From: Thermoproteota archaeon | Lineage (GTDB): Archaea > Korarchaeota > Korarchaeia > Korarchaeales > Korarchaeaceae | Direction of reading: 5' to 3' | Length of the DNA: 64,000 bases | Assembly (NCBI GenBank): GCA_027491735.1 | Contig: JAOZGP010000023.1 | Location: 42,656 to 106,655, forward strand | In this document: positions 1-64,000 of the stretch, one piece after another | How the letters are laid out: every line of letters begins with the position of its first letter | How positions within the stretch are numbered: the stretch's first letter is position 1 | The notes under the pieces: model-generated | The model's database searches: none | Told to the model about the DNA's origin: nothing | What the model saw: the letters and a program-made list of their open reading frames with translations, nothing else | Program-made: the position numbers and the translations under genes

Positions 1-1374
1 GGCCCTGTCCGATCCCAGGACGGCCATGACATCCAATCCCCTCGGAAATCCTCTGGCCGGGCCAAGAGGGGTCATGACCAAGGTGAACGGCTTGTCATCC
101 CCTGTGTACGCTCCAACAGACGGAGCAACCAGGCTGCCCATGATGTAGGAGTCCGGAACGTATCTCTGACCGAAGAACCTCATCCCCTTGGAGAGGTACA
201 GGCACCTCTCCAGCTCCTCCGGACTGAGGCTGCTCGCCTGGCAGTTGCCCGTCCCGGAGTATATCCTCGGCATCCTCATGGAGTTGAGCTCCTTCCTGAG
301 CTCGCTGATCCTGCCCACGATCTGGTCTGGGGAGATCTCACTGCCGAAGACCTTGTTCATTGCGTCCAGGTACTCGCATGGGGTCAGGTCATCGGAAATC
401 CCGACGAAGAAGGAGGTCACGGCGTATATCCTCCTCCACCGCTCCGCGACTCCTGTCGAAGAGACTTGGGCAGATATCAGAGCTGCTTGGAGGGTCTCCC
501 TGTCGGCCACATCCTTGGGCACGAGCCTTCCGTTCACTGAGTTGAGGAGGAAGGTCATCCTCCCGTACCACATCATGGCCTTGAAGTACCTCCTCAGGGT
601 CTCCGAGCGAGTATAGTGTCCCCTAGGCAGGTACTGACTGTAGTCCTCCTCGTATTGAAATATCGGACTCTTAGCAAAGCCCCTATGTCCCTCTATGAGG
701 GATAGCTCCTGGCCCACCTCTTGAGAGACGTAGTCCGGAGGATCGAAGCTTGGATCCAGCAGCTTCTTCGCCACACTGAAGAAAGCAACGTTCTCCCTGG
801 CAGCCTCCCTAACAGCTCCGCTGGAGATCCCGTACAGCCTCTCGTTGGCCTTCAGGAGCTCCTTCGTTATCAATTCGAGGTCCTTGTGAAGGCTCTCCTC
901 CTCCACGCTGGAGAGGAGGTTGTCGTAAAACACGTGGTAGACGTGGAGCATGGAGTCCACAGTGACATAGGTGGGCATTCCCTCGATGAGCTTGTAAGCG
1001 TCAACCGGCTGGTCCGTGTAGAAGCTCCAAGTTCCATCACCCAGAACGACGAACCCGTTTCTCAGGAGCATGTCCTTATCGGAGTCACTTAAACGAAGTC
1101 TGTCCGTCAGATCCCAATTGGAGATCTCGTCGACGGACAGAGGGAGAGCGTACTGAGGTGTCTCGGCGCTGACCTGCTCAGAACTGAGCGTCCCTTCCAT
1201 CAGAGCAGGTTTCCTCAGACTCTCAAGCGTGTAAGGGATCTCAGAGGAGGGACCTCCCCGGGAGGAGCTGCTCACCTCCTCAGAAGGAGCTTTGTTTGTA
1301 AGGAACAGAGCAGCGGCAATGCCTGCAGCCATCAGGAGAACGGCCACCGCGGCGATCGCGCCTAAAGTCCTCAC
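1..1374 (-). CDS. DUF3160-family secreted/surface protein, running off the window start
   Basis: Manual translation of the minus strand. N-terminal hydrophobic signal (RTLGAIAAVAVLLMAAGIAAALFL), then motifs EEDYSQYLPRGHYTRS..YFKAMMWYGR and RFFGQRYVPDSY typical of DUF3160. Not in the ORF track because no stop lies inside the window. Confidence 0.75.
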   Translation of the reverse strand, partial: MRTLGAIAAVAVLLMAAGIAAALFLTNKAPSEEVSSSSRGGPSSEIPYTLESLRKPALMEGTLSSEQVSAETPQYALPLSVDEISNWDLTDRLRLSDSDKDMLLRNGFVVLGDGTWSFYTDQPVDAYKLIEGMPTYVTVDSMLHVYHVFYDNLLSSVEEESLHKDLELITKELLKANERLYGISSGAVREAARENVAFFSVAKKLLDPSFDPPDYVSQEVGQELSLIEGHRGFAKSPIFQYEEDYSQYLPRGHYTRSETLRRYFKAMMWYGRMTFLLNSVNGRLVPKDVADRETLQAALISAQVSSTGVAERWRRIYAVTSFFVGISDDLTPCEYLDAMNKVFGSEISPDQIVGRISELRKELNSMRMPRIYSGTGNCQASSLSPEELERCLYLSKGMRFFGQRYVPDSYIMGSLVAPSVGAYTGDDKPFTLVMTPLGPARGFPRGLDVMAVLGSDRA

Positions 1375-1494
1375 ATACCTCACCGATCTGAATCATGAGT
1401 GAGTCGATAAATAAGCTTTCCTGAAAGGTTCCATGTGGATTGAACTTCTCTCTAAGGACCACCAAACTCGATAATTCTTTAAGACTGAATTCCT

Positions 1495-2263
1495 GTGGAG
1501 TGTCCGGTCCTCTTCCAGCTGATGTTCACCCGGAAGAACCTACACGAGGTCCCGAGGTCGTGGAGGGCGCTACGCGCTCGGACAAAACCGCATGCTCCCG
1601 ATCTCCACCTCCTCCCTGGGGTGAGGCTTCAAACCGCGAGGAATATGTTCCTGTTCATCTGTAAGACGAGGGACCTCGAGGTCGATGCGGAGGGGCCGGT
1701 CGAATACCCGGACTACGGCTACTATCATCCGCTCCACGTCATAACTGCAGGCCGTTAACGGAGCCGAACAAGCTGAACATAGGGATTGTGTTTTACGGTG
1801 GAATGCACTTAGAGTCCGTTGAGGTTCTGAAGGGCGAAAAACTGTGATGTTGATAGCTGATTCAACTGGAGAGATGGTGAAGGTCGAGACGGTCGAAGAC
1901 AGCATAGAGAGGGGGAACCGTAACGAGGACGCTTAACCCGAAGTGGATCGAGGAGATGCTTAAACACGGATTTTTTGGGGGGTTCAGAAGATCACCGAGA
2001 GGGTGGGGTACCTTCTTGGTCTGTCAGCCACCACAGGAGCGGTTGAGAACTGGATTTGGGATAGGGTTGCTGGGAGGTTTGTACTCGACAGCGAGCTCTT
2101 CGAGAGGTTGAGGAAGGAAAATCCTTACGCGACCAAGGAGCTGCTCGAAAGGTTGCTCGAAGCCAATAGGAGGGGTTACTGGAAGGCGAGGGATGACGTA
2201 TTGGAGGAGATAGAGGAGAGATATCTGGAGCTGGACGGAATGCTTGAGGATGAAATAGCTTGA
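1495..2263 (+). pseudogene. cobN: Cobaltochelatase CobN remnant (internal deletion plus frameshifts)
   Basis: N-proximal fragment PVEYPDYGYYHP..NIGIVFYGG is joined near 1830 to C-terminal motifs TRTLNPKWIE..LKHG and LGLSATTGAVENW..ENPYA..RLLEANRRGYW. About 0.8 kb remains of a gene that is normally over 3 kb. Confidence 0.75.
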
Positions 2264-2505
2264 CACAGCACAAACTCTCAGATTCTGCCTTTAACGAATT
2301 GCCATAGGACCATCATCAGCTCCAAGGCCCTCCTCCACACTGTAAGCTTTCTTAAAGCCTTCAATTTTGGACCTCGGTGGTCACCGTCCTAGGTGCGGAA
2401 GAGGGGCTCCTTCGTGGGGAGGTTACAACATGTTCATGCGGATGTTCCGTAGAGACTCAAGAGCCTGAGGTCCACGTCGGACCTGCATCATCGCCTGGTC
2501 AGCAC

Positions 2506-4129
2506 TCAAGACCTCTGACGGCTGGGTTCTTTCATCCGGCTCTTGAAGATCTCTCTGATCCTCTCCAGGGTGTCCGCCTCATCCGGGGACTTGTCATTCC
2601 TTATCCTGACTATTCTGGCGAACCTGAGGGCGAAGCCGCTCCTGTACTTCGGACTCCTCTGAATCTCGTTGAAGGCCACCTCGACCACGATCTCCGGCCT
2701 GACCCTGATGATCCCGTCGGCCCTCTCCACGGCTATCGACTTCAGCTTCTCGGTCATCCACTCGAACTCCTCGTCGCTCAGACCCTTGAACGTCTTTCCG
2801 ACGACCTCAAATCCGTCATCTGCTCTGGCTGCAAGGTAATAGTCGCTGAACCACCTGTGTCTTCTCCCGTAACCCCTCTCCGCCGCCACCACAACGAGAT
2901 CCAGCGTGTCCGTGTGCTTGAACTTCAACCAGTGCCTCCCCCTGGTGCCGGGGAGATAGGGGGATCTAAGGTCCTTGAGAATCACCCCCTCGTGTCCTTC
3001 CCTCACAGCTCGGCTGAAGAAATCCCTTGCCTCCTCAGAGCTCTCCGTCACGATGCAGGGGATCGACCTCACGCAGTCATCATCGAGCATCTCAATCAGG
3101 TCTTCCAGAACCCTCCTTCTCTCAACGTAAGCCCTATCCACAAGGATCTTCTCACCCACGAGAAGGACGTCGAACAGGTAGAGCCTCAGGGGTATCTCCT
3201 CCATAAGGCCGTCATCCGGACGGGACCTCCTGAACCTCCTCATGAGGACTTGGAAGGGCAGGGGGGCTCTCCCTCTCCGCTATGAGCTCCCCCTCCAACA
3301 CCGCCCTGCTGAACCTAAGCCCTGCGATCTCAGGCACCATCCTCGTAACGTCGGACATCCTTCTGCTGAACACCCTAACCCTCTCCCCGTTTGAATGGAC
3401 CTGAACCCTCACACCATCCAGCTTGTACTCGAGGGCGCACCTCCCGAGCTCCCTCAGCGCCTCGTCCAGGCCACGAGCCGTCTGAGCCAGCATGGGTCTG
3501 ACGAGCCTGAAGGGCACTAGCTTGACCCCAAGGATCTCCTCTCTGCTCATCTTCAGGATGGAGTAAGGCTCTCCAACGAGCATCGTGGCTCTGATCACGG
3601 CCTCCTTGGGGAGCCCTCTGGCCTCCGCCACAGCCTCCAGCAGGAGGCCCTCGTTCAGGCCTAGCCTCGTCTCCCCCACCAGGGCGTTTGTGAGGAGCCA
3701 CACCTCATCCGAACCCAGCGAGGATAACAGCGATCTGAGGATCTCCTTCTTTCTTCTCCTGGATCCTCGACCGCTGATCTCAGAAATCCTCTCGAGCTGC
3801 CTGTACACCTCATTAACCGTCTGTTCCTCCTTGAACAGGGATGTCTGCCTCTTGGCCGATCTCATGAGGCGGCTCACGGCCTCGCCCAGGTCCACGCCCT
3901 CTGCCCTTCCCTTCCCGGAGAGCTCTTCAGCGACCTTGAGGATAGTGGACCAGGAGACGTCAAGCCTCCTCCCATCCTTGAAGACCTTGCCCGTCAGGAT
4001 GAGGGCAGCCTTCTCGGCCTCTTCCGAGTCAAGCTCCCTCATCAACGAGGCCAGGAGGAGGATCTTCTCCCTCCTGGATCTGGTGGACGCGATCTTTCTG
4101 GCAAGCCTCGAGAGCTCAGAGAACATCAT
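2506..4129 (-). CDS. lig: ATP-dependent DNA ligase, split into two ORFs by a 1-nt frameshift in the G6 run at 3261-3266
   Basis: ORF 3212-4129 has the adenylation motif EYKLDGVRVQVH. ORF 2506-3243 has LFDVL, EGVILK, WLKFK and the OB-fold LRFARIVRIRNDK. Removing one base gives the continuous ESPLPFQVLMRR. Confidence 0.85.
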
Positions 4130-4219
4130 TCAGTCTATGACCCGGTGACACGATAAAAATGCTCCAGGCCCATCGATCAGATTAATATCTTTGACACGGG
4201 CGTACTCGGGGCACCGGTC

Positions 4220-6010
4220 ATGGAGAGGGTCATACCGAGTCTCGACGAGATCACCCCGGAGAAGTTCAAGGAGACCTTCAAAAGAATTTTGGAGGTCAAG
4301 AGGAGGGCTGGGATAACTCCTCTCCTGGACAACCCGTCAGACCTGCTGGACAGGGCCAAGCTCTACGGGATGCAGTACAGGAACGGATCCTGGAACTGGG
4401 CCTCCAACATATGGAGCAGGTCCGCAGCAAACACCGTGGTGATAGAGGAGGACGACCAGCTTCGGAGGGAGCACAAGCTCCTCCTCATGAGGGTTCTGGA
4501 GCACATACTCGCTCAGGGACCTCTGATAAAGGTCGATGGATATGTGGGTAAGCCGGGCACGAGGGCTCAGATGCACGCAGCGGTCTATGTGGATCCTCAG
4601 TTTCCGGACATAGCCTACAGATGGAGCCAGCTCGTCTTCCCAGCCCCGCCGGAGGAGAATCCCGAGGTGGAGGTGTTCGTCATACCCCACTACCTGGGCA
4701 ACCCGAGGATCCCCGGCACGGACAGGCTTCTCATGGTGATGAGGTTCCCCCACCACAACCTCACTGTGGTGACGATGTCCTCCTACCAGGGAGAGGTAAA
4801 GAAGGCTGTCCTAACTCACTGGATCTACCACGTCTACAGGAAGGGAGGAACAGGGGAGCACGCCTCACTGAGAGAGTTCACGGTCAGAAGGGTCGATGGA
4901 GCCTGGCGCAGGATCGTGATGTGCGTGTGGGGCCTCACGGGCACGGGTAAGTCCACCCACGGCCTCTACGTCTGGACCCCAAGGAACTCGAGGATCTACG
5001 TGGAGAAGTTCGGCGTGAATCCTCTGGACCACGTGAGGGATCAGGTGATAAGGAACGATGACATAGTGGCGATATTCGAGGACAGGGTCGTGGGATCTGA
5101 GAGGGGGTCATGGACAAAGACCGAGGATCTATCCCCAGATCAGGAGGTCATGTGGAGGGCGGCCATGAGTCCCAGAGCTCTTCACGAGAACACCGAGTTC
5201 GACGAGGACGGAATGCCGAGCTTCAGGGGGGGGCTCTTCCAGTATTTCGGAGCTCCTAACAGGAACTCGAGGAGCGTCCTCTACCTGGACGACACAGGCT
5301 ACTTCGACGGGGATGTGGAGTCGAGCGGTCCCCTGACCACAGCGGTCTTCCTCTCCCCAGGTTACTTCACCGACTACGCTTGGGTGAGGATAGACGACGT
5401 GGCCCTCGCAGCCAAGTTCCTGGCCGACGGTAGAACGATAGGTCATCCCGCTCAGGCCAAGGAGGTTGTGGGGAGGATGAGGTTTGTCGCTAGGTACGCG
5501 AAGCCCTTCACGATCGGCGTCAGGAGCACGGATCACGTGGTGAGGTTCTACGAGTACTTGAGGAGGAGAAGGGAGCAGGGCAACCCTGTGGAGGTGTACG
5601 CCTGCAACACAACGGGGCGCATAGTGGCCGAGTACAGGTGGGTCAGGAAGAAGGTGGGGGACAGGGAGATGGAGGCGCCCGAGCCGATCTTGGTGGAGGT
5701 CAACGGGATACTCAGGGCGAGGGGAGGAACGAGGCCCTCTATAGAGGAGACAGAGCTTTTCCTGCTGCAGGCCAGCAGAGGAGCGGTGAAGTTCAAGCCC
5801 CATCCCGTCTGGAGGGAGAAGGTCATGGTCCCAGATGAGGTCCCGGGCATCAGCAAGGAGAGGCTTAGGGAGCTCGATCCCACAAGCTACATGGACATGG
5901 ACGAGTTCAGAAGGCTTCTGAAGGCCCAGATCGAGGAGAGCAAATACTACCTGGACAGAGACTGTCCAGGTCTTCCCAGTGAGATATACACAGCCATGGA
6001 CTTCGACTGA
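4220..6010 (+). CDS. pckA: Phosphoenolpyruvate carboxykinase (ATP-type-like)
   Basis: 596 aa. YQGEVKK, H in GEHAS, P-loop WGLTGTGKST, NDD metal motif, ENT and RNSR motifs. Confidence 0.75.
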   Translation: MERVIPSLDEITPEKFKETFKRILEVKRRAGITPLLDNPSDLLDRAKLYGMQYRNGSWNWASNIWSRSAANTVVIEEDDQLRREHKLLLMRVLEHILAQGPLIKVDGYVGKPGTRAQMHAAVYVDPQFPDIAYRWSQLVFPAPPEENPEVEVFVIPHYLGNPRIPGTDRLLMVMRFPHHNLTVVTMSSYQGEVKKAVLTHWIYHVYRKGGTGEHASLREFTVRRVDGAWRRIVMCVWGLTGTGKSTHGLYVWTPRNSRIYVEKFGVNPLDHVRDQVIRNDDIVAIFEDRVVGSERGSWTKTEDLSPDQEVMWRAAMSPRALHENTEFDEDGMPSFRGGLFQYFGAPNRNSRSVLYLDDTGYFDGDVESSGPLTTAVFLSPGYFTDYAWVRIDDVALAAKFLADGRTIGHPAQAKEVVGRMRFVARYAKPFTIGVRSTDHVVRFYEYLRRRREQGNPVEVYACNTTGRIVAEYRWVRKKVGDREMEAPEPILVEVNGILRARGGTRPSIEETELFLLQASRGAVKFKPHPVWREKVMVPDEVPGISKERLRELDPTSYMDMDEFRRLLKAQIEESKYYLDRDCPGLPSEIYTAMDFD

Positions 6011-6172
6011 CCGTTCTGGTTCTCCACCGCATTTGACCTTCAATACATCCGTGGCGAAGGACCTCCCCCCTCAGGTCTCATCGGAGGGCTTTCAGGGAGA
6101 GGGCCCCATGCTCACCCTCCTAAGCTCGCCCTTTCGGGCTTATCCTCACCTCCTCACATCTTGAGCGGAGCT
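6011..6172 (-). ncRNA. Orphan TnpB omega-RNA-like structured element, copy 1
   Basis: Colinear homology with 63434-63616: AGCTCCGCTC.AGATGTG, AAGCCCGAAAGGGCG, GAAAGCCC, ATGA-N3-CTGA loop, terminal hairpin and AGAACGG end. It abuts the pckA stop codon. Confidence 0.6.
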
Positions 6173-6420
6173 CATCCTCGCTGCATCTGCTCCGACTGCG
6201 AGATCAGTCCACTCCATCGACCAGATAGCGCACGAAGTCCGGGGACTGACCCTCCCGATCCCACTGGGAGGATCGCTGGGAAGGCGTTCGGCGAGTTCAA
6301 CGAGAGGACCTCATCCTCGTGGGGGTCCTCCTGGGGGATTATGCTGCGTGCCGAGGCCCAAGACACCCCGCAGGAGAGGTATGTGAAGGTGCTGCTTGAC
6401 CTAATGATCAGATAGCTTAG

Positions 6421-7923
6421 CTATTCGAACTCTATTGTTGCTGGGGGCTTGTTTGTGACGTCGTAGAGAACCCTGTTGACACCCTCAACCTCGTTGACTA
6501 TCCTGGAGGAGATCTTCTCCATGAGGCTCCACGGGAGCTTGGCAAAGCTTGCGGTCATGGCGTCAGCACTCTTCACAATCCTCAGGGCGATCATGTACTC
6601 ATATGTCCTCCTATCTCCCTGCACACCGACGCTCCTCAACGACAGAAGAACGGGAAAGGCCTGCCAGACCTTTCTGTAGTATCCCGATCTCCTCATCTCC
6701 TCCTCAACTATCTTATCAGCCTTCCTGAGCATTCTGAGCTTGTCCTCCGTCACCTCGCCCACTATCCTTATCGCCAGCCCCGGACCTGGGAAGGGGTGCC
6801 TCTCCACGAGCTTCCTTGGAAGGCCAAGCATCCTGGCGAGCTCCCTCACCTCGTCCTTGTAGAGGCCTGAGAGGGGTTCTATGAGCTCCCTCCCGGTGTC
6901 AGGCATCACCACGTTGTGGTGGCTCTTTATCCTGTGGGCAGCTCTACTGCTTGCGGCGCTCTCTATTCTGTCGGGGTAGATGGTCCCCTGACCTATGAAC
7001 TCAAACCCCCTAGACTCCCTGCTGAAGATCTCAGCGAACTTCTCGGCTATGATCCTCCTCTTCTCCTCCGGATCCACAACCCCTCTGAGCGCCTTCAGGA
7101 ACTCGTAGGATGCGTCTATGTACCTCACCCTGAAGCCCATCCTCTTCAGAATGTTCAGAACCTCCTTAGGCTCGTCCTCCCTCAGAAGCCCCGTGTTCAC
7201 AAAGAGGACCTCCAGTCCGTCCCCGACAGCCCTCTTCATCAGCAGGGCGGCGGTCATTGAGTCCACTCCACCGCTCACGGCCACGAGAACCTTTCCCCTT
7301 CCAACCCTCCTCCTCACCTCCTCGATCTTCTCCTCCGCGTATCCCATCATGTTCCAGTCCCTCCTGGCCCTGCAGATCGTCAGGAAGTTGTCCAGGACCT
7401 TCCTCCCCCTCGGGGTGTGCTTCACCTCCGGGTGGAACTGCACCCCATAAAATCCATTGGGCAACCTGAAGGCGGCGATCCTAGTGTTCCTGGTGTACGC
7501 CAGGACCTTGGATCCCCCAGGAGGCTCCACGACCTGATCCCTGTGGCTCATCCAAACCTTCTCCCTCCTCCTCAGCCCCTTGAAGATCTGGTCCCTCGCC
7601 CTGAGGTACAGGGTGGCCACGCCGAACTCCCCCGCCCCCCTCTCCACCCTCCCCCCGTAGAGCTGAGCCAGGAGCTGATGTCCGTAGCAGATCCCCAGAA
7701 CCGGAACCCCTCTGTCGGACAGCTCGTCGAGATAGCTTCTGTCGATTGTTGGAGCATCCTCCTCGTAGACGCTTCTCGGTCCTCCTGAGAGGATAACCCC
7801 ATCTACGTCTTCCCTCGGCTTGAAATCCCTCCAGGGAATTATCTCTCCTCTAACCCCCAGCTCCCGCACCCTCCTGTTTATTAGGTGGGTGTACTGGGAC
7901 CCGAGATCCACGACGCAGAGCAT
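6421..7923 (-). CDS. guaA: GMP synthase (glutamine-hydrolysing)
   Basis: DLGSQY, GICYGHQ, QFHPEV, SGGVDS, IKSHHN, HPFPGPGL and C-terminal KPPATIEFE. Confidence 0.97.
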   Translation of the reverse strand: MLCVVDLGSQYTHLINRRVRELGVRGEIIPWRDFKPREDVDGVILSGGPRSVYEEDAPTIDRSYLDELSDRGVPVLGICYGHQLLAQLYGGRVERGAGEFGVATLYLRARDQIFKGLRRREKVWMSHRDQVVEPPGGSKVLAYTRNTRIAAFRLPNGFYGVQFHPEVKHTPRGRKVLDNFLTICRARRDWNMMGYAEEKIEEVRRRVGRGKVLVAVSGGVDSMTAALLMKRAVGDGLEVLFVNTGLLREDEPKEVLNILKRMGFRVRYIDASYEFLKALRGVVDPEEKRRIIAEKFAEIFSRESRGFEFIGQGTIYPDRIESAASSRAAHRIKSHHNVVMPDTGRELIEPLSGLYKDEVRELARMLGLPRKLVERHPFPGPGLAIRIVGEVTEDKLRMLRKADKIVEEEMRRSGYYRKVWQAFPVLLSLRSVGVQGDRRTYEYMIALRIVKSADAMTASFAKLPWSLMEKISSRIVNEVEGVNRVLYDVTNKPPATIEFE

Positions 7924-8598
7924 TGAGGTATCGCCTTCCTCACAAAAATAACTTTTCTGCAGGACACGGTGGTCGATCGTTCCACTCGCTCCTCCAGACC
8001 TCCATCAATCTGCGGACGTCGACAAACCTTGGAGATTCATGAGAGCATCTACCCAGGCTCGAGTTGCGATCTAAGGAGATGTGGGGTGAGAAATTGGAAG
8101 AACGAGAGAAGAGCGAACACCACACCGGATGACCTTCCATCACCATCCTGGGACGCTCTGTCCCAGGCTTAGAACAGGACGTGGGGCTTCGTTAACCTGT
8201 TGTCGGTGAGATAGAAGCACAGAAGTAATCGGTTCTCCTTCCCCACAGCTGATACTCGAAGTGCCCTCATCACTTCGCTCTGGAGAGCATAAAGTCCTCG
8301 CTTTCCTTTTTATGAAGCTTTTCGAGAGGTTGTTTATTTCCATCCTTCCAGTAGGCGGCCCTATGATTTTCAATCCTTTCAACTGTTCTCAAGCCTCCCT
8401 TCGGCCTCCTTACCTCCACGACCTCATCTCACTCCGAGAGGATTTCGGCGATTCTCGTCCCTTGAGGGTGGACAGAAAGTTGTTTAATCAAGTCATGATT
8501 TAGATGCATGAGTTAGTACCTGAGCAAGGATTTAATCCCTCGTCGTGCTGGCGTCCACGTTAAGGGGCGGAAGTTCGCTATGAATCCGGGTGTGGGAT

Positions 8599-10620
8599 AT
8601 GGGAGGGGACGTCCTTCTGCATGGAGACGTTTATGCCTGCCTTGATCATCTGGAGGATGATTCGATCGCCGTGGCTGTGACCTCCCCGCCCTACTGGAGA
8701 CAGAGGAATTACAGATTTGAGGGACAGATCGGACAGGAGAAGACGCCTGAGGAGTACATCGGTCGGTTGGTGAAGGTATACAGCAAGCTTCGCCGGAAGC
8801 TCAGAAGGGATGGCGTCTTCTTCCTCAACATCGGAGATAAATACCTGAATCGATATGGTAAGTCTCATCTCCTGCAGATCCCGTACAGAGTGGCACATCA
8901 CATGGTGAGGGATGGTTGGCGCCTAGAAGATATAATTATATGGTATAAACCGAACCACATGCCCTCCCCGGTCAGGGACAGGTTCACGAACACGTACGAG
9001 CCCGTGCTGGTTCTGACGAGGGGCGAGAGTAACATATACAAGAATGGATATCCGAGGGTGGTGGAGATACCTCTGCAGCGGACCCCGTGGAGACACACAG
9101 CGGTGTACCCCGAAGGTCTGGTGGTGGAGATGCTGAAACGTGTGAAGTTGGAGGACGGAGATATAGTACTGGATCCCTTCGCAGGAACTGGGACCACTGC
9201 TGTGGCTGTGAACAGGGTGAGGAACAGCCCTTACGCCAAGGAGATCTACACGATAATGATCGAGAAGGGGGATGAGTTCGTGGACGTGATCAGGGAGAGG
9301 GCTAAAGTAAGGGCGGTCGTTCGGGTCGAGGACGTCGATTACGAATGGCAGCCCGTTGAGGAGGAGAACCTTCCGGAATGCTTGAGGCCTACCCCGATGC
9401 TGAGGGACAGGTACGGAGAGACGTATATCGCTCGAGATCAGGAGGAGTTTCTATCCGCGTTGAAGGGGATCGCACTCAGAGAGTTCAAGGAGTTTCACAG
9501 GGAGGACGCGCTCTACTTCCTCGGGGTGAGGAGATGGGGTCTGGACTCATTATATTACGTTCACGTCATATATAGATATGGATATGTTCTGAGGAACATG
9601 TTGGTGATATCCGATGGGAACAGCTGGTATCCTGTCTTCATGTTCGCACGGGATAGCACGAGGGTGGCGTACAGGTTCCACCTCGATAGGGTTAGGGTGA
9701 AGCCTAGGACGATGGAGAGGAGGGAATGGATGGAGGAGGAGTTCATCGGCATGAGGGTGAGGGACACCTCAGGGAGGACATCTATTGAGGGTCGTGTGGT
9801 GAAGATCCTGGAGAAATATGCTGATGGTTTTCCAAAGCTGGTGGTGGTTCAATGGGGCAAAAAGGCGTCTGTGGAACTTGCCATTCATCCCGAGAAGGAT
9901 GAGCTCCTGATGGAGGGCGTGAAGTTCCTTTGTCCGAGGTGTTATTCCGAGTTGAAGGAGCCCTACGATCCGATAGGAGAAAACTCATGCCCTTCCTGCG
10001 GGCAGAGGTTGTGGACGAGCTTGGAGACGGTCCCCGTGGTGCAGGAACCTCGAGAGATATCCGAGGTTGTGAGGAAACTGGAGGATAACAAACACCACAT
10101 GGGTCAGATTTTTAATATTAAGGAATTTGAAATAAAGAAAATTTCATCATCAAGTAAGTTTTCCTCCTTGGAAAGGATCAACTGGGGGGCATCTCCCGGA
10201 GCGAGGAAGCTCATGCTCGGCGAATACTTCACAAAGATGCGCCTTTACAGAGTGAATCAACCTCTCGTCGCACAATATTTGATCTTACTGAGGAGGTCCA
10301 GGAACATGAGCATTCAGGACGTGGTAAGGAGGCTTCCGAGGAGGTATCGTCACACAGTTGGTCATTGGTTCAGAAAGGACTTCGGCGGATCTATCCCAAT
10401 ACCCGAGGATATTGAAGTGATAGAGGAGATCCTCGGTGCTCGGGGCGGCCTGCTCAGGATTCTGAGGAGGACGGCCTTAAAACTTCAAACGGTCAGAGCA
10501 TCGATCAAAGGTAAGAATCCGGGGGATTACATCAGGGGCAGAAGCGATGAGGAGCTGGTGAGGTTCCTCAGACTGTTGTATGCTCCATCACAGGGGAGCG
10601 CGTCGCGGTCGATGAGGTGA
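8599..10620 (+). CDS. Beta-class N4-C/N6-A DNA methyltransferase with a long C-terminal extension (degenerate second MTase-like region, Zn ribbon, HTH)
   Basis: Catalytic TSPPY precedes SAM-binding LDPFAGTGT. The C-terminal part has CPRC..CPSC, an HTH-like LRRSRNMSIQDVVRRL..TVGHW, and KGKNPGD. Confidence 0.85.
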   Translation: MGGDVLLHGDVYACLDHLEDDSIAVAVTSPPYWRQRNYRFEGQIGQEKTPEEYIGRLVKVYSKLRRKLRRDGVFFLNIGDKYLNRYGKSHLLQIPYRVAHHMVRDGWRLEDIIIWYKPNHMPSPVRDRFTNTYEPVLVLTRGESNIYKNGYPRVVEIPLQRTPWRHTAVYPEGLVVEMLKRVKLEDGDIVLDPFAGTGTTAVAVNRVRNSPYAKEIYTIMIEKGDEFVDVIRERAKVRAVVRVEDVDYEWQPVEEENLPECLRPTPMLRDRYGETYIARDQEEFLSALKGIALREFKEFHREDALYFLGVRRWGLDSLYYVHVIYRYGYVLRNMLVISDGNSWYPVFMFARDSTRVAYRFHLDRVRVKPRTMERREWMEEEFIGMRVRDTSGRTSIEGRVVKILEKYADGFPKLVVVQWGKKASVELAIHPEKDELLMEGVKFLCPRCYSELKEPYDPIGENSCPSCGQRLWTSLETVPVVQEPREISEVVRKLEDNKHHMGQIFNIKEFEIKKISSSSKFSSLERINWGASPGARKLMLGEYFTKMRLYRVNQPLVAQYLILLRRSRNMSIQDVVRRLPRRYRHTVGHWFRKDFGGSIPIPEDIEVIEEILGARGGLLRILRRTALKLQTVRASIKGKNPGDYIRGRSDEELVRFLRLLYAPSQGSASRSMR

Positions 10621-10629
10621 GGGGATCGC

Positions 10630-10881
10630 GTGTGGAGGGAGGAGTGTGTAAACAGGGAAGCAGATGTAGGGCTGGGCATCAGGTGGGCAGCAGCACAGTA
10701 CGGCCTGAACTTCATTCACGTGAGGTGGGAAAGCTTCGACTTCGTAATACCAAAGTATAGATATGGTGAAGAACCCGTAAGGAGGTTCCTGGAAACTCTT
10801 AGATCGAGTGAGTTCAAGGATCAGCTGAGCAGACTGCCGGGATACAGGATCCCCGAGAACCTCGGAAGACGCATACTTTAG
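10630..10881 (+). pseudogene. C-terminal remnant of a PBP-like (MoeA/ModE-associated) substrate-binding domain protein
   Basis: ADVGLGIRWAAAQYGLNFI..WESFDFVI..FLETLRS..LPGY matches the end of PBP_like domains. The N-terminus is missing. Confidence 0.65.
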
Positions 10882-11179
10882 GATTCCTCGCTGCCTGTGC
10901 TGTGGAGTGGCGTTCTCATCGGAAGGCAGGGTATTCGAGGAAGGGCCTCTCAGAGGAAGTGAGAACAAGCGCACGCTGAGCAAGGCTTCATTCGATGTGC
11001 TCCCCAATCTTCAGCACGCGAGCTGAAGGTGGATAGCGTCTCTCTAGGTCCGTGACCAGCTAAGAACCTTTTTCTTGGACTGGGCAGAGCATGTTGTCGT
11101 GCGAGAGACATCAAACGCATATCTCATTGCTTCGATGACTTCCGCTGCTGGAGGGAAATGTTTTGTGGGGACAGCGACC

Positions 11180-11848
11180 TCAGCTGGCCTCAGCACTGAC
11201 CTCTAATCCGGGGATCCTGACCCTACTGTAGACGTGATCGAGCGCCTTCAGGGATGCTGATATCCAGATCAGGTAGATGAGACCCGTGAGGAGGTAGACC
11301 TGAAGAGGCTTGAACGTCTGAGCTGCTATGCTCTTCGACACGGTGGTGAGCTCCCTCAGTCCTATCACTATGAGGGCCGAGGTGCTCAGCCCAAGGGAGA
11401 CGTACTCGTTTGTCCACGAGGGTATCACTACCCTGAAGGCCTGAGGCAATACCACATGCCTCAAGGTCTGCCAGAAGGTCATCCCGAGGGATTTGGCGGC
11501 GAGAAGCTGGTCCTTGAACACCGCCTCGATGGCTCCCTTGAAGTAACCCTTCTGATAGGCCCCGCTGTTCAGCATGAGAGTCACCGTCCCGGCCGTGAAG
11601 GCATCCCATCTCACACCAGTCACCGTCGGCACAGAGAAGTAGAACAGGAGAAGCTGAACTATAAGGGGGCTTCCTCGGAAGAACTCCACGTAAGCTCCTA
11701 TCAAAGCCCTGAGAGCTCTACCACCGTAGACATCGCCCAGAGCGGAGAGCACGCCGAGGACGAGGCCCCCGCCTAGCCCGAGGAAGGTCATGACAAGAGT
11801 CATCTCAAAGCCCTGAACTATCAGGTAGGAGTAGTCGAGCAGGAACAA
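11180..11848 (-). CDS. Polar amino-acid ABC transporter permease
   Basis: FRGSPLIVQL and EAA-like QLLAAKSLGMT..VVLPQA. Confidence 0.92.
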   Translation of the reverse strand: MFLLDYSYLIVQGFEMTLVMTFLGLGGGLVLGVLSALGDVYGGRALRALIGAYVEFFRGSPLIVQLLLFYFSVPTVTGVRWDAFTAGTVTLMLNSGAYQKGYFKGAIEAVFKDQLLAAKSLGMTFWQTLRHVVLPQAFRVVIPSWTNEYVSLGLSTSALIVIGLRELTTVSKSIAAQTFKPLQVYLLTGLIYLIWISASLKALDHVYSRVRIPGLEVSAEAS

Positions 11849-12586
11849 CTAGATCCCTCCCAGAAGCCTTGTCAGGAACCTCCTCGCTCTGGGAGTCTTT
11901 GGACTTCTGAGAAGCTGGTCTGGAGGGCCACTTTCCAGGATTTTGCCACCGTCCATAAAAGATATCTCGTCAGCCACCTCCTTGGCGAAGGCTATCTCGT
12001 GGGTGACGACCAGCATTGTGATCCCTCTCTTGGCGAGATCCCTCATGACGTCTATGACCTCCCACGTGAGCTCTATGTCCAGGGAGGCGGTCGGCTCGTC
12101 AAAGAGTATCACGTCCGGATCCATGGCCAGAGCCCTGGCTATTCCCACCCTCTGCTGCTGACCTCCTGAGAGCTGAGCTGGATAGTAGTTGGCCCACTCC
12201 TCCATCCTCACAGCCTTCAGGGCCTCCATAGCCCTCTCGGTCGCCTCGTCATTGTTCACCTTCAGGACACATTTGAGACCGATCTTGACATTGTCCAAAG
12301 CCGTTAAGTGTCTAAAAAGACTTGGTTCCTGGAAGACAAAACCTATCTTAGCTCTGATGATGTTGAGATCAAGTCCTGAGGTGTAGACGTCCCTACCCTC
12401 GAAGAAAATCTTCCCCCCGGTCGGAGGCTCCAGGAGGCCCATAAGCCTTAGGAAGGTGGACTTGCCCGAGCCGCTCGGTCCTATTATGACCTTGGTTTCC
12501 CCCTTTTCTATCTCAAAGTCTATCCCTCTGAGAACCTGAAGGTCGCCATAGCTCTTCCTGAGGTCCCTGCACTTGAGCACGCTCAA
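11849..12586 (-). CDS. Polar amino-acid ABC transporter ATP-binding protein (GlnQ-like)
   Basis: GPSGSGKST, LSGGQQQR, DEPTASLD, VTHE. Confidence 0.95.
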   Translation of the reverse strand: MSVLKCRDLRKSYGDLQVLRGIDFEIEKGETKVIIGPSGSGKSTFLRLMGLLEPPTGGKIFFEGRDVYTSGLDLNIIRAKIGFVFQEPSLFRHLTALDNVKIGLKCVLKVNNDEATERAMEALKAVRMEEWANYYPAQLSGGQQQRVGIARALAMDPDVILFDEPTASLDIELTWEVIDVMRDLAKRGITMLVVTHEIAFAKEVADEISFMDGGKILESGPPDQLLRSPKTPRARRFLTRLLGGI

Positions 12587-12590
12587 GATC

Positions 12591-13247
12591 TCACCTCAGC
12601 CCATACTTGGTCTTCAGCTTGGAGCCCCACCTGTCGAGGTAGTTCGCTACGGGGAACGTCATAGCCACGTAGATCAGGGCTGCAAGCAGATATGGGTAGA
12701 TGAAGGACCTAGTGGCTGCCCTCAATATGTCCGAGTACTTGGCGAGGTCTAGCACCCCCAGCACGAAGGAGTAGGAGGAGTCCTTTATCAGGAGGGCTAT
12801 CTCGCTCCCCAGACCTGGGAGGGCCACAATGAACGCCTGCGGAACTATTATGTGTCTGAACGCCTGGGCCCTCGTCATGCCGAGGGAGATGGCTGCCATC
12901 ATCTGATCCCTCCCAACGCTGTTCATGGCACTCCTAAATATCTGAGATTGAAAAGCTCCGCTCCTCAGTCCGAGAGCCACGACAGCGCTGATGAATGGGT
13001 CTCTGAAGAGGGGAACTAAGCCTGCAAGTCCGAAGTGCAGGAAGAGCATTATCACAAGTACGGGAACTCCCCTCATGACCTTATCATATCCCTCGAGAAC
13101 GGTCGACAGCTCGAAGGACCGCGAGAGCTGTCTGATCATGGCGATCGGCATCCCCACAATGAAACCCATGGCGAAGGAGATGAGCGATATGGAGAGAGTT
13201 GTGGGAACTCCTTGAAGCAAAAAAATGAGATCTTGAGCGGAGATCAA
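12591..13247 (-). CDS. Polar amino-acid ABC transporter permease
   Basis: RGVPVLV, QMMAAISLGM..IIVPQA, LIKDSS. Confidence 0.92.
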   Translation of the reverse strand: MISAQDLIFLLQGVPTTLSISLISFAMGFIVGMPIAMIRQLSRSFELSTVLEGYDKVMRGVPVLVIMLFLHFGLAGLVPLFRDPFISAVVALGLRSGAFQSQIFRSAMNSVGRDQMMAAISLGMTRAQAFRHIIVPQAFIVALPGLGSEIALLIKDSSYSFVLGVLDLAKYSDILRAATRSFIYPYLLAALIYVAMTFPVANYLDRWGSKLKTKYGLR

Positions 13248-13309
13248 AGTCTTTCCCTCTCATGACAGCGTTTCCTTCTCTCCCGAGATGGTGACAAGCG
13301 GACGGGTGA

Positions 13310-14155
13310 TCACCCACTTGTGACGTTCCACTTGGCCCTTATCTGGTCCACCTTGCCCTCAGCGAAGAGCTCAGCTAGAGCAGCGTCTATCTTCTGCACG
13401 AGGATCGGGGAGTCCTTGTTCGCTATGAAAGCCACAGGCCAGTAGGACCTGGCGTATATCACGGTCAGAGGGATCTTCTCCGTGGAGATCCACCAGGTGG
13501 TTATGGGGGTCTCGGCGTACACGGCATCTATCACACCCTTCTCCAGATCCTTGAGGGCCATTCCAAAGTCCTTGTACGACTTCACCTGGCTCGACTCGAG
13601 CGCTCCCTTCTTGACCAAGTTCAACAGTTCAGCTTCCTCGGTGGTCCCGCTTCCCGTCCCAACCACCATACCGTACTTGGCCACGTCCGATAGAGAGCTC
13701 AGCTTTGTTATCCCGAGCTGTTCCGCCTTAGCCTTCGTGGTGATCAGCTGAACCTGGGTCACGGTGTGCGGCATGGTGTAGAGTATGACTTTCATCCTCT
13801 CGGGGGTCACGGAGAACCCGCTCACGCCGAGGTCGACCTCCCCGTTCTTGACTGCTGATATTATGGCGTCGAAGTCCATTTGCTTCCACTTGACTTCGAT
13901 CCCCAGCTTCTGAGCAACAGCATTCATGAGGTCGACCTCGTATCCGACTACCTCGTTGGTCTTAGGGTCTATGAACTCGAAAGGCGGCCAGTCGGGTGAC
14001 GTGGCCACCACGATGTACCCCCTCTTCTGGACTGATTCCCAAGTCTGGCCTACAGCCTGAGTCTTTGGATTTGCGGCCGGATATATCAGGTATCCAACAG
14101 CGAAAGCGATGATAGCCACAATTACAAGACCTACAACAGACGATTTGGAGGTCAA
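13310..14155 (-). CDS. Amino-acid ABC transporter substrate-binding protein (family 3)
   Basis: N-terminal TM anchor, SPDWPPFEF, GYEVDL, VTPER. Confidence 0.92.
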   Translation of the reverse strand: MTSKSSVVGLVIVAIIAFAVGYLIYPAANPKTQAVGQTWESVQKRGYIVVATSPDWPPFEFIDPKTNEVVGYEVDLMNAVAQKLGIEVKWKQMDFDAIISAVKNGEVDLGVSGFSVTPERMKVILYTMPHTVTQVQLITTKAKAEQLGITKLSSLSDVAKYGMVVGTGSGTTEEAELLNLVKKGALESSQVKSYKDFGMALKDLEKGVIDAVYAETPITTWWISTEKIPLTVIYARSYWPVAFIANKDSPILVQKIDAALAELFAEGKVDQIRAKWNVTSG

Positions 14156-14244
14156 ACGATCACCTGCCGAGAGGGCTCGGGGGGAGTATTTATAATTTAT
14201 GTAATATATGGATCGGATCGAGTCGCTGAAGTTACAAATGCAAC

Positions 14245-14922
14245 TTAATGTCCACTGGGCCTGAGACTTCTCCTGGTAGTCAGTATGAGGTCCTCCAGCA
14301 ACTTGTAGGCTGTAGAGGCATCACTCCTGTCGAATATGAGCACCGTGTCCTTGTAGCAAGAGATGACCTGCGTGACGTTTATTCCATTAGACGAGAGGGT
14401 GTAGAGCACCAGCTCGAGAACTCCAGGGGTGACTACTATGTCCTCCGGGCTCACCATGACTAAGGCCGTCTGATCGCTCAGCGTACTCACGATGAGCCTC
14501 TTGGGAAAGATAGACAGGATCCTGGGAAGCAGTTCGCTCGCCACCACTATGGAGAAGGTGTCCAATCCTTGGGTCATCTGAAAGAACCTGGCTCTCTCCA
14601 TCAGACCGATGAGGTCGTCGATCCTCTGCTCCACAGCTGATCTCCTAACTGTGATCACTCCCAGATCTGTTTGAAGCTCTAGGACGCTCTCGGCTATGAC
14701 TCTCCTGATCCTCTCCTCGATCTTACCTTTTCTCCTGATATCCGAGCTGAACCTTATCAGAGCCATCTTTATGGCTCCTACTGAGGCTCTAATCCCCATG
14801 TTGTTCAGATCCTCCTGTATGAGCCTGGACAGGGCACTGTAGTTTATAACCCCATGCGCCAAGCAGTCCCTGATGGCGGGCCTGGTGAGCACGACTTCTC
14901 GGACGTGTTTCGAGACGCTCAT
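14245..14922 (-). CDS. ACT-domain amino-acid-responsive regulator-like protein
   Basis: GVINYSALSR N-terminus and C-terminal ACT TPGV..GINVTQVISC. Lies between asd/lysC and the amino-acid ABC. Confidence 0.7.
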   Translation of the reverse strand: MSVSKHVREVVLTRPAIRDCLAHGVINYSALSRLIQEDLNNMGIRASVGAIKMALIRFSSDIRRKGKIEERIRRVIAESVLELQTDLGVITVRRSAVEQRIDDLIGLMERARFFQMTQGLDTFSIVVASELLPRILSIFPKRLIVSTLSDQTALVMVSPEDIVVTPGVLELVLYTLSSNGINVTQVISCYKDTVLIFDRSDASTAYKLLEDLILTTRRSLRPSGH

Positions 14923-15457
14923 TGCAATCCAAACAGAACAATGTAGTGTTGAATATAAACATCGGTCATTAGGCGGCTACAGCGATCAATCAACCACAGC
15001 CAGCAGAGGGGGAAGAACTCGAGGATCTCGGCGGTCTGATATGGAACATCTCATTCTGAACTCCTCAAACGGTGCTTCCTGTTCCTGACCTTCCGACAGC
15101 AGGCCAGTGAGCCGGAGCTATATTCATCTATCCCCTATAACTATATACAATGTGTACGAAAATTCATCTAGGTATTCTATATAAGATAACTATAAATAAA
15201 TCGCATCTCTAGAACTTCTCGGGGATCACCATGAAGAAGGCTGTGGTTCTCGAGCTCATGTGGACCGGTGTTCTCTCGCTTTGTCCCCGTTGTCAACCCC
15301 GTCCTCTCCCTAGTGTGAGGCATGAGACGATCCCGTCACCGTGAGCAAGCACCTCTGAGGACCCCGAATCCGGGCAGTGCCGATCGCTCAACCCGAGGTT
15401 TCTCGTGGATCCCAGACCTTGTCTCGGATCTTCAACGGCGGAGCGATGACGTTCCAT

Positions 15458-16519
15458 TCAAAAAGGTCTGGAGTCACTGTTCCCGATGTACGACAGGAGC
15501 TCCGCTATCAGGACAGCATTTCCTGCAGCCCCTCTCACGAGGTTGTGCCCCAGAGCCACATATCTGTACCAGCGGCCGTGCCACCCGAGTCTCGATATCC
15601 TTCCGACGGACACGGACATCCCCCCTCCCTCCGTCCTATCGAGCAGTGGCTGGGGTCTGTCCACCTTCCTTCTGACCACGATCGGATTAGCAGGAGCCGT
15701 CGGCAGGGAGAGGTCTTGGGGAGGGCCTTTAAATCTCGAGAAGCACTCTGCGAGCTCTTCCTCGCTGAGCTCCTCGCTGAGCTCCACCAGAACTGACTCC
15801 AGATGACCGTGCCTCGTTGGAACTCTCGTAGTCGTAGCGGCTATCGAGATGTCCGCCTCCCTAACTCCCGAATTTGTCAAGGTTCCTAGGATCTTACGAG
15901 GCTCCTTGGAGAGCTTGTCCTCCTCTCTGGGTATATGGGGAATCACGTTGTCCGTTATGGCGAGGCTCGGAACCCCAGCGAAGCCAGCCCCGCTGACAGC
16001 CTGAAGCGTGGTCACGAAGGCCCTCCTGAGCCCGTGCTCCATGAGAGGCTTGAGGGTCATCGTCAAGATTGCTGTGGAGCAGTTCGGGTTCTTCACGATT
16101 CTTCCCCTCCACCTCCTCTGAATCTTAATGAGAGCTAGATGCTCGGGGTTGACCTCGGGTACTATCAGGGGTATGTCCGGATCGAGTCTAAGGTTGCTTG
16201 AATTGGAGATCACGGTAAATCCCTCCTCGGCGAACTTGGGCTCGATATGAGAGGCTATATCACTTGGAAGGGCTGAGAATATGATATCCACTCCTGAGAA
16301 CTCATTTGGGTCTAGATTCAGAAGCCTGAGCTCAGCCACATCTTCTGGGAGGCATCTCTCGACGATCCAACTGACCACCTCACCGTAGCTTCTTCCCGAT
16401 TTCTGGTGAGATGCCGAGAGAGCTACTAAGTCGAACCAAGGATGCCGTGAGAGAAGAGAGACGAAAACTTGACCTACAAGACCTGTCGCACCCAGGAGTC
16501 CTACTTTAAGCCGGTCCAT
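15458..16519 (-). CDS. asd: Aspartate-semialdehyde dehydrogenase
   Basis: GATGLVG, NPNCST, QAVSGAG, HNLVRGAAG. Confidence 0.95.
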   Translation of the reverse strand: MDRLKVGLLGATGLVGQVFVSLLSRHPWFDLVALSASHQKSGRSYGEVVSWIVERCLPEDVAELRLLNLDPNEFSGVDIIFSALPSDIASHIEPKFAEEGFTVISNSSNLRLDPDIPLIVPEVNPEHLALIKIQRRWRGRIVKNPNCSTAILTMTLKPLMEHGLRRAFVTTLQAVSGAGFAGVPSLAITDNVIPHIPREEDKLSKEPRKILGTLTNSGVREADISIAATTTRVPTRHGHLESVLVELSEELSEEELAECFSRFKGPPQDLSLPTAPANPIVVRRKVDRPQPLLDRTEGGGMSVSVGRISRLGWHGRWYRYVALGHNLVRGAAGNAVLIAELLSYIGNSDSRPF

Positions 16520-17867
16520 CGACCACCACCTCATCATGTATTCTCCTCACAAGCTCGACAGCCCTATCTGAGTCAACAAGAAGCGTAAGGCTCACTCTTT
16601 CACCTCCTCTCGAGATGAGGTAGACGTTCATGTGTTTCAAAAGCCTTAGAACTTTTTGGAAGTTGTGAGGGCTCCTGAGCCCGCATCCCACAACAACTAC
16701 GGCGGAGAGATCCTCCTTGACCTTCACGGAGCTGACCACCTTCTTGGACTTCAGTCTTCTCTCGACGAGGTTCGAGAACCTTTTGGAGCAATCCTTTCTG
16801 ACAACCACATCTATGACCGTTTCGGAGACTGGTTGTGATATGGCACATATGTTGACTCCGGAGTCCCTGGCAAGGGACGCTATCTCAGCGGCAGTCCCTA
16901 TCCTCCCGACCATCGTAGTCCCCCTGACCTCCACGAGTGCCAGGTCGCTAACCGCCAAGACGGCCTTCACCTTGTCCTGACAATCGCAGGTCCCCTTAAC
17001 TAGAGTTGAGCTGCCCTTCGGATTATGAAAACTGATTATCCTGGCTGGGACACCGCTCCTGATCAGAGGCTCAAACGTGCTCGGATGAAACCTTTTAGCT
17101 CCCAGATAGGAGAGCTCCATAGCCTCCTCCAGAGAAAGTCTATTTATCGTCCTGGCATTCGGTACGATCTCGGGATTTGCAGTGAGAACACCCTCTACGT
17201 CCGTGTAGAACCTGACTTCTGAGGCGTTGAGGGCTGATGCTATGAGTGTGGCCGAGAGATCGCTTCCTCCACGCCCTAACGTGGTTATGTCCCCTTCGGG
17301 AGTCATTCCCAGGAACCCTGTGATCACAGGCACCACCCCTTCCAACAGCAGAGGTCTTATCTTCCTCCTGATCCTTGGGTACGTCCTCCTCGTGATGGGT
17401 CTGGCCTCTCCGAAGTCCCTGGTGGTGATCACTCCAGCGTCCCCGCCAGTCATCCAGGTGGATCTCACTCCCCTGGACGTTAAAACATGGCTCATCAGAA
17501 GGGCCGATAGTCTCTCCCCAAATGAGAGAACGTAGTCCCTCACCCGTGGAGTAGCTTCCTTCAGCATCCTCACAGCCCAGACCGTTCTCGAGAGCTCGTT
17601 TAATAGATCAGATATTTCCCTCATAGCTTCCTTTGGAAGGTTTAGATCTGAGGCGACCTCCCTGTGAAGGTCGAACACTTGCCGGAGATGGCCTTCTGTC
17701 CCCTCCATAACCGATCTGAGCTTGTCAGTGATCCCCTTCATCGCTGAAATCACGACGATGGGAGCACATTCTTGCTCCATCAGGTCCAGAACTATGTCAG
17801 CGGCCCCTAGAAAGCTGTACCCTCCCTCGAGGATTGACCCTCCGAACTTGACGACCAGAGCTCTCAA
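16506..17867 (-). CDS. lysC: Aspartate kinase
   Basis: VVKFGGS, SFGERLS, TTLGRGGSD, TDVEG and C-terminal ACT domains. Confidence 0.93.
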   Translation of the reverse strand: MRALVVKFGGSILEGGYSFLGAADIVLDLMEQECAPIVVISAMKGITDKLRSVMEGTEGHLRQVFDLHREVASDLNLPKEAMREISDLLNELSRTVWAVRMLKEATPRVRDYVLSFGERLSALLMSHVLTSRGVRSTWMTGGDAGVITTRDFGEARPITRRTYPRIRRKIRPLLLEGVVPVITGFLGMTPEGDITTLGRGGSDLSATLIASALNASEVRFYTDVEGVLTANPEIVPNARTINRLSLEEAMELSYLGAKRFHPSTFEPLIRSGVPARIISFHNPKGSSTLVKGTCDCQDKVKAVLAVSDLALVEVRGTTMVGRIGTAAEIASLARDSGVNICAISQPVSETVIDVVVRKDCSKRFSNLVERRLKSKKVVSSVKVKEDLSAVVVVGCGLRSPHNFQKVLRLLKHMNVYLISRGGERVSLTLLVDSDRAVELVRRIHDEVVVDGPA

Positions 17868-17977
17868 CGGAGACCACCGCCCAAGGGTCACAGGATGAGA
17901 TGAGAGGATGCCCCTGGGCGGTGATCCTCATCCGTTTAAAAACAATGCCCGATCCTGCTCGGCAATATAACGATACA

Positions 17978-18319
17978 TCAGTAGTTGTGGGTGCCCAGGA
18001 CCACTTTTACCCCTATCTTCTCCTCTATCAGCCTGGCCCACTCCTCTGGCCTCATGTAGGGGCATCCGGGCTTGGGATCTACCATGCAGTTGCTCAGGTA
18101 GATCTCCTCTGGTTTGACTCCAGAGAGCTTCATGGTCATCTTTATGGTGGATATCAAGGTGCTTCCGGGACATTCACACCTCACGAACCCGATAACCTGT
18201 ACCGGCTCGTCGAAATTGCCCTCTCCGAGAGCCGCGGCCTTGAGGCACCTCCACTCCCCAGGACATCCGTACGTCTCATCCATATAGCGCCCACATCCCA
18301 CTATAAACACCTTCTTCAT
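17978..18319 (-). CDS. CGGC-domain protein
   Basis: Cys pattern GC..CPGEWRCL..CECPG..C..CP and C-terminal GTH. Confidence 0.75.
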   Translation of the reverse strand: MKKVFIVGCGRYMDETYGCPGEWRCLKAAALGEGNFDEPVQVIGFVRCECPGSTLISTIKMTMKLSGVKPEEIYLSNCMVDPKPGCPYMRPEEWARLIEEKIGVKVVLGTHNY

Positions 18320-18454
18320 GACACCACCCTGGAGTGGTCCCACCGAACCTTAAACGCATTTCGCTCATCACTAAAAAATCCATCAAGAGCTCAGCAAGTT
18401 CTCTCTCCAACCCTCCTTTGATTTTTCATGAGAAGATCCTAGCTCACAGGAGAT

Positions 18455-18958
18455 CTAGCTTGAGGTTGAGGCTTTAGTCTCTGGGGTGACGGGAAATCGC
18501 ATCCTGAAATCGATCCTGATGGAAAGCAGGGACTCCAGAAGTTCCTTCTCCGACTTAAAATCCCCCTCCTCCTCACACAAAACGAGGATCGGTTTGGAGA
18601 ACCTGAGCTTCAGAGATCTCACCTCCTTAGCACTGCTGGCCTTCCCCACCTTTATCACATCCTCCCTTCGAGAGATCCAGTCATCTAGACCCACTAGCAC
18701 GATGTAATCAGGTGGGATCTGAGAACTTCTGCTCACGAGGTTCACGAGCTCCTCAACATTGAATACCTCACACCTCTGAGTTATCTGAGCGTGTCTCCTT
18801 CCTAGAAGGCAGAGGATCCCCGCTCCCTCGAGGTTATGGGACGGCTCTCTTGACACTCTATTCACGACAGCACTCCTGTATCCTCTGCTGGAGAGCTTTC
18901 TCATGATCGGCTGAAGAAGCTCCTTTCCTCTGCTCCCCACCAAGCAGACGACCTTCAT
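18455..18958 (-). CDS. MobB-like protein (divergent, degenerate P-loop)
   Basis: [17 protein letters not shown] and DYIVLVG resemble MobB. Walker A is degenerate. Confidence 0.45.
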
Positions 18959-19010
18959 AAGATCTTCAACTCCTGGAAAGAATAAAAAAGGTGGAGTGTC
19001 AAGTTACCCC

Positions 19011-19547
19011 ATGATCGTCGTGGTTGGATCGACAAACCCCGTGAAAGTGGAGGCCACGGAGAATGCCTTCTCCAGAGCGTTCAATGAGGATGTTGAGGTT
19101 AGAAGTGTGAAGGTCGATAGTGGAGTGAGAAGCCAGCCTGTAGACGAGGAGGTCATGATTGGAGCGATGAACAGGGCTAAAATGGCGATGAAGCTTGTTG
19201 AAGCAGACTTCTCAGTGGGCATAGAGGGAGGTCTCTTCAGGTTGTTTGGAAGGTATTTCTGCGCCGGCTTCGTGGTGGTGATGGATAGGTCTGGCAGGGT
19301 GGGAACCGGGACCAGTGGATGGTTTGAGTGCCCAGAGCCTTTCATCCCCAAGATGCTCGCTGGAGAGGAGCTGGGAGAGATAATGGCTGAGATCTCAGGA
19401 GATCATGAGATAAAGAGGAAGATCGGGGCGATAGGATTCTTCACAAGAGGAGCTGTCTCCAGAAGCAGGCTCTATGAGCACGGAGTGCTCATGGCCTTAG
19501 CCAAGTTCATAGCGGGAGATAGATGGCCGCAGGTGATAAGGGATTAG
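19011..19547 (+). CDS. yjjX: Inosine/xanthosine triphosphatase
   Basis: [31 protein letters not shown]. Confidence 0.92.
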
Positions 19548-20079
19548 ATCCTCGTGCAGCTCCCGATCTCCGATAGATCATAGAGGCTATCGACGAACGA
19601 GTGACGGATCTGAGAGTTATCTACCTCTGCTGGTTCTTGTAAAGCTCTGTTCTCTCCGAACATCGCAGACCCGACGTGAAATGAGACTCCTGGGACCAGA
19701 GCTTCATCATCCTCGATAGCGATCCAACCCGGGAGGCCCATGTCAGTGCATCAGTCAAGTGTGCCGTTCAACACTCCAGTTCTGAGGTTGGACTTCTTCT
19801 CAAGAAGCTTCAACTGCTGAGAAATGCCTTCTCACTCATCAGATTCCATCCAGCTCGATGGCTCAGGGGTATAATTGATATTAAGTATAAGTCCTTAGCT
19901 GGATCTCTTATTAACCTCGCTAAGCAGGTGACCGTGTTTCTCCAGCTTTTCCGAGATCTCCTTGTTTAGTAAGCTGGCTACCACAGCCCTGAACTTCTCA
20001 TTCTTTCGAGCTCCTTCACCAGAAACCTTGACAGGAGCATGATTGCGGTTTCCCTCAAGAGCTTCTTTTCTAGGGACAA

Positions 20080-22776
20080 TTAAGGAGGATCTACGTGCCT
20101 CATTCTCCTCCAAGCTGCATGGGGAGGAGCTGCGGCCTTCGACGGGTAGACCTCCAGGCTCATCTCCACGTTCACGGGGAAGGGTATCGGACTCGCCATC
20201 CCCCAGATTATGGCCTCGTTGTCGTCCAGGCTCGGGAGGAAGCTTCTCATCGACTCGTCGCACTCAGTGTACCTCATTATAGCCTCCTGGTCGTTACCGT
20301 TCCTCAGTCTGAAGGAGGCTATGGTGTTGCACTGGCTTATGACGCTCTTGCTCAGATAGGCAGGCCTCTGACTCACCACAACGAATCCCAGATTGTATCC
20401 ACCGCTCTGGCTTATGGCCTCCACGAAGGCCTGAGCAACCCCCGAGGAGTGGGGATCTCCGACTACGGGAGCACCTTTCTCAGGTATGAAATACTGTGCT
20501 TCCTCCACGAGCACTATCAGGGCGAAGTTCCCCTCTCTTCTCGACTCCACCGCTCTTCTCAGGAGGTCCCTTATCATGTTTCTGGTGGCCAGGAACTGGT
20601 CCTCGTAGTTAGTGTCCAAACTGTAGTCCAATATCACCACATCGCTTGAGGAGAGGGCATCCAAGATGTCCCTCCCCTCCCCTCTCTCCCTCTCGATCCT
20701 GTGACCAAACCTCCGGAGTCTAGCCTTGATCTCTCTTATCTTCTGAATCCTGTCCTTAGATCCAAGCTCGTTCAGAAGGGTTGAGACCTCCGACAGAAGG
20801 TTATCCCTGTTCACTGGGAAACCCTTGGAGACTATGTCCTCCGCTGCCAAGACCACGATCCTCCACAGGGAGGTTCCAGGAGATATCTTCAACATCCTGG
20901 CGACGTCCTCCGGCTTGAGGAATCCAGACACTGGCACAAACCTCCTGTAGTCGTACATTACAGCAGCTTTGTTTTTTGTAAGTCCCTCGTACTCTCCTCT
21001 CCTATCCAGAACAAGAAACTTCGGCCTGACGTTCAGTCTCAGGGACTTGAGTATCAGGTTCATGGAGAACGTGCTGTTGTGCACGAAGATTCCATTTGCC
21101 AAGAAGTTCTCACAGGAAAAGACTGAGAGGTCATACACGTAGTCGTTGTATTTCACCTTTCTGACCTCAACAACTTCGTCCACGTCGAGTTCTGAGGTCA
21201 GTATCCCTATGTACTCCCTTAGAGTAATTCCTTCTCCCTTGATAGGGTCGATGTAGGCATCCTTCACCTGTCTGAGAATCTCCTGCAGAACCCTCTTTCT
21301 CTGTACCAACCTGCCAAAGTACGGTTTCAGCTTTCGACATTTGTTCAGGACGACAGTGGGGATGGTTCTCGCGGGAATGTGCCCACTTGCCGCCACGTTC
21401 TCGGTGAGGAGAAGTAGAGATGGCTCATGAATGTAGAACCCATCCCAAACGTGGTTGAACGTCGGAACTCCCAAGAGATTCAAGGCCACCGAGACCTCCA
21501 TCGATCTTCTCCGTGAGGAGGAGTAGAACCTTCTGAATACAGGATGCTCCCCACTCCCGTTGTCCACAATCCAACTGGTCCTATCGAAGAACTCCTTTAG
21601 GGCCCTGCTCCTAGGAGATCCGAGTCTTATATCTCCATACTCCACTCTCTCATTCGAAAGTCCCGCCAGAGACAGAAATCCTCCTCTAACAAGCTCCGTC
21701 ATCTCACTGTCATAGATCTCTATCCCTCCGCTCAACCTGGAGTACGAAACTCCAGCCGCCTCGGCCATGAGCTCGAGCTCGGACAGATCCTCTGAGTATA
21801 TTGTGATGCACTCGTCTTTGGCGATTCCGTCAGCGACTGCTGCTCCAAGAAGCTCCGCCTTGGCGGGATCCATCTTTCTCTTGGAAGGGATGAGAATCTT
21901 CCTGGGAACGAATACCCAGAAGTTCCCTCTCTTCAGCTTCTCGGGTCCTGTAAGCTTTATCCTTCTCCCATCCCATACGTATATCCCATGGCCTTCTGTA
22001 AGCTTTATCCTTCTCCCATTCTTCGTGATCACCTCATAGATCTCCTCCGCTGGCTCGTGCCTTATGACTGCTCTTATTGGCATCCACACGGGAGTCATAG
22101 ATCTGAAGTCCATCGCCACGGTGTAGTAGCAAGATGAATCCAGGGTGACGAGGTCCCTTCCGGAGTCGCCAGCCATGCGTCTATAGAACTCATCTATCCT
22201 CAAGATCTCCACAGTTCTCACGTCAGCGTCGAAGATGACCACTAATGTGTCTCCCGAAACACTCTTTCCTGATCTAGTCATCCCGGAAATGAACAGGTGC
22301 CCTCTAGCTATCCCGTCCAGGTCCATGCTGAAGAGAACATCAGTTCCCTTTATCCTCCCGACCACAACTCCAAGGCTCTGTCTTCCATATCTGAAGAACT
22401 CGTTGACCATCTCCTTATCGGGAAGAAAAACAGGAGAGGAAGTGGAGGGAGGGGCCTCGAGTTTGTACAGCTTGTTTGATCCGGGAATCTTATAGCCGAG
22501 AACCTCACACTCAGCGATCAGATATTCCAGATCATTCTGAAAATCCGAGTTTACCCCGAGGCTGCTAGCCATCACAGCGGTCCTTCCGACGTCCATCTCC
22601 TCGTTCACGGAGTATATGTTGTGGACTCTCATCATCAGGACCGCTTCTGGATACCACGGATGAACTGTCGCCACGAAAGATCCAATTCCAACTCTGCTCT
22701 CCCTTCTGATGACGAAGTTCACCCTGGAGGGTGTTGAGCGAGACATCACCGAGCCAACCACTTCTCCTCGTATCAA
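20080..22776 (-). CDS. herA: HerA-family helicase/translocase containing an intein
   Basis: N-terminal HAS-barrel-like region, Walker A GMTRSGK[intein]ST, LDRRGEY, Walker B VEEAQ, SQRP, SQCNT. Confidence 0.9.
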   Translation of the reverse strand: MIRGEVVGSVMSRSTPSRVNFVIRRESRVGIGSFVATVHPWYPEAVLMMRVHNIYSVNEEMDVGRTAVMASSLGVNSDFQNDLEYLIAECEVLGYKIPGSNKLYKLEAPPSTSSPVFLPDKEMVNEFFRYGRQSLGVVVGRIKGTDVLFSMDLDGIARGHLFISGMTRSGKSVSGDTLVVIFDADVRTVEILRIDEFYRRMAGDSGRDLVTLDSSCYYTVAMDFRSMTPVWMPIRAVIRHEPAEEIYEVITKNGRRIKLTEGHGIYVWDGRRIKLTGPEKLKRGNFWVFVPRKILIPSKRKMDPAKAELLGAAVADGIAKDECITIYSEDLSELELMAEAAGVSYSRLSGGIEIYDSEMTELVRGGFLSLAGLSNERVEYGDIRLGSPRSRALKEFFDRTSWIVDNGSGEHPVFRRFYSSSRRRSMEVSVALNLLGVPTFNHVWDGFYIHEPSLLLLTENVAASGHIPARTIPTVVLNKCRKLKPYFGRLVQRKRVLQEILRQVKDAYIDPIKGEGITLREYIGILTSELDVDEVVEVRKVKYNDYVYDLSVFSCENFLANGIFVHNSTFSMNLILKSLRLNVRPKFLVLDRRGEYEGLTKNKAAVMYDYRRFVPVSGFLKPEDVARMLKISPGTSLWRIVVLAAEDIVSKGFPVNRDNLLSEVSTLLNELGSKDRIQKIREIKARLRRFGHRIERERGEGRDILDALSSSDVVILDYSLDTNYEDQFLATRNMIRDLLRRAVESRREGNFALIVLVEEAQYFIPEKGAPVVGDPHSSGVAQAFVEAISQSGGYNLGFVVVSQRPAYLSKSVISQCNTIASFRLRNGNDQEAIMRYTECDESMRSFLPSLDDNEAIIWGMASPIPFPVNVEMSLEVYPSKAAAPPHAAWRRMRHVDPP
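21076..22263 (-). mobile_element. Intein (396 aa) with a degenerate LAGLIDADG domain, inserted in HerA Walker A
   Basis: Starts SVSGDT after GK, has block B TEGH, and ends VYDLSV..NFLANGIFVHN followed by +1 Ser. Endonuclease-like block LLGAAVADG. Confidence 0.9.
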
Positions 22777-23864
22777 ATCAGATCCTCCCCGTACTGCGGA
22801 CCAAAAGCATGCAAGACGAGCTGATCTCCAACCTCCCTCACCAACTCAGAGAGCATCCTGCGGTAGATCATCCTGACGAACTCGGTCTTCATCTTGGAGA
22901 GTCTATCAACAGCCACGACAGGAAGGGGTATCCCTACATCAGGCGTGCTCAAGTTGTAGAGGTGAGAGATCAGCTCATTTAGGTGGGGAATTGCATACTC
23001 GGGGAGATCCAAGCGAACAGGAGATCTCACACCGAATTTAGCGAATGAGGAATATATCTTGAGCTCCGAGGGGCTTACCCCCGATTCCTTGCACCAGAGG
23101 ACTAACTGATCCCACATCCAATCGGCCGGGAAAGGAGAGGTGAATTCTCCCCTGTACAACATCCCGGAGGTGAGAGCAGCATCCGGAATTTGTCTTTCGC
23201 TAGGAACTCCGGAGGCCCTAGAGATCATCGAGCTTCGAACTCTTTTCACGACGCCCACAACAGGTATATCCTGTTCTCTAGCCTCATCAAGCAGGAGGAC
23301 AAGCTCTCTTCCAGCATCTGAAAAAGTCTTGATGTAAAGCCTGCTATATCTCCTCGAGTTGGGGGAGAAGTGAGTGGAGCTCATGTTGAGAGGCCCATCT
23401 ATCAGAACAGCATCGACGGAGGAGAGAAACTTACGAGCGAGTTTGAACTGAAGTAGAAAGCCAACAAGACCAGCTATCTTTCTTCCTTCCTCAGGATCAT
23501 CACTCCTTGGAAGGAGAGTAGCGGCTATCATTGGTTTATGAAGCTTTCTAGCTCCCTGAAAGGTAGCAGAAACTCCGAACACCAGAGGAATGTACCCCAG
23601 GAGGGACTCCGGACCATTAAATCCTGAATCCACGGCAGCGGTGCAGAAGTGCGAACTGTCTACCTCAGCGCACCTCTTGATCTTCAGGAGGTCCTGAAGC
23701 CTGGAGATGAGTTCCCTCAAGTCTCTGAGCGACCTCTCAATTCTATCCTTGCCATCCTCGACCACCAGCCTCACGACTTTGTTTACTTGCTCGAAGTCAC
23801 TAAGGTAGACTTTGTAGGGCTGTTCCTTCTGAAGGTACCTCTCCAGGGTGACTCGCTGCATCAC
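22773..23864 (-). CDS. nurA: NurA-family 5'-3' nuclease
   Basis: AAVDSG, LIDGPL, VGVVKR and G.P.P..VD motifs. Overlaps the herA start. Confidence 0.85.
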   Translation of the reverse strand: MMQRVTLERYLQKEQPYKVYLSDFEQVNKVVRLVVEDGKDRIERSLRDLRELISRLQDLLKIKRCAEVDSSHFCTAAVDSGFNGPESLLGYIPLVFGVSATFQGARKLHKPMIAATLLPRSDDPEEGRKIAGLVGFLLQFKLARKFLSSVDAVLIDGPLNMSSTHFSPNSRRYSRLYIKTFSDAGRELVLLLDEAREQDIPVVGVVKRVRSSMISRASGVPSERQIPDAALTSGMLYRGEFTSPFPADWMWDQLVLWCKESGVSPSELKIYSSFAKFGVRSPVRLDLPEYAIPHLNELISHLYNLSTPDVGIPLPVVAVDRLSKMKTEFVRMIYRRMLSELVREVGDQLVLHAFGPQYGEDLI

Positions 23865-24044
23865 GTCACCAACCCGAGGAAACCTTCCGGAGATTTAAAT
23901 CCTTTTGTTATTTTTCAACTCCATTGTAAGATAATCTTTTATTCATAAAAATATTTTTCGTGAGGCAGAGGAAAATTGTACAGATAGGCTTAATTTGGAT
24001 GCATAAGTTTTTATAAAAAATGTCAAAAAGAAATTTACGATACC

Positions 24045-24761
24045 ATGGAGAAGAGGCTCCTAATAACAAGCACAGATCAAAGCGATAAGGCAATAGAACA
24101 AGTGCTAAAAATGATTAAACCAGAATACATATGTCTCATCCAAGATCTAGATGGAAAATTCTCTCTCAGTGACGATCTTATGGAGAAGATTGAGTGGCTG
24201 ATTGGAGACAACCTGATCTACGTGAAAGCGAACCTAATGGACTTTCATCAGGTCATGGATGTGACCTCTGAGGTCGTCGACATGGCACGAGCTCAGGGTG
24301 TGGAGAAGATCTTCGTGAACGTCTCGCCTGGAAGCACTCCAGCCTCCCTAGCCCTCTACATGTCGGCCAGCGTCAGAGGTCTGGAGGCTGTTTTTGCTCA
24401 CAAAGAGGCAATCAAGGTCCCTGTGATTCCCTATGATGATCTTCCTGAACAAGCTATAGAGATACTCAGGGTGCTCCTGGAGGACTTCGATGGAAGAGCA
24501 TCTCTTTCGGAGCTTGCTGAGAGAGCAAATGTTGGAAGGAACAGGAGGAGAGGAAGAGGAAGGAGCAAAGTCGCTCTGGTCGATTATTACATAAATAAGT
24601 ACCTAAAACCAAGGGAGTATGTTAATACGGAATATGACAGGCGCGAGCTTTACATCTCTCTAAGTGAAAAAGGTGAGAACCTAGCCAAGAGAAGTAGAGA
24701 TCTTACAGTCTTTCCAGTGAGGATGGAGAGAGCCGTGGAGGTGAAGCAGGATGGAGCTTGA
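24045..24761 (+). CDS. CARF-like Rossmann plus winged-HTH regulator (Csa3/DUF6293-like)
   Basis: N-domain with IFVNVSPGS..LALY and C-terminal wHTH (SLSELAER..YISLSEKG). Divergent from nurA. Confidence 0.65.
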   Translation: MEKRLLITSTDQSDKAIEQVLKMIKPEYICLIQDLDGKFSLSDDLMEKIEWLIGDNLIYVKANLMDFHQVMDVTSEVVDMARAQGVEKIFVNVSPGSTPASLALYMSASVRGLEAVFAHKEAIKVPVIPYDDLPEQAIEILRVLLEDFDGRASLSELAERANVGRNRRRGRGRSKVALVDYYINKYLKPREYVNTEYDRRELYISLSEKGENLAKRSRDLTVFPVRMERAVEVKQDGA

Positions 24762-25050
24762 AACTCTCAGAGAGAAGTTGGCAGGTATTCTCCTGAAGAC
24801 GGAAGAACCTCTTTCAGCCTCTGAGCTCGCGAGGAGGTTAGATCTGGATCCGAGAAGAGGTGCGAGAATTGTCTACGAAATGCTCCCTCATGTCTCCAAG
24901 TCCATAAGAGCTAGATACGGGAAACAGGTTTATTTTGAACCTCCAACCTGCAGAAAATGTGGTTTTACTTTCTCCTCCTTCAGGAAACCTCACAAGTGCC
25001 CCAAGTGTGGAAGCGAGTGGGTAGACCCTCCCAGGTTTTTTGTAAAATAG
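24751..25050 (+). CDS. HTH plus Zn-ribbon transcriptional regulator (COG3357-like)
   Basis: PLSASELARRL, PPTCRKCGF, CPKCGSEWV. Confidence 0.8.
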   Translation: MELETLREKLAGILLKTEEPLSASELARRLDLDPRRGARIVYEMLPHVSKSIRARYGKQVYFEPPTCRKCGFTFSSFRKPHKCPKCGSEWVDPPRFFVK

Positions 25051-25147
25051 GGAATTTAATGACCCAAAGAATGGGAAAATGATAATGAAAATAAATAAAA
25101 TAATATAAAGGATAAGGAAAAGGTGAGAGAACAACGCGTCTGTCCTT

Positions 25148-26251
25148 TCAGCTTTCCTTCGCTTCGGATTCCTCAATGTTCTCTCCGAGAACGGCTTTTC
25201 TTATCTTCTCTATCTTCTTTCTTGGTAGAGCAAAGACTGGCTTCTCCGGCAGAAGGCCTTGAGGTCTGAATAGAGATATAGCTATTATCACCAGACCCAC
25301 GAGCATGTACTCCAGCCAGTTCGGGTTTATGGGTATAACCGATCCAATTAGATCCTTGTAGGTGTAGATCAAGGTCCTCACTATGGAGAACACGAGAACA
25401 CCAACCAGCATACCTACGTTGTTTCCGGTTCCACCCAGCATCATGTAGGCCCAAGGCCAGAAGGTCCATGTCAGCCTGCTGTAAGACACCGCCTTGAAGC
25501 TTCCTGTATAGAGAGCCCAGAGAGCGCCGCCCATGGCTGCCAGAGCACCGCCTATTATCAACACTCTAGCCCTGAGAGCCACTATATCCTTGCCGTAAAC
25601 CTCAGCTGCCAAAGGAGCGTCCCTCATTGCCTTGAGAGACCTCCCAAACGGAGACCTAGCTATCCTTTCGGCGTAGGCGAAAACCAAGAGAGCAATTCCT
25701 AGTATTATGAAGGTGGCTCCTACGAACCTCACAGGACCGGTGCCTATCCACCTGAAGACGTCCGGGATCATGACGCCCTCGGTCCCTCCAGCTATTGGAT
25801 CATAGTTCCACACCACCAGCTGGAGGACGTCACCGAAAGCAAGTAGAGTTATACCCAGATAGGCCTCTTCAAGTCTCAAAGCAGGATAAGAGCACAGATA
25901 TCCGACAATACCTCCTAGGATTGCTGCTATTATCAAGGTGAGCACGAGCATCGTTATTGAAAGCGTAGGGCTCTGGGCCAGGAGCCTGCTGAGCTCATCC
26001 ACTAGTTTGTAGTTTATCAGATGGTTAGCGTACTCCACACCGGAGGGTTTACCGTAAATCGATGCAACTATCCTCCCGGTGATCCCTCCAGCGACTAGAG
26101 CTCCCATCAAAACCGTCAGGACCCTTCCAAACTGAGGTATGTCTGCAAAACCAACCTCCAAGTTCAAGCTTATTGTGACTATTAAACCCACTGCGAAGTT
26201 TATCAGGATATTTAACAGGAGAGGATTAGCGAAGATGTCCTCTATCCCCAT
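25148..26251 (-). CDS. livM: Branched-chain amino-acid ABC permease (LivM-like)
   Basis: LRL..YLGITLLAF, SPFGRSLKAMRD, LGGTGN, RPQGL. Confidence 0.88.
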   Translation of the reverse strand: MGIEDIFANPLLLNILINFAVGLIVTISLNLEVGFADIPQFGRVLTVLMGALVAGGITGRIVASIYGKPSGVEYANHLINYKLVDELSRLLAQSPTLSITMLVLTLIIAAILGGIVGYLCSYPALRLEEAYLGITLLAFGDVLQLVVWNYDPIAGGTEGVMIPDVFRWIGTGPVRFVGATFIILGIALLVFAYAERIARSPFGRSLKAMRDAPLAAEVYGKDIVALRARVLIIGGALAAMGGALWALYTGSFKAVSYSRLTWTFWPWAYMMLGGTGNNVGMLVGVLVFSIVRTLIYTYKDLIGSVIPINPNWLEYMLVGLVIIAISLFRPQGLLPEKPVFALPRKKIEKIRKAVLGENIEESEAKES

Positions 26252-26266
26252 TCTCTATCCCTCCCT

Positions 26267-27205
26267 TTAGATCTTCACTCCAAGCTTGCCCAGAACCTTC
26301 TTCCAGTCTATCGTTGCCAGGCCTCGCGGGAAGAACAGCAGAGTTATCACCATGGCGACCATTGGTATGATGGGTCTGTACGCACAGATCCATCCTCCAA
26401 GAGCGACCGATAAAGAGTAGGTTCCAAGCTGCTCAACCATGCCTATGAGAAATCCTCCCAGTATGCTTGCAATGATGCTGTCCAACCCTCCGACAATGGA
26501 TCCGGCAAAGAGTGTTACTAAGATAGTCATGCCAACAGACGGATATCCACTTATAGTCAAAGATAAGAAAGCTCCACTTAGGCCAGCCATTCCACCTCCA
26601 AGTAACCAGGCCGCCAGATATATCTTCTCGGGATTTATTCCCAGCACCTGAGCCAGCTCCGGGTTTTCTATGGTCGTTCTCATGGCTATTCCGAAGTTAG
26701 TTCTTGTCATAAATAGATATATTCCTATAGTTACTAGTATGACAGATATAAACGATACTACGGGAACGGCCCTTATCTCCGTGGCCCCCATCCTCATGAT
26801 GATTGGATCCTTCAGCTCCATCACGAAGTATCTGGCGCTCAGCTTGTAGACCTCTGTAAGGTAGTCAGCGAACACATTTAGGAATGCGAAGAAGATCAAA
26901 TCCACACCCAAAGTGGACATCATCAGGGTTACCATGTCTGCTTTTCTCTTCAGAAGATACCTGTTGACGAAGAAGTATGTCACAAATCCTAAAAATGCGG
27001 AGAAAAGTGCAGCTGGAATCACATAGTAGTAAGGACTTCCGCCGAGCAGAGACATCATAGCATACACTATGTAGAAACCCCAAGCCACCTTGGACGCGTG
27101 AGCAAAGTTGAACGTGCCGGTTGCCATGTATATCAGCGTTATACCCGCAGCCGCCAGAGCTATACCACCAGAATAGGCAATTGCTCTCGTAAATATCTCT
27201 ATCAA
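26267..27205 (-). CDS. livH: Branched-chain amino-acid ABC permease (LivH-like)
   Basis: FNFAH, TNFGIAMR, ENPELAQVLGIN. Start moved to the TTG after the SD. Confidence 0.88.
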   Translation of the reverse strand: MIEIFTRAIAYSGGIALAAAGITLIYMATGTFNFAHASKVAWGFYIVYAMMSLLGGSPYYYVIPAALFSAFLGFVTYFFVNRYLLKRKADMVTLMMSTLGVDLIFFAFLNVFADYLTEVYKLSARYFVMELKDPIIMRMGATEIRAVPVVSFISVILVTIGIYLFMTRTNFGIAMRTTIENPELAQVLGINPEKIYLAAWLLGGGMAGLSGAFLSLTISGYPSVGMTILVTLFAGSIVGGLDSIIASILGGFLIGMVEQLGTYSLSVALGGWICAYRPIIPMVAMVITLLFFPRGLATIDWKKVLGKLGVKI

Positions 27206-27539
27206 CGCATCGACACCCCCTCGTAACCTACGTGACTGAAACAACGATATCCTATTGTGACGCTTCTCTTGAAGGGAGAATTGCATTTTTTAAACTTTTT
27301 GTTTTGAGTTAATAACTTTAACTCTTTCAAAAACATTAATCCCTTCTGTGGAGAACTGTCAGAAGTATCGCTACAGTGACATGATAGAATCCCTCAGAAA
27401 AAACTCCCTAGCATCGGATAGGAGAAAAGACAAGAGTTTATGGAAACCTATCTGTTCTGAGGATCGTTGAGGTAGGTTTTGAGGACAGAGATCTTTTGAA
27501 AGTGGTCTCTGAGAGTGTGAGATCCAAACCGGGTTTCAG

Positions 27540-27585
27540 GACGATCACCACCTGGGTCCCTCGACGATCACCACCTGGGTCCCTC
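27540..27585. repeat. Perfect 23-bp tandem duplication GACGATCACCACCTGGGTCCCTC x2
   Basis: Read directly at 27540-27562 and 27563-27585. Confidence 0.9.
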
Positions 27586-27883
27586 TTTGATTTGAAGATC
27601 TGGGGATCTAGAACTATGATCGACACTGTTTTAGACAAAAAGCTCCTGTCTAAAGATAAGTCGACACGTCCTGGAGAGATGATGGTTTTTGTATAACGAT
27701 GCCTCAGCAAACCCTCCTGAGCAAAGTAAAAAATTTTACTGAATTTATCGATATCAGCTCCTACGAAGTTTTCCTTAGGATTTCAGTTAAGTCAGTTGTG
27801 CTTATCCTCTTGCTTCAGAAAAAAATTTATATTAGTCCTGGTGACTCCTAGGATAGATCAACTCTCGAGGAGGTCTAAGAGAT

Positions 27884-29203
27884 ATGGACTCCAAGGTTGC
27901 GTACGCCCTGATGTTGATATGCCTGCTCATAGGAGTGGGCATAGGATGGGCGGCCAAGCCTACGCCCAAGGCCCCAACTGGAGGAGGTGCGCCCACAAAG
28001 GCTCAATGCCCGAAGTGCCCAACCGGTCTTAGCGGTGAGGTCCCGATAGGTGCCCTTCTCTCATTGACCGGAGCTCTCTCAAATTATGGAGAGAACAGTG
28101 AAGTGGCTCTCAAACTTGCTGAGAAGCAGATAAATGAGTGGCTTGCCTCTATAGGAGAGAAGTGGAGGATAAAGGTCTACTATGAGGACACTGCCACCGA
28201 TCCAAAGACCGCACTGGACAAGATGCAGGCCCTCTACGGAAAGGGTGTGAAGATCTTCATAGGACCGATGACCAGTGCTGAGGTGAGCACTGTTAAGAAC
28301 TATGCTGATGCCAACAAGCTTCTCGTGATATCTCAGTCCTCCACGTCCCCTGCCCTCAGCATCTCCGACGATATGGTGTTCAGGTACTGCCCTGATGACA
28401 CCATTCAGGGTCCGGCAGCTGCTCACACCGCTTTTCAGCTCGGGGTTAGGCATCTTGTCGTGGTATGGAGAGGAGATACTTGGGGAGATGGACTTGCTGA
28501 GACCACAATAGAGGCCTTCAACAAGTTGGTGAAGGAGAAGGGAGTGCAGGGTGAAGCGATAAAGGGAATAAGGTACGATCCGAATGCTAAGGAGTTCTCC
28601 ACTGAAGCTGCCAAGCTCAACCAGATTGTTAGCGATCTCGTCCAGAAGTACGGCAAAGATGAGGTAGGTGTTTCTTTCATAGGTTTCACGGAGTACGTTG
28701 CTTTCGCTGCTGCGGCATCTCAATATCCTGTCCTTAGCGAGGTCCTCTGGATCGGTTCTGATGGAACTGCTGACACCCCACAGATAGTGCAGAATCCGAG
28801 CATAGCCGAGTTTGCCATAAAGACGAGGTTCCTCAACCCGATATTCGCTCCGTCCAGCTCTCCGTTCCTGGATGAGGTCAAGAGCTACGTGAAGCAGAAG
28901 CTCGGTAGGGAACCTGACAGCTACGCCTACGCTGCCTACGATGCCCTCTGGACTGCGGCCATAGCGCTTGAGATGACGAAATCCTACGATCCTGTGACCA
29001 TAGCTAAGATACTACCGAGCGTCGTCAAGAGATATATGGGTGCTTCTGGAAACTTCCAGCTCAACAAGTACGGTGACAGGGCGTTCTCCGATTACTTCCT
29101 GAGGGTGGTTGTGAAGAAGAACGGCAAGTACACCTGGGACACTGCTGGAGTTTACCGTTGCTCCACTGGAGTGGTCGAGTTCTCCAGCTGGTTCAAACCA
29201 TGA
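27884..29203 (+). CDS. livK: Branched-chain amino-acid ABC substrate-binding protein
   Basis: N-terminal TM, IGALLSLTG, EDT.TDP, IGPMTS, AYDA. Confidence 0.88.
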   Translation: MDSKVAYALMLICLLIGVGIGWAAKPTPKAPTGGGAPTKAQCPKCPTGLSGEVPIGALLSLTGALSNYGENSEVALKLAEKQINEWLASIGEKWRIKVYYEDTATDPKTALDKMQALYGKGVKIFIGPMTSAEVSTVKNYADANKLLVISQSSTSPALSISDDMVFRYCPDDTIQGPAAAHTAFQLGVRHLVVVWRGDTWGDGLAETTIEAFNKLVKEKGVQGEAIKGIRYDPNAKEFSTEAAKLNQIVSDLVQKYGKDEVGVSFIGFTEYVAFAAAASQYPVLSEVLWIGSDGTADTPQIVQNPSIAEFAIKTRFLNPIFAPSSSPFLDEVKSYVKQKLGREPDSYAYAAYDALWTAAIALEMTKSYDPVTIAKILPSVVKRYMGASGNFQLNKYGDRAFSDYFLRVVVKKNGKYTWDTAGVYRCSTGVVEFSSWFKP

Positions 29204-29438
29204 GCTATTGAACTCTTCCTTTACTTTTTCATTATCAACATTATTAGTTTTTGAGTTCCCGAGCAGTGATCTAAGCCCTCTTTCTGCTCTTTCAACTCAG
29301 AGCAAACGACTCATCTACACCACGTGCATCTGTTTTTATAACCGCTCTAAGCTCCACGAGTGGAAGAAAATTTTTTTATTAAGTAAGTCAAGGATTCTCC
29401 AGCTTGAGATCGAAGCGGTGGAAGATTGGTGATGCTCC

Positions 29439-30203
29439 ATGGGCTCCGAGAAGTATATACTTCAGACGGATGACCTAGTGAAACGTTTCGGAGGACTGGT
29501 GGCAGTCGACCACGTCAACTTGAGGGTTAAGCGGAACACGATAACGATGCTCATGGGACCTAATGGTGCTGGCAAGTCCACCCTCGTCAACACATGCACA
29601 GGAGTGCTCAAGCCGGACGGGGGGAAGGTCATCTTCGATGGACAAGATATAACAGGTTGGCCTCCCCATGAGGTGTACAGGTCTGGATTTGTGAGAACGT
29701 TCCAGATACCTCTTCCCTTCCAGTTTCTAACGGTCCTTGAGAATGTGCTCGTGGCTCTTCCCAATTCCGGTGAGAACCCGATAAAGGCCCCCATAAGGGG
29801 ATTATGGGATAAGGAGGAGGAAGAGAACGTCAAAAGAGCTTTTGAAATACTGAAGATGGTCGGGCTTGATACCCACTGGAACTGGCAGGCCTTCAGGCTT
29901 GGAGGAGGTCAGCTTAAGATGTTGGAGGTCTCCAGAGCTCTTGCTACGGGAGCCAAGCTGATAGCCCTGGACGAGCCGATAGGCGGGGTCGACCCTGCAT
30001 ATGCTGACAACATACTCTCCAACATAAGGAGGTTGAAGGAGACTCTGGACGTGTCCTTTCTGCTCATAGAGCACAGGATAGACATTGCCCTTCCATACGC
30101 AGACTACGTGTACGTCATGGACAGGGGTGCTGTGATAGCTGAGGGCATTCCGGACGAGATAAAGAACAACCCCAAGGTCATTGATGTTTACATAGGAGAG
30201 TAG
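29439..30203 (+). CDS. livG: Branched-chain amino-acid ABC ATPase (LivG-like)
   Basis: FGGLVAV, GPNGAGKST, RTFQ, LDEP, IEH. Confidence 0.92.
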   Translation: MGSEKYILQTDDLVKRFGGLVAVDHVNLRVKRNTITMLMGPNGAGKSTLVNTCTGVLKPDGGKVIFDGQDITGWPPHEVYRSGFVRTFQIPLPFQFLTVLENVLVALPNSGENPIKAPIRGLWDKEEEENVKRAFEILKMVGLDTHWNWQAFRLGGGQLKMLEVSRALATGAKLIALDEPIGGVDPAYADNILSNIRRLKETLDVSFLLIEHRIDIALPYADYVYVMDRGAVIAEGIPDEIKNNPKVIDVYIGE

Positions 30204-30204
30204 G

Positions 30205-30936
30205 GTGAGCATCATGACCGAGAACATAGTGGAGACGAAGAACCTCCTCTCTGGATATGGGAAGCTGAAAGTCCTGTTCGACGTAAACTTCAAGGCTAGA
30301 AAGAATGACATAACAGTTGTGGTCGGACCGAACGGCGCTGGAAAAACCACCCTTCTCAACTCGATAATAGGCCTCGCCACGATACATGATGGAAGCGTTA
30401 TATTCGATGGTCAGGATGTAACTAAGGTTCCTCCACACAAGAAGGCCAAACTGGGCATAGCCTATCTCATGCAGATGGGTAACGTGGCTTCCACGCTAAC
30501 CGTGGAGGAGAACCTCAGGGTTGCTGGATACCTGATGCCCAGGAGCGAGGTTAACGACAGAATTCAGGAGATCCTGGAGATGTTTCCCAGGCTTAAGGAG
30601 TTCGTTCACAGGAAGGCTGGGACTCTAAGCGGTGGAGAGAGAAGGATGCTTGCCATAGGCATGGCCATGATGAGAAAGCCAAAAGTTTTGATGTTGGATG
30701 AGATGTCCACAGACCTGGCACCCAAAATAGTCAAACAGGTCATGAACAAGATCGTTGAGCTGAGAGATCAGTACGATCTTTCAGTGATCCTGGTCGAGCA
30801 GAACGCCAAGAAGGCTCTGGAGATAGGAGACTACGCTTACCTGTTGGTGAGCGGAACCGTAAGATATGAGGGAAATCCACAGGAACTCCTGACTCATCCG
30901 AAGTTCGCCAAGCTTTACCTGGGCATATCCGAATAG
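30205..30936 (+). CDS. livF: Branched-chain amino-acid ABC ATPase (LivF-like)
   Basis: GPNGAGKTT, AGTLSGGE, VEQN. Confidence 0.92.
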   Translation: MSIMTENIVETKNLLSGYGKLKVLFDVNFKARKNDITVVVGPNGAGKTTLLNSIIGLATIHDGSVIFDGQDVTKVPPHKKAKLGIAYLMQMGNVASTLTVEENLRVAGYLMPRSEVNDRIQEILEMFPRLKEFVHRKAGTLSGGERRMLAIGMAMMRKPKVLMLDEMSTDLAPKIVKQVMNKIVELRDQYDLSVILVEQNAKKALEIGDYAYLLVSGTVRYEGNPQELLTHPKFAKLYLGISE

Positions 30937-31209
30937 GTCTCCGGAACACTCTATCTTTTTCGATGGTACCCTCACCGGCACCCTTCGGAGGGTTGCTGTC
31001 TTAGAAGTTAATAGTTAGTCGAGCGGAATCGATCTAGCGACTGGAAATCGATATCAGGAACACTTTAATTCTTTTGTAGAAGGGAGGAGTTCTTTGGGGA
31101 GGATCCACGTCTGAAGAACTCATCAATCTAGGTTTTCCGGAGATCTCACATCATCTAGACCTGAGATGATCGTATGACAGGAAAAACAACCTCCCTCCTC
31201 TTCGATTGA

Positions 31210-32046
31210 TCATGAGGTGGCCTGTGAGGACATGTTCGCCGCTCCTATAGCTGCTGCATAGGCTGAGTTCTTTGGGACGATGCCCTTTCCCCCTAGCATC
31301 TGGAGAGCTCTGAGAATTTCATCACCCAAGGCCTCCGGTAGAGATCCCACGAACACGACCTTCTTCTCCAAGTTCATCATCTTAGCAGCGAAATAGGAGA
31401 CTGTGGCCACGACCTCCCCTATCATCCTGACAAGCCCTGCTGCCACATCCTCCGGCCTGACACCGTCCACTATTCTCCCGAAATTCGAGGCTGTGGCTGT
31501 CTCCGGTATCCTTCCAACAGGTCCTCCAACTATGTCCCTAACAGTGAGGTTCACCGCTGAGGGATCTCCTCCAGAAGCGAGTTTCAGTATTCCGCCCAAG
31601 GTGCTTCTGTTGAGAAGGAGCCTTCCTAGACCGACTAAGGTCCCCCCACCCACACCTGTCCCTCCGAGATGTCTGGAGATTGCTCCCTTCTTTCCCTTTA
31701 AGGCGTGAACGATGGCTGTTCCGGTGCCTACACTTGACACGATCGCTTCATCGTATCCCGAGAGGAGCAGACCTCCGTACCCCACAGCCTCGAGTTCGTC
31801 GACCCTCACGGATCTGACCCCCAAGAAAGATGGAGTCAGACATTTAGCCCCTCCTCCGGTACAGGCTATGATCCTGACCTTCTTCAGCTCGATCCTCGAT
31901 TCCTCGACAAGTTTTCCAACAGCTCCAGCAGCTGACACAAGAGGCTCGGATCCAGAAACCCTCACCAGATGCATAATCTCTCCATCTCTCACGAGCACAG
32001 CTTTTGTAGTCGATCCACCCACATCGAGACCTATGAGGAAGCTCAT
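31210..32046 (-). CDS. Type II (fumble-like) pantothenate kinase
   Basis: GLDVGGSTTK, TGGGA, DELEA..G, VGTGT, GGTGVGGGTL.GL, TASNFG. Confidence 0.75.
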   Translation of the reverse strand: MSFLIGLDVGGSTTKAVLVRDGEIMHLVRVSGSEPLVSAAGAVGKLVEESRIELKKVRIIACTGGGAKCLTPSFLGVRSVRVDELEAVGYGGLLLSGYDEAIVSSVGTGTAIVHALKGKKGAISRHLGGTGVGGGTLVGLGRLLLNRSTLGGILKLASGGDPSAVNLTVRDIVGGPVGRIPETATASNFGRIVDGVRPEDVAAGLVRMIGEVVATVSYFAAKMMNLEKKVVFVGSLPEALGDEILRALQMLGGKGIVPKNSAYAAAIGAANMSSQATS

Positions 32047-32573
32047 AAAACACCGCTCCTCCTTATCGTCTTGACTACAGGTGGGACTATCAAGTAGAGG
32101 AAAGGTATCTCCGTGATGAATGTCCAGGCCGCCAAAAAGAGGCCCGCTTGGAGGGTCATCGGCGTGATCTTGCTGCTGAATGGCAGGGGAAAGAGCTGGC
32201 TCCAGAGCATCAACCCAATGCCTATTATAAGAGATCCCACACCCAATCCCAGAGGAAACGAGAGAAGCATCCTCCTGAGACTTCCTCCCTTAGAGATATG
32301 GCCTATTATGTAAAACCCAAGGAAGTTCGCTGGAACTCCCACTGTCAAGCTCAGCAGAGCGTTCCCATGAGTGGCCATATCGGAGATGAAAATCCCTATC
32401 GCTGCTGACATACCACCCACAGTTCCACCGAACAAGACAGCGAACACCCCGGGAACAGCGACTGCTGGCCAGAACCTGACACCATAGAAGGTTATGCCAA
32501 AGTAGGTTGCGTACCCCACTACAGCGTAGAGGGCAGCTCCCATCCCGGTGATCGCCAGATCTCTGGGGCTCAT
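32043..32573 (-). CDS. ECF-type vitamin transporter S component
   Basis: About 177 aa and hydrophobic. AALYA, VRFWPA..P..FG..VG..AAIG..ISD pattern. Translationally coupled to the kinase. Confidence 0.7.
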   Translation of the reverse strand: MSPRDLAITGMGAALYAVVGYATYFGITFYGVRFWPAVAVPGVFAVLFGGTVGGMSAAIGIFISDMATHGNALLSLTVGVPANFLGFYIIGHISKGGSLRRMLLSFPLGLGVGSLIIGIGLMLWSQLFPLPFSSKITPMTLQAGLFLAAWTFITEIPFLYLIVPPVVKTIRRSGVL

Positions 32574-32654
32574 CGACCCACCCAATCAAGGGAAAGGTTA
32601 AAAAGATTTCTTAAGAAGTCTATACAATATATATACAGGTAAAAAAGGTATAGG

Positions 32655-33578
32655 GTGTTGGCTCTGAGGTTGAGGAGGAGGCTCCAGAGAGTTGGCGGAG
32701 GGACGTTCGTCGTGTCCCTCCCGAAGAGATGGGTCGAGAGGATGAACCTGAACAGGGGGAGTGAGGTGATAGTAGAGGAGGGACCTGGAGGTTCTGTCAT
32801 TATATACACAGATGAACCGAGCCAGCTGAAGACCTCCGTAGTTTTCGAGAGTGAGAAGGAAGATGTCTCCCTGAACAGAATCCTCTCAAAGTATCTAGCG
32901 GGTTATGACGTCATAGAAATCGAGTTCTCAGAAGGGATGAACCTCGCCACCAGAAGGAAGATAATCTCCTTCATAAAGAACCTTTCAGGAATGGAGGTTG
33001 AGGAGGAGAGCGAGCTTGGCATGGTTCTGAGATGCATCTCGAGCCCAATGAACCCAAGAGGGCTCATAAAGAAGATGCACAGGATAGCGTTCACCATGCT
33101 CAAGGACGCCATACTCGTGGCTAGAACAGGCAACCGAGAGCTGGCTGAGATGGTGAGGGACAGAGACGATGAACTGGACAGATCTTACTTTACAGCAGTT
33201 AGAACAGCTAGAAAGGCCCTCATGGACTTCAGGCTTATGAGGAGATTTGGGATAAGCCCTGTGAAGCTAATGGACTTCAGAATGGCGGCAATGTTCGAGG
33301 AGTGGATAGGAGACCACGCGGTCGATCTAACTGAGACCAGGTTTGAAGGGGACATGGGAACCCTCCCGAAAGACCTGGAGGTCCTCCAGAATCTGGCGCT
33401 CAGATCCTTCATGACAGGGGAGGAGGTCCTGGTACACAAGGTCAAAAATCTGTCGGAGAGGATGGGAAGGTATCTTGGAGAGGGGGAGTTCTTCGAGCTC
33501 GTGGGGAGGGTTGTGAGGACCTACACGGATATAGCTGATCTCTCCTCCTCGCCTTGGGAGGATGAAGGAGGTCAATAG
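32655..33578 (+). CDS. AbrB/PhoU-family phosphate uptake regulator
   Basis: RRLQRVGGGTFVVSLPKRW, YLAGYD, RDDELDR, E.IGDHA. Confidence 0.88.
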   Translation: MLALRLRRRLQRVGGGTFVVSLPKRWVERMNLNRGSEVIVEEGPGGSVIIYTDEPSQLKTSVVFESEKEDVSLNRILSKYLAGYDVIEIEFSEGMNLATRRKIISFIKNLSGMEVEEESELGMVLRCISSPMNPRGLIKKMHRIAFTMLKDAILVARTGNRELAEMVRDRDDELDRSYFTAVRTARKALMDFRLMRRFGISPVKLMDFRMAAMFEEWIGDHAVDLTETRFEGDMGTLPKDLEVLQNLALRSFMTGEEVLVHKVKNLSERMGRYLGEGEFFELVGRVVRTYTDIADLSSSPWEDEGGQ

Positions 33579-34780
33579 GGATAGACTTTTCTTTCTATGA
33601 GCTCGTTTATGAACTCCCTCATTCTGTCCAGCTCACGGTTCACTATCTCAGTTATCTGCCCCTCAACATCGCCGAGGTTCATCCCTTTCTTCACTGAGAC
33701 CTCTACAGCAGCCAGGTCCGGTTTGTCCACTGGTTGACCTATCTTACTCAGAAGCCAGACGTAGACCTCGCTCAAACCCGGAACCTCGTTATATATCTTC
33801 TCAGCGATTTTATGGCTCAGCACGTTGTAGATTTTTCCGACATGACTGACGGGGTTCTTACCAGCAGCGGCCTCGGAACTTCTTGGTCTCATTAAGGGTA
33901 TTATTCCGTTGACTCCGTTTCCTCTCCCAACCTCTCCGGAATCAGCTCCATCAGCACTCGTTCCGAGAACCGTCAGATATACACCTTCCTCCCTCCTACC
34001 CCTGACGTCTAATGTGTTCATGAACACTTTTATCTTCTCAAACCCGCCTCTCTCCTTTAGAAAAGAGTTCAACTCATCTAGAACTTCTTGTTTTCTTCTG
34101 AAGTAATCCTCCTCGCTATCTATGTACCTGTCAACGAAGGCCTGGGCTATCGTCAGCGTGACCTCGTCCTTGAACCTATACCCCATGACCTTCACATCCT
34201 CTCCCGTCTCAGGGAACCTCTTCTTGAACTCAGAGGAGTTGAGAAACTTCTCCGTATCCAGCACAAGCCTCTCAGTTCTGGAGAGAGGAGCGTATCCAAC
34301 AGCAGCCGAGGTATCGTTTGCTCCTAGCAGCTCCCCTGACCTCCTAAATATATCTGTCAACTCGGCGCTCCCTGGCTTGAGTTCCACTCTATAGACGACA
34401 TGTTTCTCTGGATCCACATGTCTCAGGTTCTCTTTTATCCATCTTTTAGCAGCCCTGATAGCCACATCCTCCACTGAGATCTCCACATCCCCGTATTTCG
34501 TGGTGGCCCTGTCCCCGAACATGAGAAGAATGGGTTTCTTCACAACGCCCCCTCCGAACCTGGTCTCGACCTCCCCAGCGACCAGAAGGGATTTATCGGC
34601 GTTGTAATGCAGAATTCCTCCAAATTTCCTTATGTACTCTCTGTTCAGCTCAACGCTGACCTCCTCCATTATGGAGTCACAGATCGTGTCTGGATGTCCA
34701 ACGCCTTTCCTCTCGACGATCTCTATCGACTGATCATCCATAGGGATGCGAGGAACGCTAGCAACCTTTATACTCCTCAT
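33572..34780 (-). CDS. mat: Archaeal S-adenosylmethionine synthetase
   Basis: ERKGVGHPD, ANDTS, GEDVKVM, GRGN, AGKNPVSHVGKIYN. Confidence 0.96.
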   Translation of the reverse strand: MRSIKVASVPRIPMDDQSIEIVERKGVGHPDTICDSIMEEVSVELNREYIRKFGGILHYNADKSLLVAGEVETRFGGGVVKKPILLMFGDRATTKYGDVEISVEDVAIRAAKRWIKENLRHVDPEKHVVYRVELKPGSAELTDIFRRSGELLGANDTSAAVGYAPLSRTERLVLDTEKFLNSSEFKKRFPETGEDVKVMGYRFKDEVTLTIAQAFVDRYIDSEEDYFRRKQEVLDELNSFLKERGGFEKIKVFMNTLDVRGRREEGVYLTVLGTSADGADSGEVGRGNGVNGIIPLMRPRSSEAAAGKNPVSHVGKIYNVLSHKIAEKIYNEVPGLSEVYVWLLSKIGQPVDKPDLAAVEVSVKKGMNLGDVEGQITEIVNRELDRMREFINELIERKVYPY

Positions 34781-34966
34781 GAAATACACCCCCCAAAAGG
34801 ACCGGAGGTGTTGCAGGGATTAAACATAAAAAATTAACTTCCTCTCCGGATGAAACTTCTCCTTAACGAGGAGAGCGCTCCAATTTGCCCAAAGCCTGCC
34901 AGAACGAGTCGGAGATCTGTCATCCGAAGGTATAAATACTTGATGTGTGGATGTTTCCTTGGAAAC

Positions 34967-36688
34967 ATGGAGACTGCGACCAGCTTTGCCTCGCTGGTAG
35001 GGTTGGGGATCATAGCAGTTCTGGCGGGAATCTATGCCAGAAGGAGGGCTACTGTGGTGCTCCCAGCCATAATGCTTGGCTCGCTGATCTGTCGTTTTCT
35101 CGGTCTAACCCTCCCTGATGTGGTGTTCAAGACCTCCTTTCTGGCAGGAGCTCTCATAGTCTTCATAGCGGGACTGGAGCTTGACATCCACTTCATAGCC
35201 AGGTGTAAGGAGAAGATAGTACTGACCGCCGCGATAGAGATACCCCTCTACCTCCTGATATTCTACGTGGTTCTCCACATCCTTCCAATGCCTGTGGCAA
35301 TAGCTTTGATGGCGATCATGGTCGCGTCCAACGAGATGTTCGTACTGGAGGTCAGGAAGACGGGCGATGAAGAGCTAGCCATGTATGGGATAGTCATCTC
35401 AGTCATAGAAGATGCTTTTGCCGTTTTTCTCTATACTTTGGGAGCTTTTTCGAGCCCCAGTATTTTCTGGAGGTCGGCTGTCACTCTTCTTGATGAAAAG
35501 GGAGCTAGCTTGTTTATACTGAGCGTATCCGTCTTTATTCTGTCTTTATTCCTCGCAAAGCCTATGAGCAGATTCATGATAAAGCTTGGGAGGAAAGATA
35601 CTAAGGTCCTCCTCACCCTCCTCTATATGATCTTCCTGATAACTTTATCAGAAGCTATAAAGCTACCTGAGGCCCTTGTCGTTTTCTTGGGAGCTCTAGC
35701 TTTAACATTTAGCGGTTTGGATGAGGAGACCTTCGAGATCATGGAGAGCTACATGATCTTAGCGGTGATGTGTTTCGTGGCAGCCCTCCCCTACTACATT
35801 CCAGGCAAGATAGACCTCACGACCTTCGTGAATGCCATGATGTTCGGGGCTGCCCTGTCCGTTCTCGCCTTCGCTCTCAGGTTCACCATACTCTCAGTAT
35901 CCTCTTTTCTAAGCGGGCTTCCTCCGAGAAAGTGTTGGTATCTCGCGTTCACATTGGCAAACATAGGAGAGTTTGGGCTGATAGTCCTGTCCGGGCTCCT
36001 GGTGAACAGGATGCTCCCCCAATACGTGGCCTTAGCTGCCATGTTTGCCTATGGGTTTAACCTCTCGATGATGTGTGTCATAGCGCCCAACTCCTTTCGC
36101 ATTCTGTCCTGGCTCGAGAACAGAGTTCCCTCCTGCCTCCCCAGGATTATTTCAAAGGCTCATGAGAGGGTGGTGGTTTTCTTGGGAAGAACGATAGAAG
36201 ATCCCACGTTTAAGGAACATGTTAGCGAGCTCATTCTCTCAGTGAGCTTAATCTATGTGTTCAGCGCCCTTATACAGGTGATAAACGTTCCGGTCGTGAG
36301 CTACGTGCTCACGATCCTGGTGATGAGTATGTTCATAATATCTACTTACATAGTCTTTCAGTACATAAGCCAACACTTCGAGATGTTGAAGATGAGACCG
36401 GAAGCCCTTCCAAGTCTCTTCGTGAAGTTTGCCCTGTTCTACGCCGTAATGTATCCCGTCCTAGGATCTTTCAAGCACATAGTAGTTGAGAGGAGCGTCG
36501 ACTTCACAAGCCCAATAGTGATGTTCTCGGCCTTTGTCCTATCCTTCATCATGTTTAAGGGCGTTAAGAGAGTCGGTCTATTCCTCGGCCACCATGGAGA
36601 AAGAGAGAGATCTTCCGATCAGAGTAAGGTAGATCGCTTGAGCACTCTGAGAGACTATGAGGGAGATGGCGAGCCCAATCCCTCCTAA
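34967..36688 (+). CDS. Cation:proton antiporter (CPA2-like) membrane protein with C-terminal extension
   Basis: Multi-TM. FIAGLELD, VIED and GEFGLIV motifs. Confidence 0.65.
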   Translation: METATSFASLVGLGIIAVLAGIYARRRATVVLPAIMLGSLICRFLGLTLPDVVFKTSFLAGALIVFIAGLELDIHFIARCKEKIVLTAAIEIPLYLLIFYVVLHILPMPVAIALMAIMVASNEMFVLEVRKTGDEELAMYGIVISVIEDAFAVFLYTLGAFSSPSIFWRSAVTLLDEKGASLFILSVSVFILSLFLAKPMSRFMIKLGRKDTKVLLTLLYMIFLITLSEAIKLPEALVVFLGALALTFSGLDEETFEIMESYMILAVMCFVAALPYYIPGKIDLTTFVNAMMFGAALSVLAFALRFTILSVSSFLSGLPPRKCWYLAFTLANIGEFGLIVLSGLLVNRMLPQYVALAAMFAYGFNLSMMCVIAPNSFRILSWLENRVPSCLPRIISKAHERVVVFLGRTIEDPTFKEHVSELILSVSLIYVFSALIQVINVPVVSYVLTILVMSMFIISTYIVFQYISQHFEMLKMRPEALPSLFVKFALFYAVMYPVLGSFKHIVVERSVDFTSPIVMFSAFVLSFIMFKGVKRVGLFLGHHGERERSSDQSKVDRLSTLRDYEGDGEPNPS

Positions 36689-37744
36689 GAACTTTCCGAG
36701 AGTTAGTACGGATGGGATCATGACCAGCACATAGACGAGACTCCCTAGGAAAACATTTTTGCTCCTCTCCCTGGCAAAGAACTCCGCGTTCTTTATGTTA
36801 ACGACGGCTGCGGGGATGGAGGCCAGGATCATGATCCTTATGACGTCTAACCCTTCAATAAATTTGTGGAAGAATCCGAAAACTATCCAAGGAGAAAAAA
36901 GCGCGAGAGCCAGCGAGGAGGATATTGTTAAGATCAGACCTATTACCTTGATGGATCTTCTACTCCTCCCCGAAGACTCCTCCGGCAGAAGGTAGGCGAA
37001 AAGCGCTGCCGGAATTGTGTACAGAAAAGCGAAGAACTGGTACCCGAGCTGATATATTCCCAGCAGGAAGAACCCAAAGAGGCTTCCTATCATTATCTTG
37101 TCGAGGAAGTTGGCTAGACTCCCCATCACGGTGAGTCCGTAACTGTGCAACACAAAGGAGAACTTCCTTCTTATGGATTTGATCCTCAGGACGGCCCTTC
37201 TCAGCGAGATGAGGTAGCGGTAGCTGAAGATCAGAAGGGAGATCGTGTAGCCGACAAGTACACCCACTATACCGAGCTTGAAGTAGAGGAGGACCGAGAG
37301 GGCTATCTGAGATATCCTGAAACCCGTGTTCACCAAAGCATACTCCTTGTATCTTCTCCTCCCGAGCAGCTCCCTAATTGACATGTAGAAGAACGCTGTG
37401 GCCAACACGAGGAGGCTCGACTGCCAAACGATTGACGCCATGATTAGAGATGCCACGATCGCTGCGAAGAGGACGAGAGAACAGGCCTCCCTTAAGAGCT
37501 CCTCCTCGCCCTTGGCCAGAAAAGTGGTTATGGCGTTGCCCATCCCGAGCATAGCTAAGGAGGCGGGTATCTGAGCGACTGCTATGTAGTAGTTGATCTC
37601 CCCATACTCGCTCACAGATAGGATGGAGGCCAGGATGAGCCAGAATATTGCTCCTAAAATCGAATAGCTGAGTTTACCCATTCCTGTGAAGAAGAAGCCT
37701 CTTTCAGTCTTCAAAAAATGAAAAGTCCTGTCGATGAGGTTCAT
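36578..37744 (-). CDS. Polysaccharide/oligosaccharide flippase-family protein
   Basis: About 12 TM. EYGEINY, LDKIMIG, GIY motifs. Confidence 0.75.
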   Translation of the reverse strand: MNLIDRTFHFLKTERGFFFTGMGKLSYSILGAIFWLILASILSVSEYGEINYYIAVAQIPASLAMLGMGNAITTFLAKGEEELLREACSLVLFAAIVASLIMASIVWQSSLLVLATAFFYMSIRELLGRRRYKEYALVNTGFRISQIALSVLLYFKLGIVGVLVGYTISLLIFSYRYLISLRRAVLRIKSIRRKFSFVLHSYGLTVMGSLANFLDKIMIGSLFGFFLLGIYQLGYQFFAFLYTIPAALFAYLLPEESSGRSRRSIKVIGLILTISSSLALALFSPWIVFGFFHKFIEGLDVIRIMILASIPAAVVNIKNAEFFARERSKNVFLGSLVYVLVMIPSVLTLGKFLGGIGLAISLIVSQSAQAIYLTLIGRSLSFSMVAEE

Positions 37745-38118
37745 CCGACCTTCTGAGGGCGTACATGTTAAAAACTGTCACTTAAAAATTCCTCTGGAGA
37801 TCCCAGCTCTAGAGGGGAGTTTTCTCAGCAACGCATATAGTAAACTTCCTGTTGTACAACTCGACCGCCCCGAGAGCTGCCCTTCACTCGATCTGAAAAC
37901 CACGAGATGTTCACGTCAGATGGAAACAACAGTGCAAACACCTGCGACTCCCGTTATCTCCTCGAGCCATCCCTTAAGGATTTGACCAGATCTCATCGGG
38001 TCGAGATATTCTAAGGAGCATCGTGAAGTCTGAGCCCACTAGCTCCTCTAGCGATCTCCAGTCCTCACCTTAACACTGAAGGATAACGAGAGTTCAGAAG
38101 GAAAGAGGAGGGAGGAGC

Positions 38119-39420
38119 TCACAGCCCCAGGACCTGTTTGTAGCCCTCCAAATCTAAGAGTCCGTGTCCCGAGTAGTTGAAGACCACGACTTTCTCCTCT
38201 CCCATTTCCTTGGCCTTGAGCGCCTCCCTTATGGCCACTGCCACGGCATGGGACGTCTCAGGAGCAGGTATCACTCCTTCCGTCCTCGCGAAGAGTTGAG
38301 CTCCTCTGAACGCCTCCTCCTGATCTACAGCCATCGGCTTCACAATTCCCTCCTTCACGAGAAGCGATAGAGTGGGAGCGCATCCATGGTATCTGAGGCC
38401 TCCGGCGTGTATCGGAGGTGGTATGAATCCATATCCCAGCGTGTACATCTTGATGAGAGGCGTCGTCTGGGCAGCATCACCGAAATCGTATCTGTACTCT
38501 CCCTCCGTCATTGAGGGACAAGCCTTAGGCTCCACAGCTATTATCTCCGGCTTCTCTTCGAGCTTTCCCCTTAAGTACTTACCTATTGTAGGGTAGGAGA
38601 ATCCGGCGAAATTGCTTCCTCCCCCAACACATCCTATCAGGACATCTGGTTCCTCGTCTATCTTCTTCAGCTGAAGATCGACCTCCTGCCCTACTATAGT
38701 CTGATGCAGAAGGACGTGATTTAGAACACTCCCCAAGGAGTACTTTGTTTTATCGTCATGTAGAGCTGCCTCCAGAGCTTCGCTTATGGCTATGCCCAGC
38801 GACCCTGTGTTGTTCGGATCCTCCGCCAGTAGCTTCCTTCCAAAGCTGGTTATCTCGCTGGGGGATGGGTGGACCTCAGCTCCGTAAAGCTTCATGACAT
38901 GCTTCCTGTAGGGCTTCTGCATGTAGGATATCCTGACCATGAATATCAAGGCCTTGAGCCCTACCAGGGCCGTGGAGCAGGCGAGAGCGGAGCCCCACTG
39001 TCCAGCACCTGTCTCGGTCGTGAGCCTCTCCACACCCTCCTTCACGGCATAGTATGCTTGAGCTATGGCTGTGTTGAGCTTGTGGCTCCCGGTGGGGGAG
39101 AGATCCTCCCTCTTGTAGTATATCTTGGCTGGAGTCCTGAGATAACGTTCCAGCTTGATGGCTCTTTGGAGAGGAGAGGGCCTCCCCATCATGATATAGT
39201 ATTCCCTGAGCTCATTCGGTATATCTATGAACCTCTCCATGGAGGCTTCCTGCCTCACGCATTCCTTGATAAACACTGCTTCTAGATCCTCCGGCTTAAC
39301 CGGTTCTCCTGTTTTGGGATTTAGATACGGTGGAAACTCCTCCCTGAGATCAGGTAGGATGTTGTACCACTTCTCAGGAAGCTCGCCCGTATCCAAGCAT
39401 ATTCTGATAGCTTCATCCAT
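38119..39420 (-). CDS. trpB2: Tryptophan synthase beta chain 2 (TrpB2)
   Basis: [41 protein letters not shown]. Confidence 0.95.
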
Positions 39421-40046
39421 GTGATCACCCCCTCAACACCGACGCCGGCGATTCCAGGTCAATGAAGGAGCGCTTGGTTGTCCTTGGGAAGAGCCTCTGC
39501 TGTCGATCTCCGCCTCAATACTTGCCCTAATCTCATCTCCTCTAGGAGAGACCTCTGCATCCCCACTTCCGTAGTTCACCAGCGAGGCGGATGTTCTCCT
39601 GGAACCTAGTGATCTCATGGTCTTGATCCTATGGTGCTTATTCAGAAAGACCATGATCTTCAGATCAACACCTACAGTTCTTCTGATGATTGCGTGACTT
39701 CCTGAATTGGTTCTTATTCCATAAACCTTCCCATGGATGATGCTCCTGCGCCTTTCGAGGAGCTGTCCGGAAACTTGGCAGATCAAGTTGTTGAGACCTG
39801 GAGATCTCCTCATGCAGAAGACAGGATTATGGAGGCCAAAGATGGTCACCCATGTTCTCACCTGGCTGTCCAAACCTCAGGAAGAGCAGCTTTTAATCTT
39901 TGTGGACAGGTGCTCACGTCTAGTTGAGAGGCCTGGCTGACGGTGGAGACAACACCTTTAGGCAGAAGCCTTCTTCTGATCTGAAAGATGTCGAGGAGGC
40001 TTCGGATGATGGAAAATTTATTAAAAGCACCCCTTAAGAACTAACT

Positions 40047-41282
40047 GTGCTCCTAAACCCAGAAACTCTCACATTAATTGTCGTCGCACTCGTCTATGCA
40101 GCCATAATAGCCATACCCAGGATGCGATCTGTCATCTCGATTGTAGGGGTTTTTCTGATGGCATATGTTGTTAAAGTCGTTCATCTCAATGATCTAACTT
40201 CAGAGGTCCTGATAAAGCCTCTGATAATCCTGTTTGGTCTGATGGCCTTGGGAGGACTCCTCCGGGAGAGCGGCTTCTTCACCTACCTCGTCCGTTTGGC
40301 AGTAAAGCTGTCGAGTGGAAGAGGGAATGTCTTCTTCCTCACGGTCTGTGCTTTCACATGCCTCTTATCCGCCCTGATAGGGAATACCCTCGCGGCTTAC
40401 TTCATGGTTCTGGCCACCGTATCCTCCCTCAAGGAACTGAACGTCGACCCTAAGCCATACGTGATCTCCGAAATAATCCTGGCCAACATAGCTGGGACTG
40501 CCACACTGATAGGTGAGCCGTCCAACATAGTAATAGGAAGCTGGCTCCTTCTCTCCTTCAACCTGTTCGTCGCCAGGCTGGGATGGATAGTGACCATATG
40601 TGCTGTGACATCCGTATTGCTGCTCTTATACCTCTTCAGGGAGAGGTTGAGCGACATCCCGAGCAAGGTCGACCTGAACATGAATGGAGAGCACAGAATT
40701 CTCATGATAGGAGGAATAGCCTCCATGATTGCCTCGATTGTGCTTTTATTTTTAGGAATTGAACCCGTGGCTGCTTTAAGCGTCCTCGCGATGGCCATAC
40801 TCTTCTTTGGAGGTAGGAGAACTGAGAGGATAATGGCCAACATGGAGTGGAGCACCTTCATCTACGTTGGAAGCGTAGTGCTCATGGCTAGAGGGCTTCA
40901 GAACGCCGGAGCAACAGTCGAGCTTGCTAGGCTCATCTCATCTTGGAGAGTAGATCTTTTCCTCTCATCTCTCCTCTTTTCATTTCTGCTCTCCACGTTT
41001 CTGGATGACCTGCAGACCTCAGCTCTCATGGTGCCCACAATGGCCAACCTGATATCAGTTGGAGACTTCCCTCCCTGGTGGGCCCTGATAATGGGACTTG
41101 GATTCGGATCAGCTGCGAGTTCCATAGGCTCCTACACAACCATAATATCCCTCCAAGCAGCTCGAAGGGAAGGATGTGAGATCGGCGGTCTCGAGTACCT
41201 CAAGAAAGGACTGCTCATATCGACAGTATCTCTAACGCTGACCGTGATCTTGTTTCTCATCGGAGAGAGAGTGGTTCCATGA
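40047..41282 (+). CDS. ArsB/NhaD (IT-superfamily) anion transporter
   Basis: ANIAGTATLIGEPSN, multi-TM. Confidence 0.8.
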   Translation: MLLNPETLTLIVVALVYAAIIAIPRMRSVISIVGVFLMAYVVKVVHLNDLTSEVLIKPLIILFGLMALGGLLRESGFFTYLVRLAVKLSSGRGNVFFLTVCAFTCLLSALIGNTLAAYFMVLATVSSLKELNVDPKPYVISEIILANIAGTATLIGEPSNIVIGSWLLLSFNLFVARLGWIVTICAVTSVLLLLYLFRERLSDIPSKVDLNMNGEHRILMIGGIASMIASIVLLFLGIEPVAALSVLAMAILFFGGRRTERIMANMEWSTFIYVGSVVLMARGLQNAGATVELARLISSWRVDLFLSSLLFSFLLSTFLDDLQTSALMVPTMANLISVGDFPPWWALIMGLGFGSAASSIGSYTTIISLQAARREGCEIGGLEYLKKGLLISTVSLTLTVILFLIGERVVP

Positions 41283-42643
41283 TGTCCAGCAGACAATTCA
41301 CGAGGATCGCTTTCATCGCGGGCCTGATACTCGCCTACTACCTCGGATACCTGAGGGGAAGTGGAATCCTCACAGAGATGCAGCTCAGGGCCCTTCTCGT
41401 ATTCATAGCGGCCTACTTCTTGATAGCAACTGAGGTCAGACAGGAGAACGTGGTCACGCTATCGGCCATAGTGATGATCTGGCTCCTGGGCATAATGGAG
41501 CCAAGGGATATGGTCAGGTACGTGGATATCCAGACTCTTGGAATCCTGTTTGGCATGATGGTGGTTGTGGGCGCTCTGCAGGAGGCTGGCTTTTACGACT
41601 ATCTAGGATACAGGATCAGAAGCTCTCTGGGCGGGAGACCAGATGCATCCTTCTGGGTCATAATGTTTCTGACATACCTGCTTTCAGCTTTTCTTCCAAA
41701 CATAACAGCTGTGATGTTCACCGTTCCCCTGCTCTTCTCGACTTGTAGAATGTATGGTGAGAACCCGCCCTTCATGCTCGCAGCCATGGTGATGGCCGCC
41801 AACTCCGGCGGGTTTGCCACACTCGTGGGGGATCCGCCCAACATGATGATAGCCTCCAGAACAGGCTTCACCTTCAGGGACTTCATGCTGAACACCTTCC
41901 CCATATCCGCCATATCCATGATCGGTGGCATCTTCTTTCTCAAGTTCGTCTATAGAAGGTTCGTTAGAGAGGGAGAGACCGTCTCCTGGATCAGCAATGA
42001 GGAAGTTGAGGAGGAATTTCAGATAAAGGACAGGAGATTTTTCTATCTATCGCTAACAGCCTTCTTAGCGAGCATGATAGCATTTACGATCTCAGATAAG
42101 CTTGGATTGACACCAGCTGAGGTTGCTCTCTTCACAGCAGTGTTCTTAATGGCTGTCGGCGGGGAGAAAATGTCTCGAATATTGGAGAACGTTCAATGGG
42201 ACATTCTTCTCTTTGTGGCATCAATATTTGTTGTTGTAGGAGCTTTGGAGTATACAGGTCTTCTCCAGTTGATCTCGTCAGCTATACTGCCTCTGCTCGA
42301 GGTCAACCCACGGTTGTCGATATCCCTCATACTCTGGATAGCTGCTCTTGGATCGGCGGTCATACCGAACATACCATTCGCAGCGGTGATGACCCCCCTG
42401 TTAGCGGGGATAACACCTCGTCTGAGTCCGGATGTGTCCAACGCCCTCTGGTGGAGTTTAGCCACCGGTCTGGCTTTGGGAGGAAATTTCACTCCCATAT
42501 CCGCAGCTCCAAACGTTGTAGCCCTTTCCATAGCTGAGAGGTACGGCGTCAGGATGAGCTTCAAGGAGTTCGTGAGGATGGCCCTTCCTCCAGCGCTGGT
42601 CGCCGTGGCGACAGCCAACCTGTACCTGGTGGCGGCCTACTGA
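41279..42643 (+). CDS. ArsB/NhaD (IT-superfamily) anion transporter, paralogue
   Basis: LFGMM, ANSGGFATLVGDPPN, LGGNFTPISAAPN. Confidence 0.85.
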   Translation: MMSSRQFTRIAFIAGLILAYYLGYLRGSGILTEMQLRALLVFIAAYFLIATEVRQENVVTLSAIVMIWLLGIMEPRDMVRYVDIQTLGILFGMMVVVGALQEAGFYDYLGYRIRSSLGGRPDASFWVIMFLTYLLSAFLPNITAVMFTVPLLFSTCRMYGENPPFMLAAMVMAANSGGFATLVGDPPNMMIASRTGFTFRDFMLNTFPISAISMIGGIFFLKFVYRRFVREGETVSWISNEEVEEEFQIKDRRFFYLSLTAFLASMIAFTISDKLGLTPAEVALFTAVFLMAVGGEKMSRILENVQWDILLFVASIFVVVGALEYTGLLQLISSAILPLLEVNPRLSISLILWIAALGSAVIPNIPFAAVMTPLLAGITPRLSPDVSNALWWSLATGLALGGNFTPISAAPNVVALSIAERYGVRMSFKEFVRMALPPALVAVATANLYLVAAY

Positions 42644-42804
42644 GATGGTTATTTTTGTTAAAAGAATTCACACCAGTAGGGAAAGATTCCGAGAGCAGAG
42701 GATCTATCAAATTGTCCTTTCTTACGCTGATTTACCTATATAGCGATGCTTATGTAAAAGATTATTAAGCAAGCCCGGGGGGATCTCCCCGGTGATGATT
42801 CAAG

Positions 42805-44172
42805 ATGAGCGATGCCTGTAGAGATGAGAAGAGGAAGGAAGAGGCCAACAAACCATACAAGCTGGCTATGGAGTACGCGGATATTTATGGCGGTAAGATA
42901 GAGATTGCTCCGAGGGTTCCCGTCTATCACCTGAAGGACTTCGCTGTATGGTATACTCCTGGCGTTGCCGAGGTCTCAAGGCGGATAGCCGAGAAACCCG
43001 ATCTCTCCCTAGAATACACCAATAGATGGAATACTATAGCTGTCCTCACAAACGGCACCAGGGTGCTGGGCCTCGGGGATGTAGGTCCAGAGGCCTCCCT
43101 CCCTGTGATGGAGGGTAAGGCTCTCTTGTTCAAGTATCTCGGTGGCGTCGATGCCTTTCCAGTGACTATAAGGGTCAAGGACAGGAAGACATTCGTCGAG
43201 GTGGCCAAGATCCTGGAGCCCACCTTTGGAGGAATAAACCTGGAGGACATAAGGTCGCCCGACTGTTTCTACATATTAGAAACCCTGAGGAAGGAGCTCA
43301 ATATCCCCGTTTGGCACGATGATCAGCAGGGAACTGCTGGGGCAACTGTAGCCGGATTGATAAATGCCCTGAAGATCACGGGAAGGAGTCCACAAGAGAC
43401 CAAGGTGGCGTTCATAGGATGTGGAGCCGCCAACATAGCTGGAGCGCGACTCTGTTTCATAATAGGGATAAGACCTGAAAACACGATCATGGTGGACAGC
43501 AAGGGCATACTCTACAAGAGCAGGCCGGACATGGAGAAGGTCAGGAAGAAGAACCCATGGAAGTACGAGATGGCCGTTAAGACCAATCCTGAAGAGAGGA
43601 AAGGAGGCATAGCTGAGGCTCTAGAGGGCATGGATGTTGTGATAGCTGCTAGCAAGCCAGGACCTGGCGTTATAAAGCCGGAATGGATAGAGAAGATGAA
43701 CAAGGACCCCATAGTCTTCGCTGAGGCCAACCCAGTGCCGGAGATATGGCCCTGGGAGGCCAAGGAGGCAGGAGCCAGGATCGTCGCCACAGGGAGAAGT
43801 GATTTCCCCAACCAAGTGAACAACAGCTTGGTGTTTCCGGCAATGTTCAGGGGAGTGCTGGACGTCAGGGCGAGGACCATAACGGATGAGATGGCTTCTG
43901 AGGCCGCTAAAGCCCTCGCCAAGTACGCCGAGGAGAGAGGGCTGAGGGAGGACTACATAATACCGACCATGGAGGAGTTCGAGGTGTTCCCATATGTAGC
44001 GGCGGCCACTGCCCTCAAGGCGATGGAGCAGGGAGTCGCCAGGAAGTTTCTCTCCAGGAACGAGATTCTGGAGAGGGCAAGATACATGATAAGCAGGTCA
44101 AGGAGGATGATGGAGGTACTTTTGGAGAAGGAGATCATAAAGAAACCTCCTAAGGGGAAGATCTACTATTAG
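42805..44172 (+). CDS. maeB: NAD(P)-dependent malic enzyme
   Basis: [45 protein letters not shown]. Confidence 0.95.
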
Positions 44173-44786
44173 GATCCTCTTTCCCTCCTCAATTTTTCAC
44201 CATGGCCTTGAACCACAGAAGGTCGAATGTAGATCCCAGTTATGTACCTGCGGGGTACCTCCTTAACTAGGTAGATGCTCCTACCAGCTTTTCTGACCTC
44301 GTACCCATCATTCGCCATGGCCTCGACATCCACCTCCAACACGACGACGTCGGGCCCATGTCGGGAGGCCACTTCAATGGCTTCCTCTATGGAGGAAGAA
44401 AGATGCACGTATCTTCTTCTCTGAGGCTTTATGCCCTCTCTATCTATGTTTCTCCAAGCCCTCAGGGTGGTTCCATGGAAGAGGACTTTGATGTCCCTGA
44501 CGGGAGTACCGACCTTGTCCACCCTGACCGTATGTCCATAGGTGGCCCTTATCCTCCAGTCTCTCATCTCAAAACGCCCTTTGGGATCTCTCTCGACGAC
44601 CATCTTTATGTGTTCCGGCCTGACCCATTCGTATCCCCTTCTCCTCGAGATTCTTCTTGCTAGCTCCTCGATGTCCACGCCCGAGAAACCCTCGTCATCC
44701 AGCTCCATGCCCACTGAGGAAGGGTTGTGCCTGAGAATGTATGTGAGCAGTCTGCTCAGCTTCTCCCTCCTCTTCTCCTCAATCAT
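44169..44786 (-). CDS. kptA: RNA 2'-phosphotransferase (Tpt1/KptA)
   Basis: LRH.P, D.KGRF, IRATYGH, HGT, RRYVHLS. Confidence 0.93.
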
Positions 44787-45723
44787 TCGCTGCCTCCTTC
44801 AGGAGGTCCTGGATCCTCGCAGTCCTCTCAGCGTAGAGGTCGTGTTTGTGGACGCTCTCCGCGCTCCTCACACAGGCGAACACAAGAGCATCCCTCAGCT
44901 CCTTGAACTCCCTGACAACTCCGGCCAAGATGTCTCTGAGAACGTCCTCCGTGAGCTTTGGATTTTCGATCATCTGCATGACAAGAGTTGCCTCCTCCGG
45001 CCTCTTCAGGAGTGTTCTCGTCGGAGAGCTCATCGCATCCTCGACTATCCTGGCCATTTTGTGGTGATCGGGAGGCATCTCACCATGGACCAGAATCCTG
45101 AGCATACCCACGCTCCTCTGAGTGTGAGTTCCCGTCAGACCACCAAAATCTCCCATGTTTTTGCTTCTAAGGAACGTTCTTATGAGCTCTTGACTGCAGG
45201 GACAAGCCGTGGCACCAACCACCCTCACAGAGGTTCCACTGATGATCCCCCTCGACCTCCTCCTGGAGAACATCTCGACGCGATATGGCTCTCCGTCCAT
45301 CAGAGCGGTGAATCTGAGTCTGACCTCGAAGGAGCTGGTGTAGGGAAGTAAATGAGTCATCCTCGTGATCGCTCCTGCGATCACCTCCTCAGGAGAGAAC
45401 CCAGCCATGGAAAGAAGTGCCTCGTTCTCCCTGGAGAGATCCACCCCTCTTCTGTCGCCTGGAAGTTCAACGAAGACACTCGCTCTTCCAACAACTGTGA
45501 GACCTCCTAGGGAGACGGGAACTGCTATTCCCACTCCTCCGACTCTGTCTACTCTGAACCTCCACCTAGGAACCTCGGAGTGCACGTCTTTGGCACCCGC
45601 CAGAAGATCTCTAGGAAACCTGCTCAAGAGATACGACCCCCCACTTGAGCTCCCGAGAACCTCTTGACCTTTTCGACCCGATGCTCGAATATAAGCTCGT
45701 CCTTCCTGGGGATCTTCGCACAC
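44779..45723 (-). CDS. mptA: GTP cyclohydrolase MptA/FolE2 (true start probably downstream of 45723)
   Basis: RVG, RGV.LSR, TACPCS, HTQRS, LKRPEE, NPK..ED, ESVHKHD. Confidence 0.88.
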   Translation of the reverse strand: MCEDPQEGRAYIRASGRKGQEVLGSSSGGSYLLSRFPRDLLAGAKDVHSEVPRWRFRVDRVGGVGIAVPVSLGGLTVVGRASVFVELPGDRRGVDLSRENEALLSMAGFSPEEVIAGAITRMTHLLPYTSSFEVRLRFTALMDGEPYRVEMFSRRRSRGIISGTSVRVVGATACPCSQELIRTFLRSKNMGDFGGLTGTHTQRSVGMLRILVHGEMPPDHHKMARIVEDAMSSPTRTLLKRPEEATLVMQMIENPKLTEDVLRDILAGVVREFKELRDALVFACVRSAESVHKHDLYAERTARIQDLLKEAAND

Positions 45724-46020
45724 CTTCCGTGGAGCGTTGGGCTTCCGAGGCTCAGGAAGCCGTTGAACCAGTCCTGAGAAAGGCCTTCCTTGCCCTCTCA
45801 GCAGTTCTGATCATTCGCCAATCTTTCTACAGCTCTCACAAAATCCATGACTCCAGATCTCATAAACCTTCGAGAGACCTTCAGATCTGTCGAATTTCAC
45901 CATTTTCGGCATCATCACATGCCCAAGCGGGCTCAACGGCTCTTGATCTTCCTGTATCGGGCTGTCAGGTCTCACACCTGACGTACCTGAAAAGTTATTT
46001 ATGTAGCTCCTGACATTTTT

Positions 46021-47031
46021 TTGGATCGCTTCATGAGAATCATGAGAAGATCGGTAGTTCTTCTCCTCCTGCTTCTCGCGGTATCAGCGTTTCCGACAAG
46101 AGCCAATGTGAGAAAGGTGGTCGTCATATCGAACTCTGTAGATCGGCCGGCAGCCCTTAAGCTCGTGACCTACCTCATGATGGGAGGGGTACCAGCCAGA
46201 ACAGGCAGTCCTTCTGAGTTCTCCTCACTCATTAAGTCTGGAGAGGTCGGAGAGATCATGGTGCTCGGAGGGCCGGATGCCTATCAAGGAGTGGGAAACA
46301 TATCGTCTGAGCTCATGAACAGGATCGATCAGAGTTACCTGAGGAAGAACAGAGGGGCGGCGGTCATCAGAAGATATGGCTTCTTCATTGGAGGAAGGTT
46401 CAAGGACATCGTGATTATAGCGGGAAGCACAAGAGAGGAGACAAAACTCTGTGCTGAGTTGTACGCAGCTCTTGGGTTTCCTGGGTCCTTGGTCTATCCG
46501 GAGGTCGTGAGCAGCATCAACAGAGGTTCAAAGAAGAGCCTGATTTATGTGCACAAGCGTGTTGGAGAGGGAGAAATCAACACGACCGTGATCAGGGTCA
46601 GCTACTTCTCCGGGGAGGTGGAAGGATCTCCCGGAGAGGGGTACTCCTGGAGCTATGAGATCAGAGCGAAGAACCATACTGCGGAGATCCTCAACTACAA
46701 CGTCTTTCTGAAGAATGGAAAGTACTGCCACCGATCCAGTGTCAAGTTCAACAGGAGCCAGGAGCACACACAGTGGAAGTGCTCTCCAGCATCATCAGCT
46801 AGGATAAGGAAGATCTATGGAGATGCTGAGTTCGCCTCCGCCATACTGGGCATGTTCCTGAAGGTGGAGAACAGGACGGTTCCGGCAGGTACCTTCAGAT
46901 GCGTTGTGGAGGAAAGACCTGGTTTGAAGGTCTGGCTATCGCCGGAGGTGCCCCTCACAAGGGTGGTGGCTGCTGAGTCGGAGGCGGGAGATGTTAAGAT
47001 CTCGCTCGAGCTGAGATCAGTGGAGGGATGA
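46021..47031 (+). CDS. Secreted/surface protein
   Basis: Signal peptide, then N..D...A, VLGGPDAY.GVG and IAG..R..T motifs seen in archaeal surface proteins. Confidence 0.6.
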   Translation: MDRFMRIMRRSVVLLLLLLAVSAFPTRANVRKVVVISNSVDRPAALKLVTYLMMGGVPARTGSPSEFSSLIKSGEVGEIMVLGGPDAYQGVGNISSELMNRIDQSYLRKNRGAAVIRRYGFFIGGRFKDIVIIAGSTREETKLCAELYAALGFPGSLVYPEVVSSINRGSKKSLIYVHKRVGEGEINTTVIRVSYFSGEVEGSPGEGYSWSYEIRAKNHTAEILNYNVFLKNGKYCHRSSVKFNRSQEHTQWKCSPASSARIRKIYGDAEFASAILGMFLKVENRTVPAGTFRCVVEERPGLKVWLSPEVPLTRVVAAESEAGDVKISLELRSVEG

Positions 47032-47032
47032 G

Positions 47033-48922
47033 TTAGTTTTTCTCTCCTCTTGTTTTTCCTTGAAAGCCGCTTTCGTCCTCGGAAACTGTCTCCAAGAACC
47101 TCTCATAGGCCCCTCTAAGGCTTCTGTAGAGGAGCTTCATTAGATCATATAGGATGAGGGCCATCACGAACAGGAGGACCGAGGATACCACGAGGACGAC
47201 CCACCTGATATCCCCTCGAGATATCGTGAGGCCTCTTGGTAGGACTAGGAACACCACCGTTATGAGAGTCAGGTAGGTGAGATCTAAGAGAGCCCTGCTC
47301 ACGGCTGTCTCCGTGACCCCGAGCCTTTCGACAAGTTGGGAGGAGAGGGTGTCCATGAAATGTTTCATGACCATCAGCATCCTGTAACCGAAGTATATGA
47401 TGGCCGACATCTGTACCACCCAAAGCAGATCGGCCATTCTCATGGTGATGGAGCCGATGGACATTATCTCATAGCCTCCAATGACCCAGGACATCGCCCT
47501 GATTACGAGAATCACTATCGCCAATTTAAAGGCAGAGACTACAGCGAGAGTAACCTCGCTCATGCCGCAAGCTCTCGTTTCCTCGATCTCTGGCTGTGGG
47601 GCCCTCTTCATGGATTTAACCTTTCTAACTTTCTTTTTAGGTTCTTTAGGTTCATGTCCAGTTGTGAGAATTGATACTACAGCAAAAACCGTTGGAAAAG
47701 AAGCCATGTAGAGCAGAAACATGTTCGGCAGTTCCACCGCTACGAACATCGCCGCCATGAGGAGTCTCACATCCCTAGTGCAGAGGCTGTACCTTCTCAG
47801 GTCAGTTCCGGCGATCTTCGATATGTAGCTCACTGTGAACACGTTGGCTGCGGCCAGGAGGGATATCATGATGTTCATGTGGGAGGTCAGGGCCGCTGCC
47901 ATCACCACCGCTAGATCGGCGTACCTGTCCAGGACTGTGTCCATGAGTGCTCCGAACTTGCTGGTCCTGGAGAACAGTCTGGCGATCTCTCCGTCGATAC
48001 CGTCAACTATCGATCCGAGCTGAATAAGTGCAGCCGAGAGAAGCGGTTCTGTAGACAGAAGATAGGCTCCTCCAACGCAGAGGAGAAAAGAAATAAGGGA
48101 AATAAGATTTGGACTTATGAATACCCCTCTCCTATAGAGAAAGACAGAGATCCTGGTGGATATCGGCCTATTTATCAATCTAGATACAGGTCCATCTTCC
48201 GGCTTTGTGAGACTTCTCCTCAGAATTTTTGGGAGGATCTTCCTTGCTCTGACCAGGTCCTTGGGGGTGTCGATGTCAGCCCACACCAAGCCCGTGACGT
48301 CCACATATCCGACCTCATCTAGCTCTATGGCCCTGCTCAGGGCGTCAGCTATGGAGGATCCGGGACCCTTGCTCCTTATTACTTCCTCCGCTATCCTCAC
48401 ACTTTTGGGCGAGCAGAGAAACAGGCCAGTATCTATCCCACAGGTCGAAGGAGCATCCTTTCCGATCTCATAGATCACATCGTTTCTGACCACGATCTTG
48501 AGTCCCTCCTCTAGCTTGTCCCATTCGGGATTTCTGTCCAAGCACAGGACAAAGCTTCTCTCAGCCCTCCTGGAGATGAGTCTCCTGAGGATCTCGAGCT
48601 CGAATATGTGATCCGACATGAGCAGCAGAAACTCCTCCTCAAGGTCTCGAGCTCCAACAAGCATGGAAGTCAGGTTTCCTGAACTTTCCTCCCTATTCAC
48701 CCGAACCTCAAGCTCGGGATACCTCTCCATGAAGATCTCCTCGAACTCTGGTCTCGTTACGAGGACTATCCGCTGAACGTCCATCTCCCGGAGGTGCTTC
48801 AAGATGAGATCCAGGATCGTGAACCCCGGATCGAGCTCAAACAAGCACTTGGGTCTATCCTTGGAGAGGTCGCCAAATCTGCTGGCTCTTCCAGCAGCCA
48901 ATATCACAGCAACCTTGGACAA
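47033..48922 (-). CDS. Bifunctional IPCT/DIPP synthase (di-myo-inositol phosphate synthesis) with an extra C-terminal membrane domain
   Basis: ILAAG..SRF..PK nucleotidyltransferase, WADIDT, DGPVSRLINRPIS, DGIDGEIAR..G..DTVLDRYAD. Confidence 0.85.
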   Translation of the reverse strand: MSKVAVILAAGRASRFGDLSKDRPKCLFELDPGFTILDLILKHLREMDVQRIVLVTRPEFEEIFMERYPELEVRVNREESSGNLTSMLVGARDLEEEFLLLMSDHIFELEILRRLISRRAERSFVLCLDRNPEWDKLEEGLKIVVRNDVIYEIGKDAPSTCGIDTGLFLCSPKSVRIAEEVIRSKGPGSSIADALSRAIELDEVGYVDVTGLVWADIDTPKDLVRARKILPKILRRSLTKPEDGPVSRLINRPISTRISVFLYRRGVFISPNLISLISFLLCVGGAYLLSTEPLLSAALIQLGSIVDGIDGEIARLFSRTSKFGALMDTVLDRYADLAVVMAAALTSHMNIMISLLAAANVFTVSYISKIAGTDLRRYSLCTRDVRLLMAAMFVAVELPNMFLLYMASFPTVFAVVSILTTGHEPKEPKKKVRKVKSMKRAPQPEIEETRACGMSEVTLAVVSAFKLAIVILVIRAMSWVIGGYEIMSIGSITMRMADLLWVVQMSAIIYFGYRMLMVMKHFMDTLSSQLVERLGVTETAVSRALLDLTYLTLITVVFLVLPRGLTISRGDIRWVVLVVSSVLLFVMALILYDLMKLLYRSLRGAYERFLETVSEDESGFQGKTRGEKN

Positions 48923-49371
48923 AGAGGCACCTCCAGTGAAGGGGAGATTTAAAGGTAACAAGACCTCGATCTCTCAAGATTCGACCGCCAGGAAGGGATA
49001 TAAATTTTTCCGAAGGGTCGAAGCCCTCTGGAAGCTGATCCTCTCTGGGTCGGTTTCTCATGGAGGTCTTTTTCATAATTTTGGATTCTTCTCGCGGTCA
49101 CCTGCGCCCGTTCTCAGCTTGATCGAGATCTATCACCTCCTGTCAGCTCTCAGATCCCAAAACAAGCCGAAAACCTCTCAGGAATATCACCTCACTGATG
49201 ACAGCCCGGATCACATTCCTCAAGATAGGAGAGGATCTCATGAGACCTGCCGCAGGAAGACGGTGTTCCAAAAGATGAACGAGCTTTTTCCACGACCCTC
49301 CGCTCCTTCACCACCTCAACGATCCCTTGGGGTGTTGTGGAAAAGTTTTAATACTCCCGGTCCTACTAGGC

Positions 49372-49468
49372 TTCCTGAAGAGAGCAGCTGGAGCTCCTCG
49401 GCTCAGTGGTGTGAGCCTCCGCAAGGTCGAGCTCCTGACGAGGTCCTCTTCAGGAGTGGTGGCTCACC
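49372..49468 (+). promoter_or_regulatory. Candidate structured 5' leader RNA or small RNA upstream of the NifB/NifX-family gene
   Basis: Stems 49373-82/49446-55 (10 bp perfect), 49390-96/49429-35, 49400-05/49412-17 and CC-GCAA-GG. TATA-like TTTTAATA about 20 nt upstream. Confidence 0.55.
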
Positions 49469-49493
49469 GGTGTACCGATCGATATGGGGTGAC

Positions 49494-49874
49494 ATGAGAA
49501 TGAGGGTGGCTGTCCCCAGCGTGGATGGGAGAGGTCTCGAGAGCGAGGTCGCGACCCACTTCGGAAGGGCTCCTTACTACACTGTAGTTGACGTGAAGGA
49601 GAACGAGATCGTCAATGTGAGAGCTGTCAGGCAGCCCTTTTCCCAACACGCCCCGGGAGATATACCTAATTTCCTTAAGTCTCTTGGAGTTGATGTTGTA
49701 CTTGCTTACGGAATGGGAGTGAGAGCTCAGGAGTTCTTCAGCTCGTTGGGAATAAGGGTTGTGACCGGAGCTCTTGGAAGGATCGGCGACGTCGTCAAGA
49801 GGTTTCTCTCGGGGACCCTCATCACTGACGATAGCTGGCGACTGTCGGAGGAGTTTAGAGCTCATAAGCGTTAA
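49494..49874 (+). CDS. NifB/NifX-family (FeMo-cofactor-binding-like) protein
   Basis: RVAVPS, HFGRAPY, GMG.RA..F...GI.V. SD GGGGTGA just upstream. The long 48804 ORF is an over-extension. Confidence 0.85.
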   Translation: MRMRVAVPSVDGRGLESEVATHFGRAPYYTVVDVKENEIVNVRAVRQPFSQHAPGDIPNFLKSLGVDVVLAYGMGVRAQEFFSSLGIRVVTGALGRIGDVVKRFLSGTLITDDSWRLSEEFRAHKR

Positions 49875-50000
49875 TTTTGAGTTTTCCGCGTTTTTATCGA
49901 TTCAGAGAAGGAGCTCGGAATCTCGAGCATGTTCGACCGGCGGATCGACGCACATCCAAGCGATTACTTATTTAAATTTCATGAAGTGTGTTTTCATGAT

Positions 50001-50456
50001 ATGACTAGAACTCTGATAGAAGTTGTTGTAACTGTCATAGTGATGATCCTAGCTCTATCCGTGATCTTTCTTACCGGAAAAGTAAGCCTCAAGAAGACAT
50101 CAGAGCTCGTAGTCCCTCGCTCCTTTCGCTTGGATATTCTGGGGACTAGAGGGAACGCCGCTGTGTCCGGTGGAAGGGCGCTCATCGTGTACGTGATGAA
50201 CCTCGGTCCAGATGATCTTGACAGTTCTGTGGCCCTCAATCGGGAGAAGTGGCTTGTTATCATCAAGAACTCGTCGGGTGAATTTTCATCGCATCCAGAT
50301 GAGATAAGGGAGATCTTCGGTCACCACGACTCCTCGTTCTCGAGGGGCGAGGTGTGGACGCTCATCTGCAAGGGCCTATCTCAGGAGAGAGGAAAAAGTT
50401 ACTCAGTCAAGGTGTTCGGGCCGGGTAACTCCCACGGCATCCACATAAGCCCGTAG
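50001..50456 (+). CDS. Archaeal pilin/ArlG-like protein
   Basis: N-terminal hydrophobic helix with E, VYVMNLG and VFGPG motifs shared with two neighbours. Confidence 0.55.
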   Translation: MTRTLIEVVVTVIVMILALSVIFLTGKVSLKKTSELVVPRSFRLDILGTRGNAAVSGGRALIVYVMNLGPDDLDSSVALNREKWLVIIKNSSGEFSSHPDEIREIFGHHDSSFSRGEVWTLICKGLSQERGKSYSVKVFGPGNSHGIHISP

Positions 50457-50466
50457 GTGAGTGTCC

Positions 50467-50976
50467 ATGGTCTCCAGAGCCGTGTCGGAAGTTATCTTTG
50501 TGGTGGGGATTGTCATCCTAGCTATAGTTGTGGCTATTCCGCTGGGAAACTATGTAATGAACGTCAATCGACCGGAACATTTTGAGGGAGGAAGATATCA
50601 GCTGGAGATCCTGAACGTGAGGCCTCGAGCTTTTCTAGGAGGGGTTCCTTGCCTTGCGGTTTACGTGAAGAACACGGGAAAGATCGGCGTGCCCAACACA
50701 ACTATACCTGGGGTATATCCGAGCATCTGCGCTCTTAATTCCTCTTTGAGGGGGGTTTTCTGGCCCGCTGCTGTGGTCAACTCCAGCGGATACTTCCTAG
50801 TCAACGTATCAGAGCTGAGCTACATATGCAGGTCGGGCCCCGGTGACGAGCTGACGCCCGAGAGCACCTGGGTCATATATTACCCGTCCCTAGCTCAGGA
50901 GAACAACGAGTCCTTCGCCGCCTACCTCTACGGACCGGGAGGTGCCAGAGCTGTGTTCTACCACCACCCACCCTGA
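50467..50976 (+). CDS. Archaeal type IV pilin-like protein
   Basis: Class III signal-like RA/VSEVI plus hydrophobic helix, VYVKNTG, LYGPG. Confidence 0.65.
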   Translation: MVSRAVSEVIFVVGIVILAIVVAIPLGNYVMNVNRPEHFEGGRYQLEILNVRPRAFLGGVPCLAVYVKNTGKIGVPNTTIPGVYPSICALNSSLRGVFWPAAVVNSSGYFLVNVSELSYICRSGPGDELTPESTWVIYYPSLAQENNESFAAYLYGPGGARAVFYHHPP

Positions 50977-51131
50977 CGTGTGTGGAGGCTCTCATCGATC
51001 GGATTCTCCGTCATGCGTTAAGTGCATGTCCTCCCGTCGATTGGTCGCTTAAAACAGCTGATGAATATCTCTGAGAAGTTGAATCATTGAAACCTCATTC
51101 TTCTGAGGCCATCAACAGTGCAGCGGGCAGG

Positions 51132-51935
51132 CTAGACTGATTCCTCCGGTGAGCTCTCCGGCGAGATCTCTGAGGAATTATCCTCGGGCTCCACGATCAA
51201 CTCGTAAACCTCACCCCTGGATTCAGCCTGAGAACACTTGTATTTCCTTCCCTCCAGCTCCGATAGGCACCCCGCTACGATCCCTCGAAGGAAATTGATC
51301 CCGCCAAGCACATGCTCGAAGGGATTCTCCAGCTCCAGGATCAGCTTACCTTGGCTTCTGCGCCAGGATCCTCCGGAGATCCAACCTAGTGCCCTCATGA
51401 TGTTCAGACAGGCGTTCAGATATTCCTCCTTGGAGGGGGCTTCCAGGTAGCGCCGGTGATCCCGGTGTGCTGCCCGGCCCACATCCAGTCCAACGAGATA
51501 CATCAGCGCCCTCAACGCCTCTTCTCCAAAGTGCTTCTTTAGTAGTCGAAAAGCCACCGGTAGCCAGCTCATGCGCAGGATTATGGCCCTTCCTCCGAGA
51601 GTCATCAGCCGGCTGTGGTGCCTACCACATACGAGACCTCCCCTGTGCACGCTGTACTCCAGCCTGTCGATGATGCTCTCCTCGCGAAGGGCATCCAACA
51701 GGTCCTCAACGCGGTCCTCCTCTATGACCAAAAAGGTGCACCACCAGGCCTTCCCGGGTTCATCGGACTTGTGAGTCATGCCCCATTTTACGTCGCCTCC
51801 GTGATCCCTTACTTTCGCAGCAATTAGCGCTAAAGCCCCAGGAACATCCTCTAAGAGCAGAGAAAGCTCCAGAACAACCTTGCCCTTCTCGGGGGTGAGA
51901 AAGAAGGCTGTGTGTATTGGAAGGTCGTGCATCAC
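51132..51935 (-). CDS. ACT plus V4R domain protein
   Basis: DVPGALA ACT motif, then MYLVG..G, ALGW, FE, FLRGIVAG, E..C V4R pattern. Confidence 0.75.
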   Translation of the reverse strand: MMHDLPIHTAFFLTPEKGKVVLELSLLLEDVPGALALIAAKVRDHGGDVKWGMTHKSDEPGKAWWCTFLVIEEDRVEDLLDALREESIIDRLEYSVHRGGLVCGRHHSRLMTLGGRAIILRMSWLPVAFRLLKKHFGEEALRALMYLVGLDVGRAAHRDHRRYLEAPSKEEYLNACLNIMRALGWISGGSWRRSQGKLILELENPFEHVLGGINFLRGIVAGCLSELEGRKYKCSQAESRGEVYELIVEPEDNSSEISPESSPEESV

Positions 51936-52380
51936 ATCCCTCCTAACTCGATAACATCTTTATTAAAAATTTTATTTTTCCAGCGTAGCTATATGCCGAC
52001 GTCGTTAGGTGGTGATGGATCTTCCAGCACTCGACCTCGATCAACTGCCCAAGCGAGGACCCTGAAGGAGCTGCTTGTGATGCATCTCCGACAAAGCTAC
52101 CGGATAACAGCCCTCATCCCTCAGAACTCCAGCTAAGCACAGAAAAGGATCTGAAAGCCTTGTGCCCTCTTCTCAAGGAGATGTCCTAGATGAGCTGCAA
52201 TGAAGGCCGGTTCCAAGGAAGACGAACGTCTTCAGAATTTTTATCCTGCAGTCGCTTTGATAACGATTCATGAAAGTAGTTAAGGGCTATCGACAACAAG
52301 TAACCGCTTTCCTAAGCGCGAACTCAGGAGCTTCATCAGAGGATAACCCTCGAGTAAAAAAAAGGGTTGAAGACAACACC

Positions 52381-52809
52381 TCATGGACTGTACAGGTATT
52401 GGGTCATGGTGTTTTGTGGTCCGTAGACCACAATGTTGTGTTGCTCGGTGGAGGAGATGCCTGTGAGGTTAACCGTCAGGGTTACTGTGGAATCCTTACT
52501 CCAAGTACCGGTAGCAGAAACATCTGTGACATTAACGCTTTTTTGGTCAACGAACACCTGGAAGTCGGTTGTTCCGCTTATGGTTAAATCATTTGGACCC
52601 AAGTTCTTTACGTAGATCGTCCCGCTACTGCTGTTCCAACCACTAGCGCTGAGTATCTGTATCGTGCTCGTGCCGCCGACGGTGGAGGTCCTTCCCAAAG
52701 CTCCGAATATGTATGAGGATATCGGCGAGAATATCAGCAAGGCTAAAGCCACTGCTATGACCAGTATTATTATCTCAACAACCACACGGGAAACTCCAGG
52801 CCTGATTAA
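52381..52809 (-). CDS. Archaeal type IV pilin-like protein with an anomalous start codon
   Basis: The frame extends to LIRPG/VSRVVVEIIILV (class III signal-like). IYVKNLG, VYGP, Ser/Thr-rich. Confidence 0.65.
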   Translation of the reverse strand, partial: LIRPGVSRVVVEIIILVIAVALALLIFSPISSYIFGALGRTSTVGGTSTIQILSASGWNSSSGTIYVKNLGPNDLTISGTTDFQVFVDQKSVNVTDVSATGTWSKDSTVTLTVNLTGISSTEQHNIVVYGPQNTMTQYLYSP

Positions 52810-52938
52810 GGTTTCTCACCTCTCTCTGATCTGGGGATAAGAGCTATTAAAAGTTTACGTGAAAAAGCTCGCGTGAACGACGGACTGTTTTGTAGATACG
52901 ACCTTCTCACGGACGCGACTCTTAGGCCTGAAAGTTTC

Positions 52939-52970
52939 TGTTTACGCAAGTGTTTACATCGATGTAGACA
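52939..52970. promoter_or_regulatory. Triple operator-like array TGTTTACG-N4-TGTTTACA-N4-TGTAGACA
   Basis: 12-bp periodicity with a near-palindromic core. The same architecture recurs at 63709-63740. Confidence 0.55.
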
Positions 52971-53414
52971 AGACTAATTGATATCATGGAAATTTCAAGG
53001 AATGAAGCGGCCACAACGACTGGGAAGAAGATCGACCTCACATCGCTTGAGAGGAAGAAGAGATAGCACAGAGGCCAGGCGGTTTGATGACCATCTGAGG
53101 AGGGAACGTTGGCTGAGATAAAAGCAACAGGAAGCTCAGATGTCTACACACCCTGCAGGTGTGGCTTCCTGAACTTCTGTGTGGATGGTGCCCTGAACTT
53201 CCTGAAGAAAGTGGCTGGGGAGCCGAGTTCGTCAAAAGCTGAGGAGATCTTCTCGAGGCCACGAGAATTTCCACATGAGTATGTATATCCTGCAGATCTT
53301 GATAGCGGACGGTCTCGACGAGCTGCCGGAGGACATGGGCAGATGTTGGAGCCCACCGAGAGGATCCCAGTTCATACGTCAGGCTGCCTTATGTGGCGGA
53401 AGGGCATTCTTCTC

Positions 53415-53463
53415 ACTCGACGTGCCCCACATCTATCCCAAGCTCCATGGAGGAGGTGCATAT
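53415..53463 (-). repeat. Exact 49-bp inverted copy of lhr segment 57556-57604
   Basis: ACTCGACGTGCCCCACATCTATCCCAAGCTCCATGGAGGAGGTGCATAT is the reverse complement of 57556-57604. Confidence 0.9.
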
Positions 53464-53619
53464 TATTTTTCTTGTTCTTCCTCATGATTCTCGCCTCACC
53501 TCCTCACGATCCCTAAGGGCGCTCAACAGCGAGCTCGTTTTTATGATACTCATCACTTTTTATTATCAGTACTAAAGATACTGACCACAGAATTGGGCGC
53601 TGTTTGGGAGCTTGAGAGA

Positions 53620-54033
53620 GGCAGCACTTCGGAGGCTTAAGAGGTAGATGAGGATCTCAGAAGGCTCTTGATGATATGGCTTATGGATGTGGAGTTATTT
53701 CGGAGGGCGCGTTCAGGGAGGGAATGAAGTACGTCGTCAGGAGATCCTTCTCGGCTGACAGGCTTGTGATGGAGGATAGGGAAGGGCTTGTCTACGGACA
53801 TGCATCGGCTGCCGAGGTTGATGTGTCGGTGAAGGACAGGAAACACATCCTGATAGAGGTCAGGTCGAGGATCTCCAAGGGAGATGTGGTGAAGCTCTGG
53901 AGGATAGGCAGCTCTACCAGAGGACCTACGGTGTTAAGCCGAGGCTTCTGATAGCGAGGGGTTTCATAGACGAGGGCGCCAGGGATCTCGCTGGAAGGGT
54001 TGGGTTGAGATAGAACCTGTCGTCCCTGACTAG
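53620..54033 (+). pseudogene. DUF3782/PD-(D/E)XK nuclease-family remnant
   Basis: SEGAFREGM, D.EG.VYGH..EVDV..ILIEVRS, then frameshifted LY..YGVKPRL..FIDE. Confidence 0.65.
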
Positions 54034-54583
54034 CCTACTTTGACGTTCTCCCCGATAAACAGAGCAAATTCTCGCTCTCAGTAGCTCCATCAACGTAAGA
54101 TCTCATCGGATTTTACCCAGCCCCTTCCTCCACAATTAGAAGCGAGGATGTGCCGGCGTCCCGTTAAAACCTGAGCCACTATTGATGTTTCGAGATCCTC
54201 TCAGCTCAGTGTCACCAATCTGTGAGCATCCGTTCGCCTGAGAAGACCATACACAGCTTTTCATCCTGATTCAAGCAGTCAGAACGTTCACAATCTCTAA
54301 ATAGACAAACGCCCTCCCCAGAGGAGATCAGATGCCTTTGTTGATCAGCTTCAACTTCAACGGATCGATGAGCGTTCTACGAAGAGAATGTCGGTCAATG
54401 GGATTTGTATAGCTGAATGATACAAGGTAGGGGGTTGGAGAAGCTTCTTGAAGCCCTTGATCTTCGTGCCTCCATGCTCTACAGAAAAACAGCCGTGCTC
54501 TCAGCGGCATTATTGGCAGCACGGAGAGAGCACATCAGTCCGGAACATAATCCTCATCACCTCAAGCCTAAAGCACAGTAATG

Positions 54584-55721
54584 TTATTCGTCTCCTGTCG
54601 CTCCACGACCGACCGCCGTCAGGAGGAGAACGGCAATCACAGAGGGGACTGTTAGGAGCAAGTAGCTGAACTTATAGCCAGCAAACTCAGCGATCACACT
54701 GTATGCAACTGGTCCGAGGAAGCCTCCCAGGTCGAAGCCCATTGAGTATACCGATGCAGTCCTATTCCTGACAGGTCTCGGTGCAAGGGAGATCACCATG
54801 AACTGAATCGTTGGGGTCGTGAACCCCATTCCGAAGCCCATGACGAGGGCTGGCATCCAGCAGGTATCAGCTGGGTAAAGCAAAGTGAGAAGGAGAACGC
54901 CAACGGCTGTCAGGAGGAAGCCAGCTATCGCCACAGACTCACACCTTCTCGAGGTCCTCCCTGACAGGTACCTGGAGAGGACGTTGCTCATCCCCATGAG
55001 CATCAGGAACTTCCCATAGATACTTGCGGGGTACCCTAAATCCCTGTAATGCATCTGGAGAACGTCCTGGATGCCCATCAGAGTTGCTCCACCCATCATG
55101 GAGATCGATGCGAGGATCAAGATCTCCCTGTTCACGACGTCCAACCATCCTCCGGTCTCGAGAGCGACGCCCTTCTCATCCACTCTGACCTCAAAGGCAG
55201 ATGTGAGAGCTGTGAGAAGTGAGAGAATTAGTGATAACAGAAAAACAGGTGCATATCCGAGGAGGTCGACTATCAGACCAGCTATGGGGGGCTATCACGG
55301 CAGCAAGGGACATGACCACGGCCCTGAGGGCCAGCGCCATCCTAGCGGGTCCACCTGAGGAAACCGCCACAATCGAGGGAGACATGAAGAAGGCGTTTCC
55401 TAATCCCTGAAGAAGCCTTCCGGCTAAGATGCCTAAAGAAGAGCCCAGTTTGAGATATATCAGTGAGGAAATGGAGGAAACGGCTCCCCCAATGAGCATG
55501 GCCAGGTAGCTGCTGGTCTTATCCGCCAGATGACCGGCCAATGGTCTGAATGCGAGGGACACGAAGAATGCTGAGGACCAGATGATCCCCGTACCGGCTA
55601 TTCCAATGCCCATGTCCCTGGAGTACCTGGCAGGAATTGATCCAACAGATTGAAGGGCAAGAAAGTATGTTCCGACCGAGGTGAGCCCAAGAACAAGCCT
55701 TCTGGTTTCCTGTCTGACCAT
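54584..55721 (-). CDS. MFS transporter split by a 1-nt frameshift in the G6 run at 55286-55291
   Basis: RPLAGHLADK and GRLLQGLG in the N-half, DLGGFLGP in the C-half. Removing one base restores AVIAPIAGLIVD. Confidence 0.75.
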
Positions 55722-55773
55722 TCCCGAGCATCCACCATGATAATTTTTTAAGACTTCACCGGAGACTTGGTCG

Positions 55774-56322
55774 ATGACCAGGAATGAGCTGAAGGACCTG
55801 TTCATATCCTGGACAGTTATAAGCTTCTGCTTTGCCCTCACACCCTCCATCTGGAGCTTAATTCCCCTTTTACCGATATCTGGGATTACAGCTGGTCTTG
55901 GATTCATCCTACACGAGCTAGGACATAGATACTTCGCAAGAAGGTCTGGCTGTGTGGCCTATTACAGAGCCTGGAGATGGGGCCTCGCGCTAGCCCTGAT
56001 CACCTCAATCCTCAGCCTCGGAAGGTTCATATTCGCGGCTCCTGGAGCGGTCTACATAGGGTGTATCTACAGAGAGCTCACGAGAGAGGAGGAGGCGAGA
56101 ATATCCGCTGCCGGACCTGCGGCTAACATGGTCCTTGCCCTTCTCTTTCGAGCCCTCCCCCTCGGGTTAATCAGCAGGATTGGCTTTGAGGTCAACTCCT
56201 ACCTGGCCCTGTTCAACTTGCTCCCGCTTCCACCGTTGGACGGATGGAAGCTGTTCAGGAGCAACTCAATCGCTTGGATCATCATGATCTCCATCGCTGC
56301 CATTATGACTTTTCTCTCATGA
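55774..56322 (+). CDS. Site-2 protease (peptidase M50)
   Basis: HELGH, AGPAAN, NLLPLPPLDG. Confidence 0.9.
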   Translation: MTRNELKDLFISWTVISFCFALTPSIWSLIPLLPISGITAGLGFILHELGHRYFARRSGCVAYYRAWRWGLALALITSILSLGRFIFAAPGAVYIGCIYRELTREEEARISAAGPAANMVLALLFRALPLGLISRIGFEVNSYLALFNLLPLPPLDGWKLFRSNSIAWIIMISIAAIMTFLS

Positions 56323-56628
56323 CCGCATCTCATGGCTGGTGGGTGGGGCTTAAAGCGGCTCGCAGGCATGAGGGAAAACCTCGACGTGAGTTGAGGAGAT
56401 GTCGGTCCATCAGAACGATTCTTGCTGAATGGCAGAACATGAAGGACTTGGATCCATGAGCAACGACGCTCCTATGGTGAGAGCCCAGTTGAATGATGCG
56501 GCCGTGCGTATGAGGCTGATGCAAACCTGTTCCAGTGCTTGAGCTCTCGACCAGAGCCCATGTTCAATGAACCGCTCATTCCATGTTATGAACTCTCAGC
56601 TTTTTAGGGTCGGGCATCGAGATGTCCT

Positions 56629-59379
56629 GTGGTGCTCGAGCTCCTGCATCCATCCCTGGTTAAGCTGTGGAGAAAGAGGGGTTTCCATGAGCCAACTCCT
56701 CCCCAGAAGAGGGCGATCCCCCTGATCCTCTCCGGGAAGAATGTCCTCATAATGGCTCCAACCGGAAGCGGGAAGACCGAAGCAGCCGTCCTTCCGATCC
56801 TATCGATGATGATTCGTGAGGAAGGGAGAGGAGTGAAGTTCCTCTACATAACACCGTTGAGGACGCTCAACAGGGATCTCCTGTCCAGGATGGAATGGTG
56901 GGCCCTGAGATTGGATCTGAGGATTGGCATCAGGCATGGAGATACCAGTCAAGCGGAGAGGAGAGCTCAGGCACTTCACCCGCCTGACATACTGATAACA
57001 ACACCCGAATCCCTTCAACTCCTCTTGACGGGGAGAAGGCTTAAGGAAGGCCTGAGAAACCTCAGATGGGTGGTGGTGGATGAGGTTCACGAGCTGGCAG
57101 GAAGCAGGAGAGGAGCCCAGCTCAGCGTGCTCCTGGAGAAGCTCAGGTTCATCCTGGGAAAGAAAATCCAAATTATAGGATTATCAGCAACTATCGGAAA
57201 TCCTGAGGAGGTGGGGAGGCTTCTCGCTGGGTCCAGCGAGGTCAGCGTGGTCAACACGCCCGTCCTCAAGGAGATGAGGATTGAGGTCCTATGGCCTGAC
57301 CCAAGGCCGGATCTCTCCGATCTCTTGATGGTCTCTCCAGATCTCTCTGGAAGGATCTTGGCTCTCAAGGAGATCATCGAGAAACATGGAACATCCTTGA
57401 TATTCGCAAACACCAGACCAATGGTTGAACTTCTCGGGAGCAGGCTCCTCCTCTTGGATGAGAGATTTCCTGTTTACGCCCATCATGGAAGCCTCTCACA
57501 ATCCAGGAGAGTGAGGATTGAGGAGATGCTCAGAAGAGGAGAGATAAAAGGAGTCATATGCACCTCCTCCATGGAGCTTGGGATAGATGTGGGGCACGTC
57601 GAGTTCGTCGTCCAGTTCAACTCCCCGAGGGAGGTCAGAAGACTAATACAGAGAATTGGAAGATCGGGGCACTCCCTGGGAAGGGTGAGCAGGGGCGTGG
57701 TCCTCGTTGGAAGCAGCGATGATGCGCTTGAGAGCTTGGTCCTCATAAGGAGACTTAAGAAAGGGATCATAGAACCTTCCGAGATATTCGAGGCTCCCTT
57801 GGATGTCCTGGCCCATGAGGTAGTCGGCTTCTCCGTGTGCGGGGTGATGGATCAGGACTCCATATACGAGGCCGTGAGAGGTGCTTATCCCTACAGGAAT
57901 CTGAGGAGGGAGGACTTTCTGAGACTGATCTCATTCTTGGAGGAGGTCGGAGTCATCAGGAGGCATGAGGACAGAATCTACCCGACAAGAAGGGGGTTCA
58001 AATACTTCTTCGGTGTGCTCTCGACGATACCGGAGACAAGACAGTACGCACTGATTGAGAGGTCCTCAGGGGACTTCGTCGGGGTTCTCGATGATTACTT
58101 CGTCTCGGAGTACTGTGATGTAGGAGCCAGGTTCATAGTGGGAGGGGTTCCGTGGGAAGTCGTGTCGCTGGGGGAGGAGAGGGTGTACGTTGAGAGGACG
58201 GATGACTACTGGAGCTCCATACCAAGCTGGATTGGCGAGGAGATACCAGTCCCGTTCGAAGTAGCCCAGGAGGTTGGGAGAATGAGGAGGAGAGTTGAGG
58301 AGCTGCTTGAGAAGGAAGGAAAGCTTGAGAAGATCCTTGAGGAGTCCTTCGGATCGGAAGATGTCCTAAGGAAGGCTCTAGAAGATGTTAGGAAGATGTT
58401 TCTGATGGGAATCCCCGTCCCGACCGACAGAAGGATACTCGTCGAGGACTGTGGGGATGTTGTCGTGGTGCACGCTCACTTCGGCAGCAAGGTGAACAGG
58501 GCCCTCGGCAAGTACATAGCTCATGAGGCATCCGGATCAGGATACCCCGTCTACCTATCCGAGAAGCCCTACAGGATAGTCATCAGGGGGGCGAATGCTC
58601 AGCAGGTTCATGATATAATCAAGGGAGTGAATAGAACGAGCTTCCTCAGGGATCTGAGGAGGTCTGTTGAGGAGAGCAAGGCATTGAGGTGGAGACTTCA
58701 GCAGGTGGCGAGGAGGATGGGAATCCTGGACCCAGAGGTCTCGCTGACCAGAAGGATGGTCGATGCCATGATGATAGGACTTAAGGGAACTCCAGCCATG
58801 GAGGAGGCGGTCAGGGAAGTCCTTGAGAGGGATCTCGATGTGAAGAAGGCTCTCGATGTTGTTGACATGATCGAGAGGGGTGAAGTGGAGGTCGTCATGG
58901 TCAAGGGACCAACTCCGATAACCCTGAACAACCTGAGGTCAATTGGTCCTCTTAAGCCAGTTCAAAGGAGAAGAGAGGTCCTCTCCTATCTGAGCTTCAA
59001 GCTGAGAGTTCTTCAGACCTTTATCTCATTCGGATGTCTGGACTGTGGCTATGTGTTCAGCATCCCGGTGAGGGAGGTTGAGCCACCTGAATGCCCGGCA
59101 TGTGGATCCAAAGAGCTCGTGTTCGATCTCCTGGATGAGGAGGAGCTCTCAAGAGTTGTTGAAAGGATCAGAGAAGGAATGAGGGGGAGAGGATCCAGCT
59201 TGATGGCGTGCTCTAGGCTTCTCAAGAGATTTGGGGTGAAGGCAGTGATCGCTAGGGCTGCAGGCCTCAACTTGAGGGAGATGGAAGATCTGTTGAAGGA
59301 GGGATTGGGTGGAGAGGATCTCATGAGAAGGATCTACCTGCTTCACAGGGAGAAGACGAGGAGGAGGTTTCACAGCTGA
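56629..59379 (+). CDS. lhr: Lhr-family DEAD/DEAH helicase
   Basis: APTGSGKT, RHGDT, DEVH, SAT, HHGSLS, TSSMELGIDVG, QRIGRSGH and a C-terminal Zn ribbon. Confidence 0.93.
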   Translation: MVLELLHPSLVKLWRKRGFHEPTPPQKRAIPLILSGKNVLIMAPTGSGKTEAAVLPILSMMIREEGRGVKFLYITPLRTLNRDLLSRMEWWALRLDLRIGIRHGDTSQAERRAQALHPPDILITTPESLQLLLTGRRLKEGLRNLRWVVVDEVHELAGSRRGAQLSVLLEKLRFILGKKIQIIGLSATIGNPEEVGRLLAGSSEVSVVNTPVLKEMRIEVLWPDPRPDLSDLLMVSPDLSGRILALKEIIEKHGTSLIFANTRPMVELLGSRLLLLDERFPVYAHHGSLSQSRRVRIEEMLRRGEIKGVICTSSMELGIDVGHVEFVVQFNSPREVRRLIQRIGRSGHSLGRVSRGVVLVGSSDDALESLVLIRRLKKGIIEPSEIFEAPLDVLAHEVVGFSVCGVMDQDSIYEAVRGAYPYRNLRREDFLRLISFLEEVGVIRRHEDRIYPTRRGFKYFFGVLSTIPETRQYALIERSSGDFVGVLDDYFVSEYCDVGARFIVGGVPWEVVSLGEERVYVERTDDYWSSIPSWIGEEIPVPFEVAQEVGRMRRRVEELLEKEGKLEKILEESFGSEDVLRKALEDVRKMFLMGIPVPTDRRILVEDCGDVVVVHAHFGSKVNRALGKYIAHEASGSGYPVYLSEKPYRIVIRGANAQQVHDIIKGVNRTSFLRDLRRSVEESKALRWRLQQVARRMGILDPEVSLTRRMVDAMMIGLKGTPAMEEAVREVLERDLDVKKALDVVDMIERGEVEVVMVKGPTPITLNNLRSIGPLKPVQRRREVLSYLSFKLRVLQTFISFGCLDCGYVFSIPVREVEPPECPACGSKELVFDLLDEEELSRVVERIREGMRGRGSSLMACSRLLKRFGVKAVIARAAGLNLREMEDLLKEGLGGEDLMRRIYLLHREKTRRRFHS

Positions 59380-59934
59380 TCATCCACCTTCAACAGGAGC
59401 CTCGAGGCCTGAGAGCCTCTTCAGGTCTATCTCAATTCTCGATCTCCACCCTATTAGGATCTGATTTCCTTCCTCCTCAAGGTATCCCATCTTTATAAGC
59501 CTGTTCAGGACATAATCCACCCTGGGTTGTCTGAACCTCGACCTGAGAAGGGAGAGTAGCTCTCTATGTCCCGCCCTTCCTCCCCTTGAGATCAGATAGA
59601 GAAGGGCGACTGAGAGCATCGCCAGGTCATCTATTCTCCATCCGGCAGTACTGGCCTCCTGAACGGAGACAGGTCCCCTCATGAGGATCAGAAAGGTGCA
59701 CTTCCTCAGCTCATCCTCCCTCTCCGGGTCTATTGGAACCTCATCTCCATCACCACCAACAGCAACCACCCTGAGACCTAGATCTGTCAGTCTCTCATCT
59801 AAAGCCTTCACAACCTCCAGATAATCGTTTCCAACGACCTTCCTCAGCTCCCATCCCTTCACCCCTGGCTTGAGGCCGGATCTGAAGAGAAGAGTTCTAG
59901 CAGCTCTTCTAACCTTTTCAGATGGGACGGGCAT
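59380..59934 (-). CDS. Tandem winged-helix (KITE/ScpB-like) SMC partner
   Basis: Two wHTH-like halves (..LDERLTDLGLRVV; ..LNRLIKMGYLEE..IGWR). Third gene of the SMC-like operon. Confidence 0.55.
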   Translation of the reverse strand: MPVPSEKVRRAARTLLFRSGLKPGVKGWELRKVVGNDYLEVVKALDERLTDLGLRVVAVGGDGDEVPIDPEREDELRKCTFLILMRGPVSVQEASTAGWRIDDLAMLSVALLYLISRGGRAGHRELLSLLRSRFRQPRVDYVLNRLIKMGYLEEEGNQILIGWRSRIEIDLKRLSGLEAPVEGG

Positions 59935-60619
59935 TCGAGAACCTCCTGACCGGAATCACGTAGGAGAAGAACTTCCCTGGGGATGGTTTGGTTACGTAGA
60001 GCTCCTCCTCAACGGGATCCAGAACGAGGCTTATCTCACCGGAGCTCGCCAGGAAGGCGATGGCGTAGGCCTTAAGGAGGACCTCCTTTGGGGATCCCGA
60101 CACGACCTTCCTGTAAGGGATGGGTTCCTCCATTTTCCTAACAATTTCCCTAACCTCATCCAGGATCTCCTCAAGATCTGGTTCTTCAGGTATTATCTCT
60201 TTAAGCGATCCTCTGAGTGTTATCATCTCCCTTGAGGGAGGTGCAATCCTCTTCTCCTGCAGGTAGGACAGCGATCTGTGGACATCAGCCAGAGTCACCT
60301 GCTCCAGATCCACTATAGGGCTCCATGCCTCGAGAAGTTCCTCCGCCAAGGATCTGGGGTCCATGCTCAACTTGAGGAGAGCGATTATCCTCCCCAAGGC
60401 CGCAACGGTGGACTCCCTCCTGAGCCACTCCCCCTGCTCCCTCACCACTTCTGCAAGCTTGAGGATTATCTCCGAGTCCATCAGGAGATCCTCATCCCTC
60501 ATTCTTGGAAGGAGGTCCCTCAGCTCATCCAGGATCTCCAGCACCCTCACTGAGAAGGGATCCGAGCTTGATCTCAACGTCGCTGACACCTCATCCAGGA
60601 TCTCCTCAAGCCTCCTCAA
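59918..60619 (-). CDS. Kleisin/ScpA-like SMC partner
   Basis: DPFSVRV..L N-terminus and C-terminal wHTH AIAFLASSGEISL. Overlaps the SMC-like gene. Confidence 0.6.
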   Translation of the reverse strand: MRRLEEILDEVSATLRSSSDPFSVRVLEILDELRDLLPRMRDEDLLMDSEIILKLAEVVREQGEWLRRESTVAALGRIIALLKLSMDPRSLAEELLEAWSPIVDLEQVTLADVHRSLSYLQEKRIAPPSREMITLRGSLKEIIPEEPDLEEILDEVREIVRKMEEPIPYRKVVSGSPKEVLLKAYAIAFLASSGEISLVLDPVEEELYVTKPSPGKFFSYVIPVRRFSNARPI

Positions 60620-62324
60620 GCAGGAACCTCCCTGACTCTCCCCTCACCTTCTGAACAACGAGAACGTGGACGTCATCAGGGATGTCGCTCGGTGGGACCG
60701 GTGTTATCACGAGGTACTGGATCCCGCTTCTGGCGAGCTCTAATATGGACCTGAAGATGACCCCCCTGTTCCTGAGATCCATATGAGTATCGAACTCATC
60801 AACAGCTCTGAAGGGAGATTCCATGCAGCTCTGGAGTGCCAGGAAGAAGGACATGACGGCTGATGTTCTCTCTCCACCACTATGAGAGAGAGGATCTAGA
60901 GGGGAGAGATCCGAGCCAGAGAAGCTTATGAGGAGCTCTATCCCGGCCTTCTCGGGATCCTTGAGGTTGATAATCCTCACCTCGCCATCGCCGCCCATCC
61001 TGGACAGGATCTCCCTGTACATAGGATTCACAGTCTCTAGGAGAGAGGTGAGCTTCTCCCTCCAGATGATCATCCTATCCTCGATCTCCTTCACAAGTCT
61101 TCTCTTGTTTCTTTGAACCTCCTCGGCCCTCTTTCTAAGCCTCTCGTAGATCTCCCTGTACTTGGAGCAGGCTTCATCGGTGTTTCTTGGAATCCTCCCG
61201 ATTCCTGCCAGAGATATCTCGACTCTCCTCATCTCCTCCTCTATCTCATCTGGATTCCTCCCCCTGAACAGTCTCCCCCCAAGCTTCTCGGCCTCAGAGG
61301 CTAACTCCTTTATTCTCCTTCTAGCCCTCCTGACCTCCTCCTTCAACCTCCCAAGCTCATCTCTCTTGATCTCGATGAGGACCTTGGAGACCTTCACCTC
61401 ACCGATCTTGTCGGCTGCCGACTCCCACAGGTTCCTGAGCCTCAGAAGACCTTCCTTCAGCCCAATCCTCCTGTCGAGCATCCCGGCCTCAACCTCTCCT
61501 ATGCTCTCCTCAAGATCCTTTACATCGGAGGAGAGGTTGTTCATCCTCTCCTCAAGGTTCTTAAGCTCGCTCTCGAGCCCTTCAGTTTCCTTGACGATCT
61601 TGGAGAGTTTCTTCTCCTTCTCGAAAACCCTGGTCCATGCCAGTTCCCTTCTAAGGTTAGATAACTTCTCCTCAAGCTTCCTCTTCTTTTTAAGCTTGTT
61701 AGACATCTCAGTCCAGTAGTTTAATGTCTCCTCCGCCTTTGAGAGGAGAGTCTCCACCTCTCTCTCCTCAGCCTCGACCCTCAGAAGTGTTTCCCTTGCT
61801 CTCAAAATCCTCTTCCTATATGAGGAGAGGCCAACGGCCCCCTCAACAACCTTCAGCTTATCCTGAGGTGAGAGAACGGAGAACTCCTCCATCATGTTCT
61901 GATGCATTATTATCAATGGATTGTCCGGATCGAGACATAACTTTGAGAGCATCCTCCTTACAGAGGACTTCGTCATCGTCCTCCCGTTGACCTCATGCCA
62001 GTACTGCCCGTCTGACCTTATGTATCTGCTTATAAACACCTCGTCGCCCCTCACCGAGGGTATGGGTCTGGATCCCCTGCCCCTCGGTCTGTTGTCCAGG
62101 ACCACCGTCGCCCTGGCGTACCTCTCTCCCTTCCTTATCAGATCGCTGAGCCTTCTCCCCCTCTCTGTGTACGTTTGGCCGAGAGCGACAGATATTCCCA
62201 GAAGTATCGATGATTTTCCAGACCCGTTTGGTCCAGTTATCAGGTTCACTCCGCCCTCCAGCGGTATTCTGGCATACCTGTACGACATGAAGTTCTCGAG
62301 GATTACCTCCTTCACAAGGGGCAC
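60606..62324 (-). CDS. Short SMC-like ATPase (archaea-specific, Smc5/6-like motifs)
   Basis: LENFMSY, GPNGSGKSS, Q-loop MHQ, coiled coil, HSGGE, PFRAVDEFDTHMD, QYLVITP. Confidence 0.88.
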   Translation of the reverse strand: MPLVKEVILENFMSYRYARIPLEGGVNLITGPNGSGKSSILLGISVALGQTYTERGRRLSDLIRKGERYARATVVLDNRPRGRGSRPIPSVRGDEVFISRYIRSDGQYWHEVNGRTMTKSSVRRMLSKLCLDPDNPLIIMHQNMMEEFSVLSPQDKLKVVEGAVGLSSYRKRILRARETLLRVEAEEREVETLLSKAEETLNYWTEMSNKLKKKRKLEEKLSNLRRELAWTRVFEKEKKLSKIVKETEGLESELKNLEERMNNLSSDVKDLEESIGEVEAGMLDRRIGLKEGLLRLRNLWESAADKIGEVKVSKVLIEIKRDELGRLKEEVRRARRRIKELASEAEKLGGRLFRGRNPDEIEEEMRRVEISLAGIGRIPRNTDEACSKYREIYERLRKRAEEVQRNKRRLVKEIEDRMIIWREKLTSLLETVNPMYREILSRMGGDGEVRIINLKDPEKAGIELLISFSGSDLSPLDPLSHSGGERTSAVMSFFLALQSCMESPFRAVDEFDTHMDLRNRGVIFRSILELARSGIQYLVITPVPPSDIPDDVHVLVVQKVRGESGRFLLEEA

Positions 62325-62382
62325 AGTGATTCATCTAGCTCCATGAAGATAAACCTATATCTCCTCGAAGGACCTAAACGTT

Positions 62383-63065
62383 ATGCCCTTCTCGGCCAAG
62401 CTCTTCGAGCCGGATCTACCGGTTCTCGAGGTAGTCAGGAGGTTGAGGGGGCTTAGGACAGAGAAAATTGTTGATGTGGACGGAAAGGATGTTGAAGTCG
62501 GACTCAGGGTGAAGGAGCTTGAGAAGAAGGATGGGGTTCTGAGAGGGTCATAGAGGAGAGCTTCCTCATATCCGTTAATTGTAGGGGAGAGGAGGGTTCC
62601 TACATCGGTTCCGGTTGAGTTCGAGTTATTTTCAACAGGAAGGCAGGAACTTCCTGGTGATAGAGGCCAAGAAGATGAGGACCTGTAAGGTAGCTTCTTG
62701 GATCTCAGCAGCGATATCGGCGAGCAAGGATGCCGTCTATGAGGCTAGAATAGATCCCGAAGTCCTGAGGAGCTTCTTTAAGAAAAGGATTGAGACCGTT
62801 AGAGTGGCGTTCTTCGATGAGGTCAGGCTCCCAAACGTCAACAAGCTCTCCCTTTACGGAAGGGAGCTCGTGAACACCGACATCTACAGGGGATATCTCA
62901 AGGTTGGCAGAGTGCGGTATGTCGTCTTTGAGCCGGAGGAGGGGGCTTGTCATTGGGCTGACAAGGGACTGCGTGATCACTTTCTTCTCAAAAATGGATG
63001 AGGAGAAGTGCTTTAAGTTCATCAGGGAGAAGGTGATCCCATTGACGATGAGGTCCCAGGAATGA
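62383..63065 (+). pseudogene. Multiply frameshifted hypothetical gene divergent from the SMC-like operon
   Basis: Coherent fragments MPFSAKLFE.., FFDEVRLPNVNKLSLYG..YLKVG..YVVF and LVIGLTRDCVITFFSK lie in different frames. Confidence 0.6.
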
Positions 63066-63433
63066 TCGAGGATCTCTGTGCGAACCATACCCAACTGCGA
63101 ACCTTGAGAGATCTTGCTTAGTGGTCAAAAACCCTCCACAGAAACTTATGGAGGAGGAGTGAGTTAAAAGGACCTGTCACTGCTTTGATCGTTGTAAGCT
63201 TCTGCTTCGCCTTATCCTGAGGATTTCGAACTTCTCGCTTTCAGCACCAGTTTTCAACATCGACTTCATTTTGAAATTTATGAAGATCCACTGCAAGAAG
63301 ACAACGGCTTTCAGGCAGCGAGAAGGCTGTAGAAGAGGTTTTTCCTTTACATGAAGCATGCTTCATGCATTGTCCCAGGAACTTCGAGGTTCATCTCCAT
63401 TCAGCATGTTATCCCTCCTCAGTCGGACAGCAT

Positions 63434-63616
63434 CCGTTCTTGTTCTCCGCTACATTCGAAGCTTTTGACACTGGCGGAAAACCTTCCCTCCTCAGGATTC
63501 ATTAGGGGGCTTTCTGGGGAACAGGGACTCCCCACATCTTCAGTTTTCTTAGCTCCGCCCTTTCGGGCTTCCCTTCCCTCTCCTCTCACCACCCATCCCA
63601 CATCTCGAGCGGAGCT
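63434..63616 (-). ncRNA. Orphan TnpB omega-RNA-like structured element, copy 2, with its own TATA box
   Basis: Homologous to 6011-6172. Contains AAGATGTGGGGAG..TTCCCCAGAAAGCCCCC..ATGA..CTGAGGAGGGAAGG and ends AGAACGG. TTTATAAA at 63640-63647. Confidence 0.65.
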
Positions 63617-63708
63617 TGTTCATCGTTGAACCATTCACCTTTATAAATTTGGATATCACAAAAATCTTCATATGTTACGAATACAACATTATATGTTTCT
63701 GCCCCACC

Positions 63709-63740
63709 TGTAGACATAGATGTAAACATTGATGTTTACA
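63709..63740. promoter_or_regulatory. Triple operator-like array TGTAGACA-N4-TGTAAACA-N4-TGTTTACA
   Basis: Same unit and spacing as 52939-52970. Confidence 0.55.
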
Positions 63741-64000
63741 ACAGAAATAGGGTTTGTGCTGGAGGCTGAGGATCCACTGCATCAGAGGAAGATGGGTGGT
63801 GGGTTCGACTGAGGGCCAAATGCAGCAGCTGGTCAGGACGTAAGGCAAGGAAAGCCATCGATCGGTTGAAGAAGGGCAGGGGATATTTAAATATTTCAAA
63901 ACTACATCCTTTTGTACTTAAGAACAGCGAGCGTGAGGTCGCCGCCTGCGGCCGATGGGCGCCGCTCCAATCCCTGCGGGGAATGACCCGGATGGGAGCC

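Follow-up and report, generated by a model that had tools for sequence, protein, structure and literature searches.

Two gene-less elements in the window

The window, which is the whole 64,000-nt stretch of DNA analysed here, belongs to a 1.36-Mb archaeal genome (G000) in 41 contigs that is 88% complete. Two minus-strand segments of the window, at 6011-6172 and 63434-63616, had been described as relatives of one another in an earlier, sequence-only reading, and both are present at these coordinates and are homologous. Every block quoted in that reading was found again: AGCTCCGCTC(A/G)AGATGTG, AAGCCCGAAAGGGCG(G)AGCT, GAAAGCCC, the ATGA-N3-CTGA motif, and the end GGAGAAC(C/A)AGAACGG. In a MAFFT alignment the two copies share a mean column identity of 76% over 243 columns. 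Copy 1 sits downstream of guaA (6421-7923), and its end at base 6011 directly follows the TGA stop codon (6008-6010) of ORF 4220-6010, as had been noticed before; this ORF is PEPCK-like (Pfam PEPCK_ATP, E 1.4e-14). Neither copy contains tnpA or tnpB, judging from the list of open reading frames and from tblastn with TnpA and TnpB, which bears out the first description. The limits first given to the segments were too narrow: the elements reach 75-105 nt further in the 5′ direction, into an attached left end (LE), so that copy 1 extends from 6011 to about 6245-6252 and copy 2 from 63434 to 63705. The features of both copies are listed here, with E-values from R1, a covariance model built from four copies in G000.

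6011..6172, minus strand: copy 1, omega-RNA-like module from helix P1 to the 3′ tail (R1 E 1.3e-37)
6123..6171, minus strand: copy 1, P1 hairpin, GCUCCGCUC ... GCGAGCU, with an inner AAGCCCGAAAGGGC hairpin
6065..6087, minus strand: copy 1, P3 stem with the K-turn-like loop GAUGA-GAC-CUGA
6011..6061, minus strand: copy 1, P4 hairpin and the tail CCAGAACGG, which is the right-end boundary
6173..6252, minus strand: copy 1, degenerate left-end remnant without a TATA box, alignable through its TTCGTGCGCTAT block with the left end of subfamily B; its 5′ boundary falls somewhere from 6245 to 6252
5994..6010, minus strand: copy 1, flank and putative guide source, running antisense to the final codons of the PEPCK-like gene and to its stop
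63434..63616, minus strand: copy 2, omega-RNA-like module, P1-P4 and the tail AAGAACGG (R1 E 1.9e-39)
63486..63508, minus strand: copy 2, P3 stem with the K-turn-like loop AAUGA-AUC-CUGA
63617..63705, minus strand: copy 2, left end, beginning GGGGCAGAAACATATAATGTTGTATTCGTAACATA (subfamily-B LE motif)
63640-63647, minus strand: copy 2, TATA-like box TTTATAAA, about 25 nt upstream of P1
63417..63433, minus strand: copy 2, flank and inferred putative guide source

Further copies in the genome and in other archaea

When copy 1 was searched by BLAST against its own genome, it recovered copy 2 (E 6.8e-7), a third copy at C27:17952-18122 (E 5.6e-8), and a fourth that spans the end of contig C7 and the start of contig C38, two contigs which overlap by 127 nt. 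These four copies are mutually 75-80% identical. The covariance model R1, built from them, gives 22 matches in G000 at E≤1, with 13 distinct loci at E≤1e-4, so that the first account, which knew of only two copies, has to be widened to at least 13 related loci. In other genomes, R1 found one weak match in G003 and none in the same-genus genomes G001 and G002; similarly, the three copies in G093 had no counterparts matched by R1 in G071, which is of the same genus as G093.

A scan of 185,579 species genomes with a pattern for the family returned 28 loci, while the same pattern returned 0 loci in viral contigs. Twelve of the 28 have tnpB coding sequence upstream and 11 are short forms that carry P1 and no open reading frame; the remainder comprises two shorter forms without P1, one locus with unrelated upstream sequence, and two that are cut by contig ends. 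The hosts are Thermococci, Archaeoglobaceae, Bathyarchaeia, Korarchaeia-type Thermoproteota, Acidilobaceae (Ca. Hestiella), and Ca. Baldrarchaeum, and short forms were found across several archaeal phyla.

The parent element

The sequence-only reading had likened the 3′ half of these segments to an RNA that overlaps tnpB 3′ ends in archaea, and this likeness turns out to be true homology, as the same P1-P4 module ends tnpB genes. In relatives, tnpB genes, whether intact or decayed, carry the module at their 3′ end, and it runs to the element boundary. Within G000, the R1 matches at C28:6221-6440 and C35:7589-7843 coincide with weak remnants of the TnpB zinc ribbon, which can be read in frame as ...CxxCG..LSPNG..CxxCG..DRD..NIRLR... 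before passing into the 3′ half of the family. In relatives, R1 matches fall at the end of tnpB reading frames, one example being the 351-aa ORF of locus L045, which ends inside the module. Altogether, the module follows or overlaps tnpB and ends in ...CAGAACGG at 12/28 scanned loci and additionally at L045, L047, and L049.

Seven full-length elements have two reading frames with a slight overlap, the first coding for 207-222 aa and the second, tnpB, for 373-412 aa. The first ORF of L095 matches HTH_17/MerR and Resolvase (E 3e-23), and its second ORF matches OrfB_IS605 and the Cas12f1-like TNB domain (E 3e-22), which is the IS607 arrangement; by its gene content, therefore, the parent is of IS607 type, with an HTH and serine-recombinase tnpA upstream of tnpB. 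Full-length elements measure about 1,845-1,854 bp and have the right end ...CAGAACGG, the terminal GG of which is partly imposed by the search pattern. At the opposite end, 13/14 LE motif matches begin with GGG, and the remaining match, in L085 (TGGGC), starts one base upstream of its GGG. No target-site duplication was seen in the element flanks, and by eye the left and right termini are not inverted repeats. The traits reported for IS607 in the sections cited here, which are the lack of terminal inverted repeats (TIR) and target-site duplications (TSD) and the presence of GG at the junctions, agree with these observations (10.1101/2023.11.20.567912).

Two internal deletions and a retained promoter

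The LE motif takes the form GGGCTGTTTCATAGATAGCAACAAAC in subfamily A; in subfamily B it is GGGGCAGAAACATATAATGTTGTATTCGTAACATA. It stands upstream of the core, at a distance of 1756-1762 nt in the seven full-length elements and of 98-178 nt in seven short forms. Copy 2, starting at 63705, and copy 4 carry the subfamily-B motif, while copies 1 and 3 have a weak version of it. When the short forms are compared with full-length subfamily-B left ends, the LE is seen to be kept through the TATA box, roughly to the tnpA start codon, after which the short forms join directly to hairpin P1. A second deletion has removed about 95-110 nt between P1 and P2, a stretch that in the parent TnpB encodes the second CxxC and the last RuvC (DRD/NI) motif. 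This two-deletion architecture, consisting of the LE with its promoter, P1, a gap, and P2-P4, turns up repeatedly, in several phyla and in two LE subfamilies. As for the TATA box, copy 2 has TTTATAAA, copy 4 has TTTATGAA, and L107 has TTTATAAG; a TATA-like box of this kind stands 25-35 nt upstream of P1 in these three and in most of the relatives' short forms, and it is gone from copies 1 and 3. One earlier candidate was set aside here: the sequence upstream of copy 4 had been taken for a coding remnant of RuvC-II, and the same sequence is the LE motif of full-length elements.

The window segments are thus the right-hand parts of internal-deletion derivatives of IS607, about 235-272 bp long, and not free-standing RNA genes of obscure origin. 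Copies 2 and 4, together with 7 short forms elsewhere, are clear cases of a short element that lacks open reading frames and has kept both parental ends. Neither TIR nor TSD was found, nor the palindromic ends of Y1 transposases that mark classical MITEs and PATEs, and the parent transposase is a serine recombinase; the derivatives therefore work like a MITE or a PATE, and are strictly neither.

Other truncated pieces of the same kind of element occur in G000. At C8:10209-11022 (minus strand), an LE is followed by a tnpA with a stop and a frameshift and by tnpB codons for amino acids 1-47, directly after which come the final ~30 nt of the right end. The start of contig C36 (~121-290, minus strand) holds an LE and a fragment of tnpA for amino acids 1-31, and at C38:382-733 (minus strand) tnpA fragments lie in opposite orientation right after copy 4.

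An RNA structure partly written into coding sequence

The RNA structure was examined on an alignment of 25 short forms (alignment A4), whose consensus, computed by RNAalifold, has five helices: P1, an inner P1b, P2, P3, and P4. Over the 25 short forms, 93.8% of 747 cells are paired, and compensatory changes, in which both sides of a pair have changed, are present in 19/31 pairs. None of 500 shuffles reached any of five pairing measures (0/500), and slid controls were 35-54% paired. The sequence-only reading had held that pairing is kept while loops diverge, and the 19/31 compensatory pairs on 25 sequences sustain it. The fold energies of the single window copies are no lower than those of shuffled sequences (z −0.21 and +0.02), and for this reason the support for the structure comes from covariation and not from stability.

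A long-range stem between 5′ GCUCCGC and 3′ GCGGAG, proposed by RNAalifold from the four G000 copies, was overturned by the 25 sequences, where the partner of 5′ GCUCCGC is the GCGGAGC that immediately follows the inner hairpin, and 3′ GCGGAG has its partner inside P4. The model R1 contains this wrong stem, and its matches stay valid as sequence and profile matches.

In the parent, P1 lies inside the zinc-finger codons of TnpB, where the Ser-Leu-Cys-Pro codons pair with those for Gly-(Gln/His/Arg)-Arg in a stem of 10-12 bp, seen in 14/15 full-length sequences in which the motif was located. Within the tnpB coding sequence, 137/140 cells are paired over the first ten pairs. One of these coding pairs occurs as C:G 8 times, G:C 3 times, A:U twice, and G:U once, and sets a synonymous Leu site against a Gln/His site; another is G:C in 8 sequences and C:G in 5. 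P1 is an RNA structure that is written into coding sequence and inherited by the short forms.

A canonical K-turn consists of a stem, a 3-nt bulge, and tandem sheared G.A pairs, and it binds L7Ae. The AUGA and the GA of the P3 loop are invariant in 25/25 short forms, and the arrangement stem-(R)AU-GA...GA-stem is one that we take to fit the K-turn or K-loop pattern. In L045 and L102, the UGA of this loop is the tnpB stop codon. In all features open to test from sequence, the module is an omega-RNA scaffold.

The inner part of P1 (AUGUGGG...AAGCCCGAAWGGG) resembles P2 with its linker (AUGUGGGGAG...CCCCCCGAAAGCC) in all family members, for example at window positions 63515-63615, as if the scaffold held an internal duplication.

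Comparison with catalogued RNA families

At the Rfam gathering threshold, the window gives 0 hits. When 21 loci were searched at E≤1, no family was found on the elements, and only tRNAs and unrelated weak matches appeared elsewhere. A link to the Rfam families HgcC or SscA was not upheld, in that neither scores above its gathering threshold on the elements. HgcC (RF00062) has 13 sub-threshold matches in G000, the best at 37.9 bits against a cut-off of 50, and all of them lie away from the elements; they include C23:32814-32936, C36:76759-76876, C18:48550-48654, and C27:85235-85341, together with 9 more. Several of these weak matches lie just downstream of zinc-ribbon remnants from a second, unrelated tnpB family, and the HgcC-like matches look like a second set of omega-RNA relics in G000. 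At C14:3830-4080 (minus strand), an HgcC-like 3′ end (GGAATCCTCGCACTTCAGTGCGGGGAGG) directly abuts the P3-P4 module of the IS607-type family, which suggests nested or adjacent insertions of two element types.

Mobility, empty sites, and partner genes

In the same-genus genome G001, the PEPCK stop codon is followed by 8 nt and then by CTCACCCTCCCGAT...GGGAGGA, which in G000 is met about 235 nt further on; as G001 lacks this insert of ~235 nt, copy 1 is an insertion relative to G001. No empty site was found for copy 2, whose flanks have no counterpart in G001-G003, or for copy 3, whose flanks are rearranged in G001 without a clean junction.

Signs of recent movement come from Ca. Hestiella, where short copies that are 95-97% identical stand at loci with different flanks (L090 and L097, for instance, are 96% identical), which implies that they transposed as short forms; in the same Ca. 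Hestiella metagenome-assembled genome (MAG), L095 has intact tnpA and tnpB. Short forms thus look to have been recently mobile where an intact parent is present. Near-identical copies and an autonomous partner occur together in Ca. Hestiella MAGs and not in G000, where the copies are 75-80% identical and have no intact partner.

Intact cognate tnpA or tnpB was not found in G000, which is 88% complete, and tblastn with seven TnpA/TnpB pairs gives fragments there. C-terminal TnpB remnants lie on C28, C35, C38:30914-31177, C31, C26, C21, and C27:108638; there is one diverged intact TnpA-like ORF (C36:72152-72812), and the only sizeable tnpB, at a contig end on C18, belongs to another family. The divergence of the G000 copies, the missing TATA box in two of them, and the failure to find intact cognate genes make it most likely that these copies are fossils, old relics that do not move at present. 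Five other genomes that bear the module, two of them complete single contigs and a third in two contigs, were checked for an intact cognate tnpB at 50% identity or more, and 0/5 have one: G071 and G038 have tnpB pseudogenes, and the only intact TnpB proteins of G093 and G076 are paralogues with 27-39% identity. In these five genomes, it follows that service in trans is not currently possible.

A tree of 44 3′ modules, built on about 138 columns and with many unresolved forks, needs 9 changes between the short and full labels, at least 4 of which are forced by well-supported branches. This suggests several origins of short forms, or several exchanges of sequence between them and local full-length elements.

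Putative guides at the 3′ flanks

The putative guides of G000 match their own flank only, and no second genomic match was found for them in guide register. The sequence-only reading had pointed to the antisense relation between the putative guide of copy 1 and the 3′ end of pckA; no special meaning of this relation is supported, and it arises simply from the insertion site of the element. Positions 9-24 of the 3′ flank of copy 2 do have an exact 16-nt match at C4:4721-4736, which includes GAGGAGGG and is not in guide register; this is probably a coincidence of a kind resembling a ribosome-binding site.

The best explanation and its rivals

Two possibilities had been put forward at the outset, that these are stand-alone guide scaffolds or that they are non-autonomous elements served in trans. 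The second fits best, considering the left end shared with the parent, the parental TATA box in copies 2 and 4, and the short copies that stand beside an intact parent elsewhere. Building on the homology to tnpB 3′ ends, the common left and right ends, the covarying structure, the absence of genes, and the insertion polymorphism, we consider it quite probable that the segments are the RNA-coding right part of a miniature, gene-less derivative of an archaeal IS607 element. The parent, of ~1.85 kb, comprises an LE that begins with GGG and holds the tnpA promoter, then tnpA, tnpB, and the right end ...CAGAACGG. The miniature keeps the LE to about the tnpA start, then P1, and after it P2, P3 with the K-turn-like loop, P4, and the tail. 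The LE promoter would drive a transcript through P1-P4 into the flank, and the resulting omega-RNA would have the adjacent host DNA as its guide. After excision, a cognate TnpB acting in trans would cut the vacated site, so that the element is restored, and TnpA, also in trans, would move the element. Transcription, cutting by TnpB, and mobilisation by TnpA in trans are drawn here by analogy from TnpB systems, as described in the portions of three reports (PMC8612924; PMC10055086; 10.1101/2023.11.20.567912).

A different and unlikely history is that these are domesticated, stand-alone RNA genes, which the host, or a TnpB-like protein other than the cognate one, retains independently of the parent transposon. 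Promoter-bearing scaffolds without a cognate TnpB would then persist through a life of their own, as K-turn small RNPs, perhaps with L7Ae, for which we see a small chance; such scaffolds might serve distant TnpB paralogues, or might regulate whatever is at the 3′ flank, as guides or in antisense. The short forms do retain a TATA box and intact helices though an intact cognate tnpB is absent from all five genomes and from G000, the AUGA...GA of P3 is invariant in 25/25 short forms though the stop codon is no longer needed, the paralogues of 27-39% identity in G093 and G076 are intact, and T. kodakarensis expresses HgcC4 and HgcC5 from loci that are not at transposase genes, according to the part of the report cited (PMC4247193). 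However, positions are not conserved, given that G001 and G002 have no copy, G003 has one weak match, and the copies of G093 are unmatched in G071. For copy 1, G001 shows the site without the insert; the putative guides have no match beyond their own flank; the TATA box is gone from copies 1 and 3; and the 75-80% identity among the G000 copies is what is expected of decaying repeats.

That the short forms are plain deletion debris of dead IS607 copies, with a structure that was merely inherited and a form that was never selected or mobilised, is quite improbable. G000 does hold other deletion classes (C8:10209-11022, the start of C36, and several C-terminal remnants of tnpB), and its copies are diverged. 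But debris sits poorly with the same two-deletion architecture in two LE subfamilies and several phyla, with short copies 95-97% identical at different loci with different flanks, and with the four or more label changes forced by well-supported branches of the tree. The K-turn-like motif on a G/C stem, and the origin of Thermococcus HgcC RNAs inside transposase genes, as stated in the portion of the paper cited (PMC4247193), could also bring to mind a member of a catalogued archaeal small-RNA family, such as HgcC, SscA, or a box C/D or H/ACA guide RNA; with no match in Rfam, and with the weak RF00062 matches all at other places, we regard membership as extremely improbable. The miniature IS607 derivative remains our preferred reading, with the elements of G000 probably inert.

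Relation to known systems

The nearest parallel is with the gene-less derivatives of IS200/IS605 called PATEs, which, in the sections of the report cited, often encode omega-RNAs that need TnpB in trans (Meers et al. 2023, PMC10055086). The archaeal miniatures are like them in being non-autonomous, in keeping both transposon ends and a guide-RNA scaffold, and in needing TnpA and TnpB in trans; unlike them, as far as those sections go, they have an IS607 parent (a serine recombinase acting on dsDNA), no palindromic hairpin ends, ends of the form GGG... and ...CGG without inverted repeats, thermophilic archaeal hosts, and a different, uncatalogued RNA family (PMC10055086). The bacterial IS607 element CboIStron shares with the archaeal parent a serine-recombinase TnpA together with TnpB, an omega-RNA at the tnpB 3′ end that abuts the right end, and GG at the junctions with no TIR or TSD, in the portion of the report cited (10.1101/2023.11.20.567912). 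The same portion describes an artificial mini-IS, without both genes, that is excised by TnpA in trans (10.1101/2023.11.20.567912). Whereas CboIStron is bacterial and the mini-IS is engineered, the miniatures here are natural, archaeal, and without a group I intron; and unlike the CboIStron RNA as presented there, the archaeal family has a hairpin in zinc-finger codons and a K-turn-like loop (10.1101/2023.11.20.567912).

HgcC of the Thermococcales is likewise an archaeal small RNA from within or at the end of a tnpB-type gene, with some copies detached: in T. kodakarensis, the part of the source cited has HgcC transcribed from within transposase genes, and HgcC4 and HgcC5 as the detached cases already mentioned (PMC4247193). 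It differs in being another sequence and structure family (RF00062). TldR guide RNAs, on the part of their description cited, are also TnpB-derived guide scaffolds and are used outside transposition; TldR has a linked protein gene and a conserved target (PMC10705468), whereas for the archaeal short forms neither a linked protein nor a conserved position nor a second target was found.

In the literature, we found nothing on archaeal MITEs derived from IS607, on orphan omega-RNAs there, or on a link between TnpB and L7Ae or K-turns, although supplements may list such RNAs; the L7Ae RIP-seq paper (PMC5539422) does not mention transposases. Gene-less elements with a guide scaffold are known in principle, and the RNA family of archaeal IS607 is uncatalogued, having no Rfam match. 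Supplements aside, we found no description of the IS607-derived archaeal counterpart, its RNA family, the coding-embedded hairpin, or the K-turn-like omega-RNA element.

The analysis defines an omega-RNA family of archaeal IS607 elements with four hairpins backed by covariation, one of them in the zinc-finger codons of tnpB, and with a K-turn-like loop, which in some elements shares bases with the stop codon of tnpB. Natural miniature derivatives of IS607 keep exactly the promoter and the guide scaffold, which speaks for a role of guide-RNA homing in non-autonomous elements as well. Annotators of thermophilic archaea gain from them an explanation for one class of "intergenic conserved structured RNAs", and the compact, thermostable pairs of TnpB and omega-RNA are candidates for tests. 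Should the stand-alone scaffold reading be true, the short forms would show the domestication of transposon guide RNAs at an early stage, without a linked protein.

Minor observations around the two copies

On the plus strand of the window, positions 6267-6415 (ORF 6161-6415) are a 3′ fragment of a gene that is full-length in the same-genus G001 (contig C136). In G000, this fragment is joined to the hairpin downstream of PEPCK at a GGAGG microhomology, and a deletion or rearrangement therefore adjoins copy 1. The 84-aa ORF 6161-6415 is partly an artefact, as it runs antisense into copy 1.

Sixteen nucleotides upstream of the left end of copy 2 stands a near-perfect palindrome, TGTAAACAT-C-AATGTTTACA (63721-63740), which is absent from L107, the nearest outside relative. 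Beyond it, at the right end of contig C40, window positions 63874-64000 (minus strand) are a 127-nt stretch identical to the start of contig C39, with 116 nt identical to C32:43998-44113 and a 78% similarity to C9:28804-28876, where the repeat is fused directly to a P2-P4 module of the IS607-derived family. It looks like another repeated end of a mobile element at which the assembly breaks.

Follow-up and report, generated by a model that had tools for sequence, protein, structure and literature searches.

A probable IS607-derived gene-less element with a TnpB-type guide-RNA scaffold in an uncultured archaeon

The window analysed here, a 64,000-nt stretch of a Thermoproteota-type archaeal metagenome-assembled genome (MAG), contains on its minus strand a 269-nt element (63702-63434) that is very probably a non-autonomous, gene-less derivative of an insertion sequence of the IS607 family, whose members pair a serine-recombinase tnpA with tnpB. 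The extent of the element is defined by family alignment and by homology to parent elements. In this copy tnpA and tnpB are mostly gone, and both ends together with the folded guide-RNA part are retained. Almost all of the two genes was probably lost through two internal deletions. Three parts would have remained: the left end, reaching slightly beyond where tnpA starts; the scaffold-encoding portion of tnpB, in which helix S1 of the omega-RNA is embedded in the zinc-ribbon codons and helices S2-S4 occupy the C-terminal tail together with the right end; and the right-end boundary, ...CAGAACGG. Part-by-part homology to a complete parent, copy number, covariation of S1-S4 and unrelated flanks are all demonstrated for the element family, as is a GG/TGGG junction for this copy. 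The element is an ordinary type of mobile-element derivative and no newly invented RNA. A repeat family of ~30 copies in an uncultured archaeon is now assigned to a defined parent, an IS607-type tnpA-tnpB element of a kind present in many thermophilic archaeal MAGs.

The organization of the parent is seen in a complete 1,848-nt element (locus L038, in a MAG labelled Bathyarchaeia) that comprises left end, tnpA, tnpB and right end. The flank of this element ends in GGGG, and its left end begins GCAGAAACATATAATGTTGCATTCGTA..., nearly identical to that of the copy in the window. Its tnpA encodes 204 aa with HTH_17/MerR (3.8e-12) and Resolvase (1.7e-27) domains, its tnpB encodes 402 aa matching PF07282 (1.6e-20), and its right end runs ...GTAGCGGAGAGTCAGAACGG, closing in CAGAACGG. 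The profile of the gene-less family matches L038 in three places: at the left end before tnpA, over the zinc ribbon and downstream of tnpB. The same gene order, tnpA (HTH plus Resolvase) followed by tnpB, recurs in loci L022 and L049 and on contig C8 of the MAG under study (G000). The parent is assigned to IS607 because the gene pair of serine-recombinase tnpA and tnpB, with its domain architecture, defines that family. Left ends of the same type occur in L038, L040, L045, L041 and L042 and in a remnant on contig C36 of G000; those of L038, L040 and L045 match the left end of this copy from GCAGAAAC on, and in L038 and L041 profile positions 1-46 and 1-54 are placed ~60 nt ahead of tnpA. At the opposite end of the parent loci, family positions from ~114-147 to 260 overlap the 3' end of tnpB or follow it immediately. 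In G027, a genome from another family of the same class, the 3' part (profile positions 139-260) is found directly at the end of a 361-aa tnpB, which itself comes after the 3' end of a resolvase-type gene. With this TnpB as query, 60 related loci are recovered in archaeal MAGs, and the right-end part follows tnpB in ~40 of them. TnpB relatives with 75-79% amino-acid identity are present in MAGs labelled Bathyarchaeia, Archaeoglobaceae, Baldrarchaeum, Undinarchaeota and Asgardarchaeum, a distribution that suggests horizontal spread.

The family was mapped by BLAST and three rounds of nhmmer over the entire MAG (1,356,880 bases in 41 contigs; 87.85% complete). This 1.36 Mb assembly yields 33 nhmmer matches, nine of which extend from the profile start to at least position 254 of 261. 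The near-full-length copies are the present element on C40, two on C27, one each on C7, C21, C16, C19 and C17, and a ninth composed of the end of C7 and the start of C38; the other matches are 3' parts or fragments. Numerous copies are located at contig ends, as expected because repeats break an assembly. Conservation in the full-length copies starts at GCAGAAAC (63702) and includes a TATA-like box. The preliminary description, based on inspection of the window alone, had placed the conserved 5' end ~25 nt past this box, ~85 nt short of its true position. The misplacement arose because the comparison was made with a second copy in the window (6187-6010, minus strand; family positions 71-260, E 3e-30 in nhmmer) that is 5'-truncated, with neither left end nor TATA box, and begins ~20 nt before S1. 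This shorter copy sits between convergent genes. The 3' boundary, by comparison, had been set correctly: all copies terminate in ...CAGAA(C/T)(G/A)G, and the family similarity of the 269-nt copy ceases after ...AGAACGG at 63434. Beyond this point the downstream flanks are unrelated among the 23 copies whose 3' flanks were compared.

Elements of the same architecture extend outside this genome. Full-length copies with 72-74% identity are present in G027 and in G028, likewise from another family of the class. Across the class, 6 of 40 genomes (this MAG counted) contain a DNA match, full-length only in G000, G027 and G028; none of three same-genus genomes has a family DNA match, and among same-family genomes 2 of the 35 searched gave one, both partial. 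Within G000, a sister subfamily of 212 nt (C19/C17/C41/C20/C39/C34) includes at least three near-identical copies with differing flanks, which points to recent mobility and so to a source of transposase. The 269-nt element is not a strict MITE, as it has no terminal inverted repeats and no flank duplication, and its ends, GCAGAAAC... and ...CAGAACGG, are in the same orientation; the term MITE-like is applied solely to its small size and absence of genes.

Comparison with the parents accounts for the element segment by segment. The left end (63702-63617, minus strand) runs from GCAGAAAC to slightly past a remnant of the tnpA start codon (ATG, 63634-63632). Over the first ~35 nt it barely differs from the left end of L038, and full-length copies in G000, G027 and G028 conserve the stretch. 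The first deletion, of ~1.5 kb, extends from slightly after the tnpA start to the zinc ribbon. Module 1 (63616-63551, minus strand) follows, closed by S1, and is what remains of the tnpB sequence coding for the first half of the zinc ribbon (..SS.CPxCG..SP.G.R..). Twenty-five tnpB genes can be aligned with it over their zinc ribbons; parents read ...TSSLCPxCGxKLSPNGxRL... at this place, and one frame of this copy reads ...SRCGMGGERRGKGSPKGRS*. The junction of the second deletion (63550-63541, minus strand) is located from the S1-S2 spacing of L038, L039 and L041 versus that of the gene-less copies. Some 65-75 nt of tnpB between the modules have been removed here, and with them the second CxxC pair and the RuvC-III region. 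The copies of G000, G027 and G028 carry the same short S1-S2 spacer. Both deletions are common to the full-length copies of these three genomes, and the gene-less architecture therefore appears to have arisen once and then spread.

Module 2 and the right end (63540-63434, minus strand) contain a remnant of the tnpB C-terminal tail (LKMWGVPVP...), helices S2-S4 and the terminal CAAGAACGG. The likeness of LKMWGVPVP to TnpB C-termini, noted in the preliminary description, is borne out by proteins of two parent-type loci, L039 and L049, whose tails match module 2 best: the element has the frame LKMWGVPVPQKAP, the L039 protein ends ...RLRGLKMWGVSFPPKAHR, and that of L049 has ...RLRALKMWGVSVPP... 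and continues ...RLRALKMWGVSVPPESPPM... LKMWGV is the C-terminal motif of intact TnpBs. A run of C is one base shorter in this copy, which breaks the frame there; tblastn with the L038 TnpB aligns the following stretch (PESPLMNPEEGRFSAS) with residues 352-388 of that protein (E 0.001) in another frame because of this shortened run. A motif AGATGTGGG followed by CCCGAAAG or CCAGAAAG had been described as occurring twice in tandem, and its coordinates are confirmed on the minus strand: AGATGTGGG is found at 63605-63597 and 63539-63531, followed by CCCGAAAG at 63567-63560 in the first case and CCAGAAAG at 63517-63510 in the second. The window contains five matches to AGATGTGGG versus 0.66 expected, a number reached in 0 of 100 shuffles. 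A candidate origin of module 1 as a tandem duplicate of module 2 was dropped, as within tnpB the former corresponds to the zinc ribbon and the latter to the C-terminal tail; the ATGTGGG...CCCGAAAG words are already present at both places in intact parents.

The four helices are located on the minus strand at 63616-63607 with 63560-63551 (S1, closing module 1), 63533-63515 (S2, in module 2), 63509-63504 with 63491-63486 (S3) and 63481-63471 with 63453-63443 (S4). The strands of S1, AGCTCCGCTC and GGGCGGAGCT, form 10 pairs, one of them G-U, in agreement with the closing stem proposed for the first module; the GCCC-GAAA-GGGC hairpin (63568-63557) suggested as its competitor does overlap S1 and could compete with it. 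In intact tnpB genes, S1 is formed by the S-L-C-P codons pairing with the G-x-R-L codons ~30 nt downstream, and its strands co-vary from gene to gene (CCTCTGCCC/GGGCAGAGG, CCCTGTGCCC/GGGCACAGGG, CCTATGCCC/GGGCATAGG). Location of S1 inside the zinc-ribbon codons, and its covariation there, provide a clear case of RNA structure constraining coding sequence.

Covariation was quantified on two alignments, A3 for the S1 region (25 tnpB genes and nine gene-less copies; 11 column pairs) and A2 for the S2-S4 region (42 sequences; S2 with 4 pairs, S3 with 6 and S4 with 11, defined on the L038 row). These replace a single alignment of whole gene-less scaffolds (A1, 13 sequences; MAFFT and RNAalifold), which aligned poorly and returned only fragments of S1 and S4. 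On A3, 88.7% of S1 cells are paired versus 27-48% with the partner slid by 1-3 columns, and 7 of the 11 pairs are compensatory. On A2, the corresponding values for S2-S4 are 87.6% versus 34-55%, with 16 of 21 pairs compensatory. Cells with both sides changed number 55 for S1 versus 24.5 +/- 3.6 in shuffles (0/500) and 104 for S2-S4 versus 37.3 +/- 7 (0/500), a control that overstates significance because the sequences are related; the slid controls keep this relatedness and are still far lower. RNAalifold recovers S3 and S4 unaided, with 10 of 12 pairs compensatory. The copy in the window keeps 10 of 11 column pairs in S1, 3 of 4 in S2, 5 of 6 in S3 and 9 of 11 in S4. Its single-sequence fold is no better than that of a shuffled sequence (z = -0.04), and the case for structure is made by comparison across copies, not by the folding energy of this one.

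Because all four helices covary across parents and gene-less copies, module 1 is, on comparative evidence, native omega-RNA scaffold. It had previously been taken for part of an added 5' domain, one that a simple insertion-sequence remnant would not explain. The stretch is instead the tnpB zinc ribbon, with compensatory changes in S1 in intact tnpB genes, and upstream of it lies the parental left end. The structure named in the preliminary description as refuting that reading, an ordinary element whose two ends have been brought together by internal deletion, is essentially what is found. The assignment to a TnpB-type guide RNA (omega-RNA) made in the preliminary description is upheld by the covarying scaffold at the tnpB 3' end; the element is identified as TnpB omega-RNA sequence because the scaffold overlaps that 3' end, stops at the right end and enters variable flank. 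Rfam has no match in the window at the gathering threshold, and a search of 63300-64000 at E up to 10 returns only chance matches to lncRNA and snoRNA families, at E 0.4 or worse.

The junctions of this copy read ...CAGGTGGG followed by GCAGAAAC on the left and ...AACGG followed by ATGCTG on the right. The left end is abutted by TGGG (63706-63703, minus strand), the expected IS607 target and TAM motif. According to the available text of 10.1101/2023.11.20.567912, the IS607 recombinase TnpA_S integrates at a strict GG with a preference for 5'-TGGG-3', matching the predicted TAM. The excised donor site would here read TGGG plus guide-matching sequence, which fits the IS607 model. Across copies the rule is loose, with GG before 11 of 18 left ends as read by eye from printed flanks. 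An empty site was sought in three same-genus genomes, none of which has a DNA match to window positions 62300-63433. The 3' flank (63433-63414, minus strand; ATGCTGTCCGACTGAGGAGG) is ordinary flanking DNA that would serve as guide if the RNA is made.

The element shares with the IS607 elements treated in the available part of 10.1101/2023.11.20.567912 the HTH plus Resolvase tnpA followed by tnpB in its complete relatives, and GG at junctions with a TGGG-type left flank in this copy. As in IS607 elements, the scaffold of the guide RNA extends over the 3' end of tnpB and halts at the right end. Unlike the elements described in that part of 10.1101/2023.11.20.567912, this copy is gene-less (269 nt, versus 1,848 nt for L038), resides in an archaeal, Thermoproteota-type MAG and has no group I intron.

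The scaffold is preceded by the TATA-like box TTTATAAA, found at 63647-63640 (minus strand) as originally claimed; the 24 nt that separate it from S1 are indeed a spacing suited to a promoter. Of 15 distinct copies that bear a left end, eight have a TTTAT/TTCAT box 22-25 nt upstream of S1 and one has it at 18 nt; the other six, among them the near-identical 212-nt subfamily, lack it. In the parents, a box CATTTAA(A/G)TA is positioned ~29 nt before the tnpA ATG in all six left ends read (6/6). A spacing of ~29 nt between box and ATG is that expected for a leaderless archaeal mRNA. A second parental box, TTTTATAAAG, is only 8 nt before the same ATG. Gene-less copies show decay of the first box, and 9 of the 15 bearing a left end keep the second. 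The constant spacing between box and S1 may simply be inherited. The box is a candidate archaeal promoter with an RNA start at ~63617, making self-driven transcription plausible, and its position offers a hint as to how a guide RNA might be expressed by itself.

These features suggest how such an element could function at two levels. At the DNA level, a TnpA_S serine recombinase acting in trans would excise the element and insert it at (T)GGG sites. At the RNA level, transcription driven by the TATA-like box (63647-63640) would begin near 63617 and give a scaffold of ~183 nt that reads into the flank (ATGCUGUCC...), with the flank as guide. A TnpB supplied in trans would then load the RNA and cut the vacated, TGGG-flanked donor site, an outcome that would help the element to persist, as in the TnpB homing model. 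We tentatively extend this scheme to a guide-RNA-only selfish element, a possibility that we rate at rather less than an even chance. By this proposal, an IS607 lineage has been reduced to its recombination ends and a shortened four-helix omega-RNA behind a left-end TATA box; gene-less copies would transcribe their own guides and exploit TnpB and TnpA_S made elsewhere, and the architecture would have spread between distant archaeal lineages. If this is true, the shortened scaffold is a naturally minimised omega-RNA able to do without the ~65-75 nt between S1 and S2.

The genes that would have to act in trans are represented poorly in the assembly. A search for tnpB or nuclease-dead tnpB, proposed along with the original reading, returns fragments only: no intact tnpB of any family is found in the assembly (MAG 87.85% complete), with eight PF07282 matches whose longest open frame is 119 aa and a single PF01385 fragment at a contig end, and tblastn with the L038 TnpB likewise detects only fragments in G000, where repeats break the assembly, so that absence is not implied. 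A tnpA of this type occurs once in G000, in frameshifted form on C8. It is followed by ~40 tnpB codons fused directly to the right-end hairpin, another deletion derivative, and its left end is unlike that of the 269-nt element and belongs to another subfamily. On C36, a left end with 19 tnpA codons constitutes a further deletion derivative, and the contig also encodes a 214-aa HTH plus Resolvase ORF that is 39% identical to the L038 TnpA. This diverged copy may be idle at present, because the assembled part of the genome has no intact tnpB and no clearly active tnpA of the family.

An inert fossil, that is, a decaying remnant that is neither mobile nor the source of a useful RNA and owes its features to descent from a functional ancestor, is accordingly a serious alternative for this copy, one to which we assign rather less than an even chance. 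The copy is ~70% identical to its relatives, 5 of its 32 helix column pairs are broken, its fold energy equals that of shuffles, and the assembly holds no intact tnpB or tnpA of the family. From such divergence the copy at 63702-63434 reads as an old insertion. Weighing against complete inertness, the left end, TATA box, four helices and right-end boundary are all still recognisable and mostly pairable; the recent mobility indicated by the at least three near-identical copies of the other subfamily calls for a transposase source; and the MAG is incomplete (87.85%).

It is much less likely that the locus produces a TnpB-independent small regulatory RNA, a co-opted transposon transcript acting on neighbouring or distant mRNAs. 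A possible promoter of its own and the lack of an intact TnpB in the assembly would be in keeping with such a role. The parts that are conserved are, nevertheless, exactly the omega-RNA helices shared with tnpB-linked copies, and no conserved target complementarity is found.

The original interpretation was of a domesticated, promoter-driven and trans-acting guide RNA, a host-retained gene directing TnpB or nuclease-dead TnpB to a distant target. The promoter-distance box and the persistence of scaffold helices despite lost coding capacity would be expected of such a gene, and domesticated TnpB systems with guide RNAs do exist, namely TldR (available text of 10.1101/2023.11.30.569447). The element resembles TldR in its TnpB-type guide-RNA scaffold; it differs from the systems in the accessible portion of that source in being a dispersed mobile family, with no adjoining tnpB-like gene, fixed locus or guide-target pair. 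The 33 family matches each have their own unrelated 3' flank, this copy has neither a tnpB nor a dead-tnpB gene as neighbour, and both ends are those of the mobile parent. Matches occur in 0 of 3 same-genus genomes, with partial ones in 2 of the 35 searched from the same family. A search for matches to the 3' flank next to a common TAM, in the genome and in viral contigs, gives no convincing target. Elsewhere in the genome the flank is not matched over its full length; the best match, of 16 nt, falls on a ribosome-binding-site-like sequence on C4. In viral contigs it has two exact 17-mer matches that stop at 17 nt; neither has TGGG beside it, and as guide targets both are judged to be chance. 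One of the two lies inside an IS3-like transposase region. Domestication is, on balance, highly improbable, and the IS607-derived mobile element is preferred.

Small non-coding archaeal elements related to transposons are known from the haloarchaea, where PATEs are gene-less derivatives of IS200/IS605-type sequences (Dyall-Smith et al. 2011, PMC3119063, available text) and frequently code for omega-RNAs dependent on a TnpB supplied in trans (Meers et al. 2023 preprint, PMC10055086, available text). As the accessible parts of these two sources (PMC3119063, PMC10055086) describe them, PATEs share with the present family multicopy, non-coding character and an internal deletion that fuses the two ends, and some also retain part of the tnpB C-terminal region. 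PATEs are delimited by a Y1/HUH parent and a tetra- or pentanucleotide target; the parents identified here carry serine recombinases. Unlike PATEs as presented there, the family has an IS607 parent (serine recombinase, double-strand circle, GG core) rather than one moved by Y1/HUH peel-and-paste, and its two separate deletions keep four RNA helices, with a TATA-like box just before the first. That the element is itself an IS200/IS605-type PATE, its hairpins being single-strand DNA signals for a Y1 (HUH) transposase and not RNA helices, is scarcely credible: it has subterminal hairpins without terminal inverted repeats, and such elements are known in archaea (PMC3119063, available text), but its complete relatives carry an HTH plus Resolvase serine recombinase and no Y1 transposase, its junctions read GG/TGGG, S1 lies ~250 nt inside the element in tnpB codons, and all four helices covary as expected of omega-RNA. 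In open-access full texts searched by keyword, no description of an IS607-derived, gene-less archaeal omega-RNA element was found.

The gene-less IS607 derivative keeps every helix of the parental scaffold and drops the stretch between S1 and S2, a natural hint as to how far a thermophilic TnpB guide RNA can shrink. The TnpB omega-RNA, or reRNA, of OMEGA systems was reportedly described by Karvelis et al. in 2021. The present scaffold is like it in being structured, overlapping the tnpB 3' end and ending at the transposon boundary, with the flank as guide; it is unlike it in being ~65-75 nt shorter between S1 and S2 and, as a candidate feature, in possibly being transcribed from a left-end promoter rather than cut from tnpB mRNA. 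Such a shortened scaffold may be of use for compact RNA-guided nuclease work. Separately, a Methanothermococcus locus (L080) also shows S1 followed by a similarly short spacer.

TnpB proteins (loci L037-L096) sharing 75-79% identity with the TnpB of a genome of the same class but another family (G027) occur in MAGs labelled as widely separated archaeal lineages, namely Bathyarchaeia, Archaeoglobaceae, Baldrarchaeum, Undinarchaeota, and Asgardarchaeum. Such identity across distant lineages suggests that this IS607 lineage has spread horizontally, and recently, among thermophilic archaea. Movement within the source genome is suggested by a 212-nt subfamily, in which module 1, the zinc-ribbon remnant of tnpB closed by scaffold helix S1, is rearranged and the TATA-like box is absent. 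Its copies lie at contig ends (C19:24605-24815, C17:2340-2129, C41:7200-7315, C20:29348-29463, C39:7171-7043, and C34:1-127), and near-identical copies at no fewer than three different flanks point to recent transposition, and thereby to an active transposase source that was not seen in the assembly of this genome.

Two further loci in the same MAG carry a tnpA or tnpA-like sequence. Another deletion derivative of an IS607-type element, on the minus strand of C8 (~10080-10950; locus L026 1326-2065), adjoined by ribosomal protein genes, consists of a frameshifted tnpA followed by ~40 tnpB codons joined directly to a right-end hairpin that terminates in ...CCAGAATGG. On C36, an intact minus-strand ORF of 214 aa with HTH_17/MerR and Resolvase domains (72216-72758; locus L027 1426-2070) is 39% identical to TnpA of the complete parent element, L038. 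No element end adjoins this ORF and its catalytic-serine motif, usually YxRVSS, reads YVRSRF by eye; the protein could be a relative that has diverged or been domesticated.

A tnpB remnant in a Methanothermococcus sp. record (L080 3135-3272) runs from helix S1 through a short spacer to S2, an arrangement similar to the one that the second deletion left in the gene-less copies. Loss of the S1-S2 stretch of tnpB may therefore have happened repeatedly.

Beside the 269-nt element itself, a near-perfect palindrome, TGTAAACAT-CA-ATGTTTACA, lies on the minus strand ~20 nt upstream of the left end (window 63740-63721). A second repeat occupies the terminal 127 nt of both window and contig (63874-64000), with 100% identity to the start of C39 (C39:1-127); an internal site on C32 (C32:43998-44113) is identical to 116 nt of it. 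The shared stretch begins with a TTTAAATA box and is GC-rich, reading rightward on the plus strand. Neither an Rfam match (E up to 0.1) nor a tRNA was found in window 63874-64000, and this repeat probably caused the contig break there.
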